From positions 350,059 through 414,058 of the forward strand of contig VBIQ01000005.1 in the NCBI GenBank assembly GCA_005880985.1: a stretch of 64,000 bases of DNA, written 5' to 3'. Positions 1-64,000 of the stretch are shown here, piece after piece. The notes below the pieces were generated by a model that made no database searches, was not told the origin of the DNA, and worked only from the letters and a program-made list of their open reading frames with translations. The first letter of the stretch is position 1. Each line of letters starts with the position of its first letter. The position numbers and the translations under genes were made by a program. This DNA is from Chloroflexota bacterium. GTDB lineage: Bacteria > Chloroflexota > Dormibacteria > Aeolococcales > Aeolococcaceae.

Positions 1-935
1 GCGGTCGGCGCCAGCGCCGGGAAGGCGACGTCGCAGGTGCCGTCCTCGAAGCGCTGGGGGCAGCGCGGTGCGAAGCTGCAGCCGGGCGGCAGGTTGAGGG
101 GATGTGGCACCGTGCCCTTGATCACATCGAGCCGCCGGCCAAGCTTGTCGGGCGAGGGGATGGACGCCAGCAGACCCTGGGTGTAAGGGTGCTGGGGAGC
201 GGCGAACAGCTCCTCCACGGGAGCGCGTTCCACCACCTTGCCGGCGTACATCACGGCGACGTCATCGGCGACCTCGGCGATCACCCCGAGGTCGTGGGTG
301 ATCATGATCACCGCCATGTTCTCGCTCTCCTTGAGCCCCTTCATCAGCTCGAGGATCTGCGCCTGGATGGTGACGTCGAGGGCGGTGGTGGGCTCGTCGG
401 CGATCAGCAGCTTGGGGTTGCAGGCCAGCGCCATGGCGATCATCACCCGCTGCCGCATGCCACCCGACATCTGGTGCGGATAGTCCTCGGCACGCTTCTC
501 AGGAGAGGGGATGTCGACTCTGCGGAGCAGGTCAACGGTGCGGGTCCGTGCCGCATCGTCGTCCAGTCCCAGATGACGCTGAACGGTCTCGGCGATCTGG
601 TCACCGATGCGGAACACCGGATTGAGGGAGGTCATCGGCTCCTGGAAGATCATCGCGATCTCGTTGCCGCGGATGTCCTCCATCTCCTCCTCGGAGAGCT
701 CGAGCAGGTTGCGGCCCTCGAAGCACACCCGCCCGGCCACCACCCGGCCGGGCCGGCTGAGCAGCTGCATGATGCTCAGCGCGGTGATGCTCTTGCCGCA
801 GCCCGACTCGCCGACCAGGCCGAGGGTGCGCCCCGCCGCCACCGAGAGGGTGACGCCGTCGACCGCCTTGACCACCCCGTCGTTGGTGAAGAAGTGGGTG
901 CGCAGCCCTTCGACGTCGAGCAGCTCGTTGTCCAT
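1..935 (-). CDS. oppD: Oligopeptide/dipeptide ABC transporter ATP-binding subunit (3' end runs off window)
   Basis: Absent from the ORF track. Read manually from ATG at 935 (TGATG overlap with upstream stop): [28 protein letters not shown]...GESGCGKS (Walker A)...MSGGMRQRV...[10 protein letters not shown]...HPYT. Confidence 0.93.
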
Positions 936-1891
936 CAGCGCTCCAGCGAGCGAGGGTCGAAGGCGTCTCGCAGCGCGTCGCCGATGTAGTTGAAGCTGAG
1001 AACGGTGATCAGGATCAGCAGTCCCGGCCACAGCGCGAAGAAGAACCCGTTGGGATGAGCGAGCGCCTGGTAGCCGTCGTGGAGGAGGCTCCCCCAGGTG
1101 GCGGTGGGAATGCCGATGCCCTGGCCCAGGAAGGACAGCGCCGACTCCAGCAGGATGGCCTGGCCGATGGTCAGCGAGGCGCTGACCACGATCGGCCCCA
1201 GCGCGTTGGGAATCAGGTGCCGCGTCAGGATCCGGGCCCGCGAGGTGCCCACCGCCCGGGCTGCCTCGATGAACTCCTTCTCGCGGGCGCTGAGGACCAC
1301 CGAGCGGACGATGCGGGCGGTGTACGGCCAGGAGATGATGCCGATGCCGATCACGATGGTCTGGATGCTCTGGCCGAACGACTTGGCGAACACCACCAGC
1401 AGCAGGATGCTGGGGATGGCCAGGATGGCGTTGATGATCGCGGTGGTGGCGCTGTCCACGATGCCGCCGAGAAACCCGGAGAGCGCGCCGAAGAAGGTGG
1501 CGATACCGATGGTCAGCAGCATGGCCAGGCCGCCGACGGTGAGGGAGATCCGGCCGCCCGACAGGTTGCGGAAGAGAAGGTCGCGACCGATGTCGTCGGT
1601 GCCCAGCAGGTGTCCCTGCTGAAACGGCCCCAGCTGGGCGTTGACGGGGTCGACGGCGCCCCCCAGCGAAGGCTGATGGCGAAGGTCGGCCACCCAGCTC
1701 ATGATGTACGGGCCGAGGGCGCACGCGAGGGCCAGCACCGTCAGCGCGATGATCCCCGCCACCGCCACCTTGCGTGCGCGGAAACGGCGCCAGACCAGCG
1801 AGTAGTAGCCGATCTCCGAGGTCGTCTCGAAGTCGATCGCCGGAGCGGCGGGCGCTCCTCCGGGCTGCAGGATGACTGGGGTGGTGGTCAT
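935..1891 (-). CDS. oppC: Peptide ABC transporter permease (OppC/DppC)
   Basis: [10 protein letters not shown] motif, EAARAVG (EAA loop), terminal [11 protein letters not shown]. Confidence 0.92.
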
Positions 1892-2922
1892 CAGCGCGAG
1901 GTCTCGTAGGAGATGCGCGGATCAGCCCACGTGTACGCGATGTCGGCGATCAGGTTGCCGATCACCACGAAGACGCTGAGCAGCAGCACGATCCCCATCA
2001 GCGTCGCGTAATCGTTGGCCTCGGCCGCCTGGTCGAAGAGCAAGCCCATGCCCGACCAGCTGAAGACGACCTCGGTGACGACCGCGCCGACGAAGAGGAC
2101 GGGGATGTCCAGTCCCATCAGAGTGATCAGCGGTAGCAGGGAGTTGCGCACCGCGTGGCGCCCGATCACCCGTCGCTCGGCCAGTCCCTTGGCCCGGGCG
2201 GTGCGGATGTAGTCCTGGTTGAGCACCTCGAGCATGGCGCTGCGCATGTAGCGCGCATAGACCGCGATGCTCTGCACCGCCAGCACCATCACCGGCAGCA
2301 CCAGGTGCCAGGCCAGGTCGAGAGGATGTTGACCGGATTCCAACCCGGTGGTGTGGATCCCCCCCGCCGGAAAGATGGTGGCGAAGCCGTGGCTGTGGGG
2401 AAAGATGGCGAAGACGTAGATGAGGATCGAGCCGAACCAGAAGTTGGGCAGCGAGATCCCGAAGAAGGAGGCGCTGGTGACGAAGTTGTCGAGCTTGCTG
2501 TACTGGCGGACCGCGCTGATGATGCCGACGGGGATGGCGATCACCAGGGTGACGACGTAGGCGGTGCCCATCAGCACCGCGGTGTTGGGCAGGCGGAGGC
2601 TCATCAGATGGGCGACGGTGTCGTGGAAGGTGACGGAGTCACCGAGGTCTGGCGGTGACGGGCCATGGGGCGGCCAGCCCCACCAGCTCCAGAACGGCTT
2701 GAGGAAGTTGGTCAGGAAGATCCAGTACTGATAGAGGAAGGGCTTGTCGGCGCCGAACCGATGGATGATGTTGAGCCGGTCGGCGTCGGTGAGGTTGGGC
2801 CGCGCCAACAGCTGCGCGTAGGGCTTCTCGGGTAGCGCCCAGAGCAGCGCGTAGACGACGAAGGTGATGGCGAGGACGGTCAGGGCGCCGAGGAGCAACC
2901 GCTTGACGACGTACTTCCACAT
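1891..2922 (-). CDS. oppB: Peptide ABC transporter permease (OppB/DppB)
   Basis: YVVKRLL N-terminus, [26 protein letters not shown]. Confidence 0.92.
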
Positions 2923-3051
2923 CGGCGGCGAATCCTTCTCTCACACCTGCCCGTGCTCGCTCGGCTCCCCCCGGGGTCACGGGTCGGGCGCCGAGTATAG
3001 CCTGCCTCCGGACGATTGGCCGAATTCCGGCTGAATACGGCCCACAGACGG

Positions 3052-3081
3052 GCAGGCCCGGGGTCGTAGCCCCGGGCCTGC
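3052..3081 (-). terminator. Stem-loop 3' of the substrate-binding gene (terminator or mRNA stabiliser)
   Basis: Perfect 12-bp inverted repeat GCAGGCCCGGGG-tcgtag-CCCCGGGCCTGC; no U-tract on the minus strand. Confidence 0.6.
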
Positions 3082-3131
3082 TGGTTGTTCTGTGGGTGCC
3101 CAGCCCGCCTCTCACGGGTGGGGGAACGTGC

Positions 3132-5066
3132 CTAGCCCTGGCAGACACCTCCGGTGCAGTACCAGTCCTCCGGATGCATCATCCAGATGATGTCGTTGCG
3201 CTTGAAGCCCTGCAGCTTGGTCGTGTAGGTGTTGACCGTCTGCTGCTGGTAGAGCGGGAGGTCGGGTAGGTCCTGGGCCAGGATCAGGTCGATCTGGCGG
3301 TAAAGGCTGGCCCGCTTGCTCAGGTCGACCACCTTGCGGGCCTGATCGAAGAGGCTGTCCACCTGCGGGTTGTTGTAGCCGGTTCCGTTCTGTCCCTGAC
3401 CGTGGTTGGCGGCCGAGGGGATCTGGTTCTCGCTCGGGCAGGTGCCTCCACAGTCGGCGTGGTACTCGGTGAAGTAGGTGTCGGCCTCGGCGGGCGTGCT
3501 GTCGGTGTTCGTGTACATCGCCATGTCGAAGGTGTGGGTGTAGAGGACGCCACCGTCAGAGAAGGAGCCGAAGAGCTTGCCCGACTTGACGTTCTTGTAC
3601 GGGGTGTTGACGTGGATCCCGATCGCCGCGAGGTCGGCCTGGACCAGCGGCTCCGCGTTCTCGCGGACCTTGTTGCCGGCGGTGGTGGCCAGGTCAAGGT
3701 TGATGCAGGTCCCGTCCTTGAAGGCGCGGGTGGCGCCGCCGTCGCACTTGGGATCCTTCTTGTAGCCGGCGTCGTCGAGTAGCTTGTTGGCAGCCGTCAC
3801 GTCGTACTTGGTGTGACCGGCCTTGGGATCGCGGGCGTACTCGTTGCCCAGGTAGAACCAACTGTCGTCGGGGACGGTGGTCAGCCCGGCGGCCAGGCTG
3901 GAGACAATCTGGTCGCGGTTGATGCCCGTCAGGATCGCCTTTCGGATGCTCTTGTCTTCCAGGTAGGGGTTGATCTTCGCGCCGGGGCCGCAGAGCCCCT
4001 TGGCATTGCCGCATATGTTGAGGTCGATGTGCTCGGCGCCCGAGTCGGGGACCACCTGGACCTTGATCTTGCCGTTCTTGGCCTCGGTGTTGAGGTCGTT
4101 GATGAATCCGAGCCGGTAGTCGAGGCCCATGTCCAGCTCACCCGCCTTGACCGAGTTGAGCATCGAGCTCACGTCGGCGGGGAACTTGTAGGTGATCTTG
4201 TCGAGGTAGGGGCCACTGTGGTGCCAGTAGTTGTTGTTGCGCACCTCGACCATCGACTGGGTCGGCGTGTAGCTCTGGAAGACGAATGGGCCGGTGCCGA
4301 TGAAGATCTTGTCCAGGGTTGCGGTGCCCTTGAAGGCGTCGGGGTTCTTCGATCCCACTGTCAGGTCCACCGTCACCGGCGTCTTGGCAAGATCGGTGCC
4401 GGCGTTGAGGATCTGATCGAGCTCCTTGGCGGGCAACAGCTCGCCGATGACCGTGCCGAGGGTCAGGTAAGGCGCGTACACCTCCTTGAAGGTGACCACC
4501 GCCTGGGTCTTGCTGGTCTCGTCGCAAGCGATGACCTTGTCCCAACCGCTCGTGCTCAGAATGGCAGTGGGATTCTTGTCCTTGAACTTGAGCCAGAAGA
4601 ACTGGAAGGTGCTGCAGACGTCGTGCGAGGTGAAGGTGCTGCCGTCGTGCCAGGTCACGTCACCGCGCAGCTTGTAGGTTACGCACATGGCGCCACCGTG
4701 CGGACAGCCCGAGGTCTTGACGTCGCCGTTGCTGGTGGTGGGAACCTCGGTGGCCAACGCCGGCACGTAGTAGTCGGCGATGGTCTTGGCGGCGGTCGTC
4801 TCATCATTGGACCTCAGGTCGAAGAGCCCGTCGAACATCGGCGCCTCCTGGGCGCACGCATGCTGCATGCTGTCCAGGGTCTGACAGGCGAGGGTGCTGG
4901 TCTGCTCCTGCCACGATCCGATGGTGAGCGTCCCGCCCTTGGCGGCCGCGACGGTCGCCGAGGATGATGACGTGCCCCCGCCTCCGCCGCCGCCGCACGC
5001 AGCTGCGATCAGGGTCGCGACGGCGGCGAGGCCGAGGGCGCGATGGCGGATCGACACTGATCTCAT
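3132..5066 (-). CDS. oppA: Peptide ABC transporter substrate-binding lipoprotein (family 5)
   Basis: Start moved to ATG 5066 (MRSVSIRH...LIAAAC lipobox). TYKLRGDVTWHDG..FTSHDV, IGTGPFVF, and RKAILTGINR motifs. Confidence 0.9.
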   Translation of the reverse strand: MRSVSIRHRALGLAAVATLIAAACGGGGGGGTSSSSATVAAAKGGTLTIGSWQEQTSTLACQTLDSMQHACAQEAPMFDGLFDLRSNDETTAAKTIADYYVPALATEVPTTSNGDVKTSGCPHGGAMCVTYKLRGDVTWHDGSTFTSHDVCSTFQFFWLKFKDKNPTAILSTSGWDKVIACDETSKTQAVVTFKEVYAPYLTLGTVIGELLPAKELDQILNAGTDLAKTPVTVDLTVGSKNPDAFKGTATLDKIFIGTGPFVFQSYTPTQSMVEVRNNNYWHHSGPYLDKITYKFPADVSSMLNSVKAGELDMGLDYRLGFINDLNTEAKNGKIKVQVVPDSGAEHIDLNICGNAKGLCGPGAKINPYLEDKSIRKAILTGINRDQIVSSLAAGLTTVPDDSWFYLGNEYARDPKAGHTKYDVTAANKLLDDAGYKKDPKCDGGATRAFKDGTCINLDLATTAGNKVRENAEPLVQADLAAIGIHVNTPYKNVKSGKLFGSFSDGGVLYTHTFDMAMYTNTDSTPAEADTYFTEYHADCGGTCPSENQIPSAANHGQGQNGTGYNNPQVDSLFDQARKVVDLSKRASLYRQIDLILAQDLPDLPLYQQQTVNTYTTKLQGFKRNDIIWMMHPEDWYCTGGVCQG

Positions 5067-5241
5067 GCGCGTCTCCCATGCCCGTCGGCCGTGGGCCGGC
5101 CAGTCCTCGGGCGGGGCAATTCTGCTGAGCCGCACCCCCTCCTGCATCCCCCGTCAGGATGATTTTTCCCGGCAGCACTGAGCGCCGGCGGTGGCGCTGG
5201 AAGGGCTGCCGTATACTCGGCGGGCCCGGCGACGGGACGAA

Positions 5242-7842
5242 ATGAAGATGGAGCGCCTGCCCCGCCTGCACCGGCTGGACCCCCAGCGGCGCTTCCGAGA
5301 CCGGGTGCTCGCCGCCCTGCTGGTGCTGGCAATCGCCCCCCTGGCCGCGTTCGTCGTCATCGTCGCCGTCGAGCTCGGCGGCGTCAGCCAGAGCACCGTC
5401 GACCAAGCCCACCAGGCGATCCTCCAGGACCAGGCGGTGCGCGAGCAGGCGCAGGTGGCGCGCCCCGCCCTCGACCTGGACGTCCGGCTGGCGGCGATCA
5501 GCGGTGCGGTGAGCAAGGTGCGCGATGCCACAGCGGCGGCCATCGCTCGCCAGCCGGTCCAGGCGGCGGCGCTGAGCTGGCCAGCGGCGGGGCACGGCGG
5601 GGCCGTCTACTCCTCGTCCGCCGACTCCGCGACCACGGTCATCGTCGGCGCCTCGAGCCGCATGCTGCAACCGGGACCCTCCGACCAGGCCGCCCGCGCC
5701 GTCGCCGCCGACGCCTCCCTGGTCCCGGCGATGCACGCGACCCTTTCAGACCCTGCCATCGACGCCGTCTGGGTCGCCAACAGGGCCGATCAGTTCGTCC
5801 GCACCGTCCCGGCCATCGATGCGCCGAAGGCGATCGACTCCGGCCGGCTCAGCGCCCAGTTGCCGCTGGGAAAGGGCGGTGATTCCGTCCTGTCCACCTC
5901 GCAGCTGTCGCACATGCTGGTCGGTGCCCAGCTGTCACAGGCGTGGAGCAGCCCCGACCGTCCCGGACTGCATCGCGCCGCCAACGCCTTCTGGACCGAT
6001 TCCTACCTGACGCTGCAGAGCGGCCAGCAGGGGGTCACGGTCTGGATCGCCGCCGACGACGACACCACCGTCGGCGCCGACATCAACATCGACCGGCTGA
6101 CCCAGGCACTGCTGCCACCGTCGGTCTCCGGCGAGCGCGACTCCTATCCGCTGCTGCTGAGCAGCACCAACCGGATCCTGGCCGCCGATGCCGGCGGACA
6201 CGCATCGCGCGACTTCCGGCTGCCGCAGCAGTGGGCGGGAATGCCGCTGCCGACCGGACGCGACCAGGCCTTCGCCTCCGCCCTGCGCCAGGTGGAGGCC
6301 ACCGGGCGCGTCCAGCCGCTGCGCACCACCATCGCCGGCGTCGACCGCGAGCTCTTCACCGCGCCCGTGTACAGCTCGCGGTGGGTGCTGGTGAACTCGG
6401 TTCCCGTGGCCGACCTCGAACCCGACGTCGCCGGTTTGTCGCGCGGTATCCAGGCGGGGATCCACGGCATCCTGATCGCGGTGGTGCCGCTGGCGGTGGC
6501 GCTCTGCGCGCTCGCGCTGCTGCTGGCGACGCTGTTGTCGCGGCGGCTGGTGGCACCGGTCCGTGCCCTGACCGTCGCCGCCGAGCGGCTCGCCGAGGGT
6601 CACACCGACGAGGCGGTCCCGCAACAGGGCGAGGACGAGGTGGGCCAGCTGTCGCAGTCGCTGGAGCGCATGCGGCGGGAGATCAACGCCTCGCGCGATG
6701 CCATCCTCGCCGCCGCGCGGCAGCTCGAGCAGCGTGTCGCCGACCGCACCGCCGAGCTGCGCTCACGCAACGAGGAGCTGGTCGCCCTCAACGAGCTGGC
6801 GGGATCGCTGACCCGCTCGCTGGACCCGTCCACCCTGCTCGAGGGAGCGGTGCGTGCGGTGCGCGCGGTGCTTCCGGTGGTGGCCGCGGCCGGGTACGTG
6901 CTCGACGACGGCATACCCAGTCTCGCCGCCAACGCCGGCGCCACCGACGTCGTCGACCTGGCGGATCAGCTCGCCGGCGCTGCCGCCGCCGCGGTCGGCG
7001 CCCACGACCTGCTGGTGCGCGACACCCCGATCGGCACCCTCATCGGCCTCCCGCTGGAGACCAGCGAGGGCGCGCTGGGAGCACTGGCGGCGGTGACGCC
7101 GCGGTCGGCCCAGATCGACGATCGCACCCGCGGACTGCTGCGCGCCGTCGCCAACCAGGTCGGGTTGGCGCTGCGCACCGCCCAGCTGTCCGACGAGGGT
7201 CGCGAGCTCGCCGTGCTGGCGGAGCGCACCCGCCTGGCACGCGAGATCCACGACACCCTGGCGCAGCAGCTGACGGCCATCGTCATCCAGCTGGAGGCGG
7301 CAGAGGCCTTCGTCGAGCGCGACCAGGGACGCGCCGGCAGCGTGGTGGTGGCGGCACGTGACCTGGCTCGGTCGGCGCTGCAGGAGGCGCGGCGGTCGGT
7401 GTGGAACCTGCGTCCCGCTCCCCTGGAGGAGACCGGGTTGGTGGCCGCGCTGACTCACGAGGCCCAGCGCTGGCAGGGGCGCACCGGCATCGCCACCACC
7501 GTTCGCACCCAGCCGTCGCACAGCCCGCTGGCGCTGCGGCCACAGGCCGAGGTCGCGCTCTTCCGCATCGTCCAGGAGGCCCTCAACAACGTCGCCCACC
7601 ACAGCGGTGCGCGGCGGGTCGAGGTCAGCATCGAAGAGCGGGACGGCTGGCTCGAGGTCACCGTCAGTGACGACGGACAGGGCTTCGACCTTGCCACCAG
7701 CCGGCCCGATCGCTTCGGTCTGGTGGGGATGAGCGAGCGAGCGCGACTGGCGGGCGCCGAGCTCGAGGTGGAGAGCCGTCCCGGAGGCGGCACTCGGGTG
7801 ACCGCCCGGATGCGTCTGGCGGAACCGGTGGCGGTGGCATGA
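5242..7842 (+). CDS. Membrane sensor histidine kinase (extracellular sensor, HAMP, GAF-like, HisKA_3, HATPase)
   Basis: Two TM segments, EDEVGQL HAMP, ERTRLAREIHDTLAQ H-box, QEALNNVAHH, DDGQGF, FGLVGMSERA. Start approximate; TATACT at 5212. Confidence 0.9.
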   Translation: MKMERLPRLHRLDPQRRFRDRVLAALLVLAIAPLAAFVVIVAVELGGVSQSTVDQAHQAILQDQAVREQAQVARPALDLDVRLAAISGAVSKVRDATAAAIARQPVQAAALSWPAAGHGGAVYSSSADSATTVIVGASSRMLQPGPSDQAARAVAADASLVPAMHATLSDPAIDAVWVANRADQFVRTVPAIDAPKAIDSGRLSAQLPLGKGGDSVLSTSQLSHMLVGAQLSQAWSSPDRPGLHRAANAFWTDSYLTLQSGQQGVTVWIAADDDTTVGADINIDRLTQALLPPSVSGERDSYPLLLSSTNRILAADAGGHASRDFRLPQQWAGMPLPTGRDQAFASALRQVEATGRVQPLRTTIAGVDRELFTAPVYSSRWVLVNSVPVADLEPDVAGLSRGIQAGIHGILIAVVPLAVALCALALLLATLLSRRLVAPVRALTVAAERLAEGHTDEAVPQQGEDEVGQLSQSLERMRREINASRDAILAAARQLEQRVADRTAELRSRNEELVALNELAGSLTRSLDPSTLLEGAVRAVRAVLPVVAAAGYVLDDGIPSLAANAGATDVVDLADQLAGAAAAAVGAHDLLVRDTPIGTLIGLPLETSEGALGALAAVTPRSAQIDDRTRGLLRAVANQVGLALRTAQLSDEGRELAVLAERTRLAREIHDTLAQQLTAIVIQLEAAEAFVERDQGRAGSVVVAARDLARSALQEARRSVWNLRPAPLEETGLVAALTHEAQRWQGRTGIATTVRTQPSHSPLALRPQAEVALFRIVQEALNNVAHHSGARRVEVSIEERDGWLEVTVSDDGQGFDLATSRPDRFGLVGMSERARLAGAELEVESRPGGGTRVTARMRLAEPVAVA

Positions 7843-8456
7843 TCCGGGTGCTGGTCGCCGATGACCATCCGGTGGTGCGCCATGGGCTCTGCACCATGCT
7901 CGAGATCGAGGACGACATTGTGGTGGTCGGCCGCGCCGGCGACGGCGAGGAGGCGGTGGAGCAGGCGCGGGAGACCCACCCCGACATCATTCTCATGGAC
8001 GTGCAGATGCCCAACGTCGACGGCATCGAAGCCCTCCGGCGCATCCGCGCCGAGGACCCCGGCGCGCGGGTGATCGTGCTGACCACCTACCGCAACGAGG
8101 ACTACATCTTTCCCTCGCTGCGCGCCGGCGCCCGCGGTTATCTGCTCAAGGATGCCTCCCGCCAGGAGCTGGCGGATGCCATCCGTGCCGTGGCCCGCGG
8201 CGAGTCGCTGCTCGACCCCGCGGTGGCCGAGACGGTCAACAACGCCGACCGCCGGCACGACACGCTGACGGCACGAGAGCTCGAGGTGCTGCGGTTGATG
8301 GCCGACCAGCACAGCAATGCCCAGATCGCCGAGAAGCTGTTCGTCAGCGAGAACACCGTCAAGACACACGTCAGCAACATCCTTGCCAAGCTGGGTTGCG
8401 CCGACCGGGCCGCCGCGGTGCTGACGGCCTGGAAACGACACCTCATCGCCGAATAA
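7839..8456 (+). CDS. NarL/LuxR-family response regulator
   Basis: ADDHPVVR receiver, LMDVQMP, LTARELEVL...SENTVKTHVSNILAKL HTH; ATGA overlap with the kinase. Confidence 0.93.
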   Translation: MIRVLVADDHPVVRHGLCTMLEIEDDIVVVGRAGDGEEAVEQARETHPDIILMDVQMPNVDGIEALRRIRAEDPGARVIVLTTYRNEDYIFPSLRAGARGYLLKDASRQELADAIRAVARGESLLDPAVAETVNNADRRHDTLTARELEVLRLMADQHSNAQIAEKLFVSENTVKTHVSNILAKLGCADRAAAVLTAWKRHLIAE

Positions 8457-8525
8457 CCCGCGGCGGGCGGCGGCGCTGGAACCTGAAGGGTTCCCCTGCC
8501 GCGCTGCACTAGACTTGCCAGCACA

Positions 8526-9821
8526 ATGACAGCTGTCCGCGTCGGGCTGCTCGGACTGGGCACGGTGGGGTCGCAGGTGGCGGAGCGACTGAGCCGGGAG
8601 GCCTTCGTCACCGAGCGCGCCGGCGTGCCGGTCGAGCTGGCCCGCGTCCTGGTGCGCGACCTGAACAAGCCCCGCGCATACGCACCGCCGCGGGAGCTGC
8701 TGACGACGGCTCCCGAAGAGATCCTGGACGACCCATCGATCGCGGTGATCGTCGAGGTGATGGGGGGAATGGAACCCGCGCGCAGCCACATCGAACATGC
8801 CATCGAGTCCGGCAAGGCGGTGGTGACCGCCAACAAGGAGGTGATGGCCCATCACGGCCCGACCCTGCTGGAGCTGGCCAAGGCTCGCGGCGTCGATGTC
8901 TACTTCGAGGCCGCGGTCGGCGGCGGCATCCCTTTGATCAGCACCTTCAAGATCGACCTGCTCGCCAACGAGATCTCCCGCATCGAGGCGGTGATCAACG
9001 GCACCACCAACTTCATCATCGACCGCATGGCCCGCGACGGCGTCGGCTTCGACGCCGCGCTGGCCGAGGCTCAGGCGCTGGGATACGCGGAAGCCGACGC
9101 CACCTATGACGTTGAGGGATTCGATGCCGTCTTCAAGCTCTGCATCATGTCGTCGATCGCGTTCCGCACCCGTATCCACCCCGCCGAGGTGTACCGCGAG
9201 GGCATCCGTGACCTCGACCCGGTCGACTTCGCCTATGCGGCCGAGCTGGGATATGCCATCAAGCTGCTCGCCCAGGCGCGGGCCGACGGCGACGAGGTGG
9301 AGGTGCGTGTGCACCCCACCTGCGTTCCCACCAGCCATCTGCTCGCCGCCGTCCACGGCGCCTACAACGCGGTGCTCATCGAGGGCGACCTGGTGGGGCC
9401 GGTGCTCCTCTACGGGCAGGGTGCCGGCGGGCGGCCCACCGCCAGCGCGGTGGTGGGCGACATCATCGACCTGGTGTTCTCGATGCGCAAAGGCATCAGC
9501 AACCGCATCGCCGTCGATTTCTCGCGGGCTCCGCGACGGCGGCCGATGGACCAGGTACGCACCGCCGCCTACCTCCGCCTCCACGTCGCCGACCGCGCCG
9601 GGGTGCTGGCCGAGGTCACCCGGGTGCTGGGCGAGCTGGGCATCAGCATCTCCTCGATCGTGCAGAAGGCGCTGATCGTCGAGCACGCCGCCGCCGAGCT
9701 GGTCATCCTCACCCACCCCGCCCGCGAGTGCGACCTGCTCGCCGCGCGGGAGCGGCTCGCGAGTCTCTCCTCTGTCTATGCCGTCCCCGCCTTCCTGCGG
9801 GCGCTGAGCGAGGCGCGATGA
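8526..9821 (+). CDS. hom: Homoserine dehydrogenase with ACT domain
   Basis: [41 protein letters not shown]-terminal DRAGVLA ACT. Confidence 0.95.
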
Positions 9822-10909
9822 GCAGCCTGGTCGAAGGATCGCCCGGCGCCGCCACGCCGGCGCATCCCGGGGTCATCCCCCGGTACGCCGGCCGCCTGCC
9901 GGTCACCGATGCCACCCCCCGCATCACCATGAACGAGGGGGGCACCCCCTGCATCGAGTCGCGCGTCATCGCCGGTCAGCTGGGACTGCGCTCGCTGCAC
10001 TTCAAGTACGAGGGGCTCAACCCCACCGGCTCGTTCAAGGATCGCGGCATGGTGGTGGCGGTGGCGAAGGCGCTGGAGGCGGGCAGCGAGGCGATCGTCT
10101 GCGCCTCGACGGGCAACACCAGCGCCTCGGCCGCCGCCTACGCCGCGCGCTTCGGGTTGCGTGCCATCGTCGTCGTCCCCTCGGGCAAGATCGCCCCCGG
10201 CAAGCTGGTGCAGGCCCAGGTGTACGGGGCCAAGGTTCTGGCCATCGACGGCAACTTCGATCGCGCTCTCGAAGCGGTGCGACAGCTCTGCGAGCGCTAT
10301 CCGGTGACCCTGGTCAACAGCGTCAACCCGCACCGCATCGAAGGGCAGAAGACCGCCGCCTTCGAGATCGTCGACGAGCTCGGTGACGCTCCCGAGGTGC
10401 TCGCCATCCCCGTCGGCAACGCCGGTAACATCACCGCCTACTGGAAGGGATTTCGCGAGTACTACGCCGACGGCATGTGCAGTCGCCTGCCGCGGATGAT
10501 CGGCGGCCAGGCGGAGGGCGCCGCCCCGATCGTCCACGGCCAGGTGGTGGAGCGTCCGCGCACAGTGGCGACGGCGATCCGCATCGGCAACCCCGCCTCC
10601 TGGGGCGGCGCGGTGGAGGCGCGCGACCAGTCGGAGGGGTTGATCGACGCCGTCAGCGACGGCGAGATCCTCACCGCGCAGCGCTGGCTCGCCTCGTCGG
10701 AGGGCATCTTCGCCGAGCCCGCGTCGGCGGCGTCGCTGGCGGTGCTCGCCAAGTCGGTGCGCAGCGGGGCGGTGGCGCCGAGCGTGCGGGCCGTCTGTGT
10801 GCTCACCGGCAGCGGCCTCAAGGACCCGGAGGCGGCGCGCAAGGACCTGCCGCCGCCCGTGCGGGTCGACGAGGACGCGGAGAACATCGCCCGCCTGCTG
10901 AAGCTCTGA
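9818..10909 (+). CDS. thrC: Threonine synthase
   Basis: [13 protein letters not shown] (PLP lysine), [24 protein letters not shown]; start at ATG 9818 overlapping the hom stop. Confidence 0.95.
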
Positions 10910-10921
10910 GCTGCTCTCCCC

Positions 10922-11821
10922 ATGCGCGCGCGCATCGCCGTCCCCGCCACCGTCGCCAACCTCGGCCCCGGGTTCGACGTGCTCGCCCTCGCCTTGGAGC
11001 TGCAGAACGAGGTCGAGGTCGAGCAGACCGGCGAGCGCGGAACCAGCGTCGACCCCGGGCCCGGAGCGCCGCCGGAGCTCCAGGACCCGGGTCACAACCT
11101 GGTGGTCCGCGCCTACCTCCATGCCTGCGCGGCAATCGGAGTGCCGGGCAACGGTGTCTCGTTCCGCTGCGTCAACCGCATCCCGCTCCGCCGCGGCCTG
11201 GGCTCGAGTGCCGCCGCGGCGCTGGGCGGCGTGCTGGCAGCGGTCTCGCTCCACCGGCCGCCCTGGGACGAGAGCGCCATCCTGGAGCGCGTGGTCGAGC
11301 TCGAGGGGCATCCGGACAACGCTGCCGCGGCGCTGCTCGGTGGGTTGGTGATCGCCGCTCCGGGAGCCCCGCCAGTGACCATGCGGGTGCCCGAGGAGCT
11401 GCTCGCGGTGGTGTTCATCCCCGACCTCGAGCTGGCCACCGCCGAGGCGCGACGGGTGGTCGCCGAGAGCTTCAGCCGGGCCGATGCCATCTTCAACGCC
11501 GCGCGCTGCGCGCTGCTGATCCGTGCCATCGCCGAGCGCGACTACGGCTCCTTGCGCGATGCGATGCAGGACCGCTGGCACCAGCGGCAGCGGACCGAGC
11601 TGCTCCCGGCGCTGCCCGACCTGATCAGCGCCGCCCTCGACGGCGGCGCGAGCGGGGCGGCGCTGGCCGGCGCCGGGCCGTCGGTGATGGCGCTGACCTA
11701 CCGTGACCCGGAGCGGGTCCAGGAGGCGATGGCGAGCGCCGCCCGCCGGCACCAGCTGCGCGGCCGCAGCATCGTCAGCCGGGTGCGCAACTGGGGCGCA
11801 CGCGTCGACGTGGGCATGTGA
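10922..11821 (+). CDS. thrB: Homoserine kinase
   Basis: PATVANLGPGFD, PLRRGLGSSAAA (GHMP), EGHPDN, AGAGPS. Confidence 0.95.
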   Translation: MRARIAVPATVANLGPGFDVLALALELQNEVEVEQTGERGTSVDPGPGAPPELQDPGHNLVVRAYLHACAAIGVPGNGVSFRCVNRIPLRRGLGSSAAAALGGVLAAVSLHRPPWDESAILERVVELEGHPDNAAAALLGGLVIAAPGAPPVTMRVPEELLAVVFIPDLELATAEARRVVAESFSRADAIFNAARCALLIRAIAERDYGSLRDAMQDRWHQRQRTELLPALPDLISAALDGGASGAALAGAGPSVMALTYRDPERVQEAMASAARRHQLRGRSIVSRVRNWGARVDVGM

Positions 11822-13038
11822 TGGCCTACCTTGTCCAGAAGTACGGCGGCAGCAGCGTGGCGACGCCCAGCAAGATTCGCGGTGTCGCCAAGCGGGTGCA
11901 GAAGTCGCTCTGCACGTGCGACGGCATCGTGGTGGTGGTCAGCGCCATGGGCGACACCACCGACGAGCTGATCTCGCTCGCCCACCGACTCAACGATGAT
12001 CCCCCGTCGCGTGAGATGGACATGCTGCTGAGCACCGGTGAGACCATCACCGCGCCGCTGCTGGCCATGTCGCTGGCGGCGATCGGTGTCGACGCGGTGT
12101 CGCTCACCGGTCTTCAGGCGGGCATCCGTACCAGCGCCTCTCACCGGAAGGCGAGGATCGTCGACATCATCCCAGAGCGCATCCTGGAGGAGCTTGCCCG
12201 CGGCCGCATCGTCGTCGTGGCCGGCTTCCAGGGCGCCAACGAACAGCTCGACATCACCACCCTTGGCCGGGGCGGATCAGACACTACCGCGGTCGCGCTG
12301 GCGACGGCGCTGCGCGCGGAGCACTGTGAGATCTACACCGACGTCCGCGGCGTCTTCAGCGCCGATCCGCGCATCGTCCCCGAAGCCGTGCCGATCCCCG
12401 AGATCTCCTATGCGGAGATGCTAGAATTCGCCGCCGTCGGCGCCAAGGTGATGCACCCGCGCGCCGTCGAGATCGGCGAGGCCTACGACATGCCGATCTG
12501 GGTGCGGTCGTCGTTCGACGACAGCGGCGGCACCATCATCTGCAGGCACCCCAAATTGGAAGATCGGCAGAAGGTGCGCGGCATCGCGCACGAGACCGAT
12601 GTCGCCAAGATCACCATGCTGCGCGTCCCGGATCGTCCCGGTATCGCCGCCGCCATCTTCGGGCCGCTGGCGGAGCATCACATCAACGTCGACGTCATCC
12701 TCCAGAACGTCGGTCACGACGGCACCACCGACCTCTCCTTCACCATCTCCGCCTCCGACCTGCGAGCCGCCGAGAAGCTGGTCGGCGACATCGCCCACTC
12801 CATCGGCGCCGACGGCTACGAGGCGACCTCCGACATCGCCAAGGTCTCGGTGGTGGGCACCGGCATGCTCAACACGCCGGGCATCGCCGCCACCATGTTC
12901 CGCACCCTCGCCGACGCCGGCATCAACATCACCCTGATCAGCACCAGCGAGATCCGCATCACCTGCATCATCGATCGCGAGCGGGTCCGCGACGCCGTCC
13001 AGGCCCTGCACCGGGCCTACGAGCTCGACCAGCTGTGA
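11821..13038 (+). CDS. lysC: Aspartate kinase
   Basis: VQKYGGSSV, VVVSAMGDTTD, TLGRGGSDTTA, two ACT domains, STSEIRI. Confidence 0.95.
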   Translation: MAYLVQKYGGSSVATPSKIRGVAKRVQKSLCTCDGIVVVVSAMGDTTDELISLAHRLNDDPPSREMDMLLSTGETITAPLLAMSLAAIGVDAVSLTGLQAGIRTSASHRKARIVDIIPERILEELARGRIVVVAGFQGANEQLDITTLGRGGSDTTAVALATALRAEHCEIYTDVRGVFSADPRIVPEAVPIPEISYAEMLEFAAVGAKVMHPRAVEIGEAYDMPIWVRSSFDDSGGTIICRHPKLEDRQKVRGIAHETDVAKITMLRVPDRPGIAAAIFGPLAEHHINVDVILQNVGHDGTTDLSFTISASDLRAAEKLVGDIAHSIGADGYEATSDIAKVSVVGTGMLNTPGIAATMFRTLADAGINITLISTSEIRITCIIDRERVRDAVQALHRAYELDQL

Positions 13039-13145
13039 CGACCCGCCGCAGGGGGGAGCCGACCAACAGCGCCGGCTCGGCCGGCGCGGGGAGGCAGGGG
13101 GGAGGCCCCCCCCCGAATGACGGGGGTCCCCGCGCGGCCCGCCGC

Positions 13146-13367
13146 GTGGGGAGCGATGGCCGCCTGCTCTGGACGCCGGTGGCCGGAGACGTCGTGCTGC
13201 TCCGCCGCCCCCACGTCTGCGGAACGGCACGGATGGTGGTGACCGTCGCCGGTCTCGACATCCGGCTGTCGTGCAGCGGCTGCGGGGCACGGGTGACGAT
13301 GCGCCGCGAGCGGGTGCGTTCGCAGGTGGCCGAGCTGGTGAGCACCGCCTCCGGGGGCAATCGCTAG
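13146..13367 (+). CDS. DUF951/YyzM-like small Zn-binding protein
   Basis: GDVVLLRRPHVCG...DIRLSCSGCG..V.M.R pattern, directly before ychF; start uncertain (13035 or 13146). Confidence 0.7.
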   Translation: MGSDGRLLWTPVAGDVVLLRRPHVCGTARMVVTVAGLDIRLSCSGCGARVTMRRERVRSQVAELVSTASGGNR

Positions 13368-14456
13368 TTGGCGCTCTCGGCGGGCATCGTCGGCCTGCCC
13401 AACGCGGGCAAGTCGACCCTGTTCAACGCCCTGACCCGCGCCGGCGCCACGGTGGGCAACTACCCCTTCACCACCATCGAGCCCAATACCGGCATCGTAC
13501 CGGTGCCCGACGACCGGCTCGAACGGCTGGCGGAGATCTTCCGTCCGCCCAGGGTGATCCCAGCGACGGTGACCTTCACCGACATCGCCGGCCTGGTGCG
13601 CGGTGCCAGCCGCGGCGAGGGACTGGGAAACCAGTTCCTCGGCCACATCCGCGAGACCGACGCCGTGGTCATGGTGGTGCGCAGCTTCTCCGACGACGAT
13701 GTCAGCCACGTCGAAGGTGCGGTCGACCCGGTTCGCGACATCGACCTGCTGGAGCTCGAGCTCGCGCTGGCCGATCTCGAGACGGTGCGCCGCCGGCTGG
13801 ACCGCACGGAGCGGACGGCGCAGCTCCGCAAGGACAAGGAGCTGCAGACGATGGCCACGCTTCGCCGGGTCCAGGAGCATCTCGACCGGGGCGCCCCGGT
13901 GCGCAGTCTGGGGCTGGGCGACGCGGAGCGCGACCTCATCCGCGACCTCTTCCTGCTCACCGCCAAGCCGCTGCTGGTGGTGGCCAACGTCGGCGAGGCC
14001 GACGCCGCTCGCGAGGTCCCAGACGCGGTTGTCGAACGCGCCGCGCGCAGCGGCGGCGAGGCGCTGGCGGTGTCGGCTCGCATCGAGTCGGAGCTGGTGG
14101 AGCTCGAGCCGGAGGATCAGCGAGCCTTCCTCGCCGAGCTCGGGGTCGAGCAGCCAGGCCTTGCCCGCCTGGCGAGGGCCGCCTATCACCTGCTCGACCT
14201 GGTCACCTTCTTCACCGCGGGGGAGAAGGAGGTGCGCGCCTGGACGCTGCCGAGCGGCGGCACCGCGCTCGACGCCGCCGGCAGCATTCACACCGATTTC
14301 GCCCGCGGCTTCATCCGGGCGGAGGTGATCGACGCCGCCGCCCTGATCGACGCCGGCTCCTACGCTGCCGCCCGGGAGCGGGGGCGCCTGCGGCTCGAGG
14401 GGCGGGACTACCCGGTTGAGGACGGCGACGTCGTCCACATCCGGTTCAACGTCTGA
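13368..14456 (+). CDS. ychF: Redox-regulated ribosome-binding ATPase YchF
   Basis: GIVGLPNAGKSTLFN, NYPFTTIEPN, DIAGLVRGASRGEGLGNQFL, IHTDFARGFIRAE, DGDVVHIRFNV. Confidence 0.96.
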   Translation: MALSAGIVGLPNAGKSTLFNALTRAGATVGNYPFTTIEPNTGIVPVPDDRLERLAEIFRPPRVIPATVTFTDIAGLVRGASRGEGLGNQFLGHIRETDAVVMVVRSFSDDDVSHVEGAVDPVRDIDLLELELALADLETVRRRLDRTERTAQLRKDKELQTMATLRRVQEHLDRGAPVRSLGLGDAERDLIRDLFLLTAKPLLVVANVGEADAAREVPDAVVERAARSGGEALAVSARIESELVELEPEDQRAFLAELGVEQPGLARLARAAYHLLDLVTFFTAGEKEVRAWTLPSGGTALDAAGSIHTDFARGFIRAEVIDAAALIDAGSYAAARERGRLRLEGRDYPVEDGDVVHIRFNV

Positions 14457-14490
14457 GCAGCGACAGAGATGGGCGAACCGCGGGGCGGCC

Positions 14491-14511
14491 GAGCCCCTTG
14501 TCACGGGGCTC
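14491..14511. terminator. Hairpin between ychF and the convergent candidate ncRNA
   Basis: GAGCCCC-ttgtcac-GGGGCTC inverted repeat. Confidence 0.55.
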
Positions 14512-14697
14512 AGGAGTCACCGGACTCATCAATGAGGTGTGCGCCCGCCTCGGGCGACGGGCGCAGGCACACGGACGCCGGGGACGGCGGCCATTGCTGG
14601 AAAGATCGGCCGGACCGGTGCAGGGAGCCGGCGTCCGCTGCCTGGCGGGACCCGACGAGCCGGAGGGGTGACCCCTCCCCCACATCTTGTGTCCCGG
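14491..14697 (-). ncRNA. Candidate structured ncRNA (6S-like rod with central bubble)
   Basis: End-to-end pairing: 14667-14675 with 14513-14521, 14654-14663 with 14520-14530, and 14628-14643 with 14565-14581. Mismatches become G-U pairs only on the minus strand. Has its own promoter and a 3' hairpin. Confidence 0.6.
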
Positions 14698-14731
14698 GCG
14701 ACATCCTACCCCCGCATGCTGTGGAGGTCAA
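14677..14731 (-). promoter_or_regulatory. Sigma70-type promoter with two NrdR-box-like 16-mers
   Basis: Minus strand TTGACC(14731-14726)-17 bp-TAGGAT(14708-14703). CCACAGCATGCGGGGG (14724-14709) and ACACAAGATGTGGGGG (14692-14677) are 32 bp apart. Confidence 0.6.
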
Positions 14732-14808
14732 TGGCCTCGGCCGAGGGCGGATGCCGTCCTTCCGCGCCTCGGGGGCTCGCCGACACGCCTGCTACCCTTG
14801 CCGCGTCC

Positions 14809-15222
14809 ATGGCCAAGAAGACCAAGCGGTCGCAGGCCCGGCGCCGTCAACAGCTCCAGCCGCGACCGGGCCCGGCCACCGGGCCGCTTTCCACGGCGAC
14901 GGTGGCGCCGGTGGCCGGTGGCGAGCCCGCCGCTCCCGTCGATCTTCCCGTCGACTCGCCATCGGCAGCGGCGCCTCCCCCGCCGTCGGCGGCGGTCAGG
15001 CGCGTCGGGCGCATCGATCCGGCGGCGCAGCGGGCTACCGCGGCGCGGCAGAGCGCGCGTCAATCGGCGGTCACCATCGCTCCGCTCGACAGCGACGACG
15101 CTGCGATTCCCTTCGATCGGGTGCCCTATGTGCCGGGGGATCTCCGGCGGGTCGCCATCATCGCGGTGCTGATGGTGGTTCTGATCATCATCGCCGACCT
15201 CGTCGTCACTCACGTCACCTGA
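14809..15222 (+). CDS. Hypothetical tail-anchored membrane protein
   Basis: MAKKTKRSQARRRQ, Pro/Ala-rich linker, YVPGDLRR followed by a single C-terminal TM helix; TACCCT -10 at 14793. Confidence 0.75.
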   Translation: MAKKTKRSQARRRQQLQPRPGPATGPLSTATVAPVAGGEPAAPVDLPVDSPSAAAPPPPSAAVRRVGRIDPAAQRATAARQSARQSAVTIAPLDSDDAAIPFDRVPYVPGDLRRVAIIAVLMVVLIIIADLVVTHVT

Positions 15223-15318
15223 CCGTCGGCGCCGCCACAACGACGAGGAATCAGGGCGCAGCGGAGTTGAGGCGGTAGACTTCAGCGGCTGCGCGGCTGC
15301 AGGGGGCAATTCACGCCG

Positions 15319-16491
15319 ATGCGAGTGATTCTCTATACCGGCAAGGGCGGGGTCGGAAAGACCTCGGTCGCCGCTGCCACGGCGGTGCGGTGTGCACGGC
15401 TTGGACACCGCACTCTGGTGCTGAGCACCGACGCCGCCCACAGTCTCGCCGACAGTCTCGACGTCGAGGTCGGCGAGCATCCCAACGAGGTCGCCGAGAA
15501 CCTCTGGGCGCAGGAGGTCAACGCGCTCCACGAGCTGGAGAGTCACTGGGAGAAGATCCACGTCTACCTGAGTGAGCTCTTCGCCTCGCAGGGTGTCGAC
15601 GACATCGTTGCCGAGGAGCTGGCCTCGCCGCCGGGGATGGAAGAGGTGGCCAGCCTGATGTGGATCAAGCACCACCGGCGCACCGAGCAGTTCGACCTGC
15701 TGGTGGTTGACTGCGCTCCCACCGGAGAGACCCTGCAGCTGCTCGCGTTCCCCGACGTGGCCCGCTGGTATCTCAACAAGATCTTCCCCATCGAGCGCCG
15801 GGTGATGAAGGTGGCTCGCCCGGTGGTGCAACCGTTTCTCAGCATCCCCCTCCCGGGCGACGAGATCTTCAGCAGTGTCAAGGAGCTCTTGCTCGACCTG
15901 GAGGGGATGAAGCAGGTCCTCGGCGATCCCAAGGTGTGCACCACGCGCCTGGTTCTCAACCTCGAGAAGATGGTGATCAAGGAGGCGCAGCGAGCCTTCA
16001 CCTATCTCAGCCTCTACGACTATCTCACCGACCTGGTGGTGGTGAACCGGGTGCTCCCGCCGGAGGCCGGAGACGGCTACTTCAGCGGCTGGCGCCAGTC
16101 ACAGGAGCGCTACTCCGAGGTGGTGGACAGCGCCTTCTCACCGATCCCCATCCGCCGCACCCGGCTGTTCGAGCACGAGGTGGTGGGGATCGAGCGGCTC
16201 GACGATATGGCACGGTCGCTCTTCGGCGACGAGGATCCGTCCACCATCTACTACCACTCCGTCCCGCAGCAGGTGCGCAGGCTCGGTACCGGCTACGAGC
16301 TGGTGCTGCAGCTGCCCTTCGTCAGCAAGGATGAGGTCGTCCTCACCCACCGCGAAGGCGAGCTCTTCGTCACCGTCGGCGCGTACAAGCGGGAGATCAG
16401 CCTGCCGCGGGTGCTCGCGGGCAGGCAGACCACCTCGGCCAAGCTCGAAGAGGGCATGCTTCGCATCGGCTTCGGGAGTGCCCGGCGCTGA
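15319..16491 (+). CDS. ArsA/Get3(TRC40)-family ATPase with C-terminal HSP20-like domain
   Basis: GKGGVGKTS deviant Walker A, STDAAHSL, PPGMEE, DCAPTGETL, C-terminal beta-rich GELFVTVG..KREISLP; single ATPase domain. Confidence 0.9.
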   Translation: MRVILYTGKGGVGKTSVAAATAVRCARLGHRTLVLSTDAAHSLADSLDVEVGEHPNEVAENLWAQEVNALHELESHWEKIHVYLSELFASQGVDDIVAEELASPPGMEEVASLMWIKHHRRTEQFDLLVVDCAPTGETLQLLAFPDVARWYLNKIFPIERRVMKVARPVVQPFLSIPLPGDEIFSSVKELLLDLEGMKQVLGDPKVCTTRLVLNLEKMVIKEAQRAFTYLSLYDYLTDLVVVNRVLPPEAGDGYFSGWRQSQERYSEVVDSAFSPIPIRRTRLFEHEVVGIERLDDMARSLFGDEDPSTIYYHSVPQQVRRLGTGYELVLQLPFVSKDEVVLTHREGELFVTVGAYKREISLPRVLAGRQTTSAKLEEGMLRIGFGSARR

Positions 16492-16727
16492 CTGACGAGC
16501 GCTGCGGCATCTGCCCGGGGCGCTTCCTCGGTGAGGCCGGACAGCTGCTGGGTCCGGCCGTCGAGGACATCATTCCCCACGAGGCGCAGGTGCACCTCTT
16601 CAATGCCCAGCGCGAGCTGCTGCTGGCGGTGAAGCTCACCATCGAGCACCACACCCGCTCGCAGCAGGCGGCGGAGCGTCGCGCCCGGCGCCAGCGGCGC
16701 CGCCCGGTCCGCGTCGAGCTGGAATGA
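16488..16727 (+). CDS. Small CxxC protein coupled to ArsA/Get3 (DUF5304-like), probable CTG start
   Basis: Absent from the ORF track. GGGAG at 16474-16478; CTGA overlaps the ATPase stop. Reads (M)TDERCGICPG...HLFNAQRELLLAVK...PVRVELE; its stop overlaps the next ATG. Confidence 0.75.
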   Translation: MTDERCGICPGRFLGEAGQLLGPAVEDIIPHEAQVHLFNAQRELLLAVKLTIEHHTRSQQAAERRARRQRRRPVRVELE

Positions 16728-17470
16728 CCGGCCCGCAGGCCTATATCACCGCGGTCGTCTACGCGCTTCCCGGCCTGATCATCGGCTTCACCCTGCACGA
16801 GCTGGCCCACGCGGCCACCGCCGTGCGGCTCGGCGATCCCACCCCGCGACGTCTCGGCCGGCTCACCCTGGATCCGCGCGAGCACGTCGACCCGGTCGGG
16901 CTGGGCCTGCTGCTGACAGTCGGCTTCGGCTGGGCCAAGCCGGTGGTCTTCAGCCCCGCCTACATCCGCACCGGGCTGCAGCAGGCGGCGGTGGCGGCGG
17001 CGGGACCGCTGACCAACCTGCTGCTCGCGGTGGTCTTCGCGGTGGCGCTGCACGCCGAGCTGGCGACCTCGTCGACCCTGCTGGATCGAGCCGTCCTCAA
17101 CATGTCACTCGGCCAGGGGGGGCCCGACGTCATCCTCTTCAACCTGCTGGTCGAGGCCTTCTTCGTCAACGTCGTGCTCTTCGTCTTCAACAGCCTTCCC
17201 GTCCCGGGCCTCGACGGCTACGCGACGGCGCGCGGGCTGCTCGGCCGGCAGCTCCCCGATGTCTTCCGCTGGATGGAGGCCAACCGGCAGCTCATCTACC
17301 TCGGTCTGATCCTGCTGATCTTCGTGCTTCCCCAGTTTCAAGGCGGCGTCAACCCCCTGTACTCCACCATCCTCCACGTCAACGACTTCCTCTATCACCA
17401 CTTCGTCGACAGCTCGTCGACGGTGGTGGGAAGCCTCCCCAACATTTTCAACCTGTTCCAGCAGCAGTGA
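16724..17470 (+). CDS. Site-2 protease family (M50) membrane metalloprotease
   Basis: HELAH, GWAKPV, AAGPLTNL, FNSLPVPGLDG. Confidence 0.92.
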   Translation: MTGPQAYITAVVYALPGLIIGFTLHELAHAATAVRLGDPTPRRLGRLTLDPREHVDPVGLGLLLTVGFGWAKPVVFSPAYIRTGLQQAAVAAAGPLTNLLLAVVFAVALHAELATSSTLLDRAVLNMSLGQGGPDVILFNLLVEAFFVNVVLFVFNSLPVPGLDGYATARGLLGRQLPDVFRWMEANRQLIYLGLILLIFVLPQFQGGVNPLYSTILHVNDFLYHHFVDSSSTVVGSLPNIFNLFQQQ

Positions 17471-18867
17471 CCGCCGCGCCGACGCCGCGCGAGCTCCCGT
17501 CGGTCGATGCGCTGGCCGCGCATCCGGGGCTGTCGCGATGGCACGAGGCCCCGGCGGTGCGCGCCCGAGCCGCCCGCTCGGTGCTGGAGGAGGAGCGGAC
17601 CGCGCGCCGGGGCGGGACCACCCGCTATCCCGACGGCGACGCGCTCGCGGCCGCGGTGGCGCTGCGACTGGGCCGCCTGCTGGATCCCGGGCCGCGCCGG
17701 GTGATCAACGCGACCGGCACCGTGGTCCACACCAACCTCGGGCGCGCACCCCTCTCCGCGGCGGCACGCGCGGCGGCGGTGCGCGCCGCCGGGTACTGCG
17801 ACCTCGAGTACGACCTCGGCCCCGGCGTGCGCGGGTCGCGACAGGACCACCTGGCACCGCTGGTGGCGGAGCTGTGCGCTGCCGAGGACGCGCTGGTCGT
17901 CACCAACAACGCCGCCGCCGTGCTGCTGACGATGACGGCGCTGTGCCGCGGCGGGGAGGTGCTGGTCTCTCGAGGCGAGGCGGTGGAGATCGGCGGCGGC
18001 TTCCGCATCCCCGATGTGATGCGGCAGTCGGGTGCGCGGATGGTCGATGTCGGCACCACCAACCGCACCCGCGCCGCCGATTACGCCACCGCGATCACCC
18101 CGCGGACCCGGGCCATCGTCCGCGTTCACGCCTCGAACTTCAGCATCCGCGGTTTCACCGAGCGGCCGACCACCGCGGAGTGCGCCACGATCGCGCGCGA
18201 GCACGGGCTGCTGCTGATCGAGGATGCCGGAAGCGGGGCGCTGCTGGACCCGCCGGCCGGGCGACCCGAGCTGGCCGGAGAACCGGTGCTGGCGTCGGTC
18301 GTCGCCGCCGGAGCCGACATCGTGCTCGCCAGTGGCGACAAGCTCTGCGGCGGGCCGCAGGCAGGTGTCGTCGCCGGCCGCGCCGACCCGATCGGCCGAA
18401 TGCGCCGCCACCCGCTGATGCGAGCGCTGCGTCCCGACAAGATGATCGTCGCGGCGCTCGGCGCCACCCTGGCCGCCTACCTGCGGAGCGACGCGGTGGA
18501 GAGCATCCCGGTTCAGCGCATGCTCAACCGCAGCGACGCCGACCTGGCCGGCGACGCCCGGGCGTGGACGGCTCGACTTCGCGACGCCGGGGTGGCGGCG
18601 GAGGCGGTTGCGGCGGCGAGCACGGTCGGCGGCGGCTCGGCGCCGGAAGCGGCGCTGCCGACCACGTGCGTGGTCCTGCCGGGGCCGACGGGGCGGCTGC
18701 TGGCCGCGCTGCGCGCCGCCGATCCTCCGGTGGTGGCCCGCGCCGAGGGCGGCCGCGTCTGGCTCGACCCGCGGACCGTGCTGACCGATGAGGCGGACAC
18801 CCTGATCGACTGCGTCCGCCAAGCCTGGGAGGCGGTGCATCCCACGCCCGTGGGCCGTCCCCGCTGA
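17467..18867 (+). CDS. selA: L-seryl-tRNA(Sec) selenium transferase
   Basis: VINATGTVVHTNLGRAPL, NNAAAVLL, VEIGGGFRIPDVM, GTTNRT, SGDKLCGGPQAG, RALRPDK. Confidence 0.95.
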   Translation: MTAAPTPRELPSVDALAAHPGLSRWHEAPAVRARAARSVLEEERTARRGGTTRYPDGDALAAAVALRLGRLLDPGPRRVINATGTVVHTNLGRAPLSAAARAAAVRAAGYCDLEYDLGPGVRGSRQDHLAPLVAELCAAEDALVVTNNAAAVLLTMTALCRGGEVLVSRGEAVEIGGGFRIPDVMRQSGARMVDVGTTNRTRAADYATAITPRTRAIVRVHASNFSIRGFTERPTTAECATIAREHGLLLIEDAGSGALLDPPAGRPELAGEPVLASVVAAGADIVLASGDKLCGGPQAGVVAGRADPIGRMRRHPLMRALRPDKMIVAALGATLAAYLRSDAVESIPVQRMLNRSDADLAGDARAWTARLRDAGVAAEAVAAASTVGGGSAPEAALPTTCVVLPGPTGRLLAALRAADPPVVARAEGGRVWLDPRTVLTDEADTLIDCVRQAWEAVHPTPVGRPR

Positions 18868-18902
18868 AGACGCCGCGGCACCCCTCGGTCACCGTCGAAG
18901 GG

Positions 18903-19391
18903 GTGGGCTATGCGATCTCCGGAGCCCAGGTCGCCATCGTCGACGGCGACCTGGTGCTGCTGCAGCTGCGGCCCTGGCCGCCGGGATGGGAGCTGCCCGG
19001 CGGTCATTGCCAGGGCGATGAGGACCCGGCCGGCTGTGCCGCCCGCGAGGCGGAGGAGGAGACGGGGCTGTCGATCACCATCGCCGGCCTGGTCGGCGTC
19101 TACAGCTGGGCAGGGCTGCGCCGCAGCGCCGACGCGGTCTACTGGGCCGACGCCACCGGGGCCCGGCCGCGCCGCAGCCTGGAGTCGCTCCGGGCGCGCT
19201 TCGTGTCGCCCGCCGAGCTGCCCGCGACCGTCTTCCCCTGGATCCCGCAGCGGGTGCGCGACAGCGTCGCCGCCGCCGCCGGCGCGCCGCCGGTGCACCG
19301 CGTCCAGCCCGTCGGGTTGCGCCACGTGCTGTTCTTCGGCGGCCGCTGGGCCGGCTGGCTTCTCGACCGGCTGCGCCGTGGCCGCCGCTGA
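18903..19391 (+). CDS. NUDIX hydrolase
   Basis: WELPGG...DEDPAGCAAREAEEETGL Nudix box. Confidence 0.85.
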   Translation: MGYAISGAQVAIVDGDLVLLQLRPWPPGWELPGGHCQGDEDPAGCAAREAEEETGLSITIAGLVGVYSWAGLRRSADAVYWADATGARPRRSLESLRARFVSPAELPATVFPWIPQRVRDSVAAAAGAPPVHRVQPVGLRHVLFFGGRWAGWLLDRLRRGRR

Positions 19392-19441
19392 CCGGCATCG
19401 GGGAAGGGTGCGGCGCTGATGCGGTGCTACGGTGACCGGCC

Positions 19442-21337
19442 GTGCGATACGTCATCGGCACCGCGGGGCACGTCGACCATGGCAAGTCCTCGCTGGTGCT
19501 GGCGCTGACCGGGACCGATCCCGACCGCCTCGTCGAGGAGAAGCGGCGGGGCATGACCATCGAGCTGGGCTTTGCCTCCTGGACCCTGCCCGGCGGCGAG
19601 CCGGTCGGCATCATCGACGTCCCCGGTCACCGGCGCTTCGTCCGCACCATGCTGGCCGGCGCACAGGGCATCGACCTGGTGCTGCTGGTGATCGCCGCCG
19701 ACGAGGGGGTGATGCCCCAGACGCGCGAGCATCTCGCCATCTGCGAGCTGCTGGGTGCGCAGCGGGCGGTGGTGGCGCTGAGCAAGTCGGACCTCGTCGA
19801 CGGCGACATGCTGGAGCTGGCCCGGGGCGAGGTGCGCGAGGTGATCGCCGCCTCGTCGATGCGCGGCGCGCCGGTCGTCGCCTGCTCGTCGGTGACGGGC
19901 CACGGCCTGGCGGAGCTCGCCACCACCGTTGGGCGGACCCTCGCGTCGGCGACGCCCCGCGCCGATCACGGACGCCCCCGGCTGTACATCGACCGCAGCT
20001 TCTCCCTCCCCGGGTTTGGGACGATCGTGACGGGAACGCTCGAGGGCGGGGCCCTGCACCCCGGAGAGGAGGTGAGCGCGCTTCCCGGCGACCACCGGGC
20101 CCGCATCCGCGGGTTGCAGCACCACGGCCGCGCCGTCGAGCGGGCCGAGCCGGGGACGCGCACCGCGGTCAATCTGACCGGACTGTCGCATCGCGAGCTC
20201 CGCCGCGGCATGGCGCTGGTCCGGCCCGGCGTGCTCGCCGCGACCGCCCGCATCGATGTGCGGGTGCGGCTGCTCGAGGCGGCGCCGGCGGCGCTGCGCC
20301 ACCGTGGCGGGGTCGTCCTCTACCTCGGCACCGCGGAGATCGCGGCCGGGGTCTGGCTGCTCGATGGCGCGGAGCTGGACCCGGGCGCGAGTGGATACGC
20401 CCAGCTCGACCTGGCGACGCCCGTGTGCGCCGCGCCCGGCGATCGCTTCGTCCTCCGTCGCGCCGCTCCCGCCGCGACCCTGGGCGGAGGAGTGGTGCTC
20501 GACATCGCCCCCCATCGGCACCGCCGCCGCGACCGCGAGGTCGCCACTGCCCTGGAGCGGCGCGAGCGGGGAGGCCTCGAGGCGCTGGTCGCCGAGGAGC
20601 TGCGCAAGGCGCGCCTCGGCGCCGAGCCGGCGGCGCTGGTCAGCGTCTGCGGCGCCGGGCGCAAGGAGATCGAGGCCACCCTCGCGCGGCTTGGCCCGCA
20701 GGTTCGGCCGCTCGGCGCCCGCCGGATCGCGGCAGAGCGCTGGACCCAGCTGCGGGAGGCCTCGGCCTCGCTGCTCGAGGCGTTCCACGCCGCCGAGCCG
20801 CTGCGCGCCGGCATGTCGCGGGAGGAATGGCGAAGCCGGTTGCGCCTGCCGGCGGCGGTCGCCACCGATGTCGCCCACGCGCTGAGCTCCGAGGGAGCGC
20901 TCGCCGAACGCGACGCGCAGCTCGCACTCCCGGGTCGCGGTGGCGATGTCCCCGACGCGGCCCGCGCGGCGGCGAACGCGGTGCTCGCGGTACTGGAGAA
21001 GCGCGGCCTCGATCCGCCGCCCATGTCCGAGCTTCGCTCCGCCGGACTGACCCCGCCGCTGCTGCGACTGCTGATCGACGAGCGCCGCGTGGTCCGCATC
21101 GCGCCCGACGTCGTCCTCTCCGCCGGCGCCTACGCGCAGGCCCTCGGCGCGGTCGAGGCGGCGCTCGCGCAGATGGGCGAGGCGACGGTGGCCCAACTTC
21201 GCGACCGCCTCGGCGCCACGCGCCGGGTCGTCGTGCCTCTGCTGGAGAGCCTGGACAGCGCCCGGGTCACCATCCGCGATGGCGACATACGCCGGCTGCG
21301 CCGGCGGCCGTCACCGATGACGTCACCGTCGCGGTGA
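19442..21337 (+). CDS. selB: Selenocysteine-specific elongation factor
   Basis: GTAGHVDHGKSSL, EEKRRGMTIELG, DVPGH, IDRSF, RTAVN, GDRFVLR, C-terminal winged-helix region. Confidence 0.95.
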   Translation: MRYVIGTAGHVDHGKSSLVLALTGTDPDRLVEEKRRGMTIELGFASWTLPGGEPVGIIDVPGHRRFVRTMLAGAQGIDLVLLVIAADEGVMPQTREHLAICELLGAQRAVVALSKSDLVDGDMLELARGEVREVIAASSMRGAPVVACSSVTGHGLAELATTVGRTLASATPRADHGRPRLYIDRSFSLPGFGTIVTGTLEGGALHPGEEVSALPGDHRARIRGLQHHGRAVERAEPGTRTAVNLTGLSHRELRRGMALVRPGVLAATARIDVRVRLLEAAPAALRHRGGVVLYLGTAEIAAGVWLLDGAELDPGASGYAQLDLATPVCAAPGDRFVLRRAAPAATLGGGVVLDIAPHRHRRRDREVATALERRERGGLEALVAEELRKARLGAEPAALVSVCGAGRKEIEATLARLGPQVRPLGARRIAAERWTQLREASASLLEAFHAAEPLRAGMSREEWRSRLRLPAAVATDVAHALSSEGALAERDAQLALPGRGGDVPDAARAAANAVLAVLEKRGLDPPPMSELRSAGLTPPLLRLLIDERRVVRIAPDVVLSAGAYAQALGAVEAALAQMGEATVAQLRDRLGATRRVVVPLLESLDSARVTIRDGDIRRLRRRPSPMTSPSR

Positions 21338-22326
21338 CCACCGCCGGTCTCTTCGTCGCCAGCATCCTGATCATCGTCGGGGGGTCCGAGCTCTTCACCA
21401 ACGCGGTGGAATGGGCGGGACACCGCCTGGGACTGGCGCGCGGCGCCACCGGCAGCCTGCTCGCTGCGCTGGGGACCGCTCTTCCGGAGACGACGGTGCC
21501 CATCGTCGCCGTCGCCGGCCGTCGCCCGTCGGCCGACGGCGTCGCCGTCGGAGCCATCCTCGGCGCCCCGCTTCTCCTGCTGACGCTGGGCCTGGCGGTC
21601 ACCGGCATCGCGGTTCTGTCGCGACACGACGCGCGTGAGCTGGTGGTGGAGCCCCGTCAGGTGCACCGCGACCTCGGCACCTTCATCGCCGGGTTCAGCA
21701 TTCTGATGGTCGGCTTCGTCCTTCCTGAGTGGGCTCGGGTTGTGGCGGCGATTGCGGTGCTGGTGCTCTATGCCGGCTATGTCCGAGCCACCCTGCGCGG
21801 CGGCGATCCGTCGCTGACCGAACCCGAGCCGCTCCACCTCGTCCGCCGGCGTCCCGGTGCCCCGCCGTCCGCGCTCATCGGCCTGCAGCTGATGGTCGGA
21901 GTCGCCGCGCTGATCGGGGGAGCGGAGCTCTTCGTCCGTGCCATCGAGGATCTGGCGCATTCGCTCACCCTTGCTCCGCTTCTGCTGTCGCTGGTGGTGG
22001 TGCCGGTCGCCACCGAGCTGCCGGAGACCCTCAACAGCGTCCTCTGGGTGCGCGCCCGCAGCGACTGGCTCGCGCTCGGCAACGTTGCCGGGGCCACCGC
22101 CTTTCAGGCCTGCATCCCCGGGGCGTTCGGGCTCGTCTTCACCAGCTGGCGGCCGGGACCCCTGGGACTTGCCAGCGCTCTGCTCAGCCTGGCGATGTCG
22201 GGGGCGGTTCTGGCGCTGCTCCGGCGTGGCCGCAGCCGGGGCTGGTGGTTGCTCTGTTGCGGGTTACCCTGGGTGGTGCTGGTGGCGGTGATCGCCACCA
22301 CCGGCCAGAGGCTGCAGGCGTCGTGA
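21334..22326 (+). CDS. Sodium:calcium (CaCA, YrbG-like) antiporter
   Basis: Duplicated alpha repeats GTALPET and ATELPET, GNVAGA; GTGA overlap with the selB stop. Confidence 0.85.
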   Translation: MTTAGLFVASILIIVGGSELFTNAVEWAGHRLGLARGATGSLLAALGTALPETTVPIVAVAGRRPSADGVAVGAILGAPLLLLTLGLAVTGIAVLSRHDARELVVEPRQVHRDLGTFIAGFSILMVGFVLPEWARVVAAIAVLVLYAGYVRATLRGGDPSLTEPEPLHLVRRRPGAPPSALIGLQLMVGVAALIGGAELFVRAIEDLAHSLTLAPLLLSLVVVPVATELPETLNSVLWVRARSDWLALGNVAGATAFQACIPGAFGLVFTSWRPGPLGLASALLSLAMSGAVLALLRRGRSRGWWLLCCGLPWVVLVAVIATTGQRLQAS

Positions 22327-22371
22327 TCACGCGTGCCCGCCGCCGCACGGTGCAGCGCCGCGAGCATCGCA

Positions 22372-22872
22372 CTACCGGGCGACGGCGACCTCGATCGGGG
22401 TCAGCATGCGGATCGCGTGCCGCCGTACCAGCAGCATCGCCTCACGGCGTTCCATCTCGGTGCCGATGATCTCCGCGTCGGTCACCGGAAGGAACTCGGA
22501 TCCGCCCATGTTGACGAACCGTTCCACGGTGATGTCCGGGACCATGTGCATGTCGCCGTCGACGATGTAGTCGCCCACCAGCATGCGCATCCGCCGCCGC
22601 TGCTTGGCGACGCGAAGCTCGACCAGCGGTGGCCGCTCCTTGTCGGGGATCACGAAGAGCAACTGCGAGGTGGTCACCGCCACCTCGGAGAGATCGGTGC
22701 CGAAACCCTCGGCACCCTCGAGGGTGGCATCGCCGAGCACCAGCATCGGGCGACCGCTGCTCTCGTTGAGATGGTCGGAGACGCGCTGCACGCCCGAGCG
22801 CAGCAGGCGACCGCGGACGATGAAGTCGGACCCGATCAGGGTGAGGACGGTGGCGTCGTCGGGGGGGGCCAT
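22372..22872 (-). CDS. Conserved hypothetical protein with two similar beta-rich halves
   Basis: Coding-like codon usage; R.SD.LN and VDGDMHM...FLPVTDA halves; CATCAT -10 lies 7 nt before ATG 22872. Confidence 0.65.
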   Translation of the reverse strand: MAPPDDATVLTLIGSDFIVRGRLLRSGVQRVSDHLNESSGRPMLVLGDATLEGAEGFGTDLSEVAVTTSQLLFVIPDKERPPLVELRVAKQRRRMRMLVGDYIVDGDMHMVPDITVERFVNMGGSEFLPVTDAEIIGTEMERREAMLLVRRHAIRMLTPIEVAVAR

Positions 22873-22991
22873 GGCGGGCATGATGCCAGCTGGGAGGCGC
22901 TCCTGTGCTGCGGCCTCGCCCGATGCGGCACACTGCCCGGTCGCGCCGGTGCGGCGCTCTGTGCCTCGGTCAGCGTTGGAGTAAGCATTTC

Positions 22992-23891
22992 ATGAACCTG
23001 GACGCGAAGGTCGCGGTGGTCACCGGCAGCGGTCGCGGCATCGGACGCGCCTACGCCCAGGCGCTGGCGGCGGCCGGCGCCGCGGTGGTCGTCAACGACG
23101 TCGACGGCGACGTCGCCCAGGAGGCCGTCGACTCGATCACCGGCGCCGGCGGCCGAGCCGTGTCGGAGGTCGTCGGGGTGGCCAGCAGCGAGGCCGCCGA
23201 CCGCCTCGTCAACCGCGCCGTCGAGGCCTTCGGCCGCCTCGACGTGATGTGCACCAACGCCGGCATCCTGCGCGACCGGGTGCTCTGGAAGATGACCGAC
23301 GAGGACTTCGACGCGGTGATCGAGACCCACCTGCGCGGCACCTTCACCTGCGCCCGTGCCGCCGCGACCCGGATGCGCGAGCAGGGCGACGGCGGCCGCA
23401 TCGTGGTGGTGTCGTCGATCGCCGGACAGCGCGGCAACTTCGGACAGACCAACTATGCCGCCGCCAAGGCGGGCATCGCGGCGTTCGCGCGCACCTGGGC
23501 GATGGAACTCGCCAAGTCCAACATCACCGTCAACGCCATCGTCCCCAATGCCATCACCCGGATGATCGCCACCATCCCCGGCATGGGACCGCTGGTCGAG
23601 GCCGCCGAGCGCGGCGAGCCGATCGACGACTCGATCCGCAAGGGCATGGGCATGGGTCGCCCCGAGGATGTGGCACCGCTCATCGTCTTCCTCGCCTCCG
23701 ACGCCGCCAAGGATGTCACCGGCCAGTGCGTCGGTCTCGGCGGCGACAAGCTGTCGCTGTGGTCGCATCCGCAGGAGATCCGCGTCGCCTATCGCGATGG
23801 GGGTTGGTCAGCCGACGACATCGCCGCGGTCTGGAGCACAGCGGTGGGACAGCGGCTGGAGACCTACGGCATCCCGTTCCTGGGCGGCTAG
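22992..23891 (+). CDS. SDR-family oxidoreductase (3-oxoacyl reductase-like)
   Basis: TGSGRGIG, NAGILRD, NFGQTNYAAAK (YxxxK). Confidence 0.92.
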   Translation: MNLDAKVAVVTGSGRGIGRAYAQALAAAGAAVVVNDVDGDVAQEAVDSITGAGGRAVSEVVGVASSEAADRLVNRAVEAFGRLDVMCTNAGILRDRVLWKMTDEDFDAVIETHLRGTFTCARAAATRMREQGDGGRIVVVSSIAGQRGNFGQTNYAAAKAGIAAFARTWAMELAKSNITVNAIVPNAITRMIATIPGMGPLVEAAERGEPIDDSIRKGMGMGRPEDVAPLIVFLASDAAKDVTGQCVGLGGDKLSLWSHPQEIRVAYRDGGWSADDIAAVWSTAVGQRLETYGIPFLGG

Positions 23892-25274
23892 CGGGCGGCG
23901 ATCCGCGGCGACCTGCGACGACGCTCCCTGCTCGACGCTCGGTGTCACCGGGGTCGAGGGGATGACGCCGCTCGGTGAGGTGCCCAGCGAGGCGAGAAAG
24001 AGGATGCCGGCGGCGGCGTAGAGGAGCTGGTCGGCGGTCAAGGAGACCGCCGTCGGCGACCGGTCGCGAACCGATGCGGCTCCGGCGGCCCCCGGCCGGG
24101 CGAGCAGAGAGCTAGCGATGGCGACGGCGAAGCCTCCGATCAGGACGGCGACCAGGGTCCCGCTGGCGCCGGCGCCGCCGCCGCTGGTGGCCCGGCTGAG
24201 CACCTCCGCCTCCAGTGCCGCGAGCACCGCGAAGGCGGTGAGGGCGAAGGGGAGGCTGCGACGGCGACCGGCGGTGACCAGCAGGCCCAAGCCGGTAATG
24301 CCGGCGGCTGCCTCCGCCACCGCGGCGCCGGTGACCACCAGGGCGATCGCCGACAGCGCGGCCAGAACCGCCCCGCTGCCCATCAGCCATCGCAAGCCGG
24401 CGGGGTGCGGACGGACCGCCCGCAGGCGGGGCGCCAGCAGCAGGATCAGCAGCGCGACCACGCCGGCGGCGACGCTGCTGTCGACGCTGGTCGCGCGCGG
24501 CGTCCCGGCGACCGCCGAGCCGACCCCGACCACCAGAGCAAACGCCGCCAGCGAGCCCGCCACCGCCGACGGCATCAACACCGCCGACACCAGGCCGGCG
24601 ATTGCGGTGAGGCCGAAGGCCAGCGCGGCGACCCGGCTGCTCTCGGCGCTGCTCGGGGTGTCCGGGGACAGCCCGTAGAACACCATCGCCGGCACGCAGA
24701 GGAGGGCGACGACGGCGAGAGCGCTGCGGAGCTCGCCGCCCAGGGGTGCGGCGCGCAGCAGGAAGGCGAGCGAGAACAGGGCGACGAAGGCGGCGGCGAA
24801 GATGATGGCCCGCAGCGAACGGTCGCTCCCGTTGACCTGGAGGAGCCCGTGCAACCCCCCGTACACGGTGAGCGCGCTGAGGGTCAGCAGCACCTGCGAC
24901 GCCAGCCGGGTTCCGAACGGCGTCTCCGGCTCGGCCGCCGGCGCCGCCGGAGCTCGCGCCCGCGGCGGGAGCGGCGGTTCCACCTCGGCCGGCGGCGGGA
25001 GCGGCGGTTCCACCTCGGCCGACGGGGGTACCGGCTCGCGGGCGGCGCCGATCGGCGCCACCGGGGGCGGCGCCTCGGGCTCCGTAGGCGCCTCGGTCAC
25101 CGGCCAGTCGGGCGGCGCCGGCGCCGGCGGCGGCGGGGTCACCGGAACCGTGTCGACTCCCCAGCCCTCGGGGGTGGTCTCCCCACCCTCGCCACCACCG
25201 GCCGCTTGATCGGATGACCGCCGGTGTCCTTCCTCGCCCTCGTCTGGAGGCGGCGGACCGCTCGACTCGTCCAC
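23808..25274 (-). CDS. Hypothetical multi-pass membrane protein with Pro/Glu-rich N-terminus
   Basis: About 11-12 hydrophobic segments; GGAG precedes GTG 25274; 3' end overlaps the SDR gene by 84 nt, so the end is uncertain. Confidence 0.65.
   Translation of the reverse strand: MDESSGPPPPDEGEEGHRRSSDQAAGGGEGGETTPEGWGVDTVPVTPPPPAPAPPDWPVTEAPTEPEAPPPVAPIGAAREPVPPSAEVEPPLPPPAEVEPPLPPRARAPAAPAAEPETPFGTRLASQVLLTLSALTVYGGLHGLLQVNGSDRSLRAIIFAAAFVALFSLAFLLRAAPLGGELRSALAVVALLCVPAMVFYGLSPDTPSSAESSRVAALAFGLTAIAGLVSAVLMPSAVAGSLAAFALVVGVGSAVAGTPRATSVDSSVAAGVVALLILLLAPRLRAVRPHPAGLRWLMGSGAVLAALSAIALVVTGAAVAEAAAGITGLGLLVTAGRRRSLPFALTAFAVLAALEAEVLSRATSGGGAGASGTLVAVLIGGFAVAIASSLLARPGAAGAASVRDRSPTAVSLTADQLLYAAAGILFLASLGTSPSGVIPSTPVTPSVEQGASSQVAADRRPLAAQERDAVGLQPLSHRCAPDRGDVVG
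24961..25020. repeat. 30-bp tandem duplication encoding AEVEPPLPP(P/R) twice
   Basis: cgcggcgggagcggcggttccacctcggcc / ggcggcgggagcggcggttccacctcggcc, 29/30 identical. Confidence 0.9.
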
Positions 25275-25378
25275 GACCACTTCTCCCCAGGGCGCCCGGC
25301 CGCGCCCACGCACAGCCGTTCGGCGGCAGTGTACCCGCCGCGGCCTGAGGAGGCCGGCAGCGCTGCGACAATCTCGCC

Positions 25379-26257
25379 GTGCTCCTCGGCGGTCACGTCT
25401 CCACCAAGGGCGGCATCGACAAGGCGGTCGACTTCGCCCTCGCCATCGGCGCCGAGGTCATCCAGACCCACCCCTCACCGCCGCAGCAGTGGCAGCCGCT
25501 GCGCATCGATGACAGCGTGGTCGACGGCTACCGCGCGAAGGCGGCCGCCGCCGGCCTGCGCGGCCACTGGTTCCACGCCGTCTACCTGATCAACCTGGCG
25601 ACCCGTGACTCGACGCTGCTCAAGCGGTCGACCGGATCGCTGGTGTCGTATATGAACCTGGCGGCGCGCCTCGGCGCCGACGGCGTCGTGCTCCATCCCG
25701 GCTCGCACAAGGGCTTGGGATTCGAGCCGATGCTGCCGCAGGTTGCCGGTGCGCTGCGCGAGGTTCTCGACCGCACCGACTCACCGGCCCGGTTGATCGT
25801 CGAGAACAGCGCTGGCCAGGGAGGCTGCGTCGGCTGCACCTTCGAGGAGGTGGGACGCATTGTCGACGCCGTCGACTCCGATCGCGTCGGCGTCTGCCTC
25901 GACACCTGCCACAGCTTCGCCAACGGCTACGACCTGCGCACCGCCGACGGAGTCGACGCCGCGCTGCGCGCCTTCGACGATGCCGTCGGCTTCTCGCAAC
26001 TGGTGCTGGTGCATGCGAACGACAGCAAGATCGAGCTGGGTGCCAACCGCGACCGGCACGCCAACATCGGTGACGGTTTCATCGGTCGCGAGGGTTTCGC
26101 CTACATGCTCGCCCACCCGCGACTGCACGACCTGCCCTGGATCCTCGAGGTTCCCGGCGAGGGCAACGGCCCCGACCTGATCCAGGTCAACCTGCTGCGC
26201 GAGCTCGCCGGGCTGGCTCCGGCGACGCCGAGCAGCCTCGACGGAGTGGCGCGCTAG
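25379..26257 (+). CDS. nfo: Endonuclease IV (AP endonuclease 2)
   Basis: GGHVS, HAVYLINLA, HPGSH, ENSAGQG, CLDTCH, HANDSK, DRHANIG, ILEVP. Confidence 0.95.
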   Translation: MLLGGHVSTKGGIDKAVDFALAIGAEVIQTHPSPPQQWQPLRIDDSVVDGYRAKAAAAGLRGHWFHAVYLINLATRDSTLLKRSTGSLVSYMNLAARLGADGVVLHPGSHKGLGFEPMLPQVAGALREVLDRTDSPARLIVENSAGQGGCVGCTFEEVGRIVDAVDSDRVGVCLDTCHSFANGYDLRTADGVDAALRAFDDAVGFSQLVLVHANDSKIELGANRDRHANIGDGFIGREGFAYMLAHPRLHDLPWILEVPGEGNGPDLIQVNLLRELAGLAPATPSSLDGVAR

Positions 26258-26640
26258 CCGATCCGGTCGCCGAGACGGCACTCCCGATCGGGCCGCAGCA
26301 TCACCACCCGGCTGGTCCCGCACTCATAGGCGCCGAGGACCAGCACCTCGCTGCGCACCGGGCCGATCTGCCGCGGTGGGAAGTTCACCACCGCCACCAC
26401 CTGCGTCCCCACCAGGTCGGCGGGACGGTAGTGATCGACCAGCCGGGCCGCGCAGCGCCGGGTCCCCAGGGTTCCGAAGTCGATCTCGAGCCGGTACGCG
26501 GGCGTGCGCGCCTGGGGAAACTCGTCGCAGCGCAGCACCCGTCCCACGCGCATGTCAACGGCGAAGAACTGCTCGGGATCGACCTCGGTGAGGGCGGGGG
26601 CGACCGGCGCCGGCACACCATCCCCGGGCGTCTCGGTCAA
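26254..26640 (-). CDS. csaA: CsaA-like tRNA-binding/secretion chaperone
   Basis: DMRVG, PAY.LEIDFG, AVVNFPPRQIGPVRSEVLVLG; TTG start overlaps the upstream stop (alternative GTG 26616). Confidence 0.88.
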   Translation of the reverse strand: MTETPGDGVPAPVAPALTEVDPEQFFAVDMRVGRVLRCDEFPQARTPAYRLEIDFGTLGTRRCAARLVDHYRPADLVGTQVVAVVNFPPRQIGPVRSEVLVLGAYECGTSRVVMLRPDRECRLGDRIG

Positions 26641-27350
26641 GGAAGGTCCCAGCCGCCGGCCTCGACGTAGGTGCCCGCGATCACGCCGTGGCCGCGGGCG
26701 GTGGGGTGGATGTCGCCGCTGCACACCCAGGTCAGCTCGGCGGCGCGGCCGCGGAAAGCACCGGCGACATCGGCGAGACGGACACCACTGCGGACGGCGA
26801 GAGCACGAATCACCCGGTTGAAGCCGCCGCGGGCGGCGCGGCGCGGCGCCAGCTCGTCGGCGGTCGGGCCACGTCCATGCCGCAGTGCTTCGAATGGGTT
26901 GTAGACGGTCTGGACGCAGGCCACCTCCGCCAGGTCGACCCCAGCGGCGTCGAGGGCCGTGCCGAGTCGGTCGAGGACGACGGTGAGGTTGACGTCGAGG
27001 CGGCGCAACGCCACCTCGTCCCCGTGCAGCGCCGCCTCCAGGATGTCGTTGCCGCCGACGCTCAAGGTGACCGGCCCGATCCGCTCCCCCGCGGCGGCGG
27101 CGGCCGAGATCACCGCCTCGGCACGGTCGAGCTGACCACCCTCGCCGATCAGGCTGTCGCTGCTCTCCCCCGGCATCGCCAGGTTGAGCAGCCGCAGGGC
27201 CGGCTCGAGGGCGCGAAGGCGAGCCGCCAGCAGCGCCATGCAGCCCTCCGAAGCATGGGGAGCGCCGATGCCGGCGGCGATGCTGTCCCCCAGAGCCAGC
27301 ATGATGTCGCCGATGGCGAGCGGGGTTGGCGCCGCTTCGCCGCGAAGCAT
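26637..27350 (-). CDS. SGNH/GDSL hydrolase
   Basis: LGDSI block I, GGND block III, GDIHPT block V. Confidence 0.88.
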   Translation of the reverse strand: MLRGEAAPTPLAIGDIMLALGDSIAAGIGAPHASEGCMALLAARLRALEPALRLLNLAMPGESSDSLIGEGGQLDRAEAVISAAAAAGERIGPVTLSVGGNDILEAALHGDEVALRRLDVNLTVVLDRLGTALDAAGVDLAEVACVQTVYNPFEALRHGRGPTADELAPRRAARGGFNRVIRALAVRSGVRLADVAGAFRGRAAELTWVCSGDIHPTARGHGVIAGTYVEAGGWDLP

Positions 27351-27500
27351 GGCCGACACGGCGGCTAATCGAAGCACATCCGGGCGGCGGCGTCACATCC
27401 GCCACCTATACTCGGACCGCCCGTCCCGACGGGCCGGCAACGACGGAGGGCACGTCTCATCGCCGCACCTCGCATCGCCGCCGCCCTGCTCGGCGCCGCG

Positions 27501-28148
27501 ATGCTCCTCCCCGCCTGCGGCGGGGTCACCCAACGGGAAGCCGACCCTCGGACGATCCTGAGCCAGGCGAAGGCCACCATCGATGCCACCTCGGCGCTCC
27601 ATTTCCGGCTCACCAGCGAGAACGCCCACGGCAGCGGGACCCTGATCACCGGCGCCGAGGGCGACGCCAAGCGCCCCGCTCAGTTCGGCGGCCATCTCGA
27701 CGTCCTGCAGAGCGGCTTCGCCGTTCCGGTCGAGATCGTCTCGATCGGCGGCACCTTCTCCGTCAAGCTGCCGTTCACCTCCAAGTTCGTGCGCGCCGAC
27801 CCGGCCGCCTACGGCTTCGGCGATCCCGCTCAGCTGCTCGACCGCGATCACGGGCTGTCGAGCCTGCTCACCACCGCCAGGACAGCCAGCCTCGCCGGAC
27901 GTGACCGGATCAATGGCGAGGAGGTCGACGAGATCGACGTCAGCCTTCCCGGCGATGAGGTGGCGGCCCTGCTCACCAGCGCGGACAAGACCAAGGACGT
28001 CAAGGGCCGGATCGCCATCGATGTCGACAGCCACCAGACCCGACGGGTGGTGCTCACCGGCCCGTTCTTCGACGCCCACGCCTTCAGCACCTACACCGCT
28101 GTTCTAGACAGGTATGGCGAGAACGCTGCGATCACCCCGCCGCCGTGA
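27501..28148 (+). CDS. LppX/LprAFG-family lipoprotein
   Basis: LLPAC lipobox, ALHFRLT, AEGDAKRP, DPAQLLDRDHGLSSLL, GRDRING. The signal peptide extends upstream in frame without a canonical start. Confidence 0.8.
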   Translation: MLLPACGGVTQREADPRTILSQAKATIDATSALHFRLTSENAHGSGTLITGAEGDAKRPAQFGGHLDVLQSGFAVPVEIVSIGGTFSVKLPFTSKFVRADPAAYGFGDPAQLLDRDHGLSSLLTTARTASLAGRDRINGEEVDEIDVSLPGDEVAALLTSADKTKDVKGRIAIDVDSHQTRRVVLTGPFFDAHAFSTYTAVLDRYGENAAITPPP

Positions 28149-28152
28149 GGGG

Positions 28153-29997
28153 TTGACCGGCGCGACCACGCCTGACGTGACAGCGGCCAGACGCGGGCGC
28201 TGGGTGCTGGCACTGGCCGCGACGGCGGTGTTGCTCGCCGCCGCCGACACCTACGTGGTGGTGCTGGCGCTGCCGAGCATCATGAACGACGTCGGGATCC
28301 CCATCTCGCAGCTGCAGCAGGCCACCCCGATCATCAGCGGCTTCCTGCTGGGCTACGTGGTGGTTCTGCCTCTGCTCGGCCGTCTCTCCGACCTCTACGG
28401 TCGGCGGCCCGTCTTCCTGGGCTGCCTTCTCGCCTTCGCCGCCGGTTCGGTGATCACCGCCTCGGCGGCGGGGCTGCCGCTGGTGGTTGCCGGCCGCACC
28501 ATCCAGGGGCTCGGAGGCGGTGGCCTGGTGCCGGTGACCCTGGCCCTGGTCGCCGATCTGTGGCCGCCCGGACGGCGCGGGCTGCCGCTGGGAGCGGTCG
28601 GCGCCGTCCAGGAACTGGGCAGCGTCCTCGGTCCGCTCTATGGCGCGGCGGTGGTCAGCTGGTCGGGCTGGAGGGCCATCTTCTGGATCAACGTCGCTCT
28701 CGCCCTGGCGCTGGGAGGGTGCTTCGCGCTCGCCTCGCGCGCGTCGGACGGCACCACCGATGACGATGCCCGGCGCCCCGACGCCGTCGGTGTGCTGCTG
28801 CTCCTCGGCGCCTGCGGGTCAGGAGTGCTGGCCCTGGTGCAGCCGTCGGCGCTCGCCGACAACGACACCACCGGCCAGCTCTACGGCCGGCTGCTCGGTG
28901 GGCGTCTGGGCGCGCTGACCATGCCCATGGCGCTGATCAGCCTCACCCTGTTCGCGGTCTTCGCCGGGTGGGAGGCGGGCGCGGCACGGCTGGTGCGGCC
29001 GGTGGTGGCGTTGCGACGCCTGCCGGCGGTGCTCGGCCGGCTCGACTGGCCCGGCGCCGTCCTGCTCGCCTCCGTGCTCGCCTGCATCATCGTCACCTTC
29101 ACCGCCGCCGATCCCTCGCGCCAGGTGATCGCCGACGGAGCGGTGATCACCATCCCCCTCGCCGCCGGCCTCGCCGCTCTCTTCGCCTGGCGCGAACGTC
29201 GCGCGGCGGAGCCGCTGGTCGACTTCCGCGACTTCCGGGCCGGCCCCGCGGCCGGAGCGCTGCTGGTCAACCTCGCCATCGGCGCGGCGCTGATGGCGGC
29301 ACTGGTGGACATCCCCATCTTCGCCCGCGCCACCCGCTTTCACGATTCCCAGGTGCAGGCCTCGCTGGTGCTCGTCCGCTTCCTCCTCGCGGTGCCGGTC
29401 GGTGCCATCCTCGGCGGGCTGGTGTGCGAGCGGCTCAGCTACCGCCTCACCGCGGCGGTGGGCATGGCCCTCAGCGCGGCGATGTTCGCGGTGATGTCGG
29501 GATGGGGCGAACCGGCACTGGCGGCCCGCTTCGACGTCGGAGGACGGGAGCTCGTCTTCGGCACCGCCGACCTGGTCCTCTTCGCCTGCGGCCTCGGCTT
29601 CGGCCTGGCCATCGCGCCGGTCAACGCGGCGCTGCTGGCGGCGGTGCGCGGCGCCATCCACGGGCTGGCCTCCAGCCTGGTGGTGGTCGCGCGCATGATC
29701 GGGATGCTGACCGGCCTCTCACTGCTCACCGCCATCGGCCTGCAGCGTTTCTACACCGCCCAGGCCGGCATCCCGTCGCCGCTGCAGCTCTGCCCCACCC
29801 ACCCGGCCTCCTGCCCCGGTTACGACAGCCTGGTCACCGCGGCGGTGCTCGACGAGCTGCACGCCATCTTCATCGGCGCGGCCGCGTGCGCCGCGATGGC
29901 CGCGGCCCTGGCGATCTGGCTGCTTCGCCGGCTCCCCGGACGAGCGCGGCGGACTCTCGCCGACCCCCTGGCGGCAGCCGCCGGCGCCGGTGGCTGA
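28153..29997 (+). CDS. MFS transporter (DHA2, P55/Rv1410c-like)
   Basis: AADTYVVV, QATPIISGFLLGYV, GRLSDLYGRR, AVQELGSVLGPLYG, VVARMIGML. Confidence 0.85.
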   Translation: MTGATTPDVTAARRGRWVLALAATAVLLAAADTYVVVLALPSIMNDVGIPISQLQQATPIISGFLLGYVVVLPLLGRLSDLYGRRPVFLGCLLAFAAGSVITASAAGLPLVVAGRTIQGLGGGGLVPVTLALVADLWPPGRRGLPLGAVGAVQELGSVLGPLYGAAVVSWSGWRAIFWINVALALALGGCFALASRASDGTTDDDARRPDAVGVLLLLGACGSGVLALVQPSALADNDTTGQLYGRLLGGRLGALTMPMALISLTLFAVFAGWEAGAARLVRPVVALRRLPAVLGRLDWPGAVLLASVLACIIVTFTAADPSRQVIADGAVITIPLAAGLAALFAWRERRAAEPLVDFRDFRAGPAAGALLVNLAIGAALMAALVDIPIFARATRFHDSQVQASLVLVRFLLAVPVGAILGGLVCERLSYRLTAAVGMALSAAMFAVMSGWGEPALAARFDVGGRELVFGTADLVLFACGLGFGLAIAPVNAALLAAVRGAIHGLASSLVVVARMIGMLTGLSLLTAIGLQRFYTAQAGIPSPLQLCPTHPASCPGYDSLVTAAVLDELHAIFIGAAACAAMAAALAIWLLRRLPGRARRTLADPLAAAAGAGG

Positions 29998-31408
29998 GCC
30001 CGTCGCGGTGGTGCCGCGCACGCGCGACCTCGACGACCTGCTCGAGGCGCTGCGCCAGACTGTCGCCGAGCTCGGTCTCGAGGCCTATCTCGTCGGCGGT
30101 TTCGTGCGCGACCGCCTGCGTGGTCTTGACCTCGCCGAGGTCAAGGACATCGACCTGCTGGTGGTCGGCGCCGACGGCACCGAGGTGCTGCGCCGCCTGG
30201 CCAAGCAGTTCCGCTGGGCGCCGCCACAGCAGTTCGAGCGGTTCGGCACCGCCCAGGTGCGTGGCGACGGCTTCGTGGTCGAGGTGGTGCAGGCCCGGGC
30301 CGAACGCTACGACCCTGCATCGCGCAGACCCGAGGTGCGGCCGGGCACGCTCGACGAGGACATCTGGCGGCGAGACTTCACCGTCAACGCCCTCTGCCAG
30401 ACCCTCGAGGGGCTGCTGCTCGACCGCACCGGCAGGGGGCTCGACGACCTGCGCGAGGGCGTGCTGCGCACCCCGCTGGAGCCGCGTGAGACCTTCGGCG
30501 AGGACCCCCTGCGGATGTACCGAGCCGCCCGCTTCGCCGCGCAGCTGGGCTTCGCTCTGGCCCCCGGCCTGCTCGAGGCGATGCGCGGCGAGGCTCATCG
30601 CGCCGACATCCTGGGGTCGAAGCGGGTGCTCAGCGTCGAGCGGGTCGGCGAGGAGCTGCGTCGCCTGCTGGTCTCGCCCCACCCGCGCAAGGGGATGGAG
30701 GTCCTCCGCGACAGCGGCCTGCTCGGGGTGTCGATCCCCGAGCTGCAGGCGATGGTGGGCGTGGAGCAGAGCGGCTATCACCGCTACGACGTCTTCGACC
30801 ACACCACCCACGCACTGGATGCGTCCCCTCCCGACCTGCTGACCCGGCTGGGGGTGCTGTTTCATGACGTCGGCAAGCCCCCCTGCCACGCCATCGCCGA
30901 GGACGGCCGGCACACCTTCCACGATCATCCCGCCGTCGGGGCGGCGATGGTCGCCGCCATCCTCGAGCGGCTTCGTTTCAGCGGTGACGAGATCCGCGAC
31001 ACCGCCGCCCTGGTCCGTCTCCATCTCCGTCCCATCCAGTACCGCGCCGAGGACTTCAGCGACAGCGCGGTGCGACGCTTGATCCGCGATGCCGGTCCAC
31101 TGCGCGCCCGTCTGCTCGACGTCGCCCGGGCCGACACCATCGCGTCCGCGTTTCCCGACGTCGCCGCCCTCGACGAGTTGGAGGAGCGCATGGCCCGCCT
31201 CGACAAGGGCGAGACCCTGTCGCGCCGGCATCCGCCGCTCGACGGCCACACCCTGATGGCGCTCGCCGGCCGTCCCCCGGGCCCATGGGTCGGCAGGGCG
31301 CAGCGTGCCCTCGAGGAGGCGGTGATCGACGGCGCCATCGAACCCGGCGACGCCGAGGGCGCCCGCCGCTGGCTCGAGAGCCACCGCGAGCTGCTCCACA
31401 GCGACTGA
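29990..31408 (+). CDS. cca: CCA tRNA nucleotidyltransferase with HD domain
   Basis: LVGGFVRD, DIDL, RRDFTVNA, EDPLRMYRAARF, SVERVGEEL, LFHDVGKP. Confidence 0.93.
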   Translation: MAEPVAVVPRTRDLDDLLEALRQTVAELGLEAYLVGGFVRDRLRGLDLAEVKDIDLLVVGADGTEVLRRLAKQFRWAPPQQFERFGTAQVRGDGFVVEVVQARAERYDPASRRPEVRPGTLDEDIWRRDFTVNALCQTLEGLLLDRTGRGLDDLREGVLRTPLEPRETFGEDPLRMYRAARFAAQLGFALAPGLLEAMRGEAHRADILGSKRVLSVERVGEELRRLLVSPHPRKGMEVLRDSGLLGVSIPELQAMVGVEQSGYHRYDVFDHTTHALDASPPDLLTRLGVLFHDVGKPPCHAIAEDGRHTFHDHPAVGAAMVAAILERLRFSGDEIRDTAALVRLHLRPIQYRAEDFSDSAVRRLIRDAGPLRARLLDVARADTIASAFPDVAALDELEERMARLDKGETLSRRHPPLDGHTLMALAGRPPGPWVGRAQRALEEAVIDGAIEPGDAEGARRWLESHRELLHSD

Positions 31409-31475
31409 GCCCGCTCGAGCCGCCGACTGCAGCCCTTCGGGAGCCGGACGCCACCGCCAGTACAATGCCCCGGCG

Positions 31476-31928
31476 ATGCTGAACCGGATCAAGCTGGTGC
31501 GACGGCTTCTGATCGACCTTCCCCGCTACGTGAAACTGACGTACTGCCTGCTCCGTGATCCGCGGGTTCCGGCGACGCACAAGGCGGCGATGGGGGCGGC
31601 GCTGGCGATGATCGTCACCCCGTTCATCGACATCCCGATGTGGGTCCCGGTGGTCGGCGAGATGGATGTGCTGGCGCTGACGCTGCTGGCGGCACGGCTG
31701 TTCGTGGCCACCGCGCCTGCGCCCGTCGTCGCCGAGCACGACGAGGCGATCCGTCAGCACCGCAGCCGCTTCGACGGCGACGTTGCCCGCGGTCAGCGCC
31801 TGGCGGTGGCACTGGCGGCACGGCTGCACGGCGGGGACACGACACCGCCGCCGGATGTGCCGTCGCGGCAACCGCGGCCTGCGGTGCAGGCGGTCAAGCC
31901 CAGTCGATCCTCGATCCCGGTGGAGTGA
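31476..31928 (+). CDS. YkvA/DUF1232-family membrane protein
   Basis: DPRVP..K...P.IDIP.W.PVVGEMD pattern; TACAAT 9 nt upstream. Confidence 0.75.
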   Translation: MLNRIKLVRRLLIDLPRYVKLTYCLLRDPRVPATHKAAMGAALAMIVTPFIDIPMWVPVVGEMDVLALTLLAARLFVATAPAPVVAEHDEAIRQHRSRFDGDVARGQRLAVALAARLHGGDTTPPPDVPSRQPRPAVQAVKPSRSSIPVE

Positions 31929-31932
31929 ACTC

Positions 31933-32379
31933 GTGAGAGTCCTGTTCTTGCAAGAGGTGACGGGAACGGCCAAGGCCGGCGACGTCAAGGAGGTCGCGCC
32001 CGGCTACGCTCGCAACTACCTCTTTCCCAAGCACCTTGCGGTTGCCGCCGACGACCGGACCATCGAACAGGTCCGTCAGCGCGAGGAGGCGGCTCGGCGA
32101 CGCGCCGAGAAGGCGTTGACGGAGGCCCGTGACATCGAGCGCCGGCTGCGCCGCATCACCGTGACCCTCTACGCCAAGACCGGGGAGGGGGGACGCCTCT
32201 TCGGCTCGATCACCAACGCCGACATCGCCCAGCAGCTCAAGCGGGAGGCCGGCATCGACCTCGACAAGCGCAAGGTCGAGGTGGAGCCGCCGATCCGCTC
32301 CCTCGGCCCGCACGAGGTGACGGTGCAGCTGCACAGCGACATCACCGCGACGCTGCGCGTGGTCGTCGCGGCGCAGTGA
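31933..32379 (+). CDS. rplI: 50S ribosomal protein L9
   Basis: GDVKEVAPGYARNYLFP, GRLFGSIT, IRSLG; GTG start after GGAG. Confidence 0.96.
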   Translation: MRVLFLQEVTGTAKAGDVKEVAPGYARNYLFPKHLAVAADDRTIEQVRQREEAARRRAEKALTEARDIERRLRRITVTLYAKTGEGGRLFGSITNADIAQQLKREAGIDLDKRKVEVEPPIRSLGPHEVTVQLHSDITATLRVVVAAQ

Positions 32380-33758
32380 TCACCCCGCCGCCCCACACCG
32401 CACTCGGGGCGGCCGAGGCCGCCATCAGTGCCCCGGGCATGCGGCTTCAACCGCATGACGTCGAGGCCGAGAAGTCGGTCCTGGGGGCGATCATGCTCGA
32501 CCAGAACGCGGTGGCGACCGTCCGCGACATGCTCGAACCGGCCGATTTCTACGTCGAGCGGCACGTGCTCATCTACCGGGCGGCGGTGGAGCTCTCCGAC
32601 CGCGGTGAGCCGATCGACGTGCTCACCCTGCGTGGCCAGCTCGAGCGTGCGGGATCGCTGCCACGTTCGGGAGGCACCGAGTACCTTGCCGCGCTCAGTG
32701 TCGCGGTCCCGACCGCCGCCAACGTCAAGCACTACGCCGACATCGTTGTCGAGCACGCGCTGCGGCGCCGCCTCATCCAGGCAGGCGGCGAGGTGGCGTC
32801 ACTCGGCTTCGACCTCGGCCTCTCCGCCCGCGAGGCGGCCGACCGAGCCGAGCAGCGCATCTTCGCCGCCAGCGATCAGCGTCACACCACCGAGGCGACG
32901 CACATCATGCCGATCCTCAAGGAGACCTGGTCGCAGCTGGAGACGATGCTCGGCCGCAAGCGTTTCATCACCGGTGTGCCCACCAACTACGGTGAGCTCG
33001 ACAATGTGACCCAGGGGCTGCAACCGAGCGAGCTGATCATCCTGGCGGCACGACCAGCGGTCGGCAAGACCTCCTTCGCCCTCAACATCGCTCGCAACGC
33101 GGCGGTGCTGGCCAAGCAACCGGTGGCGATCTTCTCCCTGGAGATGTCGAAGGAGTCACTGGTTCAGCGCCTGCTGTGCAGCGAGGCGGCCGTCGACTCC
33201 TTCCTGCTCAAGACCGGGCAGGCGGACGCCACCGTCTTCGCCCGCATCGCCCAGGCGATGGACCGGCTCACCAACGCCGAGCTCTGGATCGACGACACCC
33301 CCGGTCTCAGTATCGCCAACCTGCGCTCTAGGGTGCGCCGGATGAAGGCCCAGCACAACATCGCGCTGGTGGTCGTCGATTACCTGCAGTTGATGCACGG
33401 CGGTCGCCAGGAATCACGGGTGCAGGAGGTCTCCGACATCTCTGCCGGCCTGAAGTCGATCGCCAAGGAATTGCGGATGCCGGTGCTGGCGCTCTCACAA
33501 ATGTCCCGCGAGTCGGAGCGGCGCACCGACCGGCGACCACAACTCAGCGACCTGAGAGAGAGCGGGAGTATCGAGCAGGACTCGGATATCGTCCTGTTTC
33601 TCTACCGCGAGGGCATGCACAATCCCGAGATCGATCGCTCGGACACCAAGCTGATCGTGGCCAAGAACCGCAACGGGCCGATCAAGGAGATCGACCTGGT
33701 GTTCATCGCCGAGCAGACCGCCTTCCGCGAGCCGTACCGGGTCCGCGGCGAGGGCTGA
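32376..33758 (+). CDS. dnaB: Replicative DNA helicase
   Basis: AEKSVLGA, AARPAVGKT, FSLEM, VDYLQLM, LSDLRESGSIEQD, KNRNGP; no intein. Confidence 0.97.
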   Translation: MITPPPHTALGAAEAAISAPGMRLQPHDVEAEKSVLGAIMLDQNAVATVRDMLEPADFYVERHVLIYRAAVELSDRGEPIDVLTLRGQLERAGSLPRSGGTEYLAALSVAVPTAANVKHYADIVVEHALRRRLIQAGGEVASLGFDLGLSAREAADRAEQRIFAASDQRHTTEATHIMPILKETWSQLETMLGRKRFITGVPTNYGELDNVTQGLQPSELIILAARPAVGKTSFALNIARNAAVLAKQPVAIFSLEMSKESLVQRLLCSEAAVDSFLLKTGQADATVFARIAQAMDRLTNAELWIDDTPGLSIANLRSRVRRMKAQHNIALVVVDYLQLMHGGRQESRVQEVSDISAGLKSIAKELRMPVLALSQMSRESERRTDRRPQLSDLRESGSIEQDSDIVLFLYREGMHNPEIDRSDTKLIVAKNRNGPIKEIDLVFIAEQTAFREPYRVRGEG

Positions 33759-33761
33759 GAC

Positions 33762-34495
33762 GTGTCGTCGCGGGGCGAGCCACGGGCGACGCCGCTGCCG
33801 ACCGCCGACGCCACCCGCGAGGCGCTGGGCATGACCGTGCACGAACTGCGCCGCCCGCTCACCGTGATCACCAGCTACGCCCAGCTGCTCTCCGGCGGCA
33901 TGCTCGGCGAGGTTCCGGCGGCGGCGATGACGGCGGTGGAGTCGATGGTGGAAGCTGCCGATGCCATGCTGGCTCTCATCGAGGGACTGGCGGAGGTGGT
34001 CCGGCTCGGTGACCCCGCCGATCAGCCGGTCATCACCGAGGTCGCGGCGGACGAGCTGCTGGAGCCGGTCCTCGCCGAGGTGGCACCGATGGCGATGCTT
34101 CGCGGGGTGCGGCTCGAGATCGACGCGGCGGAGGGCCTGCGGGTCCGCGGCGATGCCCGCCGGCTGGGACTGGCGCTCGGCAATCTCTGCACCAACGCCG
34201 TCACCTACTCGGCCGAGAACACCACGGTGCAGGTCACCGCCCGGGGTCACCGCGGCGAGGTGGTGATCGCGGTGCGTGACCGGGGGCCAGGCGTCCCGCC
34301 CGAGGAGGAGCCCAGGATCTTCGACAAGTACTACCGCGGCCGGCTGGGCCGGCGCGAGCATCCCACCGGTTCCGGGCTCGGGCTGTTCCTGGCACGCGCC
34401 GTGGCCGAGGGAGCCGGCGGCTCGCTGACAGCCAACGCCGCCGAGGGCGGCGGCATGGAGTTCGTGCTGCGGCTGCCGGTGGCAGAGCGGGGCTA

Positions 34496-34496
<1 letters not shown>
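33762..34496 (+). CDS. Histidine kinase lacking an input domain (HisKA + HATPase only)
   Basis: HELRRPLT H-box near the N-terminus, NLCTNA, DRGPG, IFDKYYR, GSGLGL. Confidence 0.85.
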
Positions 34497-35920
<1,424 letters not shown>

Positions 35921-35963
35921 CCGGATCGTCGCGCGTGGCGGCGCGACCACGACCCGCGCGGGT

Positions 35964-36578
35964 TCACGCCACGGCGCGCTCGAGACGGCGGCGGCGGATG
36001 CGGCGCCGCCAGCTGTACGCGAGCACCGCTCCGGTCACCACCAGTGCCGCCCCGATGACGCGATCGACCCATGGCAGCACCGGCGTCACCGAGTCGCCGA
36101 GGGTAAAGCCGAGCAGGGTGAACCCACCGAGCCAGACCACCGTCGAGGGCACCACCCCGGCGATGAAGACGCGCGGGGGGAGGCGCAGGCAGCCGGCGGC
36201 AAACGAGGCGTTGATGCGGGTGCCCGGGAGGATGCGGGCGATCACAATGCCACGGGCGCCGGCGCGCGCCAACCAGCGCTCGGCTCGCTCCAGCCGGCTC
36301 GCGGTCAACCCCAGTCGCCACCCCAGCCGCAGCACCAGCGGCCGGCCCGCGTACCGGCTGATCGCGTAGCAGCAGAGGGCGCCGGCAACGGCGCTGGAGT
36401 AGCCGAGGGGGAGGAACACCAGCAGCCGGGTGGAGTGGATCGCGGCCAGGTATCCGGCGGCGATGAGGATCAGATCGCCGGGCAGGAAGGGCAGCGGCAA
36501 CCCCGCCTCCTCCACGAAGACCAGCAAGCAGATCAGCGCGTACGCCTGAAATCCGTCCAGCGCGTGCAACCACTCCAT
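35964..36578 (-). CDS. DedA-family membrane protein
   Basis: EEAGLPLPFLPGD, ARILPGTR. Confidence 0.9.
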   Translation of the reverse strand: MEWLHALDGFQAYALICLLVFVEEAGLPLPFLPGDLILIAAGYLAAIHSTRLLVFLPLGYSSAVAGALCCYAISRYAGRPLVLRLGWRLGLTASRLERAERWLARAGARGIVIARILPGTRINASFAAGCLRLPPRVFIAGVVPSTVVWLGGFTLLGFTLGDSVTPVLPWVDRVIGAALVVTGAVLAYSWRRRIRRRRLERAVA

Positions 36579-36638
36579 GGCCGTCGCGAGGATATCCCAG
36601 GAACGGACAGAGCGCCCGCACCGCTAGACTCGCCGGCC

Positions 36639-37505
36639 GTGACCGCTGACGAGATTCGCACCATCGCCGTGGTCGGAGCCGGGACCATGGGCAGCCAGAT
36701 CGCGTACCAGGTTGCCCTGAGCGGCTACCCCGTCCACCTCTACAGCCGCTCCAACGAGCGGCTGACCAGCGCGGTGGGCCACTGCGGCAAGCTGCTGCTC
36801 AAGCGGGTCGAGAAGGGCAAGCTGGAGCAGACCGACTGCGATGCGGCGATGGAGCGGGTCAGCACCACCACCGACCTTGCGGAGGCCTGCGGCAGCGCCG
36901 ACCTGGTGATCAAGTCGGTTGCCGAGGATCGCCGCCTGAAGCGCGACATGTTCTCCGCCATCTCCGAGGTGGCGCCCGAGCACGCCATCCTGGCAACCAA
37001 CTCCTCGACCATGGCCTCGTCGTTCTTCGCCGACTGCGTTCGCAATCCTGCGCGCCTGCTCAACCTCCACTTCTTCAACCCGGCCATGGTGATGCAGCTG
37101 GTGGAGGTGGTGCGCGGACCCCACACCGCCGAGGACACGGTGACCACGGCGATGGAGTTCGCCCGCCGCATCGGCAAGACGCCGGTGCTGGTCAACAAGG
37201 AGGCCTACGGCTTCGTCGCCAACCGCATCGCGTTCATCGCCATGCAGGAGGCGTTCAAGCTGGTCGAGGAGGGCGTGGTCTCGATGGAGGACGCCGACCT
37301 CGCGGTGCGCAACGGTCTCGGTTGGCCGATGGGCATGTTCGAACTCGCCGACCTGGTCGGCCTCGATGTGACCGAGAACATCCTGTCTCAGGGTCACTAC
37401 CAGACCGGCGAGGAGCGCTGGCGGCCGACACCGATCCTCACCGACCACGTCGCCCGCGGCGAGCTCGGGCGCAAGACCGGTCGGGGGTTCTACCCGAGCA
37501 GGTAG
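36639..37505 (+). CDS. 3-hydroxyacyl-CoA dehydrogenase
   Basis: GAGTMG, ATNSS, LHFFNP..M.LVE, GFVANR, PMGMFELADLVGLD, LGRKTGRGFY. Confidence 0.92.
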   Translation: MTADEIRTIAVVGAGTMGSQIAYQVALSGYPVHLYSRSNERLTSAVGHCGKLLLKRVEKGKLEQTDCDAAMERVSTTTDLAEACGSADLVIKSVAEDRRLKRDMFSAISEVAPEHAILATNSSTMASSFFADCVRNPARLLNLHFFNPAMVMQLVEVVRGPHTAEDTVTTAMEFARRIGKTPVLVNKEAYGFVANRIAFIAMQEAFKLVEEGVVSMEDADLAVRNGLGWPMGMFELADLVGLDVTENILSQGHYQTGEERWRPTPILTDHVARGELGRKTGRGFYPSR

Positions 37506-37527
37506 CCCAGCACCCCGGGCAGCTCGG

Positions 37528-38430
37528 CTACGGTGCCTGGAGCACCAGGATGTTCTGGTGCACGATGTTGGGGACGAAACCATAGGGATAGCCGTATGGT
37601 CGGACCCGGCTACCGGTGCCATACCAGACCTTGATTCCCTTGAGCACGAAGCCGGCCGCTTCGAACCGGCGAGCGACCTCGGCAGAGGCGAACACGTAGC
37701 GTCCCTGCTGATAGGAGTCGCGCATGATCACCGCGCAGTACCCACGGGGGCGCACCACCGGCAGCAACAGTCGGGCCACCTCCTCCATGGCCTGGTAGTA
37801 GTGGTCGAAGCTGTCCAGGTTACGGAGGTCTCCGTCGTCGTCACTGAAGCGGTCGAAGTCGGTGTGCCGCGCCTGCACCTGGTAGCGACCGTCGCACATG
37901 GTCTTGTCGAGAGCGATCGAGTAGGGCGGATCGGTCGCGATGCAGTCGAAGACCCGACCGTTTGCCGCCAGCTCGGCGAGCACCCTCCGGCAATCGCCGA
38001 GAACGACCTCCTGCTCGGGCAGTCCTTCACGTCGCGTCACCTCACGGTAGACCTCGAGCCACTCCGGGTTGATCTCGATCCCGGTCGCGACCCGGTCACA
38101 GAGAGAGGCGCCGAGCAGGGTCCCGCCGACGCCGCAGAAGGGGTCGAGCACCGAACCTCGGGGCCGGGTGAAGAACTCGATGAGATGGCGCATCAGCAGT
38201 GGAGGCTTGTTGGCCCCGTGGCGGCGGCGCAGCTCCTGGCCGGCGTGCGCCGGATAGGAGGTGCGCAGCACCGTCTTGGTGAAGTACAGCCACTCGTTGC
38301 CGCTCAGGGTATTGAGGCGGTTCTGAGGATGGACGTCACCCCGGGTCCAGCGCACGACGCCGTCGTCGCCGTCGTCCCCCTCGTCTCCGTCAGCACGGAT
38401 GTCGTCTGGAAGTGGGTCCAACCGTCTCAT
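37528..38430 (-). CDS. Amino-methyltransferase (DNA N4/N6 methylase-like), orphan
   Basis: VLDPFCGVGGT (motif I) precedes TDPPY (motif IV); H.A.KP..L. Confidence 0.8.
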   Translation of the reverse strand: MRRLDPLPDDIRADGDEGDDGDDGVVRWTRGDVHPQNRLNTLSGNEWLYFTKTVLRTSYPAHAGQELRRRHGANKPPLLMRHLIEFFTRPRGSVLDPFCGVGGTLLGASLCDRVATGIEINPEWLEVYREVTRREGLPEQEVVLGDCRRVLAELAANGRVFDCIATDPPYSIALDKTMCDGRYQVQARHTDFDRFSDDDGDLRNLDSFDHYYQAMEEVARLLLPVVRPRGYCAVIMRDSYQQGRYVFASAEVARRFEAAGFVLKGIKVWYGTGSRVRPYGYPYGFVPNIVHQNILVLQAP

Positions 38431-38529
38431 GGGGCGAGCATACGAGGCGCACCCCGCTTGCGCCGCATCTCAGCCCGAGTCGGCGTCGCCCACTGACGCG
38501 GCGGGAGCGCGACCCCTACACTCCGCCAG

Positions 38530-38970
38530 ATGGCCATGTTCGAGTCGCTTCAGAAGCTGTTCGCCGCCACCCGGGTGCGCCGCGAGGAGGTGCCCTACGT
38601 CGTCTGCCGGCTGCAGCCCGGCACGCCGCTCGAGCGGGTGGTGCAGCTCCAACCGCCCCCGCTGTGTGTTGCGGTCGAACCGGATGGCGCCACCGTCTTC
38701 CTACCGGAGGCTGAGCTGCCGACGCTGCAGTCGGTGGTGCCGGTGGCGGAGCACGACGGTCCCTGGGCGGTCTTCGGCCTGTACGCGCCATTCGACTTCG
38801 GCGTCACCGGATACCTCGCCCGCGTCTGCGAAGCCCTGGCGGCGCGCGAGATCCCGGTGCTCTCGCTGGCAACCTACCGCCGCGATTTCATCCTCGTGCC
38901 CGGCAGCCGCGCCGAGGATGCCCAGGCCGCGCTCGACAGCCTGATCCTCACCAGCGGACGCGGAGCCTGA
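38530..38970 (+). CDS. ACT-domain protein (DUF2241/CASTOR-like)
   Basis: FGVTGYLARVCEALAAREIPVLSLATYRRDFILV. Confidence 0.8.
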   Translation: MAMFESLQKLFAATRVRREEVPYVVCRLQPGTPLERVVQLQPPPLCVAVEPDGATVFLPEAELPTLQSVVPVAEHDGPWAVFGLYAPFDFGVTGYLARVCEALAAREIPVLSLATYRRDFILVPGSRAEDAQAALDSLILTSGRGA

Positions 38971-38998
38971 TGGCGCCGCCGGCAACCGCGGTGCACCC

Positions 38999-39880
38999 CT
39001 AGGCAAGGTCCAGGGCTTCGAGGACGTCGGCCACCCCGCCCTCCTCGGGTGCGCCACAGAGCGCGTCGGCGGACCGCTTGACCGCCGTCGGAGCGGTGTG
39101 CACCGCCACCGCGAAGCCACAGAGCTCGAGCATGTCGAGGTCGTTGGGGGCGTCGCCGACGGCCACCGCGTCAGCCGGGTCGACGCCGTGGCGACGGCAC
39201 AGCCGCCGCAGCGCCGGCCCCTTTCCCGCTCGTGGGTTGACGACCTCGACGAAGGGCGGGAGCGAACGGGTCACCCGGGCAGCCGGACCCAGCGCGGCAG
39301 CAATCTCCGACTCACACCGGTCCGCTTCCGCGGGATCGGTGACCACGCACACCAACTTGGTGCTGCCCTGGGAGACGGCGTGCTCGAGGTCGTTGACGAA
39401 GTGGATGGGCACCCGGGCGATGCCCGCGTACAGGTGGGCCTCGGGGCGGTCCTCTTCGCACACCAGCCGCTCACCGATGTAGGCCTGGCGGTGCCATCCG
39501 CCGGTACGCGCCCTGCGCACCGCGGACGCCGCCGTCGCCGCATCCACGCCCTCCTCGCTCAGCAGCCTGCCCAGCGGAACGCCATCCAGCTCCGGGTCGC
39601 CCGCCTCCGGAAGCTCGCGCATCACCGCACCCTGATAGCAGATCAGCGGCTCCCGCACCCGCAGCTCCTGCGCCCAGGGCAGGGTGGAGCGATACATGCG
39701 GCCGCTGGCGATCACCACCGGGGTGCCGCCGGCGACGGTGGCGCGCACGGCGTCGCGGATGCGCGGGTGCAGCCGCAGCTGCGCGTCGATGCAGGTTCCG
39801 TCGAGGTCGAGGGCCACCAGCCGCACACGCCGCCCCGGACGGGGCGCGCTGCTGATCGGAGGCGGATCGATCGCCGTCAC
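38999..39880 (-). CDS. Cof-type HAD-IIB hydrolase
   Basis: ALDLDGT, ASGR, GKG, VGDAPNDLDML; GTGA overlap with the upstream gene. Confidence 0.9.
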   Translation of the reverse strand: MTAIDPPPISSAPRPGRRVRLVALDLDGTCIDAQLRLHPRIRDAVRATVAGGTPVVIASGRMYRSTLPWAQELRVREPLICYQGAVMRELPEAGDPELDGVPLGRLLSEEGVDAATAASAVRRARTGGWHRQAYIGERLVCEEDRPEAHLYAGIARVPIHFVNDLEHAVSQGSTKLVCVVTDPAEADRCESEIAAALGPAARVTRSLPPFVEVVNPRAGKGPALRRLCRRHGVDPADAVAVGDAPNDLDMLELCGFAVAVHTAPTAVKRSADALCGAPEEGGVADVLEALDLA

Positions 39881-40893
39881 CGACCGCCGATGAGCGGTGG
39901 TGGTGGCGACGCCCAGGCCTCGGGATTGACAGCATGCCTGGGCCTCCGGCCGGCGAGGGCGGCGACGGCGTTGTCGGCGCAGAGCTCCGCCATCGCGGCG
40001 CGGGTCCGCACCGTGGCGCTGCCCAGGTGGGGCGAGAGCACCGCGGTGTCGCAGTCGACCAGTCCCGGCGCGAGCCGAGGCTCGTCCTCGTAGACGTCGA
40101 GGCCGGCGCCGGCGATCCAGCCTTCGCGCAGCGCCACCGTCAGCGCCGCCTCGTCCACGACAGCGCCTCGTGCGGTGTTGATCAGCACCGCGGTGGGTTT
40201 CATGCGGCGCAGCGCGGTGGCGTCGATGAGGTGGTGGGTTGCGGCCGTGAGCGGCAGGTGCAGCGAGATCACGTCCGCCTCGCTCAGCAGGTCGGGCAAC
40301 GGCATCACCCGCACCCGCTCGCCCAGCTCGTCGGCGACCGGCCGCGGGGACGAGTGCTCGGCGGCGGCGACCCGCATCGAGAACCCCAGCGCTCGTCTGG
40401 CGACCGCCTGACCGATGCGACCGAAGCCGACGACCCCGAGCAGCGCGTCCTGCAGGTCGAGGCCGAGAAGGAACTCCGGCTCCCAGCCGGAGAAGCGGCC
40501 CTGGCGGACCCGGCGATCGCCCTCGCACAGCCGGCGCGCCGCGGCCAGGATCAGGCCCATGGCGCAGTCCGCGGTCGCGTCGGTCAGCACCCCTGGGGTG
40601 TTGGCGACGATCACGCCTCGAGCCGTCGCCGCGGACACGTCGACGTTGTCGTAGCCCACGGCGTAGGTGCACACCGCGCGCAGACGCGGTCGCCCGGCGT
40701 CCAGCACGTCGACGTCGATGCGGTCCCGGAGCTGCGGACAGAGCACGTCAACGCCCTCGCGGAGCGCCGCCTGCAGCTCGGTGACGGTGGGGATCCGGCC
40801 CATGACCCGCAGCTCGGCGACCGCCGCCAGGCGCGCCGGCCCCGGCTCTGGGAGCGCCAGCGTACAGAGGACGGTGCCGGCCACGGCCGTCAT
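39877..40893 (-). CDS. D-glycerate dehydrogenase/glyoxylate reductase (D-2-hydroxyacid dehydrogenase)
   Basis: AVGYDNVD, NTPGVLTDATAD, GFGRIG, INTARG, LDVYEDEP, PHLGSAT. Confidence 0.92.
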   Translation of the reverse strand: MTAVAGTVLCTLALPEPGPARLAAVAELRVMGRIPTVTELQAALREGVDVLCPQLRDRIDVDVLDAGRPRLRAVCTYAVGYDNVDVSAATARGVIVANTPGVLTDATADCAMGLILAAARRLCEGDRRVRQGRFSGWEPEFLLGLDLQDALLGVVGFGRIGQAVARRALGFSMRVAAAEHSSPRPVADELGERVRVMPLPDLLSEADVISLHLPLTAATHHLIDATALRRMKPTAVLINTARGAVVDEAALTVALREGWIAGAGLDVYEDEPRLAPGLVDCDTAVLSPHLGSATVRTRAAMAELCADNAVAALAGRRPRHAVNPEAWASPPPPLIGGR

Positions 40894-41046
40894 CGTAACC
40901 ACGGCGTGATCAGGGCGCGTGGTACACTGCAATTCGATTTGCGACGACGTTCCTCACTGCGGCCGGTACGGCCGCGCGTCGCTGGATCGCATTCCGCTCC
41001 GACGGCGGTTGATGCGATCGCGACGGCTGATCCCGACCCGGTCTTC

Positions 41047-42183
41047 GTGTTCCGCGAGCTCGGACTGAGCGACCACGTGCTCGCGGCGATCGCCGCGATG
41101 GGCTTCGAGGTGCCAACCCCGATCCAGGGACGGTCGATCCCGGTTGCGCTGGAAGGACGAGACCTCCTCGGCCAGGCCCACACCGGAAGCGGCAAGACGG
41201 CCGCCTTCGGCATCCCCATGGTGGAACGCCTCGATCCGGCCGGGCCCGCCGTGCAGGGACTGGTGCTCTGTCCCACCCGTGAGCTGGCGGTGCAGGTGGA
41301 GCAGGAGGTCTCCCGCATCGGCGCGGTGCGCGGGATCCGTTCTGTCGCCCTCTATGGCGGGGAGTCGATCCGCCGGCAGCTCGAGGCGTTGCGCTCCGGA
41401 CCGCACATCGTGGTGGCCACCCCGGGCCGTCTGCTGGACCACTGTCACCGCCATTCCATCTCGCTGGCCACGGTGCGCATCGCCGTCCTCGACGAAGCCG
41501 ACCGCATGCTCGACATGGGTTTCGCACCCGACGTCGAGCGGATCCTCAGCAAGTGCCCGGCGCAGCGTCAGACGCTGCTCTTCAGCGCCACCATCGCCGA
41601 CTGGGTGACGCGGCTGGCCCATCGCTACATGCACGAGCCCGTCTCCGTCTCGGTGAGCGTGCGCCCGGAGATCCCCTCGACGGTGCGCCAGCTCTACCTG
41701 CAGACCAGTTGGGCCGACAAGGTGGACGCGCTCTGCCGCATCGTCGACCAGCCCCACGTGCGGATGGCGCTGATCTTCGCCGAGACCAAGCGCAACGCCG
41801 ACCTGCTGCAGGCCCAGCTGGTGCGCCGTGGCTACGCGGTCGGGTTGCTCCACGGCGATCTCTCCCAGCGGGAACGCGACCAGGCGATGGCCGGCTTCCG
41901 CGACAGTAGCCTGCGGCTGCTGATCGCCACCAACGTGGCGGCCCGCGGACTGGACATCGAGGACATCACCCACGTGATCAACTTCGACGTGCCGCTGACG
42001 CCGGAGGAGTATCTGCACCGCGTCGGTCGCACCGCCCGTGCCGGCCGTGAGGGCGTGGCCATCACCCTGATCACGCCGAGCGAGATCCTCAAGCTGAGAA
42101 GCGTGGAGCGCACCGCTCGGACCCACATCGAGCCGGCCTCACTCGACGACTTCCCCGCCATCGCCCGCGCCGCCACGGCGTAA
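41047..42183 (+). CDS. DEAD-box RNA helicase
   Basis: PTPIQ, TGSGKT, PTRELA, LDEADRMLDMGF, FSAT, HRVGRTAR; start uncertain. Confidence 0.94.
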   Translation: MFRELGLSDHVLAAIAAMGFEVPTPIQGRSIPVALEGRDLLGQAHTGSGKTAAFGIPMVERLDPAGPAVQGLVLCPTRELAVQVEQEVSRIGAVRGIRSVALYGGESIRRQLEALRSGPHIVVATPGRLLDHCHRHSISLATVRIAVLDEADRMLDMGFAPDVERILSKCPAQRQTLLFSATIADWVTRLAHRYMHEPVSVSVSVRPEIPSTVRQLYLQTSWADKVDALCRIVDQPHVRMALIFAETKRNADLLQAQLVRRGYAVGLLHGDLSQRERDQAMAGFRDSSLRLLIATNVAARGLDIEDITHVINFDVPLTPEEYLHRVGRTARAGREGVAITLITPSEILKLRSVERTARTHIEPASLDDFPAIARAATA

Positions 42184-42193
42184 TCTTCGGCGG

Positions 42194-42976
42194 ATGCCGG
42201 CGCCGCCCTTCCTGCACGACACCGGTGAGGGACGAGCGATCCTCCTGCTTCATGCCTTCCCCGTCGACGCCTCGCAGTGGGATGCGCAGGTGGCGGCGTT
42301 CAGTGACCGCTACCGATGCCTGCGCCCCGACGCCTTCGGCTGCGGCTCCTCGCCACCGCCGCCGCCACAGCTGACCCTCGACGCGGTGGCCGCCTCGGTG
42401 ATGGCTGCGCTCGACTCCATGGGGGTCGACGAGCTGGCGGTGGTGGGACTGTCGATGGGCGGCTACACCGCCTTCGCGCTGCTGCGACAGCACTCGTCGC
42501 GCATCCGTGCCCTGGTCCTCGCCGACACCCGCGCCGGAGCCGACAGCGATGCCGCGCGCGCCGACCGCAGATCGGTGGCCGAGCGGGTGCGCGCCGAGGG
42601 CGTGGAGTGGCTCGTCGAGCCGATGTGCGAGCGCCTGCTCGCCCCGGCATCGCTGGCCGAAGCCCACGTCGTCGATCCGGTGCGCGCGCGCATCCTCCGA
42701 TGCCGCCCGGAGGGAGTGGCGGCCTGTCAGGAGGCGATGGCGGCGCGTCCCGACAGCACCGGCATGCTGGCCGGCATCGCGGTGCCCACCCTGGTGATCG
42801 CCGGCGAGCTCGACATCGTCACCCCGCCTGCCGAGGCCAGTCAGATGGCGCAGGCGATCCCCGGAGCCGGCGTCGAGATCATCGGCGGGGCCGGCCACCT
42901 CAGCAACCTCGAGCGGCCCGACGACTTCACCACAGCGGTGAGCTCGTTCCTCGACGAGGCGTACCCGGCCGGCTAG
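42194..42976 (+). CDS. Alpha/beta hydrolase (PcaD-like)
   Basis: LLHAFP, GLSMGG nucleophile elbow, GELD, AGHLSNLE. Confidence 0.9.
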   Translation: MPAPPFLHDTGEGRAILLLHAFPVDASQWDAQVAAFSDRYRCLRPDAFGCGSSPPPPPQLTLDAVAASVMAALDSMGVDELAVVGLSMGGYTAFALLRQHSSRIRALVLADTRAGADSDAARADRRSVAERVRAEGVEWLVEPMCERLLAPASLAEAHVVDPVRARILRCRPEGVAACQEAMAARPDSTGMLAGIAVPTLVIAGELDIVTPPAEASQMAQAIPGAGVEIIGGAGHLSNLERPDDFTTAVSSFLDEAYPAG

Positions 42977-42985
42977 CGGGCGCCG

Positions 42986-44191
42986 TCAGCGAGCCGCGGC
43001 GGCGGCGGCGACCTCGGTCGGCACCGCGTTCGGGCTCATGCAGAACCCCTCGTAGTCGATGGGCTCGGTGATGGTGGGGTTCTCGCCGCACACCGGGCAG
43101 TGCGGATCGCGCGGCACCCGGAACTCGCGGAACCTCATGTCGAGCGCGTCGACGGTCAGCAGGCGCCCGCTGAGCGGCTCGCCGCTGCCGATGATCAGCT
43201 TGATCACCTCGGTGGCCTGCAGGATGCCGACGATCCCCGGCAGCACCCCGAGCACTCCCGCCTCGGCGCACGAGGGCGCCTCCTCCGGCGGCGGTGGCGC
43301 CGGGTAGCGGCAGCGGTAGCACGGCGAGGCGAAGGGCAGCACCGTGGTCACCTGGCCGTCGAAGCGGAAGATGCCGCCGTCGACCAGCGGCTTGCGGGCG
43401 AACAGCGCCGCGTCGTTGGCGAGGTAGCGGGTGGGGAAGTTGTCGCACCCGTTGACGATGACGTCGTACCGGGAGAAGAGATCGACGGCATTCTCGGAGC
43501 TGAGCATCTCGCGATGCTCCACCACACGGACGTCAGGATTGAGCGCGTTGATGGCAATCCTGGCCGATTCCGTCTTGGGCATGCCGACCCGGTCGACGGT
43601 GTGGATCACCTGCCGCTGCAGATTGCTGACGTCGACGAGGTCGAAGTCGACCAGCCCGATGGTGCCGACCCCGGCGGCGGCCAGGTAGAGGGCGGCGGGG
43701 GAGCCGAGGCCACCGGCGCCGATGAGGAGCACGCTGGCGTCGAGGAGCTTGCGCTGTCCCTCCTCGCCGACCTCGGGGACCAGCAGATGGCGGCTGTACC
43801 GCTGCTTCTGCTCCGGGCTCAGGGCGCGGGGGATGACGAAGGGATGGTTGTGCGACTTCCAGGCGCCGAAGCCCCCCGCCATCGACTCGACGTCGGTGTA
43901 CCCCATGCGGCTGATCGACTCGGCCGCGAGCAGCGACCGGGCTCCACCCGCGCAGTAGAGGGTGATCGGGGTGTCGCGATCGGGCACCCGGTCCTCGATC
44001 TGGGTCTCGATGAAGCCCTTGCTGAGGTGCATGGCGCCGGGGAGGTGACCCTCCTCGAACTCATGGCGCTCGCGCACGTCGATGAGCAGCCGGCCCGCAC
44101 CGTCCGCGCCGCGGCGGGCAACCTCCTCGGGGCTGACCTCGGGAACGACCGCCCGAGCGGCCGCCAGCAGGTCGCGGGAGGTCTGGGGCAT
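42986..44191 (-). CDS. moeB: Rhodanese-MoeB/ThiF adenylyltransferase fusion (MoeZ-like)
   Basis: N-terminal rhodanese YCAGGARS; RYSRH, GAGGLG, SNLQRQ, CYRC, CPVC. Confidence 0.92.
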   Translation of the reverse strand: MPQTSRDLLAAARAVVPEVSPEEVARRGADGAGRLLIDVRERHEFEEGHLPGAMHLSKGFIETQIEDRVPDRDTPITLYCAGGARSLLAAESISRMGYTDVESMAGGFGAWKSHNHPFVIPRALSPEQKQRYSRHLLVPEVGEEGQRKLLDASVLLIGAGGLGSPAALYLAAAGVGTIGLVDFDLVDVSNLQRQVIHTVDRVGMPKTESARIAINALNPDVRVVEHREMLSSENAVDLFSRYDVIVNGCDNFPTRYLANDAALFARKPLVDGGIFRFDGQVTTVLPFASPCYRCRYPAPPPPEEAPSCAEAGVLGVLPGIVGILQATEVIKLIIGSGEPLSGRLLTVDALDMRFREFRVPRDPHCPVCGENPTITEPIDYEGFCMSPNAVPTEVAAAAAAR

Positions 44192-44270
44192 CGTGGTGGG
44201 CCTCGTCGTGTCCGGCTCCGGGCTCTCACTCCCCGCCGCCGGCCGGTGCGGTGGCGGATTTAGTCGATCC

Positions 44271-44280
44271 ACATTATCAA
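44271..44280 (-). promoter_or_regulatory. Extended -10-like element in an AT-rich patch upstream of moeB
   Basis: Minus strand TTGATAATGT (TG-n-TAATGT). Confidence 0.35.
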
Positions 44281-44330
44281 CAATCCTCGCGCCCGCCAAA
44301 CCCAGCCGGAGCCGGGCGAATCGGCCCCGG

Positions 44331-45200
44331 CTACCGCGGTCGGGTGGAGAGGAAGGTCGCGGTGATGTCGCTGGTGTACGCCCCCAGGGCGGTGGCGAAG
44401 CTGCTGGTGGAGTGGGTGAACACCGCCAGGTGGAGCGCGGGCGACCAGTCGGCCTCCTGAAAGACCAGCGATCCCCGGTAGGCGACGCCCATGGCGGTTC
44501 CGGCGAAGTCGAAGCGCCCGCTCAGCTGCCAGGTGCTGACCGGCTGCCCGCCGATCGACACCGTCTTGGGCGCCACCACCTGGCCGGAGTACGTCCCGCT
44601 GCCGCCCTGGTAGGTGAACGACCCCTGGAAGGTGGAGCCGGGACGCAGCTGACCCGGGATCAGCACCGCCGGCGGTGAGGGGTTCAGCACGAACTGGCCG
44701 CTGGGACCGTTGCGTCGCAGCGAGAGCAGCTCGACGGTGCCATCGGCGGTGGTGAGGTTGCTGAAGTCGGCCGAACCGCCGCTCGACTGGGGGATGTGGT
44801 CGACCTGCTCGGTCCCGCCCGCCGCCGCCGCCGGCGCGTCGTAGGTGATGGCCGTCCGCCCCGGCGGCGGGCTCGAACCCTTCGGCCCGGTCTCGCTGCC
44901 CTCGATGTCCACCGGGTAGACGCCGGACGCGGCGGCGGTGGCGGCGGAAGCCGCCCCGCCGGCGGCCGCCCCGCGGTTTCCCGGGACGCCACCATCCGCC
45001 GCCCGGGCAGAGGGAGTTGCGGCCCGGCCCGGGGCCTGCCCCGGAGCGGAAGCGGAGGCGGCGCCGGGGAGGGTCGCCGAGGAGGTGGCCCCCGTCCCCG
45101 AGCGGGCACCGCCCTGGGGCGCCACCGCCGCTCCACCGCCGCAGGCGGCAAGAAGCAGGGCGGTCGCGAGCGCGGCGGGAACCCTTCCCCCGAGATGCAC
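44331..45200 (-). CDS. Hypothetical lipoprotein
   Basis: GGAGG then GTG; LLLAAC lipobox, Ala/Gly linker, beta-rich C-terminal domain. Confidence 0.72.
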   Translation of the reverse strand: MHLGGRVPAALATALLLAACGGGAAVAPQGGARSGTGATSSATLPGAASASAPGQAPGRAATPSARAADGGVPGNRGAAAGGAASAATAAASGVYPVDIEGSETGPKGSSPPPGRTAITYDAPAAAAGGTEQVDHIPQSSGGSADFSNLTTADGTVELLSLRRNGPSGQFVLNPSPPAVLIPGQLRPGSTFQGSFTYQGGSGTYSGQVVAPKTVSIGGQPVSTWQLSGRFDFAGTAMGVAYRGSLVFQEADWSPALHLAVFTHSTSSFATALGAYTSDITATFLSTRPR

Positions 45201-45238
45201 GCCTCCATGGTGCCTCGCCCGCCCTACAGTCGGCTGCG

Positions 45239-45385
45239 ATGCCCGACCTGCGATTCGACGACCCGCTTCCCGAACGGCTGCCGGTGCCGCGCCCGCGCGG
45301 GTGGTTCGAGCTCTTCTGCTGCACCACCGTGCTGCTGGTCTTCGCCGGCGTCCTGATCGCCATCGCCCTGCTGTCGTCCCGCTGA
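45239..45385 (+). CDS. 48-aa single-TM small protein coupled to murE
   Basis: TACAGT 8 nt before ATG; MPDLRFDD...WFELFCCTTVLLVFAGVLIAIALLSSR; TGATG overlap with murE. Confidence 0.6.
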   Translation: MPDLRFDDPLPERLPVPRPRGWFELFCCTTVLLVFAGVLIAIALLSSR

Positions 45386-46935
45386 TGGACCGCGCTGAAG
45401 AGAATCGCTCCATGCCGAGGTCGCTGGGCCGGCTGCTTGCCGCCGCGGGGCTGACCGTGCCGCGCGATGCCGACGAGGTCGAGGTGGCGCGGGTGGTCTA
45501 CGACTCGCGCCGCGCCGCGCCGGGGTCGCTCTTCGTCGCCATCCCCGGCACTCACGTCGACGGTCACGCGTTCGCACGCGAGGCGGTGCTCGGGGGTGCG
45601 GTCGCGGTGGTGGCGGAGCACACTCCCCAGCCCGAGCTGCCACCGGGGGTGCCCCTGATCCTGGCCGCCGACAGCCGGGCGGCGCTGGCTCCGCTGGCGG
45701 CCGCCGCCTGCGACCACCCCTCGCGCTCGCTCTGCGTCGCCGGCGTCACCGGCACCGACGGCAAGACCACCACCACCACCATGCTCCACGCCGCGTGGCG
45801 CGGCGCCGGCATCGCCGCCGGCAGCCTGAGCACCATCGATTTCCGCGACCTCGACGAGGTGGTGCCGAACCCGACCCGGCAGACCACCCTCGAAGCCTCC
45901 GATCTGCAGGAGCGCATGCGAGGGCTGCTCGCTCGCGGGCGCACCCATGTGGCCCTCGAGACCTCGAGTCACGCGCTCTCGCTGCATCGCGTCGACGCGA
46001 TCGACTTCCGGGCGGCGGTGTACACCCGCATCACCTCGGAGCACCTCGACTTCCACCACACCCGGGAGGAGTACCTCGCCAGCAAGCGGTCGCTGCTCGA
46101 ACGCGTCGCCAGCGGCGCCGGCGGCATCGTCGTGCTCGATCGCGACGACGACTTCGCGTTTCCCCAGCTGGCGGCGCTGCCGGTGCCGACGCGCCTCACC
46201 TACAGCCTGGCGGGCGTCGCCGACGCCGACCTGGTGGCGGAGTCGGTGCAGGTGGACGTCGGTGGCATCCACCTGGTGGCCCGCACGCCCTGGGGGACGG
46301 TGCCACTGAGGCTCCGCCTGTCCGGTCGATTCAACGCCGGCAATGCGCTCGCCGCGCTCGCCGCGGCCTGTGCGACGGGTGCTGCGCTCGAGGGCGCTGC
46401 CGCCGGACTGGCAGGGCTGGAGCGCGTCAGCGGCCGCATGGAGGCCGTCGCGCTGGGGCAGGAGTTCGGCGTGGTCATCGATTACGCCCACACTGCCGAG
46501 GCATTGCGGTCGGTCCTCGCCGAGCTTCGGGCGGCGACGGCGGGCCGGCTGTGGGCGGTCTTCGGCTCGGCGGGAGAACGCGATCGGGAGAAGCGCCCCG
46601 CCATGGGCGCAGTGGCGGCGCGGCTGTGCGACCGGATCGTGCTCTGCGACGAGGATCCTCGCGAGGAGGACCGGACGGCGATCATCGCCGACATCGCCGA
46701 GGGTGCTCGCGCGGCGGGCGCCCGGGACGGCGAGACGCTCTTCCTCATCCCCGACCGTGACGCCGCCATCGCGTTCGCCATCGACGGCTGTGGCGCGGGC
46801 GACACCGTGCTGCTCGCCGGCAAGGGACACGAGAGGTCGATTCTCAGCGGCGCGCGAACCGTTCCCTGGGACGAGCGCGGCGCCGCCGAGGCGGCGCTTC
46901 GACGGCGGCTGGCGCGGGCGGGCACGCCGTCGTAG
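45385..46935 (+). CDS. murE: UDP-N-acetylmuramoyl-tripeptide synthetase
   Basis: DSRR, GVTGTDGKTTT, ETSSH, EHLDFH, DYAHT, GERDREKRPAMG, EDPR, AGKGHE; alternative start 45412. Confidence 0.95.
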   Translation: MDRAEENRSMPRSLGRLLAAAGLTVPRDADEVEVARVVYDSRRAAPGSLFVAIPGTHVDGHAFAREAVLGGAVAVVAEHTPQPELPPGVPLILAADSRAALAPLAAAACDHPSRSLCVAGVTGTDGKTTTTTMLHAAWRGAGIAAGSLSTIDFRDLDEVVPNPTRQTTLEASDLQERMRGLLARGRTHVALETSSHALSLHRVDAIDFRAAVYTRITSEHLDFHHTREEYLASKRSLLERVASGAGGIVVLDRDDDFAFPQLAALPVPTRLTYSLAGVADADLVAESVQVDVGGIHLVARTPWGTVPLRLRLSGRFNAGNALAALAAACATGAALEGAAAGLAGLERVSGRMEAVALGQEFGVVIDYAHTAEALRSVLAELRAATAGRLWAVFGSAGERDREKRPAMGAVAARLCDRIVLCDEDPREEDRTAIIADIAEGARAAGARDGETLFLIPDRDAAIAFAIDGCGAGDTVLLAGKGHERSILSGARTVPWDERGAAEAALRRRLARAGTPS

Positions 46936-46976
46936 CATCGCCAGGGCAGGTGCCTCGGTACGGAGGGCGCGCGTCG

Positions 46977-47276
46977 ATGACGGCCTGGGACAAACGCGTA
47001 CGCACCCTGACCCTGCACGGGGTCGAGCAGAACATGGCGCTGGGGGCGAGGTACTTCCGTTTCGAGGTGCTGGGATTAGACTCCTCCGTCGATCCCGCCC
47101 CGCACCGGCTGCCCGCCGCCGTCCAGGTGCTCGAGGAGGTCGGCAGCCACGGCCGCTGCGTCATCGTTCTCCCCGACGAGCGGCGCGTCGCGCTGTACGC
47201 GGTGCATCCCGAGAGCGGGGCCCCCGAGGTCGTCTGGTACGAGCGCACCGAGCGGATCCAGGCCAGCCGCCGCTGA
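46977..47276 (+). CDS. Hypothetical protein
   Basis: GGAGG RBS before ATG 46977; coding-like composition; fills the gap between murE and rsmG. Confidence 0.6.
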   Translation: MTAWDKRVRTLTLHGVEQNMALGARYFRFEVLGLDSSVDPAPHRLPAAVQVLEEVGSHGRCVIVLPDERRVALYAVHPESGAPEVVWYERTERIQASRR

Positions 47277-47277
47277 T

Positions 47278-47978
47278 TCAGCCCAGCGGCCGCCGCGCCG
47301 GGACGCCGGAGCGGCGCGGAAACCGGTCGGGCGTCGGCCGCTCCTTGGTCACCACCAGGATGCCGTCCCTCGCCGCCCTCGGAACCCCCCCGCCACATTG
47401 CCGGGCGGCGACCTCCGCCTGGAGCACGGCTGCCTCGGCGTCTCCGACGAGGGCGGTGAGCAGTCCGCCGACTCTCAGCAGCGGCAGCGCCAGCTCGCAG
47501 AGCGTCCCGGGGGCGGCGGTGGCCCGCGAGGTGGCCAGGTCGAATCGCTCCCGCAGCTCTGGGTCGCGCCCGACATCCTCTGCTCGCCGCCGCGCCACGG
47601 CGACCGCGCCCAGCCGCAGCATCCCGGCCACGTGGACCAGGAAGGCCGCCTTGCGGGCATCGGCTTCGATCAGCAGCAGGCGGAGATCGGGTCGCAGGAC
47701 GGAGATGGGGATCGCCGGTGCTCCGCCACCGGAACCGACGTCGACCAGGCGCGACCGGGGCGCCGGGGCCGCCGCCTCGAGCAGTCCCATGCTCTCCTCG
47801 ACGTGCCTGCCCCAGGCCAGCTCGCGGGGAACCGCGGTCAGGTTGACGCGAGGGTTCCAGAGGTAGAGCTCATCCAGCCAGCGCTCGAGGAGGGCTCGCT
47901 CCGCCGGCGAGAGAGACGCGCTCAGCTGGATGCCTTGCCCGGGGCCAACGCCCGCCCCGGCGGAGGGACGGCCGGCAT
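47278..47978 (-). CDS. rsmG: 16S rRNA m7G527 methyltransferase (5' end frameshifted as given)
   Basis: WNPRVNLTA...HVEES, DVGSGGGAP, RERFDLATSRA, FPRRSGVP. The in-frame N-terminus has no start codon; ATG 47978 is one base out of frame. Confidence 0.85.
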
Positions 47979-48131
47979 GCCGCCGACGCTACACCGGAGT
48001 CGCGCGCCGGCGCCGGGCCCGAGACCGGGGCGGCGGCGCGCGCGGCCTCGCCGGCACCGGGTCCCCGCAACGCAGGCGCCCGTGCCATCATTCCGACGAC
48101 GGTCGAGGGGAATCGGCAGCTGGAGAGAAGG

Positions 48132-48320
48132 ATGGCGACACCGGTGCCGTGCCCGCGTTGCAGCTCGCCGCGTCTGGCGGTGATCTACTACGACGCCGAC
48201 GGCAAGCCTCTCGGTGGTCATCACGAGTGCGCTGAGTGCGGGCCTCGTCACGCCGTCAAACTGGTGCCTCTGCCGCGACCGGCGGTGCGCCGGCAGCTGC
48301 TCGAGCGCAAGGCGTCCTGA
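48132..48320 (+). CDS. Small zinc-ribbon protein
   Basis: GGAGAGAAGG RBS; CPRC...CAEC. Confidence 0.65.
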   Translation: MATPVPCPRCSSPRLAVIYYDADGKPLGGHHECAECGPRHAVKLVPLPRPAVRRQLLERKAS

Positions 48321-48403
48321 GACCGGCTCACACCGCTGCGAGTCCACGCTGACGTCGGCGTGGCAAAGGGGGTACAGTCGCCCGGCGTTCGTGCATCGGG
48401 AGG

Positions 48404-48856
48404 ATGAGACCGCCAATGGGTCAGGTTCGCGACGACGTCGTCACCACCGTCGAACGCTCACCCCTGTTCGCCGGATTCCCACGCAAGCAGCTCCAGGAGA
48501 TGGTGCAGCGCTTCGATGACCAGACCTTTCTCGCTGAGCACGGAGTGGTCAGCGAAGGCATGCACGGCATGGAGTTCTTCCTCATCCTCGAGGGCTCGGC
48601 CGAGGTGGTGGTCGACGGGACCGTCCTCGCCACACTCCAGCCCGGCGATTTCTTCGGCGAGGTCGCCGCTCTCGACGACGGGCCACGCACAGCCTCGGTG
48701 CGCACCGCCACCAAACTGCGCTGCCTCGGGCTTCCCAACCGAACCTTCAAGCAGTTCCTGCTCGACTATCCACTCTTCGCAGTCAACATGCTTCCCACGG
48801 TGGTGCGCCGGTTCCGCGCGGTGATGACATCCGCCAAGAGCCAGCGCCTGCCGTAG
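48404..48856 (+). CDS. Stand-alone cyclic nucleotide-binding domain protein
   Basis: FFLILEGSAEV, GDFFGEVAALDDGPRTASV phosphate-binding cassette; no HTH. Confidence 0.88.
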   Translation: MRPPMGQVRDDVVTTVERSPLFAGFPRKQLQEMVQRFDDQTFLAEHGVVSEGMHGMEFFLILEGSAEVVVDGTVLATLQPGDFFGEVAALDDGPRTASVRTATKLRCLGLPNRTFKQFLLDYPLFAVNMLPTVVRRFRAVMTSAKSQRLP

Positions 48857-48955
48857 CGATGCACTCCTTCGCGGGCCAGATCTGTCGGCGGCGGCCAGGC
48901 CGGCGCGTCCCTCGCCGCGCTCGTCCACCAGCCCGTTAGTGGGCCGCTGGGCAGG

Positions 48956-50134
48956 TTGGCGGTGACCGAGCCCGCGGCCAGAACGCCGGCGATGACGCGC
49001 TGGCTGGCGCCCACCACCAGCAGCCGCGTCGACCACGTGGAGCTGAGCGCGATCGACCCCGGCTGGGAGCCGGAACGAACCGGCGAGAGCCCGATCGAAC
49101 CAGCGCTGGCCGCGATCCGCGCCGTCGGCGTGCTCGAGCCGGTGCTCCTGCGGCCGCGCGGCGACCGGTACGAGCTGGTCACCGGCCACCGCACGCTCCG
49201 GGCGGCCCGCGCCGCGGGGCTGGGGCGGCTTCCCGCGGTGGTCCGGGAGATGGGTGACGCGGCCGCGCTGATGGCCCTGGCACTCGACGGCAGCGCCAGC
49301 GGATCGATCAGCGACGGCGGGCGGGTCGAGTTCGCGCGGCGGCTGCACGGCAGCGGGGTTCCCGCCGACGAGGTGGAGGACCTGCTGGCCGCGCTGCAGG
49401 CGGCGCCGGTGACGGCTCCCCGCCAGAGGCGGCCGGCGGCGCCCGGCCCCGCCCCGGTCGTGGCCGAGACCCCGCCGGCTCCGGCCGGGTCGGGGCATCG
49501 CTGGACGCCGCTGCCGGGCGGGCCCCCACTGCTCTCTGGCGTCAGCTCCGCCTTCGTCGACGTGCCGCGGCTGCTCGCCGTTCTCGCCGCCGAGGGGTTC
49601 ACCGGGACGGTGGAGCTGCGCGGCCCCGACCGCCGGGACGACGTCGTCATCTTCATCGCCGGTCGCTGCTACGCGACGGTGGTGGAGGAGAACGGGTCGC
49701 GGGTCGAGCGCGAGCTGCGGCTTCCCGCTCCAGGCCGGCGGCCCGAGTTGGAGGTGACCACCCGGCCGCAGCCGCCGCCGGTGGCCGCCGGCCTGGTGAT
49801 GGCGCTGCGCATGCCGGCGCGGCTGCAGGGCCTGCACGCCTCGTTCTTCCACCTCGACCGGCTGCTGGCGGTGCTGGGCGGCGACCGAGCCGACGGCGCC
49901 TGCGTGGTGACCGCGCCGCGTGGATCCGGGGTGATCCTCCTCGCCGCCGGTGCCCCGGTGGCCGCCTATGCGCGCCGCCCGGGAGAGCGGCCGGGCTCCG
50001 AGCCGGAGGGGCTCGAGGTGGAGCCGGTCGCCGAGCTGCTCGCTCTGGGGGCGGGCGAGGTGGACGTGCACGACGGTCCGTTGCCACCGCCGCTTCCGCT
50101 CGAGGGTCTCATCGAGGACGCGACCGGGCGCTGA
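48956..50134 (+). CDS. ParB-like N-terminal domain fused to two tandem DUF4388/DUF2226-like repeats
   Basis: IRAVGVLEPVLLR...YELVTGHRTLRAA..GL..LPAVVR; repeats FVDVPRLLAVLAAEGFTG and FFHLDRLLAVLGGDRADG. Confidence 0.7.
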   Translation: MAVTEPAARTPAMTRWLAPTTSSRVDHVELSAIDPGWEPERTGESPIEPALAAIRAVGVLEPVLLRPRGDRYELVTGHRTLRAARAAGLGRLPAVVREMGDAAALMALALDGSASGSISDGGRVEFARRLHGSGVPADEVEDLLAALQAAPVTAPRQRRPAAPGPAPVVAETPPAPAGSGHRWTPLPGGPPLLSGVSSAFVDVPRLLAVLAAEGFTGTVELRGPDRRDDVVIFIAGRCYATVVEENGSRVERELRLPAPGRRPELEVTTRPQPPPVAAGLVMALRMPARLQGLHASFFHLDRLLAVLGGDRADGACVVTAPRGSGVILLAAGAPVAAYARRPGERPGSEPEGLEVEPVAELLALGAGEVDVHDGPLPPPLPLEGLIEDATGR

Positions 50135-50155
50135 CGCCTATTGGTCAAAGGCGTC
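50133..50155 (+). terminator. Hairpin after the ParB-fusion gene
   Basis: GACGCCT-attggtcaa-AGGCGTC. Confidence 0.45.
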
Positions 50156-50277
50156 TACATCACGACAGTGTTGTGGACATGAACGGGGCAAACGTCTGGA
50201 CCGGATTGACTCCGGACGGAAACGAACCGATGAAGGTTGTGACGTGACCGGAAGGGGGATGCCAGACTGCGCCTCCC

Positions 50278-51495
50278 ATGCCCGACGGTCGCTTCGCCGG
50301 CCGCGGGCGCCTCGTCGCCTTCGTCGCACCGATCGTCCTGCTCGGGCTCGTGGCGCTTCCCGCCGCCGCCGACTCCATCACCGATCCCGCCACCGCGGTG
50401 GCTCGCGCGCAGGCGCAGCTGCATGCAGCGCGCGCCCAAGCGACGGCGCAGGACAACGCGCTGGCGTCGGCGCAGCAGGACCTCGCAGCTTCCCAGCAGC
50501 GGTTGGCCGCGTTGCAGGCCGAGGTGGCGCAACTGGACGCGCAGCTGCAGAGCGACGCTGCCGCCGTCGACCGTCTGCAGGCGCAACTGGCAACCGATCG
50601 CGGCACCCTCGCGCACTTCCTGCGGACGGCGTACCAGCGCGGCCTCGACGCCCCCTTCCTCTACCTGCTGTCGGCCGACAACTTCTCGACGATGATGCAG
50701 CGTCAGGTGCAGGTGAGCAAGACGGCGGACGCCGCCCGCAGCCTGGTGGCGCGGATCGCTGCCGAGCAGGCGCAGGCGCAGCGCATGCTCGAGGCGACGC
50801 GCAGCCGGCGGGCCGCCTTGGAGACGGCGCGGCGGCAGGCGGTGACCACGGCGGCGCTGATCTCGGTGGAGGAGGCGCGGCTGGCGGCCCTCGCCGCCGC
50901 CGCCCACAACGCCGTGGCCGGCTCGCAGCAGGCCCTGAGCCAGGCGCTGAACGACAAGGCCAAGGCGGACGCCGCGGCGGCGGCGGCGGCGGCGGCGCGA
51001 GCCGCGGCGGCGCGCCCCAAGCCGGGCTCCGGGGTGGTCTTCGGCCCCGTCGCCGGGCCCGGCTTCAGCGTCGACACCAACCTCACCACGCCGTCGGGTG
51101 AGACCGCCGACCGTCTCAACCAGTTCCTCGCCGGCACCGCGCTGGCCGGCCTGGGGCCCGCCTTCATGGCCGCCGAGCGCACCCACCACGTCAGCGCCCG
51201 CTACCTGGTGGCGCACGCGATCGAGGAGTCGGCCTGGGGCACCAGCCAGATCGCCCAGGTCAAGCACAACCTCTTCGGATTCGGCGCCGACGACGCCCAT
51301 CCCTTCCAGGACGCGGTCAGCTACCCCTCGTTTGCGGCCTGCATCGACACGGTTTCTGCCTACATCGGCGCAAACTATCTGTCACCGTCGGGGCGCTACT
51401 ATCACGGTCCGACGCTGCGGGGGATGAACGTCAACTACGCCAGCGACCCCAGCTGGGCCGCCAACATCGCCGCCATCGCCGCCACCATCCCGTGA
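50278..51495 (+). CDS. Secreted coiled-coil (CwlO/PcsB-like) plus GH73 glucosaminidase cell-wall hydrolase
   Basis: Signal peptide, long coiled coil, AHAIEESAWGTS, NLFGFGA, YASDPSW. Confidence 0.85.
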   Translation: MPDGRFAGRGRLVAFVAPIVLLGLVALPAAADSITDPATAVARAQAQLHAARAQATAQDNALASAQQDLAASQQRLAALQAEVAQLDAQLQSDAAAVDRLQAQLATDRGTLAHFLRTAYQRGLDAPFLYLLSADNFSTMMQRQVQVSKTADAARSLVARIAAEQAQAQRMLEATRSRRAALETARRQAVTTAALISVEEARLAALAAAAHNAVAGSQQALSQALNDKAKADAAAAAAAAARAAAARPKPGSGVVFGPVAGPGFSVDTNLTTPSGETADRLNQFLAGTALAGLGPAFMAAERTHHVSARYLVAHAIEESAWGTSQIAQVKHNLFGFGADDAHPFQDAVSYPSFAACIDTVSAYIGANYLSPSGRYYHGPTLRGMNVNYASDPSWAANIAAIAATIP

Positions 51496-51544
51496 CCAGG
51501 GCATCCGGCAAGGAGCCGTGTACGCCGTCCGGTGGCGCCGACGA

Positions 51545-52504
51545 TCACACCGGAAGCAGGCGGGAGGCCACCTCCGAGGCGATCTCCAGCGGCAGCTCCA
51601 GGTCGTCGAGGTCGAGGATCCGCAGGTACAGCCGCTCACAGCCGGCATCGACGTAGGCCTGCATCCGCTCGGCGGCGGTGGCGTAGGTGCCGACGATGCC
51701 CCGCCCCGCCAGCGCCTCGACGATCGCCGCGCCGTCGCCGCTCATGAACTGCAGCTCGCCGTACGCGGCGGCGCGGCGGCGCAGCGCCTGCTCATCCTCC
51801 GCGACCAGGCAGGTGCCCATCCAGGAGAGGCGGAGCGTCGCCGGGTCGCGTCCCTGCTGGTCACAGGCGGCGCGGACCGCGGCGAAGACCGTGGCGGCGC
51901 CGTCGGGGTCGACGGAGGTGGTGTTGTACTCGTCGGCGTGGCGGGCCGCCAGCTGCGCGCTGCGCGCCTTGCCCGCTCCTCCGATGATCACCGGCAGCCG
52001 CGCCTGCCGCGGCGCCGGGAGCGCGACCGCCTCGTCAAGCTGGTAGTGCCGCCCGGAGAAGGTCGCCGGTCCGCCCTCGAACAGCGCCCTGACCACCGGC
52101 ACCGCCTCCTCCAACCGCTCCATCCGCTGGGAGGGCGGCGGGAGCTCGAGGCCGAGGCTGTGGTGCTCGGGCTCGAACCAGCCCGCGCCCATGCCCAGCT
52201 CCACCCGCCCGGCGCTCAGCCAGTCGACGGTGACCGCGGCGCGGGCCAGGACCGCCGGGTGGCGAAAGGTGATCGGCGACACCAGGGTGCCGAGCCGCGC
52301 CCGGTTGGTGTCGCGTGCGAGGGCGGCGAGGGTGGTCCACGCCTCCAGGGCGGTCCGCGGCGATCCGCCGATGGTGAGAAGGTGATCGCTGCGGAAGATC
52401 CCCTCGAAGCCGGCCGCCTCGGCGGCAAGGCCCATGGCCAGCATCTGCTCGTAGCTGGCGCCCTGCTGAGGCTCGAGCATCAAGCGCAGGGCGACAGCTG
52501 GCAT
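51545..52504 (-). CDS. LLM-class (probably F420-dependent) oxidoreductase
   Basis: EPQQGASY, FRSDH, LGTLVSPITFRHP, GAGWFEPEH, IIGGAG, ADEYN. Confidence 0.9.
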   Translation of the reverse strand: MPAVALRLMLEPQQGASYEQMLAMGLAAEAAGFEGIFRSDHLLTIGGSPRTALEAWTTLAALARDTNRARLGTLVSPITFRHPAVLARAAVTVDWLSAGRVELGMGAGWFEPEHHSLGLELPPPSQRMERLEEAVPVVRALFEGGPATFSGRHYQLDEAVALPAPRQARLPVIIGGAGKARSAQLAARHADEYNTTSVDPDGAATVFAAVRAACDQQGRDPATLRLSWMGTCLVAEDEQALRRRAAAYGELQFMSGDGAAIVEALAGRGIVGTYATAAERMQAYVDAGCERLYLRILDLDDLELPLEIASEVASRLLPV

Positions 52505-52555
52505 GGGCACGGCACCCTAGCAGCCGCGGCGGGCCGTTCGACCGAGCCGGTAGCC

Positions 52556-52676
52556 GGCGGCCGCCCCGTGGACGGCCGCCGCCCCCCAGTCGGTGTCGGC
52601 GCAGGTCACTGCTGGAGCGACGCGCCATCCTCCGGACCCCCCAGCCCTGAGGCGGCGGCTACGCCCTACACCGAGC
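52556..52676 (-). ncRNA. Candidate structured small RNA with terminal hairpin
   Basis: 52659-52674 pairs with 52590-52604 and 52639-52645 with 52611-52617; an 11-bp hairpin at 52556-52580. G-U pairs favour the minus strand. Confidence 0.45.
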
Positions 52677-52695
52677 GAGAAGTGTGGGGGCACCG

Positions 52696-52755
52696 GGTTA
52701 AGTGCTGCCCAGCGGACTGTTAGGAGCGGTTAATTGCCTGTAACGCCGCGGTCAC
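52696..52755. promoter_or_regulatory. Helically phased direct repeats (OmpR/PhoB-type operator-like)
   Basis: GTTA at 52697, 52719 and 52729; GTAA at 52740; GTCA at 52751. Confidence 0.45.
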
Positions 52756-52832
52756 AAGCGCGGCGGAGGCGTCCCCAGTCCACGCCCGACCGTGCCGGCG
52801 GAGGTGCGCGGACCCCCGCCTAGACTGCTCCG

Positions 52833-54569
52833 GTGCAGCACGACATCGGTGACCACGCCCTGCTCGCCGGTGGCGGCACCGCCGCCCTGGTCGATCCCGA
52901 GGGCGGCGTCACCTGGCTGCCCTGGCCGCGGATCGACGCCATGCCGGTGCTGCGCGGCATCGTCGACGAGGTGGCCGGCGGCGGCTTCTCGGTGGGCCCG
53001 GCCCGCGGTGGCGCCCGCACCCGCCGCTACCGGCCGGGCACCCTGCTGCTCGAGACCGACTGGGAATGCGCCGGTGCCCACCTGGAGGTGGCGGAGGCGC
53101 TGGTCGCCGAGGGTCCGCCCCGGCTGGCACGGCTGGCCCGCGCCCGTGGCGGGCCGGTCGAGGTGGTGGTGCGCTACCGGCCGGCGGGCGCGGACGGGCT
53201 GACCGTCGCCGGCACCACGGTGCACCCCCGAAGCGGAGGGGAGCCGGTGCTGCTCACGCCATCCCTCGAGTGGCGGCCGGCCGCCGGCGGGATCGAGGCC
53301 CGCCTCGAGGTCGGCGACGGCGAGGCGCTGGGCCTGGTGCTCGCCCCATCCGCCGGCCACGGTGGCGGCGGCGGGGTGGGCGCGGCGGCAGCGCAGCTGC
53401 TCGAGGCCACCACCGTCTCCTGGCGACGGCGGACCGCGCCGATGCGCTGGCACCGATCGGCCCTCGCCGAGCGGGTGCTGGGCGCGCCGTTGAGCGACCG
53501 CCTGCTCAAGCTGTCCGGCGGTCTGCTGCTCGGCCTGACCCACGGCAGCGGGGGGATCGTCGCCGCGCCGACCACCTCGCTGCCGCAGTGGCCCGGCTCC
53601 TCGCGGACCTGGGACTACCGCTTCGCCTGGCTGCGCGACACCTCCCTCGCGGCCCTGGCCATGCTCCGCCTCGGCCTGCCCGACGCCGCCGCCGCGCTCG
53701 GCGACTTCTGCGGCCGCGCCTGCCAGACCGGAGCCGCGCCCCCGGTGCTCCGGGTCGACGGCAGCCGTCCGCCTCCCGAGATCGAGGTGCCCGAATGGAG
53801 CGGCTACCGCGGCGCTCGCCCGGTGCGCCTCGGCAACGCCGCCGCCACCCAGGCCCAGGTCGACGTGCTCGGCGAGGTGCTCGACCTGGCCGATGCGCTC
53901 GACCGCGCCGGGGTGCTCCCCGACAGCCTGCAACGCGCGGTCCCCGGGCTCGCCGCGGCCACGCTTGCGCGCTGGGCCGAGCCGGACCACGGCATCTGGG
54001 AGGTGCGGGGACCGCCGCGCATCTACACCCACTCCCGCCTGATGGCCTGGACCGGCCTCCGCCGTGCCGCCGCCCTGGCGCGACGCGGGGCGGTCGCCGG
54101 GAGCCCCGAGGCCTGGGAGGCCGGAGCCGCCACCGTCGCCGAGGCCATCGTGTCGGGCGGGGACGACGGCGGCGCTCTGCTGCTCCACCCCGGCGGCGGT
54201 GGCCCCGACGCCGCCCTCGCCCTGGCTCCCCTGGTTGGGCTGCTCGCGCCCGACGACCCCCGGGCCGCGGCCACCCTGGGCGCCATCGCCACCGGGCTCG
54301 GTCGCGGCGGCCTGCTCGATCGCTACCAGGGCACGCTCGACGAGGTCGACGAACCCTGCGCCCCCTTCCTCTTCCCGACCTTCTGGCTGGCGGCGGCGCT
54401 GGAGCGCTGCGGTGGCGACGGCGCCCCCTGGCTGGCGAGCGCCGCGTCCGCCCGCGGACCGCTGGGGCTGATGGGAGAGGTCGCGGATCCCGAGCGCGGC
54501 ACGCCGCTGGGCAACTACCCCCAGGTCCAGAGCCACGCCGCCCTGGTGCTGGCGCTCACCGAGCGCTGA
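52833..54569 (+). CDS. Glycoside hydrolase family 15 (trehalase/glucoamylase-like)
   Basis: IVAAPTTSLP, WDYRFAWLRD, VRLGNAA, PDHGIWEVR, HSRLMAW, LGNYPQ..SH. Confidence 0.9.
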   Translation: MQHDIGDHALLAGGGTAALVDPEGGVTWLPWPRIDAMPVLRGIVDEVAGGGFSVGPARGGARTRRYRPGTLLLETDWECAGAHLEVAEALVAEGPPRLARLARARGGPVEVVVRYRPAGADGLTVAGTTVHPRSGGEPVLLTPSLEWRPAAGGIEARLEVGDGEALGLVLAPSAGHGGGGGVGAAAAQLLEATTVSWRRRTAPMRWHRSALAERVLGAPLSDRLLKLSGGLLLGLTHGSGGIVAAPTTSLPQWPGSSRTWDYRFAWLRDTSLAALAMLRLGLPDAAAALGDFCGRACQTGAAPPVLRVDGSRPPPEIEVPEWSGYRGARPVRLGNAAATQAQVDVLGEVLDLADALDRAGVLPDSLQRAVPGLAAATLARWAEPDHGIWEVRGPPRIYTHSRLMAWTGLRRAAALARRGAVAGSPEAWEAGAATVAEAIVSGGDDGGALLLHPGGGGPDAALALAPLVGLLAPDDPRAAATLGAIATGLGRGGLLDRYQGTLDEVDEPCAPFLFPTFWLAAALERCGGDGAPWLASAASARGPLGLMGEVADPERGTPLGNYPQVQSHAALVLALTER

Positions 54570-54583
54570 GGGCGCCGCGGCCG

Positions 54584-56479
54584 TCAGACGTGCTCGGGAG
54601 CCTCCATGCCGAGGGCGGTCAGGGCGTCGCCGAGGGTGCTCTTGGCGGCGGCCACCAGGGCCCGGCGAAACCGGCGGACCGCCGGGTCGGTCTCGCGGAC
54701 GATCACCGGGGTGTGCTCGTAGAAGTCGCTGAGCGCCGACGCCAGGTCGAAGGCGTAGGCGGCGAGCACCGCCGGCGAGAGCCCCGCCCCCGCCTCGGCC
54801 AGGGCGGAGCGGTAGCCGTCGATGCGGAAGAGCAGGGCCCGCTCCTGCGGCACCAGGCGGGCCGGCGGGGGGGCCGGTGTCCCGGCGCCGCCGGGCACCT
54901 TGCGCAGGATGCCGGCGGCGCGGGCGTGGGCGTACTGGAGGTAGACGCCGGTGTCACCGGTGACCCGCAGCGCCTCGCGGAAGTCGAAGGCGATGATCTG
55001 GGTCAACGAGAACTTCTGCAGGTAGTAGCGGATGGCGCCGGCCGCCAGCGCCCGCGCCGCCCGCTCGTCACGCGCCTTGTCGCGGAGCTGGGCCACCGCC
55101 ACGTCGAGGAGGTCGTCGGCGCGCACCTCGATGCCGCGCCGTCCACTGAAGGCGTACAGGGTGCGCCCCTCGTCGACCTCCATCCCCAGCTGGCTCGCCG
55201 CCGTCGCCGAGAGCGCCACCACCTCGTAGGCGAGATGAACCGAGCGTTCCGCCTGCTCGGTGTATCCCAGCCGCGCCAGCGCCTGCTGCACCACCCGCTG
55301 CAGCGATGCCTGGCGGGCGTCGATGACGTTGACCACCCGCTGGGCGCGGCCGAAGCGGCTGCCGTCGATGTCCTCCTCGCCGCCTGCGGCGGTGGTGGTC
55401 ACCGGCCGGTCGCCCTCATCCCACCGCCGGTACTTGAAGTCGAGCCCGAGCAGGCCGAACTTCCAGAGCTGGTAGGCGATGTCCTTGGCGGTGTAGGTGG
55501 CCACCCCGTCGGACTTGACCAGCACCTTGGCGTCCTCCTCCTCGGCGGCCGCCTCGTTCCCCGACGTCTCGGGCATCACCCAGCACCCTGCGTTCCTGCC
55601 ATCCTGGGCCAGAACGACCGCGCCCGCGCCGCGGAGCAGCTGGAAGGCCCGCTCCCAGAATCCCAGCTCGAGGATGTCGGACTCCCAGGTGAGCAGGTCG
55701 TAACCGATGTCGAACCGCCGCATGGTGGCGAGTTGCGCGCGGACCACGCGACCGGCCATCTCCTTGGCGAAGCGGGCGGTGTCGTTGTCGCGGGCCTCGA
55801 TGTCGTGCAGCACCCCCGCCCGCAGCTCGACCAGGGCCGGGTCGGACTCGTAGCGACGGGACACCTCGACGTAGACGCGCGAGCAGAACTGGTCGAAGGG
55901 CTCGTTCTCGCGTGGGGTCAGGCCCAGGTGCTGCAGCCCGACGACGACGTCAGCCACCTGCACGCCGGTGTCGTCGATATAGTTGTTGACCTCGACCTCG
56001 TGGCCGGTGCGACGCAGGATGCGGGCGACGGTGTCTCCCAGGCAGGCGTTGCGCAGGTGGCCCACGTGCGCCGCCTTGTTGGTGTTGATGTTGGTGTGCT
56101 CGATCAGCGTGCGCCCGGCCACCGTGAGCCCGCCGTCAGGGATCAGCGGCCGGCTCGGATCGAGAGCCAAGGCCGTGTCGATCACGGCCGGCGCCCAGCT
56201 GGCGTGGTCGAGACGGGCGTTGACATAGCCAGGGGCGGTCACCGACCAGCCGGCGACATGCTGGACCCTCGCCTCGTCGAGAAGCGTGCGCAGGTCCTCG
56301 GCGATCGCCATGGGAGACCTGCGCAGCACCCTGGCCGCCCCGAGCGGTGCCGGCGTCGACCAGTCACCGAACTCCGGTCGCGCCGAGGGCTCGACGACCA
56401 CCTCCACCGCGCCGCCGGCGCCGATGCGGTCGAGCGCGGAGCCGACGGCGCGGCGCAGCGCGGCCTCGACCTGTGACAT
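54584..56479 (-). CDS. argS: Arginine--tRNA ligase
   Basis: FGDW, EHTNINTNKAAHVGHLRN (HIGH), NYIDDTG, Y.AKDIAY, GDTGVYLQYAHAR, terminal M. Confidence 0.95.
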   Translation of the reverse strand: MSQVEAALRRAVGSALDRIGAGGAVEVVVEPSARPEFGDWSTPAPLGAARVLRRSPMAIAEDLRTLLDEARVQHVAGWSVTAPGYVNARLDHASWAPAVIDTALALDPSRPLIPDGGLTVAGRTLIEHTNINTNKAAHVGHLRNACLGDTVARILRRTGHEVEVNNYIDDTGVQVADVVVGLQHLGLTPRENEPFDQFCSRVYVEVSRRYESDPALVELRAGVLHDIEARDNDTARFAKEMAGRVVRAQLATMRRFDIGYDLLTWESDILELGFWERAFQLLRGAGAVVLAQDGRNAGCWVMPETSGNEAAAEEEDAKVLVKSDGVATYTAKDIAYQLWKFGLLGLDFKYRRWDEGDRPVTTTAAGGEEDIDGSRFGRAQRVVNVIDARQASLQRVVQQALARLGYTEQAERSVHLAYEVVALSATAASQLGMEVDEGRTLYAFSGRRGIEVRADDLLDVAVAQLRDKARDERAARALAAGAIRYYLQKFSLTQIIAFDFREALRVTGDTGVYLQYAHARAAGILRKVPGGAGTPAPPPARLVPQERALLFRIDGYRSALAEAGAGLSPAVLAAYAFDLASALSDFYEHTPVIVRETDPAVRRFRRALVAAAKSTLGDALTALGMEAPEHV

Positions 56480-56515
56480 GGCGGTCGAGGATAGCGATTG
56501 CTACCGTCAGCGGCG

Positions 56516-57163
56516 GTGATCGCCTACCAGGCCCTGGTCGACCGCGTTGTCGCCTGCCGTGCCTGCCCGCGCATGGAAGGGCGCCGCCGCGTCCTCGGTG
56601 AGGGCAACGGTCCGCTGCGGGCGTCGGCGCTGCTGGTGGGTCTCGCACCGGGACGTCACGGCGCCGATCGCACCGGCATCCCCTTTGTCGGCGACCGCAG
56701 CGGGGCCGTGCTCGACGGCCTGTTGCAGCGCTGCGGGCTGCGGCGGGAGGATGTCTTCGTCACCAACGCGGTGCTCTGCAACCCTCGCGACGCGGAGGGA
56801 CGCAACGCCGAACCGACGGCGGCGGAGCTCACGAGCTGCCGCGGCCACCTCGCCGCCACCCTGCAGCTGGTCGAGGCGCCGCTGGTGGTGGCACTCGGTC
56901 GCACCGCCTTTCGCGCCGTCCTCGCCACCGCTCCCGCGAGCCTGCGCTTCGAGGACTGCCTGGGAATGGCGCGCCGCTGGACCGGTGGGTGGCTGCTGGC
57001 CGCGACCTACCACCCGGGCCCGCGGGTGACCAATCACCCCGTCCGGCGCCGCCACCTGGAGGAGCAGTGGACCGCGCTCTTCGGCGCGACCGCGCCGGGC
57101 CGTCAGGCGGACAGTGCCGGCGCCGGGGTGCCGGCGGTGGTGAAGCTCCAGACGCGGGCGTAG
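56516..57163 (+). CDS. Uracil-DNA glycosylase family 5 (UdgB-like, Fe-S)
   Basis: CRAC, GLAPGRHGADRTGIPF, TNAVLC, YHP; start approximate. Confidence 0.85.
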   Translation: MIAYQALVDRVVACRACPRMEGRRRVLGEGNGPLRASALLVGLAPGRHGADRTGIPFVGDRSGAVLDGLLQRCGLRREDVFVTNAVLCNPRDAEGRNAEPTAAELTSCRGHLAATLQLVEAPLVVALGRTAFRAVLATAPASLRFEDCLGMARRWTGGWLLAATYHPGPRVTNHPVRRRHLEEQWTALFGATAPGRQADSAGAGVPAVVKLQTRA

Positions 57164-59067
57164 GTGCGGCCTCCGACCGTCCCGCGCAGCTGGACGGTGT
57201 AGCGGGTGCCCGGCCGCAGCGATGTACGCGGCAGCAGCGATGCCGAGTTCTCGGTGTCGACCGAGGGAGCCAGCCGGAAGGCGTCGAGCGCAGCCCCGTT
57301 GGGACCGCTGAGGGTGAAGGAGGAGACGCGCACCACCGCGCCGCTCGGGAAGGTCACGGTCACCGGGTAGCCGGTGACGCGAGGCCCGCCGGCGGGCACC
57401 GGGTCGGGCAGCTCGTTGTCGACGAAGCTGGTGGGGACGCGATCGGCACCGTCCGGTGGGTAGGCCACCGGCGCGGCGCCGGGCGACCCGCCCGCGGCGA
57501 AGCCGAACTCCATGTCCTCCATCGGCAGCGGGCCGAGGACGGCGTCCGCATAGCCGATGGCGCGCAGGTCGGGACGCAGGATGGGGATGCGGTGGTAGAC
57601 GCTGTCGACCCAATCACCCACCGCCGCGTCCGCCGAGCCGCGGTGGGTGATGTCCTCGCCGACCGGGCCGGCGGAGTAGTCGAAGGCCAGGGCCCGGTCG
57701 GGGGCGCGGACGCCGGTGAACCCGGGCGTGCCTACCGTCTCGCGGTGGATTCCCAGCTTGGCCACCGCCGGCGAAGCGTTGTTGAACAACCAGTAATAGG
57801 TGTGGGAGAGGGCGGCGGCGGAGAGGCGGCTGTCGAGCACCACCGGCGCCAGGCCGGCGGCGGCGCGAACCCGGTTGACCGCCTCCAGGCCGCGCTGCGC
57901 ATGGGCGGCGACGGTCGCGTCCGGATCGGGAACGGTGCGCGCCGGTCGCGGGACGAGCTCGTCCCCGCCGGCGACCGCGCTGGCGATCTCCCGCCGGCCG
58001 CGGGTCTGGTCATGCTCCACGTCACGCGCCAGGTTGAGCAGGTAGGCGGCCGCCTGGGCGTCGTCGGGGCGGGCGTCGAGAGACCGCTGCAGCAGCGCAT
58101 CGGCGGTGGCGGAGTCGTGGTCGAGGGCCATCGCCACCTGGGCGTTGAGGTCGAGCAGCCCGCTGTCGCGCGGTTGCAGCGGCAGGGCGCGCCGGAGGGC
58201 CCGTGCCGCGGTCAGGTAGTCGCTCTGCAGCAGCGCCGCCCCCGCCAGTCCCTGCAACAGCTCGACATCATCGGGTGCGAGGGCCAGGGCGCGGTCGAAG
58301 GCCTGGCGCGCCTGGCCGACGTCACCGGCGTTGAAGGCCGCGCCGGCCAGCTCGGAGGCGCGTTCCACCCAGTCCGGCTGGACCGCGAGGGCGGCACGAA
58401 GGTGGGTCAGCTGGGAAGCGGTGTCACCCTGGTCGAAGGCGAGGTTGGCCTGCTCGCGCTCGACCTCTGCGCGCTGGTAGACGGAGGCGCTCGGGGCCAG
58501 CAGCGCGGCCGCGCTCAGCTCGGCCGCGGCGCCGGCGCTGTCGCCCCGGTCGGACAGCGCCTCACCGAGGAACAGACGCGCCAGCGGCTCGCGCTCGGAC
58601 AGCGACACGGCTCGGCGGCCGGCCGCGACGGCGGCATCGATCTGGTCGGTCCAGTCCAGAACTCGGCAGAGGATCGCCTGGGCGCGGGCGCTGTCCGGGG
58701 CGAGGGCGACGGCGCGCTTCGCCTCGGAGAGCGCCATCGGGTGGTGCCGGTAGTTGAGAAAGAGCGCGTAGGCGGCATGGACCAGCGCATCGCGGGGATG
58801 GTCGCGCCCGGCGGTGGCATAGGCACGCTCGGCCGGCGCGTAGCGGTTGCTGAAGAAGAGGGCGTCGGCGGCGGCGACCGCCGCCGCCGCCGACGTGCTC
58901 GGGGCGCCGGTGGGCGGGGTGGTCGACCGGCGGGAGCCGGCCGGCCTGGTCAGCTCCGCGATCGCGGTGCCCCCCAGCGCTCCGGCGACCAGCAGCGCGA
59001 CCAGCGGCATCCAGCGCGCCCGCAGGTGACGAGCCGCTCCCCCCGCACCCCCCGTCGACGGCGTCAC
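57103..59067 (-). CDS. Exported TPR + CAP(SCP) + Ig-like domain protein
   Basis: N-terminal TM/signal, TPR repeats, VNRVRAAAGL..H...GEDI...WVDSVYHRIPIL (CAP), LRPGTRYTV...WSFTT (Big_5-like). Confidence 0.8.
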   Translation of the reverse strand: MTPSTGGAGGAARHLRARWMPLVALLVAGALGGTAIAELTRPAGSRRSTTPPTGAPSTSAAAAVAAADALFFSNRYAPAERAYATAGRDHPRDALVHAAYALFLNYRHHPMALSEAKRAVALAPDSARAQAILCRVLDWTDQIDAAVAAGRRAVSLSEREPLARLFLGEALSDRGDSAGAAAELSAAALLAPSASVYQRAEVEREQANLAFDQGDTASQLTHLRAALAVQPDWVERASELAGAAFNAGDVGQARQAFDRALALAPDDVELLQGLAGAALLQSDYLTAARALRRALPLQPRDSGLLDLNAQVAMALDHDSATADALLQRSLDARPDDAQAAAYLLNLARDVEHDQTRGRREIASAVAGGDELVPRPARTVPDPDATVAAHAQRGLEAVNRVRAAAGLAPVVLDSRLSAAALSHTYYWLFNNASPAVAKLGIHRETVGTPGFTGVRAPDRALAFDYSAGPVGEDITHRGSADAAVGDWVDSVYHRIPILRPDLRAIGYADAVLGPLPMEDMEFGFAAGGSPGAAPVAYPPDGADRVPTSFVDNELPDPVPAGGPRVTGYPVTVTFPSGAVVRVSSFTLSGPNGAALDAFRLAPSVDTENSASLLPRTSLRPGTRYTVQLRGTVGGRTYARVWSFTTAGTPAPALSA

Positions 59068-59903
59068 GCGGGCGGGCTGCTCGGGATCACGCCGCTGGTG
59101 CGCGTCACCGCGACACCATCCGCCTCCAGCGCGTCGATCACGCGGTTGATGCCGATGCTGTCGGTTGCCATGTGCCCGGTGACGATCAGGGCCTTGCCCC
59201 CCGACGTCTCCGCGGCCAGGCGACCGAGGTCGTCCTCGGCGATGTGCATCGCCAGGATGGTGTCGACGCCGGCGCGCCAGTACTCGCGAAAGACGTCGTA
59301 ACCGCCGTTGGTCCCCCCCGCCATCGCCACCGTCCAGCGTCCCAGTGGCTGGTCGACATCCCCGATCCAGGCCTCGGGCCTAGTCAGGGCCGCCTCCATC
59401 TCGGGAAACTCGCCCAGCCAGGCGATCGCGTCCGCTACGGTGGCACCGTCGCCGTCGCGCTTGCGCAGTAGCTCGACGATGGCGTCGCGGCCGAGGATGT
59501 CGCAGGCGAGATGGATGTTGCCCAGCGGCACGCCGATCAGCCTGGCCACGTCGACCACGCGGTTGTAATTGCTCATGTGGGTGGCACGGTGCGGCCGCTG
59601 CAGCCGGCGTTGCACCGCCGCGGTGGCGACCTCGCGGGCGACGCCCTCCGCCGTCATCTGCTCGACCTGGCGCATCACCACCTTGGGAAAGTCCATGCGC
59701 GCGTGCTCGCCGAGCGGATGGTGGGCGACGACCGCGTCGTATCCCGCGTCACGGGCATAGAGCAGCTCGCCGACATCGATGTCGACGCCAAACAGCACGT
59801 GGCGCAGGTCGCCGGGCGCTTCGACGTAGACCTGGGAGTCGGCCGGAACCTCATCGCAGCCTGCCAGCCGTGCCGTCACGACCAGCATCTGCGCCAGGTT
59901 CAT
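59064..59903 (-). CDS. NIF3-like dinuclear metal-centre protein
   Basis: GVDID, VAHHP, IHLACD, MAGGTNG, GHMATDSIGIN. Confidence 0.7.
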   Translation of the reverse strand: MNLAQMLVVTARLAGCDEVPADSQVYVEAPGDLRHVLFGVDIDVGELLYARDAGYDAVVAHHPLGEHARMDFPKVVMRQVEQMTAEGVAREVATAAVQRRLQRPHRATHMSNYNRVVDVARLIGVPLGNIHLACDILGRDAIVELLRKRDGDGATVADAIAWLGEFPEMEAALTRPEAWIGDVDQPLGRWTVAMAGGTNGGYDVFREYWRAGVDTILAMHIAEDDLGRLAAETSGGKALIVTGHMATDSIGINRVIDALEADGVAVTRTSGVIPSSPPA

Positions 59904-59924
59904 GACGGCCGATTATGCCAGCGG

Positions 59925-61022
59925 TCAGCCGCCTCCACCCGCCGACGAGACCACCGGCACCGACACGTCGGCGGGACGCCTCCAGCGGCTGTCGGCGCCC
60001 ACCGCACCCATCCGCGCTGCCGCATCGGCGGCGAAGAAGCAGGCGATGCCGAAAGCGAGACCGATCACCGTGTCGGCGACGTAGTGCTCACCCAGGTAGA
60101 GGACCCCGAAGGACAGGGTGAGCGGATAGAGCATCCACAACCAGGCGGCACGATTGCGCAGGCCCTTGACGGCGACGATGGTGCAGGCGATCACCATCGG
60201 CACCGCGACGTGCAGCGACGGCATGGCGGCGTTGGGCTCGGGGTCGGCACCGGAGTAGAAGCTGCCGAAGCCACCGAACTGCTGCAGCGTCTCGACGACG
60301 TAGCGGTGCACCGGGGGCAGCCATCCCTGCTTGGCGGCGAGCCAGGGCGGCATCTCGGGAAAGACCAGGTAGGCGAGAAAGCCGGCCGCCATCACCAGGA
60401 AGTAGGCCGACACGAAGGTGCCGAAGCGCTCGCGGTGGCGCGTCCACAACCAGAGACCGGCGACCAGCGGGGCCGCGAAGTGGAAGAGGTACTCGACCAC
60501 CAGGAGCACCGCCATCCCCTGGGCCAGCAGGCCGGTGCCGATGTGTTGCTGCAGCCAGGTGGTGGAGACGGCGCCTCCCAGCAGGGTCCGCTCGAAGACG
60601 ATGGGGCCGACGGTGTGGACGGTGCCGGCGACGCGGGCGCCGACCGAGGTGAGGTCCTCGAACATCACCGCGACGAACAGGAACGGCAGCCAGTCCCAGA
60701 CGAAGGGACGGGCACGGCCGACGATGGCGAAGAGCACCAGCCCGAGCAGGAGCGCGTGCTCCGAGGTCAGTCCCACCGCCCGGGTGGCCATCAGGGCGAT
60801 GGAGAGCACGGCGTACGCCGCCATCGCGGTGTAGACGAGGGGGCGCTGGCGGAAGGCGTGGACGCTGCGGCGCGCCGGGGGCGATGCGATAGCGGCGTTG
60901 ACCGTGCGCGCAGCGCGTTCCATCGCCTCGGCGGTGGCCTGCAGCCGCTGGCGGGCGGCCGCAGCATCGTCGGCCAGGCGCTGGCGGGTGGCGGGCATCA
61001 ACGCCGGCGGCCGCGGGCTCAT
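59925..61022 (-). CDS. PAP2-superfamily membrane protein (AUR1/IPC-synthase-like)
   Basis: PEMPPWL, NAAMPSLH, GEHYVAD; start uncertain. Confidence 0.8.
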   Translation of the reverse strand: MSPRPPALMPATRQRLADDAAAARQRLQATAEAMERAARTVNAAIASPPARRSVHAFRQRPLVYTAMAAYAVLSIALMATRAVGLTSEHALLLGLVLFAIVGRARPFVWDWLPFLFVAVMFEDLTSVGARVAGTVHTVGPIVFERTLLGGAVSTTWLQQHIGTGLLAQGMAVLLVVEYLFHFAAPLVAGLWLWTRHRERFGTFVSAYFLVMAAGFLAYLVFPEMPPWLAAKQGWLPPVHRYVVETLQQFGGFGSFYSGADPEPNAAMPSLHVAVPMVIACTIVAVKGLRNRAAWLWMLYPLTLSFGVLYLGEHYVADTVIGLAFGIACFFAADAAARMGAVGADSRWRRPADVSVPVVSSAGGGG

Positions 61023-61199
61023 CCGGGGTCGGCGGGACTCCCCGCTGGCGATGGGCCAGGGCCAGGCCATGACTGCGTGATCCCTCCAGGCCGCTGCCGC
61101 GGCATCAGCGGATGGAGGGCACGACACCATGACCGCGCGCACCCCCCTTGGCCGCCAGCTTAGGGCATCGCCGCCGCTTTGTGAGCCCCCACGCCGACC

Positions 61200-61226
61200 G
61201 CAACCGAGCTGCAACGCGGCGCGTAT
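61200..61226 (+). promoter_or_regulatory. ECF-sigma-type promoter candidate
   Basis: GCAAC-17 bp-CGTAT, 11 nt before ATG 61238. Confidence 0.35.
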
Positions 61227-61237
61227 CACCTGATGAG

Positions 61238-61600
61238 ATGGCAACCCTGCACCGCACCAGCGACGAGATCCGCGAGGCCCTGCTGCGCCAGCAGCGGCAG
61301 CGGCGTGAGCGCCGGCGGGCGCTGCGCCCGATCCGGCTGATCGACGCCCTCCTCGAGGACCTCGAGGAGCTCCACCTGGCCGGGCGTCAGCGCGTGCCGG
61401 TCACCGTCCAGCCCCGCCTGGCCGAGCTCGAGACGGCCCTTCCTGCCGAGCTCACCCGTGAGCTGCCCACCCGGGTCACCATCGTCCACCTGATGGACCT
61501 CCTCTACGAGGTCCAGGACGCGCTGCTCAGCCGCAAGACGCCCGGCCGCGGCCCCGGCGACGGAGAGGAGATGGGGGCCCGGCTACCCGAGGCGTCCTGA
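61238..61600 (+). CDS. Hypothetical helical protein
   Basis: GC3-rich coding pattern; MATLHRTSDEIREALL... Confidence 0.65.
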   Translation: MATLHRTSDEIREALLRQQRQRRERRRALRPIRLIDALLEDLEELHLAGRQRVPVTVQPRLAELETALPAELTRELPTRVTIVHLMDLLYEVQDALLSRKTPGRGPGDGEEMGARLPEAS

Positions 61601-61635
61601 GCCGGACCTGCCGGCGGCAGCCCTACCCTGGATGG

Positions 61636-62181
61636 GTGCGAGAGAGATCGGCGCCGGTCCGGGCGGCGGTGGTGACGGTCAGCGACGCCGGTGCGCGGGG
61701 GGAGCGCCGTGACGAGAGCGGCGATCTGATCGTCGCCCGCCTCGGCGGGTTGCCGGCCCAGGTGGTGTTCCGCACCATGGTCCCCGACGAGCCGGCGCAG
61801 ATCCGGTCCGCCGTGCTCGACGGCATCGCCGCCGCCGCCCTGGTGGTGGTCAACGGCGGCACCGGGCTCGGACCGCGCGACGTCACCCCCCAGAGCGTGC
61901 GCGAGCTGCTCGATTACGAGGTGCCGGGAATGGTGGAGGCGATGCGCGCCTCCGGGATGCGCTCGACGCCGCACGCCATGCTGTCGCGCCAGCTGGTCGG
62001 CGTCAGGGCCGGTTGCCTGGTCCTGGTTCTTCCCGGCAGCCCGCGGGCGGTGGCCGAGTGCCTCGAGGCGGTTTGGCCGGCGCTTCCGCACGCGCTGGGA
62101 CTGCTCGCCGGCGAGGCGCATCCCCACTCCGCCGCCCCCGATAGCCGTCCCTCCGAGGCGGCACCGCGTCCCGGCGCCTAG
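61636..62181 (+). CDS. moaB: Molybdopterin adenylyltransferase MogA/MoaB
   Basis: VTVSD, DESG, VPDE, GGTGLGPRDVTP, LSR, LPGSP. Confidence 0.9.
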   Translation: MRERSAPVRAAVVTVSDAGARGERRDESGDLIVARLGGLPAQVVFRTMVPDEPAQIRSAVLDGIAAAALVVVNGGTGLGPRDVTPQSVRELLDYEVPGMVEAMRASGMRSTPHAMLSRQLVGVRAGCLVLVLPGSPRAVAECLEAVWPALPHALGLLAGEAHPHSAAPDSRPSEAAPRPGA

Positions 62182-62687
62182 AGCGGACGGTCGTCCGGCC
62201 GGCGGGTCTCGCCGCTGCGCCCACCGCTCTTGTCCACCAGCCCGATCCCATCGATCACCGCCCAGCGGTCCGACGACTTGATCATGTCGACGACGGTCAG
62301 CGCCGCCACCGCCACCGCGGTGAGCGCCTCCATCTCCACCCCGGTCCTCCCCACGCATCGGGCCGCGGACGTGATGCGCACCCCGGGAAGGTCGGTGTCG
62401 ACGGCGAGGTCCAGTTCGAGATGGGTGAGCGGCAGGGGATGGCAGAGGGGAAGCAGCTCCGCGGTGCGCTTCGCGGCCATGATGCCGGCGACCCGGGCGA
62501 CGGCGATCACGTCCCCCTTGGCCGCCCCGCCGGCGGCGATTCGGGCAGCGGTAACGGCGTCGCAGCGCACCCGGCCCTGGGCACGTGCCACGCGCTCGGA
62601 TTCCGGCTTGGCGGAGACGTCGACCATCCGCGCCCGCCCCCGAGGGTCGAGGTGCGACAGCTGTCCGGCCTCGGCCGACGCGTCCAC
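62178..62687 (-). CDS. moaC: Cyclic pyranopterin monophosphate synthase
   Basis: LSHLD..GRARMVDVSAK, KGDV, LLPLCHP, TGVEMEAL, KSGG. Confidence 0.96.
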   Translation of the reverse strand: MDASAEAGQLSHLDPRGRARMVDVSAKPESERVARAQGRVRCDAVTAARIAAGGAAKGDVIAVARVAGIMAAKRTAELLPLCHPLPLTHLELDLAVDTDLPGVRITSAARCVGRTGVEMEALTAVAVAALTVVDMIKSSDRWAVIDGIGLVDKSGGRSGETRRPDDRPL

Positions 62688-62718
62688 GGCCGCATGGTAC
62701 GGCCGCGAGCGCTGTCCG

Positions 62719-63108
62719 CTATGCGGGGACGGACGAACCCTCGGTGAGGAACGACCGGATCACCGCGCCCAGTCCGATCAGGCTGAAGGGCTTGTTGATG
62801 AAGCGGTCGGCGCCGGCGACCCGGCCGCGCTCGACGTCGTCGTCGCGGGAGAGCGCGGTGAACATCAGCACTGGGATGGTGCGGGTCGCCTCGTCACTCT
62901 TCAGCCGCCGGCAGCATTCGAGCCCGTCGAGCCCGGGCATCATCACGTCGAGGATGATCAAATCGGGACGCTGCGCCGCCACCTCCGCCAATCCCTGCTC
63001 GCCGTTGTCGGCGGTGACGACCTCGTAGCCCTCGATGCCCAGGTACATCGAGACCACGTGGAGAAGGCGCGGGTCATCGTCGACGACGAGAATGCGGCGG
63101 CGGGACAT
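62719..63108 (-). CDS. Single-domain response regulator receiver
   Basis: ILVVDDD, ILDVMMP, FTA, KPF; no output domain. Confidence 0.9.
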   Translation of the reverse strand: MSRRRILVVDDDPRLLHVVSMYLGIEGYEVVTADNGEQGLAEVAAQRPDLIILDVMMPGLDGLECCRRLKSDEATRTIPVLMFTALSRDDDVERGRVAGADRFINKPFSLIGLGAVIRSFLTEGSSVPA

Positions 63109-63228
63109 GATGGGGAGGTGCAGTCCTGCTGAGGTGGGCGTACGGCGAGTATAGGGGCGCCATTCCGGTCCACACGGCGGCCGACACGGGAGCGGCAAGG
63201 CTGTGACGCGGCCGTTGCGCCGCCAAGG

Positions 63229-63899
63229 TCAGAGGCACCCGTCGGCATTCGCCCGAGTGTCAGGACGGTGGAAGCCGAACGTCATCCCCGTCTGTCCCAC
63301 CCTGACGCACTCGAGATAGATGCTGAGCCCGGCGAGGATGGGGTTGGCGCTGAGGACGTCCTGGAGGTTGACAGAGCCGGCGGCCAGGCGCCGGGCGATG
63401 GCGTCGCGGGCGAAGCTCGGCAGGGCCACCTCGCCGACATCGACCGAGCGCACCTCGACGCTGAGCCGCGGCGGCCCCCCCGGGTCGGTGGTGAGACGGA
63501 CCGCCATACGGCCGATCGCCACCACCGTGAAGGGGCCGGCGGTGGTGCGCCCGTCGACCACCAGCAGACCGGCGCGGACCCGCGCCTCGGGGTCGCGCAG
63601 CCGCTGCCGGTCGGGGTTCTCGGCTCGGAGCACCACTGTCATGTCGTGCTCCGACAGGGTGATCGCGGCGTGGGGCGCCGCCGCCAGCCCGGCCGCCAAC
63701 CGGGGGCCGAGCGCGGCGGCGACGGCCATCTCGGTGTCGCCGTCGTCGGGTCCCCGGGGCGGGCCACCGAGATCGGGAGTGACCAGGGCTCGCACCCCGT
63801 AGACGGCGACCGCGGTGATGGCGGCGGCGAGGAGGATCAGTACCACCAGCCAGCCGCGGCCGTGCTCCGCCGATGGCCCCGCCGGCGGGGTCCTGCCAT
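63229..63899 (-). CDS. Membrane-anchored hypothetical protein (LmeA/DUF2993-like), 5' frameshift as given
   Basis: N-terminal TM, ITLSEHD, VDVGEVALP. ATG 63899 follows TACGCT but is one base out of frame with the body (63846). Confidence 0.55.
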
Positions 63900-63905
63900 G
63901 GCCCC

Positions 63906-64000
63906 TCAGCGTACGCGCCGGGCGATCAGCAGGGCCGAGGCGGCGGCGGCGACCAGGCCGAGCACGGCGGCCAACGCCAGCCCCCCGGCGCCCGCGCCGC
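63906..64000 (-). CDS. C-terminus of a membrane protein (partial)
   Basis: ...GLALAAVLGLVAAAASALLIARRVR* ends at 63906. Confidence 0.45.
   Translation of the reverse strand, partial: GAGAGGLALAAVLGLVAAAASALLIARRVR

What the first reader, a model, noticed from the sequence alone, without database searches (positions are those of the whole stretch)
14491..14731. Unannotated 6S-like rod RNA with its own sigma70 promoter, converging on ychF
Seen: the roughly 350-bp gap after ychF has no credible ORF. On the minus strand it carries TTGACC-17-TAGGAT, then about 165 nt that pair end to end: closing stem GGGGUCACC/GGUGACUCC, CCGGCUCGUC/GAUGAGUCCGG, and apical stem AGGCAGCGGACGCCGG/CCGGCGUCCGUGUGCCU. 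These enclose an asymmetric central bubble whose 3' side holds a small hairpin (GCGCCCG/CGGGCGC), and a terminal hairpin follows. Three non-Watson-Crick positions are G-U on the minus strand but A-C on the plus strand, which supports the minus orientation. Established: a long rod with a central bubble is the 6S RNA (open-promoter mimic) architecture. Inference: this is a lineage-specific 6S/Ms1-like RNAP-binding RNA or a new ncRNA class.
Basis: partly seen in the sequence, partly recalled or inferred. Interest (0 to 1): 0.8.

Follow-up and report, generated by a model that had tools for sequence, protein, structure and literature searches.

The report
NrdR-controlled small RNA gene, not 6S
The gap after ychF holds a conserved small non-coding RNA gene of the uncultured soil bacteria Dormibacteria, and its promoter carries the binding site of NrdR, the repressor that senses DNA building blocks; it does not look like a 6S RNA.

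Summary
The promoter and the "apical stem" are real and conserved. The end-to-end rod is not.

- **Core unit:** relatives conserve a unit at window 14731-14562, minus strand. It runs -35, NrdR box 1, -10, NrdR box 2, a 5' hairpin (SL1), then a long irregular hairpin (SL2).
- **Structure:** SL2 shows strong covariation.
- **Distribution:** a covariance model finds about one copy in 108 of 151 genomes of the order. It also hits two further families of the class, and none of the genomes sampled outside the class.
- **Position:** the unit always lies between ychF and a small membrane-protein/ArsA operon, but in either orientation. I therefore read it as a self-contained gene.
- **The invariant 5' motif** is a 16-bp NrdR box. 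A matrix trained on the box pairs before nrdJ, smc, guaB-like/guaA and ftsA-ftsZ-nrdR ranks this promoter fifth genome-wide.
- **6S/Ms1:** there is no Rfam match. The closing stems are disfavoured and not conserved. A separate sub-threshold 6S candidate lies elsewhere.

Best reading: a new NrdR-repressed sRNA. Its mode of action is unknown. No RNA data were available, so transcription is not shown.

The parts
14726..14731 (-). -35 hexamer TTGACC of the sRNA promoter
   Evidence: Found by the scan and placed. A TTGAC-like -35 just upstream of box 1 is visible in most of the 44 homologues. It is not obvious in several g10 members.
14709..14724 (-). NrdR box 1, CCACAGCATGCGGGGG, filling the -35/-10 spacer
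   Evidence: It meets 4 of the 6 published conserved positions (C4, A8, T9, G13) and scores 13.2 bits with a matrix trained on other loci of this genome. A box is kept at the same place in all 44 homologues, with 4-6 of 6 positions.
14703..14708 (-). -10 hexamer TAGGAT, the first 6 nt of the 16-bp linker between the two boxes (linker 14708-14693)
14677..14692 (-). NrdR box 2, ACACAAGATGTGGGGG. This is the 'invariant 5' motif' of the RNA, at about +3 to +20.
   Evidence: It meets 6 of 6 conserved positions and scores 20.5 bits. It meets 5-6 of 6 in all 44 homologues.
14646..14696 (-). SL1, the 5' hairpin: CGGGAC/GUCCCG closing, GAUG/CGUC, GGAGGGG/CCCCUCC apical. The start of transcription is predicted at about 14696-14694.
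   Evidence: It appears in the MFE folds, with pair probability 0.94-0.97. A 5' hairpin using the GAUGUGGG arm forms in the homologues folded, but in varying registers. The start site is inferred from its distance to the -10 and is not shown.
14565..14643 (-). SL2, a long irregular hairpin. It has a basal stem of about 16 bp, an asymmetric pyrimidine-rich internal loop, and an apical stem-loop (14613-14588).
   Evidence: Covariation: 13 of 24 model pairs change on both sides in 40 sequences; 11 in the 20 inverted-type sequences; 17 in 44 sequences. In each case 0 of 500 shuffles reached the observed value. 89-93% of cells pair, against at most 53% when partners are slid. In family f3 a U-run follows SL2.
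14540..14565 (-). SL3, UGCGCCCG/CGGGCGCA.
   Evidence: The 3' tails after SL2 do not align between genera.
14491..14511 (.). Hairpin GAGCCCC-N7-GGGGCUC, 35 nt after the ychF stop. It is a possible two-way terminator for ychF and the sRNA.
   Evidence: Neither strand has a U-run, and the scan reports no terminator. This role is inferred only.
13368..14456 (+). ychF (context), converging on the sRNA gene
   Evidence: Pfam YchF-GTPase_C and MMR_HSR1.
14809..16491 (+). Context. A 137-aa protein with a basic N-terminus and one C-terminal hydrophobic helix (14809-15222), then an ArsA/Get3-like ATPase (15319-16491). Both are divergent from the sRNA promoter.
   Evidence: The order ychF - RNA - small protein - ArsA holds in the 39 loci mapped wherever the locus reaches those genes.

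Best explanation
Window 14731-14562 (minus strand), with a variable 3' tail, is a self-contained gene for a structured small RNA of about 115-170 nt. The RNA is specific to the class Dormibacteria.

Its sigma70-type promoter sits inside a canonical NrdR operator. Box 1 fills the -35/-10 spacer, the 16-bp linker carries the -10, and box 2 covers about +3 to +20.

**Proposed working**
- When NrdR is loaded with dATP and ATP, it should bind both boxes and shut the promoter.
- When deoxynucleotides are needed, NrdR should leave and the RNA should be made, together with nrdJ, smc, guaB-like/guaA and ftsA-ftsZ-nrdR.
- The RNA would then act in trans.
- My best guess, at about 0.3, is that its pyrimidine-rich unpaired loops pair with purine-rich ribosome-binding regions of target mRNAs. 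In that case it would work as RyhB does for Fur. That comparison is recalled from memory.

**Shown here**
- The unit is conserved.
- SL2 covaries.
- The operator has the NrdR architecture, and its motif matches the boxes in front of the RNR gene.
- No ORF is conserved.
- The unit's orientation is independent of its neighbours.

**Inferred, not shown**
- That the RNA is transcribed.
- Its start and end.
- That NrdR binds.
- That it acts in trans, and on what targets.

It is not a 6S or Ms1 RNA.
For: **Conservation**
- Model R1 finds a match in 77 of 117 genomes of the family, in 15 of 22 genera.
- It finds a match in 108 of 151 genomes of the order.
- It finds full-length matches in 9 of 11 genomes of a further family, f5.
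- Model R2 adds 2 of 3 f3 genomes. It finds nothing in the sampled families outside the class: 7 of 151 genomes hit, all in f1, f3 and f5.
- Almost every genome has one match.

**Structure**
- SL2 covariation is given (figures under 'parts').
- In the two f3 homologues SL2 is followed by UUUUU.

**Independence from neighbours**
- Of 39 mapped loci, 19 have the RNA pointing at the small-protein gene and 20 have it inverted and converging on ychF.
- Both forms occur within genus g10.
- SL2 still covaries among the inverted copies alone.
- From my reading of the sequences (not counted by a tool), the small-protein gene keeps its own TACGCT-like -10 next to its start in both forms.

**Not coding**
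- There is no GC3 signal in the gap and no Pfam hit.
- The conserved ATG is followed by TAG in G008 and G024.
- Gaps of 1, 2 and 4 nt occur in the alignment.

**NrdR operator**
- The published definition is two 16-bp boxes with a 15-16 bp linker and conserved C4, A6, A8, T9, T11, G13 (PMC13584703, passages).
- The window has 16+16+16 bp, with 4/6 and 6/6 positions.
- A matrix trained only on four other loci ranks this site 5th genome-wide at 33.7 bits. The training sites score 35.7-40.3. The next site that is neither a training locus nor its reverse reading scores 18.4.
- Those four loci precede class II RNR nrdJ, smc, an IMPDH-like gene plus guaA, and ftsA-ftsZ-nrdR (Pfam).
- NrdR itself is encoded in this genome.
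- All 17 relatives that had usable upstream sequence, of 18 nrdJ loci scanned, carry a tandem with a 16-bp linker before nrdJ. 16 of them score 6+6, and 15 of the 17 reach 25 bits or more.
- All 44 sRNA homologues keep box-linker-box. The linker is 16 bp in 38, 15 bp in 5 and 14 bp in 1.
Against: - No RNA data exist for this organism, and no RNA run was listed. Transcription, ends and strand therefore rest on sequence logic alone.
- Box 1 is weak by the six-position rule (4/6). On that crude rule the window site scores 10/12, which is no better than about 67 sites per shuffled genome. Its standing depends on the matrix built from this genome's own boxes, on box 2 and on the spacing.
- The wobble test for strand is only mild. 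There are 43 G.U cells against 25 A.C cells in 814 SL2 cells, on an alignment fitted to this strand.
- In the window neither the scan nor the sequence shows a U-run terminator.
- The RNA was not found in 7 of 22 genera of the family. No tandem box lies within 1.5 kb of ychF in the 10 loci checked: 8 from genomes with no RNA hit, and 2 from f2 genomes whose RNA lies elsewhere. The RNA is therefore dispensable or replaced in some lineages.
- No target is known. A crude duplex screen gave nothing.
- In f5 and other forward-type genomes the RNA ends only 36-340 nt before the next gene. Read-through as a leader cannot be excluded there.
Confidence: 0.6

Rival explanations
1. It is a 6S- or Ms1-like RNA that binds RNA polymerase by mimicking open promoter DNA.
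For: - SL2 is a long helix interrupted by a large asymmetric internal loop.
- Its shape is conserved more than its sequence.
- In the window the ends can pair into a rod that is only about 6 kcal/mol above the MFE.
- The two g11 genomes also show unusually good 5'/3' pairing: 0 of 38 non-cognate tails did as well.
Against: - There is no 6S or Ms1 match at E<=10 among 4227 Rfam families.
- The closing stems have pair probability of about 0.
- Across 39 genomes cognate 5'/3' pairing is no better than non-cognate: -33.4 versus -32.8 kcal/mol.
- In many inverted-type genomes ychF begins 10-30 nt after SL2, which leaves no room for a 3' closing strand outside coding sequence.
- SL2 alone is about 80 nt, which from memory is roughly half the size of known 6S RNAs.
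- A separate full-length sub-threshold 6S match exists in G000 and in 21 of 40 relatives, scoring up to 45.1 bits against a cut-off of 46.4.
- The published Ms1 synteny is different.
Confidence: 0.06
2. It is a cis-acting, NrdR-controlled 5' leader or attenuator of the small-protein/ArsA operon. The inverted copies would then be derived forms that act differently, for example as antisense to the ychF 3' end, or not at all.
For: - In 19 of 39 mapped loci and in f5 the RNA points at that operon. The gap is 36-340 nt and there is no clear U-run terminator.
- The linkage to this operon is invariant.
Against: - 20 of 39 loci have the unit inverted, yet the promoter, the boxes and SL2 are all kept and SL2 still covaries.
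- Both forms occur within one genus, and f3 also has an inverted copy.
- By eye, the small-protein gene keeps its own -10 next to its start codon in both forms.
- The f3 copies end in hairpin plus U-run.
Confidence: 0.15
3. There is no functional RNA. The conserved parts would act as DNA: an NrdR binding site (decoy or local regulator) next to a hairpin that serves as a transcription terminator for neighbouring genes.
For: - Much of the strongest sequence conservation (-35, boxes, -10, the 'invariant' 5' motif) is explained at the DNA level.
- The short 5' helix of the model is a by-product of the palindromic box and hardly varies.
- In inverted-type genomes SL2 abuts the ychF stop.
Against: - SL2 keeps a fixed order and orientation relative to the promoter in all 44 homologues, whichever way the unit lies.
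- In forward-type genomes SL2 is about 800 nt from ychF.
- The internal loops and the apical stem are conserved beyond what a terminator needs.
- G.U cells outnumber A.C cells on the RNA strand, 43 to 25.
Confidence: 0.1
4. It encodes a small protein (the minus-strand ORFs of 79 or 73 aa).
For: The conserved motif contains an ATG at 14685 that opens a 79-aa frame in the window.
Against: - There is no codon-position GC signal and no Pfam match.
- ATG is followed by TAG in G008 and G024.
- Frames differ between genera, and gaps are not multiples of three.
- The ATG is explained as positions 8-10 of NrdR box 2.
Confidence: 0.02

Closest known systems
NrdR operators of ribonucleotide reductase operons (two 16-bp NrdR boxes)
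   Same: It has two partially palindromic 16-bp boxes and a 16-bp linker. The conserved positions C4/A8/T9/G13 (box 1) and all six (box 2) are present. The site overlaps the core promoter. The same motif stands before nrdJ in this genome and in the 17 relatives with usable upstream sequence.
   Different: The promoter drives a non-coding RNA, not an RNR gene. In E. coli and P. aeruginosa only RNR operons were reported to carry paired boxes (bioRxiv 10.1101/2025.03.28.645925, passages). Here paired boxes also precede smc, a guaB-like gene plus guaA, and ftsA-ftsZ-nrdR.
Repressor-controlled trans-acting sRNAs such as Fur/RyhB (recalled from memory, not tested)
   Same: A metabolite-sensing repressor sits on the promoter of a short structured RNA that has its own terminator-like hairpin. 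This would extend the regulon after transcription.
   Different: No target, chaperone or phenotype is known. The regulator senses dATP/ATP, not iron. No sequence relationship was tested.
6S RNA (Rfam RF00013)
   Same: It is a single-copy, structured, promoter-driven RNA with a helix interrupted by a large internal loop.
   Different: There is no model match. The conserved core is two hairpins of about 115-135 nt, not a rod of about 185 nt closed by its ends. A separate 6S-like candidate lies at G000:C2:45487-45670.
Ms1 RNA of Actinobacteria
   Same: It is a lineage-restricted structured sRNA that standard homology models miss, found through conserved gene neighbourhood.
   Different: Ms1 lies beside HAD-IB hydrolase/oxidoreductase genes and is known only from Actinobacteria (PMC9130861, abstract and passages). 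This RNA lies between ychF and an ArsA operon in Dormibacteria, and from memory it is less than half the size of Ms1.
C-rich-loop sRNAs of high-GC bacteria, e.g. 6C RNA (recalled from memory)
   Same: It is made of GC-rich hairpins with pyrimidine-rich unpaired stretches. CUCCC is seen in the window, and CCUCC-type runs in f2, f3 and f5 (read by eye).
   Different: There is no Rfam 6C match. The pyrimidine-rich runs are not at a fixed place and are missing in some genera.

Membership tests
6S RNA (RF00013) | Match to the family covariance model | tested here: not met
   No hit at the gathering score in the 64-kb window. No 6S hit at E<=10 in 14350-14900.
6S RNA (RF00013) | 5' and 3' ends pair into a closing stem, giving a rod of about 180 nt | tested here: not met
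   The closing stems have pair probability 0.000-0.002. The enforced fold is -107.7 against -113.5 kcal/mol. Cognate 5'/3' pairing equals non-cognate across 39 genomes.
6S RNA (RF00013) | Large central bubble flanked by two long helices | tested here: inconclusive
   SL2 has an asymmetric internal loop between a stem of about 16 bp and one of about 7 bp. Whether such short helices would suffice was not tested.
6S RNA (RF00013) | Binds sigma70 holoenzyme and templates pRNA | not testable with these tools
   This needs biochemistry.
Ms1 RNA | Conserved neighbourhood: HAD-IB hydrolase / oxidoreductase | tested here: not met
   The neighbours are ychF and the small-protein/ArsA operon in all 39 mapped loci. 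Ms1 synteny is taken from PMC9130861.
Ms1 RNA | Binds RNA polymerase core | not testable with these tools
   This needs biochemistry.
NrdR regulon (operator-bearing promoter) | Two 16-bp boxes separated by 15-16 bp | tested here: met
   The window has 16+16+16 bp. Of 44 homologues, 38 have a 16-bp linker, 5 have 15 bp and 1 has 14 bp. The definition is from PMC13584703.
NrdR regulon (operator-bearing promoter) | Conserved positions C4, A6, A8, T9, T11, G13 in each box | tested here: met
   Box 2 has 6/6. Box 1 has 4/6, including C4 and G13, which the paper calls critical. Box 1 is met only in part.
NrdR regulon (operator-bearing promoter) | Same motif in front of RNR genes of the same organism and its relatives | tested here: met
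   A tandem precedes nrdJ in G000. It also precedes nrdJ in all 17 relatives with usable upstream sequence. The matrix rank is 5th at 33.7 bits.
NrdR regulon (operator-bearing promoter) | nrdR gene present | tested here: met
   Zn_ribbon_NrdR plus ATP-cone at G000:C5, downstream of ftsA-ftsZ.
NrdR regulon (operator-bearing promoter) | NrdR binds and represses in a dATP/ATP-dependent way | not testable with these tools
   This needs EMSA/MST and expression data.
Independent trans-acting sRNA gene | Own promoter, own end, no ORF, function independent of the neighbouring gene | tested here: inconclusive
   The promoter is conserved. No ORF is conserved. Orientation flips in 20 of 39 loci with the structure kept. 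A U-run after SL2 is seen only in f3. Transcript ends and targets are not shown.

The most novel reading that the evidence does not exclude
This would be the first regulatory RNA placed under NrdR. NrdR gauges the dATP/ATP pool, and the RNA would be switched on together with nrdJ, smc, ftsA-ftsZ and guanine-nucleotide genes. The RNA would carry the 'time to replicate' signal to post-transcriptional targets. In these dormancy-prone soil bacteria, NrdR would then be a cell-cycle regulator with an RNA arm, rather than a repressor specific to ribonucleotide reductase.
Probability: 0.4. Interest if true: 0.75.

Novelty: new variant of a known kind. Interest (0 to 1): 0.6.

Why it matters
NrdR is described as a repressor dedicated to ribonucleotide reductase genes. 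The passages I read say that in E. coli and P. aeruginosa only RNR operons carry paired boxes.

A canonical paired operator on a conserved non-coding RNA gene would widen that picture. So would the paired operators before smc, ftsA-ftsZ-nrdR and guanine-nucleotide genes. Together they suggest a replication and cell-division regulon with an RNA member.

The finding also gives Dormibacteria, a class with no cultured member to my knowledge, its first lineage-specific RNA family. A covariance model for genome annotation now exists for it.

The NrdR part is directly testable. The passages report that NrdR from S. coelicolor and from E. coli each bound the other's native NrdR site in vitro.

Tried and rejected
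- **Rfam:** 0 hits at gathering in the 64-kb window. Only two chance hits (mir-564, Ms_AS-1; E 5.8 and 8) outside the element.
- **RNA evidence:** no RNA holder was listed. All 12 runs are soil DNA runs, and 2 of them may be the source of this DNA.
- **Long-range rod closure:** tested by cognate versus non-cognate duplex energies and rejected as a family trait.
- **Constraint folds:**
  - The constrained fold ignored the constraint and returned the unconstrained structure.
  - redid it with the overlap removed.
- **Target search:** RNAduplex of the 136-nt core against -40..+20 of 1941 crude ORF calls. Energies track GC content (mean -58.5). nrdJ, smc and guaB-like rank 1755, 1347 and 1471. The screen is uninformative.
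- **Six-position tandem scan:** on its own it does not single out the window site, which scores 10/12.
- **Pattern scan of genome contigs:**
  - Only 17 of the 80 are family members by model R2. The rest are chance matches.
- **MAFFT/RNAalifold on 11 sequences:** gave only part of SL2 and the palindromic 5' helix.
- **Early misreading:** I first read the spacer motif as a longer palindrome different from the 5' motif. The 32-bp register corrected this.
- **Weak f3 hit G252 (E 0.003):** it has no promoter or boxes and is rejected.
- **SL1:** its register differs between genera, so I made no formal covariation count for it.
Full report
**1. What is in the window**

ychF ends at 14456 (Pfam). The next real gene is a 137-aa protein starting at ATG 14809. 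It has a basic N-terminus and one C-terminal hydrophobic helix. An ArsA/Get3-like ATPase follows it.

The 352 bp in between show no third-position GC bias, although both flanking genes do. The only promoter-like site in 14300-14950 is TTGACC-17-TAGGAT on the minus strand, at 14731..14703. None was expected in 50 shuffles.

Rfam gives nothing at gathering scores in the 64 kb. At E<=10 around the element it gives only two chance hits that lie outside it.

**2. The element is conserved, and what is conserved is not the rod**

Sensitive searches of the DNA downstream of ychF in 30 relatives first found similarity to window 14561-14757, in both orientations.

Eleven copies share four features:
- a -35/-10 promoter;
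- an almost invariant CCACAAGATGTGG;
- a 5' hairpin (SL1);
- a long hairpin (SL2) of the form GGCAGCGGGCGCCGG...CAUCCGGCGCCCGCUGCC.

A covariance model built from them (R1) gave these counts:
- 77 of 117 genomes of the family, in 15 of 22 genera;
- 108 of 151 genomes of the order (f1 72/106, f2 35/44, not counting G000);
- 9 of 11 genomes of a further family, f5.

A second model (R2) was run on 151 genomes spread over the phylum. It hit 7 genomes: G000, one other f1 genome, 2 of 3 in f3, and 3 of 3 in f5. It hit none in the other families sampled.

These tallies include a few genomes flagged as unpublished (G002, G025, G039, G044, G048, G056, G063). No alignment or sequence-level claim here rests on them.

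Record titles of named homologues place the family in Candidatus Dormibacterota/Dormibacteria. Of 80 listed pattern matches, 17 are true members by R2. Of those 17:
- 15 are titled Dormibacter-type, including Candidatus Aeolococcus gillhamiae;
- one is titled 'Chloroflexi bacterium';
- one is titled 'Saccharimonadales'.

The runs that hold the window are soil metagenomes.

**3. Structure**

SL2 is well supported by covariation.

| Alignment | Sequences | Pairs changed on both sides (of 24) | Cells paired | Paired when partners slid | Shuffles reaching observed |
|---|---|---|---|---|---|
| A2 | 40 | 13 | 93.1% | at most 46% | 0 of 500 |
| A3 (inverted copies only) | 20 | 11 | 88.6% | at most 45% | 0 of 500 |
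| A4 (with f5) | 44 | 17 | 91.8% | at most 53% | 0 of 500 |

These alignments were fitted to the model, which flatters the counts.

SL2 has three parts:
- a basal stem of about 16 bp;
- an asymmetric, pyrimidine-rich internal loop;
- an apical stem-loop whose sequence changes freely while its pairing is kept.

SL1 forms in the homologues I folded, but in different registers. I did not score it formally.

- In the window they have pair probability 0.000-0.002. SL1 has 0.94-0.97.
- They cost about 6 kcal/mol: -107.7 or -107.4 against -113.5.
- Across 39 genomes, a 5' segment pairs no better with its own 3' tail than with tails of other genomes. The means are -33.4 and -32.8 kcal/mol.
- For the window, 6 of 38 foreign tails do as well as its own. 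Only the two g11 genomes stand out.

The 3' tails do not align between genera. In several inverted-type genomes the ychF stop lies 10-30 nt after SL2. In the two f3 homologues SL2 is followed by UUUUU, the form of an intrinsic terminator, which would give an RNA of about 115 nt.

The conserved RNA is therefore two successive hairpins. SL2 is probably its end. It is not a rod closed by its termini.

**4. It behaves as a gene of its own**

In 39 mapped loci the order ychF - RNA - small protein - ArsA holds wherever the locus reaches those genes. The RNA unit, with promoter, SL1 and SL2 always in the same internal order, points towards the small-protein gene in 19 loci. It points towards ychF in 20, the window among them.

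Genus g10 contains both forms. One f3 genome has the inverted form. SL2 covaries among the inverted copies alone.

By eye, the small-protein gene keeps a TACGCT-like -10 a few bases before its start in both forms. It therefore does not need the RNA promoter.

The frame opened by the conserved ATG is not kept. ATG is followed by TAG in G008 and G024, and alignment gaps are of 1, 2 and 4 nt.

**5. The promoter is an NrdR operator**

I searched the organism's own genome for the invariant motif. The same motif turned up twice, 32 nt apart, at two other places. One of them is in front of a ribonucleotide reductase gene.

The literature defines the NrdR site as two partially palindromic 16-bp boxes separated by 15-16 bp. 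The conserved positions are C4, A6, A8, T9, T11 and G13, and C4 and G13 are critical (PMC13584703, abstract and passages).

On the window's minus strand the layout is as follows.

| Element | Coordinates | Sequence | Conserved positions |
|---|---|---|---|
| -35 | 14731-14726 | TTGACC | not applicable |
| Box 1 | 14724-14709 | CCACAGCATGCGGGGG | 4 of 6 |
| Linker (starts with the -10 TAGGAT) | 14708-14693 | TAGGATGTCGCCCGGG | not applicable |
| Box 2 | 14692-14677 | ACACAAGATGTGGGGG | 6 of 6 |

A scan using only the six conserved positions finds six loci scoring 11-12 of 12, all with 16-bp linkers. Because the boxes are near-palindromic each locus appears on both strands, giving 12 hits. Three shuffled genomes together gave 4 hits. 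The window site scores 10, which is not exceptional by itself.

A matrix trained on the eight boxes of four other loci ranks the window site fifth in the genome at 33.7 bits.
- The four training loci score 35.7-40.3.
- The next three entries in the ranking are reverse-strand readings of training loci.
- The next independent site scores 18.4.

The four training loci precede these genes (Pfam):
- class II B12-dependent RNR (nrdJ);
- smc;
- an IMPDH-family gene plus guaA;
- ftsA-ftsZ-nrdR.

NrdR itself has its Zn-ribbon and ATP-cone.

Of 18 nrdJ loci of relatives that I scanned, one lacked upstream sequence. All the other 17 have a tandem with a 16-bp linker before nrdJ. In 16 of them both boxes score 6 of 6. 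In 15 the pair reaches 25 bits.

All 44 sRNA homologues, across f1, f2 and f5, keep the box-linker-box layout. The linker is 16 bp in 38, 15 bp in 5 and 14 bp in 1. Box 2 scores 5-6 of 6 and box 1 scores 4-6 of 6.

This explains the 'invariant 5' motif' at the DNA level. It also means the short 5' helix of my models is a by-product of the palindrome, not evidence for RNA structure.

**6. How it most likely works**

By analogy with characterised NrdR sites, NrdR loaded with dATP and ATP should occupy about -33 to +20 and block the promoter. With ATP alone it should leave. This mechanism is taken from abstracts seen only in the listing (PMC9110341, bioRxiv 10.1101/2024.05.27.596032).

The RNA would then be made together with the genes for deoxynucleotide supply, guanine nucleotides, chromosome condensation and division.

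What the RNA does next is inference. Three things point to action in trans:
- its independence from its neighbours;
- its discrete hairpin end;
- its pyrimidine-rich unpaired stretches. CUCCC is seen in the window, and CCUCC-type runs in f2, f3 and f5 (read by eye).

I favour pairing with purine-rich ribosome-binding regions, at about 0.3. A crude duplex screen could not test this in a 72% GC genome.

**7. Why not 6S or Ms1**

Beyond the points in paragraph 3, G000 has a full-length match to the 6S model elsewhere, at C2:45487-45670. It scores 26.4 bits against a cut-off of 46.4, with the closing stem and bubble aligned.

In the search of G000 plus 40 relatives, 22 of 41 genomes (G000 included) have one such sub-threshold match. 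Scores reach 45.1 bits, and the loci are unrelated to ychF. Some of these genomes also carry the present RNA, for example G020.

Ms1 is defined by its HAD-IB hydrolase/oxidoreductase neighbourhood and is known only in Actinobacteria (PMC9130861, outline, abstract and passages).

**8. Novelty and limits**

I found no paper describing an sRNA under NrdR or any ncRNA of Dormibacteria.
- 25 papers held at least 3 of the 4 terms, and 12 were listed. I read passages of two.
- none of the 12 listed papers contains 'Dormibacter'.

These are narrow searches of an open-access library, and supplements were closed.

A 2025 preprint reports that in E. coli and P. aeruginosa only RNR operons have paired boxes. 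That makes the paired sites here unusual.

The limits are these:
- There are no expression data at all.
- Box 1 is weak in f1.
- The strand test by wobble pairs is only mild (43 G.U against 25 A.C).
- The RNA was not found in 7 of 22 genera of the family.
- In the 10 loci checked there is no tandem box within 1.5 kb of ychF. Eight are from genomes with no RNA hit, and two are from f2 genomes whose RNA lies elsewhere.

**Verdict**

This is a real, conserved and previously undescribed RNA gene. Its regulation can be read from the DNA. Its 6S-like interpretation does not hold.

Noticed in passing
G000:C2:45487-45670 (+), locus L067 1501-1684: This is a full-length but sub-threshold match to the 6S model (26.4 bits; cut-off 46.4). 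One such hit per genome occurs in 22 of the 41 genomes searched (G000 included), scoring up to 45.1 bits. It is probably the true, divergent 6S RNA of Dormibacteria, which Rfam's threshold misses.
   Followed up: partly
G000:C2:10787-10834; C5:44531-44578; C12:321056-321103 (the last is about 29 kb upstream of the window, on the same contig): Paired NrdR boxes with 16-bp linkers also precede smc, ftsA-ftsZ-nrdR and an IMPDH-like gene plus guaA. This suggests an NrdR regulon that reaches chromosome segregation, cell division and guanine nucleotides. I did not test whether these sites are conserved in relatives.
   Followed up: partly
window 14809-15222 (+) and 15319-16491 (+): A 137-aa protein with a basic N-terminus (MAKKTKRSQARRR...) and a single C-terminal hydrophobic helix, looking like a tail-anchored protein, sits directly before an ArsA/Get3-like ATPase. 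The pairing is kept in f1 and f2. In f5 a longer protein (about 262 aa) with a similar basic N-terminus takes the place after the RNA. Its start lies about 10 nt after a conserved TACGCT-like -10, so the mRNA may be nearly leaderless.
   Followed up: partly
window 16724-21337 (+): Downstream of the ArsA gene lie an M50 peptidase, selA, a NUDIX hydrolase and selB, which are selenocysteine machinery. No tRNA of any kind reached Rfam's gathering score in the 64 kb, so no tRNA-Sec gene (selC) was seen here.
   Followed up: no
L009 (G010) about 1070-1200, downstream of the RNA: A module of the form GCGCC-NNN-GGCGC followed by GGGG(G)UUUGC is repeated four to five times in tandem between the RNA and ychF. 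The module is complementary to the SL1 loop of that genome's RNA. This explains why the g11 genomes alone stand out in the 5'/3' pairing test.
   Followed up: no
L078, L080, L082, L085 (genus g10), between the RNA and ychF: A conserved stretch, UCUUGACAGAGGGGCGAUGCGCCCCUCUC, combines a strong hairpin with a TTGACA word. It recurs after a first strong hairpin. It may be the ychF terminator or a further small element.
   Followed up: no
nrdJ loci of G012, G014, G018, G007 (and G002, unpublished): The class II RNR gene matches in two or three pieces within one open frame of about 1379-1735 aa. This looks like intein insertions.
   Followed up: no
L156 (record titled Candidatus Saccharimonadales) and L157 (titled Chloroflexi bacterium): Both carry a full-scoring copy of this Dormibacteria RNA (108.8 and 104.3 bits; the matches are 68-72% GC). 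The Saccharimonadales label looks like a mis-binned or mislabelled contig.
   Followed up: no

Follow-up and report, generated by a model that had tools for sequence, protein, structure and literature searches.

A predicted small RNA of the Dormibacteria with a conserved NrdR-type operator at its promoter

Promoter, tandem boxes and predicted RNA beside ychF

The window (the whole stretch of 64,000 nucleotides that was analysed, from a member of the Dormibacteria here called G000) carries ychF at 13368-14456 on the plus strand (TIGR00092 above cut-off) and, on the same strand, a gene for a 137-amino-acid protein with a C-terminal hydrophobic stretch (14809-15222, without an NCBIfam family), which has its own -10-like element at 14790-14798 and precedes a gene for a Get3/ArsA-family ATPase (15319-16491, plus strand; TIGR00345 above cut-off). 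The element described here sits between ychF, its convergent neighbour, and the 137-amino-acid gene, its divergent neighbour, with ychF and the ATPase gene serving as markers of synteny. A gene that we take to be lipoate-protein ligase-like follows ychF in many relatives (L008, L011, L021, L022, L321, L329), often placed between ychF and the RNA element, and the window also holds open reading frames at 17467-18867 and 19442-21337 that we take, from their translations, to resemble selA and selB.

A promoter scan of positions 13500-16500 returned a single sigma70-type site, where shuffles gave 0.1, and it lies on the minus strand between ychF and the 137-amino-acid gene: a -35 hexamer TTGACC (14731-14726), a spacer of 17 bp and a -10 hexamer TAGGAT (14708-14703). 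The TTG of the -35 is present in most homologues, and the T, A and final T of the -10 are kept in 92-93% of 59 homologues. A preliminary description of this DNA had pointed to two related 16-mers exactly 32 bp apart, one in the promoter spacer and one just after +1, the second fitting the NrdR motif and the first fitting it less well; positions and spacing were confirmed, and with the matrix described below box 2 scores 18.5 bits and box 1 only 4.65. Both are read on the minus strand, CCACAGCATGCGGGGG being box 1 (14724-14709) and ACACAAGATGTGGGGG box 2 (14692-14677), 32 bp from start to start. Box 1 occupies the -35/-10 spacer and box 2 lies just past the -10, at about +5 to +20 of a start predicted from the -10 to be near 14696, and the pair thus overlaps the predicted polymerase site. 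Each box also carries a second constraint, the 3' end of box 1 frequently serving as an extended -10 TG and box 2 being copied into, and paired within, the predicted RNA. There is no nrd gene in the window, as had been stated: contig C5 carries nrdR, and a large subunit of reductase was found only once, on contig C1.

The transcript predicted from this promoter (14696-14563, minus strand, about 130 nt, fold z -2.3) has two domains. Domain 1 (14646-14696) is a 5' hairpin into which the transcribed box 2 is folded. In 16 of 26 homologues the 3' part of this hairpin pairs with the box region better than shuffles do, compared to none of 10 nrdJ leaders; within box 2, ACAA is nearly invariant and for the most part unpaired in the RNA. 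Domain 2 (14563-14644), recognised from covariation and by the model R1 described below, is a stem of about 17 bp that encloses single strands rich in C and U and, at the apex, a short hairpin, and it gives a fold z of -2 or lower in 21 of 26 representatives, with G000 itself reaching only -1.3. Across 31 sequences 87% of the alignment cells at paired positions are paired, and there are 40 compensatory changes compared to 17.6 in shuffles, none of 500 of which was as high, a control that is inflated by kinship among the sequences. G-U pairs and model scores favour the strand of the promoter. The predicted 3' end in G000 lies anywhere between 14563 and 14491; a G+C-rich hairpin at 14491-14511, assigned to neither strand and placed by sequence and fold between the RNA and the ychF stop, is a possible 3' boundary, having no T-run and no called terminator, while in family f3 a T-run follows the stem.

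The main stem of domain 2 is conserved in sequence, with an invariant GCAG...GC, and is replaced in families f3 and f4 while the C-rich loops persist. The inner loops of 26 representatives hold 550 C, 273 G, 270 U and 155 A, with the word CUCC in 20 and CGUCC in 17 of them, and in f2 and f3 the loops contain a complete anti-Shine-Dalgarno word close to an anti-start triplet; loop sequences vary from family to family but hardly at all inside f2, f3 and f5. No open reading frame or peptide is shared on either strand by 12 representatives. The preliminary description had simply assumed a regulatory RNA, an assumption that conservation, compensatory changes and the lack of a conserved reading frame now back, and it is highly likely that a non-coding RNA is made from this promoter. 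A look-up of RNA sequencing runs gave none that contains this stretch, and the element was not covered by contigs from three metatranscriptomes of soil; neither result counts for or against its expression. Rfam gave no match at gathering score in the window (one chance match, E 9.5, fell near the locus) and none at E≤1 in five homologous loci.

NrdR and its predicted sites in the genome

In published descriptions NrdR is a repressor devoted to the genes of ribonucleotide reductase. The preliminary description made its proposal depend on the genome encoding this protein, and it does so: the G000 protein, encoded at C5:47224-47760, scores 194 bits with TIGR00244, above the cut-off, and keeps C3, C6, C31 and C34 (both CxxC motifs of the zinc ribbon) together with D15 and R17, the residues named for base recognition by NrdR (PMC9110341). 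The gene was found in all 71 genomes of the order. The single reductase found in G000 is the B12-dependent class II enzyme NrdJ, and neither NrdD nor a reductase small subunit was found in this 93%-complete genome. Hydroxyurea is reported to act on class Ia reductase and not on class II or III (PMC4409342), so it would be a poor probe here, where only a class II enzyme was found.

For scoring, 30 reductase upstream regions were collected, 10 of which matched a seed pattern, and a symmetrised matrix was trained on 15 boxes from eight reductase promoters, all from other genomes, the boxes of G000 itself, one further locus and one poor site being omitted. With this matrix 25 of the 30 regions (eight of them training regions) had their best pair at 32 bp and the other five had no positive pair. 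At the nrdJ promoter of G000 there are two CCCAAGATGT boxes with a spacing of 32 bp, and the two 16-mers beside ychF match them in sequence and in spacing. Words that we take to be DnaA-box-like occur twice in the nrdJ leader of G000 (L002) and just upstream of the -35 of the RNA in family f3 (L324-L330).

At the ychF locus, box 2 ranks fourth in the genome at 18.5 bits, with four of 3,300,322 positions, itself included, scoring as well, and box 1, at 4.65 bits, is equalled at 1,187 positions. The pair together scores 23.1 bits and ranks fifth, the ranked pairs, all at 32 bp, being nrdJ (38.6), smc (33.9), guaB3 (29.7), ftsA-ftsZ-nrdR (27.5), the present site (23.1) and a site on contig C29 (20.7). 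Pairs of at least 16 bits are concentrated at this spacing (six at 32 bp, one at 33, two at 36 and none at ten other spacings), and the best pairs in three genomes simulated with matching 4-mer composition scored 10.5-18.4 bits, so that scoring against reductase boxes, as proposed in the preliminary description, puts the pair far above background. Elsewhere NrdR tetramers loaded with dATP and ATP bind two boxes three helical turns apart (PMC9110341), spacers of 15-16 bp are the common and tightly bound form of such pairs, and NrdR of other species binds consensus pairs having this spacer (PMC12051234). From motif, spacing and position we consider it very probable that the two 16-mers are an NrdR operator.

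Of the other pairs in G000, the one upstream of smc (C2:10787-10834, L378; 33.9 bits, 32 bp) was also present in three of five relatives tested. That at C12:321056-321103 (L379; 29.7 bits) precedes a GuaB3-family gene in a cluster of purine-metabolism genes. The pair on contig C5 (C5:44531-44578, L380; 27.5 bits) lies upstream of ftsA-ftsZ-nrdR, an arrangement suggesting autoregulation of nrdR tied to ftsAZ, and in one relative (G355) a box pair directly precedes nrdR. The sixth-ranked pair (C29:40172-40219; 20.7 bits, 32 bp) is between two genes of unassigned role and may be chance or an additional target. At nrdJ loci in several relatives the open frames run to 1,200-2,170 amino acids, or the matches are split in two, which suggests inteins.

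Recurrence across the Dormibacteria

In relatives, too, the DNA adjacent to ychF has this promoter with its box pair and, further downstream, the hairpin, and a pattern scan of metagenomes gave 67 loci. The set of homologues comprised 62 sequences, three without upstream DNA, which had been picked by box 2 so that only box 1 is independent; among the 59 distinct homologues the best partner of box 2 was at 32 bp in 54, at 31 bp in three and at 28 and 35 bp in one each. The spacing, whose conservation the preliminary description had singled out for checking, is therefore 31-32 bp in 57 of 59 homologues.

The model R1 was built from 31 sequences restricted to the RNA core, which contains no box, and so removes this selection by box. 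It matches 38 of 151 genomes of the class, these being G000 (with one strong copy), 20 of 33 in family f1, all 15 in f2, one of 43 in f3, one of 48 in f4 and none of 11 in f5. A box of at least 8 bits lies within 130 bases upstream of 34 of 37 R1 loci (the remaining one of the 38 was cut upstream and not scored), with a partner at 31-32 bp in 25 of these 34, a box 1 that is the top-scoring one in seven and a better offset of 29 bp in two; the three loci without a box are weak matches resembling coding DNA. R1 also matches 69 among the 80 listed of 98 stretches from a scan of named genomes, the matches being mostly labelled Candidatus Dormibacteria, Dormibacter or Aeolococcus, with seven under other labels. 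Box 1 scored 1.4-12.2 bits at the 66 true loci of that scan that had upstream DNA and -6 to -32 bits at 11 chance loci.

Box 1 is weak in G000 and f1 (mostly 2-5 bits) and stronger in several f5 genomes. A pattern of the promoter only matches six of 11 f5 genomes, once at the promoter of nrdR itself and five times at the RNA promoter, and these five RNA loci have a box 1 of 11-13 bits together with compensatory changes in the stem. At four f5 loci (L319, L320, L322, L323) there is also a third strong box, of 16-21 bits, about 30 bp upstream of box 1. Seventeen ychF regions obtained from 28 further genomes included 11 in which a hairpin element lies downstream of a box pair (five in f5, four in f3, one each in f2 and f4); of the remaining six, three from f3 had one strong box and a weak partner and three had none. 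The f4 evidence is one genome, nine of 11 f4 genomes having given no ychF locus at the cut-off used. R1 gives the elements of f5 and f3 no more than 20-35 bits and does not recognise those of f4 and of genus g22, so that homology in these groups is argued chiefly from position, promoter, boxes and fold. R1 did not detect the element in 13 of the 33 f1 genomes, two of which were recovered by the pattern search, and the element is absent beside ychF in G009.

Taken at the level of sequence and predicted fold, promoter, box pair (31-32 bp) and two-domain hairpin recur beside ychF in all five families of Dormibacteria sampled. Beyond the class, R1 gave two weak matches in a sample of 151 genomes of the phylum, both without boxes; 27 ychF regions of other Chloroflexota held two box pairs over the threshold, neither with this layout, and viral contigs gave no match to the pattern. 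Promoter, boxes and RNA element flip together as one unit, their orientation relative to the neighbouring genes being the same in 22 of 30 loci and opposite in seven (including the G000 locus and most f3 loci), with one locus lacking a neighbour. We conclude that the promoter of this predicted small RNA, new and class-wide, bears a conserved operator of the NrdR type, and the element would give an uncultured lineage of soil bacteria an RNA family not yet catalogued.

Possible action of the RNA and comparison with known systems

In the mechanism that we propose, NrdR with dATP and ATP would cover the spacer and the start site and repress transcription of the RNA, and falling dATP would release the RNA together with nrdJ, smc, guaB3 and ftsA-ftsZ-nrdR. 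The C-rich loops of the RNA would pair with G-rich ribosome-binding sites, silencing mRNAs in trans. Together with the anti-Shine-Dalgarno words these loops suggest pairing with ribosome-binding sites, as in the 6C RNA discussed below, and we give this mode of action a little better than an even chance. The whole reading, a trans-acting small RNA repressed by NrdR and pairing at ribosome-binding sites, likewise seems to us somewhat probable. Activation by NrdR has also been reported, at topA (PMC4409342).

Searches for mRNA targets, of low power, were made in several ways. A duplex scan of one loop against 2,965 predicted G000 genes gave no standout. Pairing with the nrdJ leader reached p≤0.05 in one of seven genomes, with the wrong RNA segment used for two of the seven; pairing with the nrdR start was seen in three of 14, at differing sites, and with the smc start in none of six. 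The f2 signal at nrdR starts equals that of any anti-Shine-Dalgarno word against shuffles. Pattern scans for ribosome-binding sites complementary to the loops were at control level in f2 and returned almost only self-matches in f3. Two common f2 pattern matches were rejected as targets, as both are inside genes on the antisense strand.

Because these target searches gave nothing, the RNA may instead act on a protein while still being under NrdR control, as a decoy or scaffold, for instance a minimal mimic of the open promoter that occupies RNA polymerase, or a sponge taking up a protein that binds C-rich RNA. The stem, pyrimidine bubble and apical hairpin do recall a shortened 6S plan, and the main stem is kept in sequence beyond what pairing would need. 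However, no 6S model match was found at the locus, G000, G001 and G199 each have another candidate for 6S after aspS, and the apical arm is only about 10 bp, which is short for sigma70 contact; Ro60 was not found in G000, and it is the stem sequence that f3 and f4 replace while they keep the C-rich loops. A decoy or scaffold seems to us rather unlikely, though more probable than the readings that follow. That the palindromes are not NrdR sites at all, box 2 being kept by RNA structure and box 1 by the promoter, or both by another regulator, we regard as very unlikely. The low score of box 1 in f1, its ending in the extended -10 TG and the pairing of box 2 inside the 5' hairpin would fit such an origin, but the motif with its 32-bp spacing recurs at nrdJ, guaB3, smc and ftsA-nrdR and directly before nrdR in G355, box 1 rises to 11-13 bits in f5 where four genomes have the further strong box some 30 bp upstream, and the ACAA of box 2 hardly varies despite being mostly unpaired.

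The orientation of the element to its neighbours bears on whether it is a cis-acting leader of the operon of the small 137-amino-acid gene and Get3, with that operon under NrdR. The orientation shared with the operon in 22 of 30 loci is what a leader would give, but since it is opposite in seven, G000 and most f3 loci among them, we do not consider the RNA element to be a leader. The small gene moreover has its own -10-like element, retained in G009 where the RNA element is missing, and in the window the boxes are 66-113 bp upstream of that element; together these make a leader even less probable than a non-NrdR origin of the boxes. Least probable of all is that the unit codes for a small peptide on one strand. 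In many homologues the opposite strand does have GTG, ATG or TTG after a stretch rich in purines, and complements of start triplets are present in nearly all of 104 loops, one of them from a chance locus (CAC in 76, CAT in 15, CAA in 10, CAG in one, none in two). Against this, the 12 representatives have no common frame or peptide on either strand, indels of one and two bases are found throughout, the commonest f1 type has a stop straight after the first ATG, and no promoter is called on the opposite strand.

If the NrdR-repressed, trans-acting small RNA that we favour is real, it extends the reach of the dATP/ATP sensor to other genes post-transcriptionally. A wider picture, which we offer only tentatively, has an NrdR cell-cycle regulon (nrdJ, guaB3, smc, ftsA-ftsZ-nrdR) with the class-wide small RNA as its post-transcriptional arm, this being one of a widespread and unrecognised group of dNTP-sensing small RNAs that silence translation when DNA precursors are low, and so link replication readiness to growth and dormancy in these soil bacteria. 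Neither an NrdR-controlled small RNA nor this RNA appeared in a literature search that covered titles and the openings of abstracts, with subscription texts, supplements and regulon tables mostly outside its scope.

The closest known counterparts of the operator are those of the reductase genes (S. coelicolor nrdRJ and nrdAB, L. monocytogenes nrdAB and nrdDG), described as likewise having two 16-bp quasi-palindromes, a 16-bp spacer and overlap with the polymerase site (PMC9110341, PMC12051234). Here, in contrast, NrdR would govern a predicted non-coding RNA in place of an enzyme operon, and box 2, once transcribed, would form part of a conserved hairpin in that RNA. P. aeruginosa topA is, like the present RNA, an NrdR target outside the reductases, but is reported as a protein gene activated from a single box (PMC4409342), whereas here a tandem pair lies on the core of an RNA-gene promoter.

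For the RNA itself the nearest likeness is the 6C small RNA of Actinobacteria (RF01066), also a small hairpin RNA with C-rich single strands in a high-G+C host (PMC6486639, PMC5014011). It has been tied to DNA replication and cell division (PMC6486639, PMC5014011) and acts via its C-rich loops without chaperones (PMC6486639). Structurally, 6C consists of two tandem stem-loops with six or more C, whereas the present element is one long stem with internal loops, and identity with 6C was rejected, as a search of G000 with RF01066 gave nothing at E≤10. None of four 6C promoters tested had an NrdR-like box, and a study of C. glutamicum 6C reports binding of LexA and RamA and does not mention NrdR (PMC5014011).

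The 6S RNA (RF00013) shares with the element a long stem, a central pyrimidine bubble, an apical hairpin and a sigma70 promoter of its own, but it is a rod of about 185 nt whose bubble is flanked on either side by long arms, whereas the element core is about 80 nt. Identity with 6S was rejected, as the model matches only after aspS in G000; this candidate (C2:45487-45670, L033) scores 26 bits, below the Rfam cut-off, and has a promoter-like site upstream, and the 6S model gave two weak matches in 22 relatives, also after aspS (the syntenic copies in G001 and G199). Two other identities were also set aside, the SRP RNA of G000 being on contig C13 and no TROVE domain, as for a Y RNA, being found in this 93%-complete genome.

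In its regulatory logic the proposal most resembles Fur and RyhB, in which the small RNA is repressor-controlled and lets Fur reach other genes after transcription. There, as in the scheme proposed here, a metabolite-sensing repressor silences a small RNA and thereby acts indirectly as an activator, while the sensor and its signal would differ, being NrdR with dATP and ATP in the Dormibacteria.
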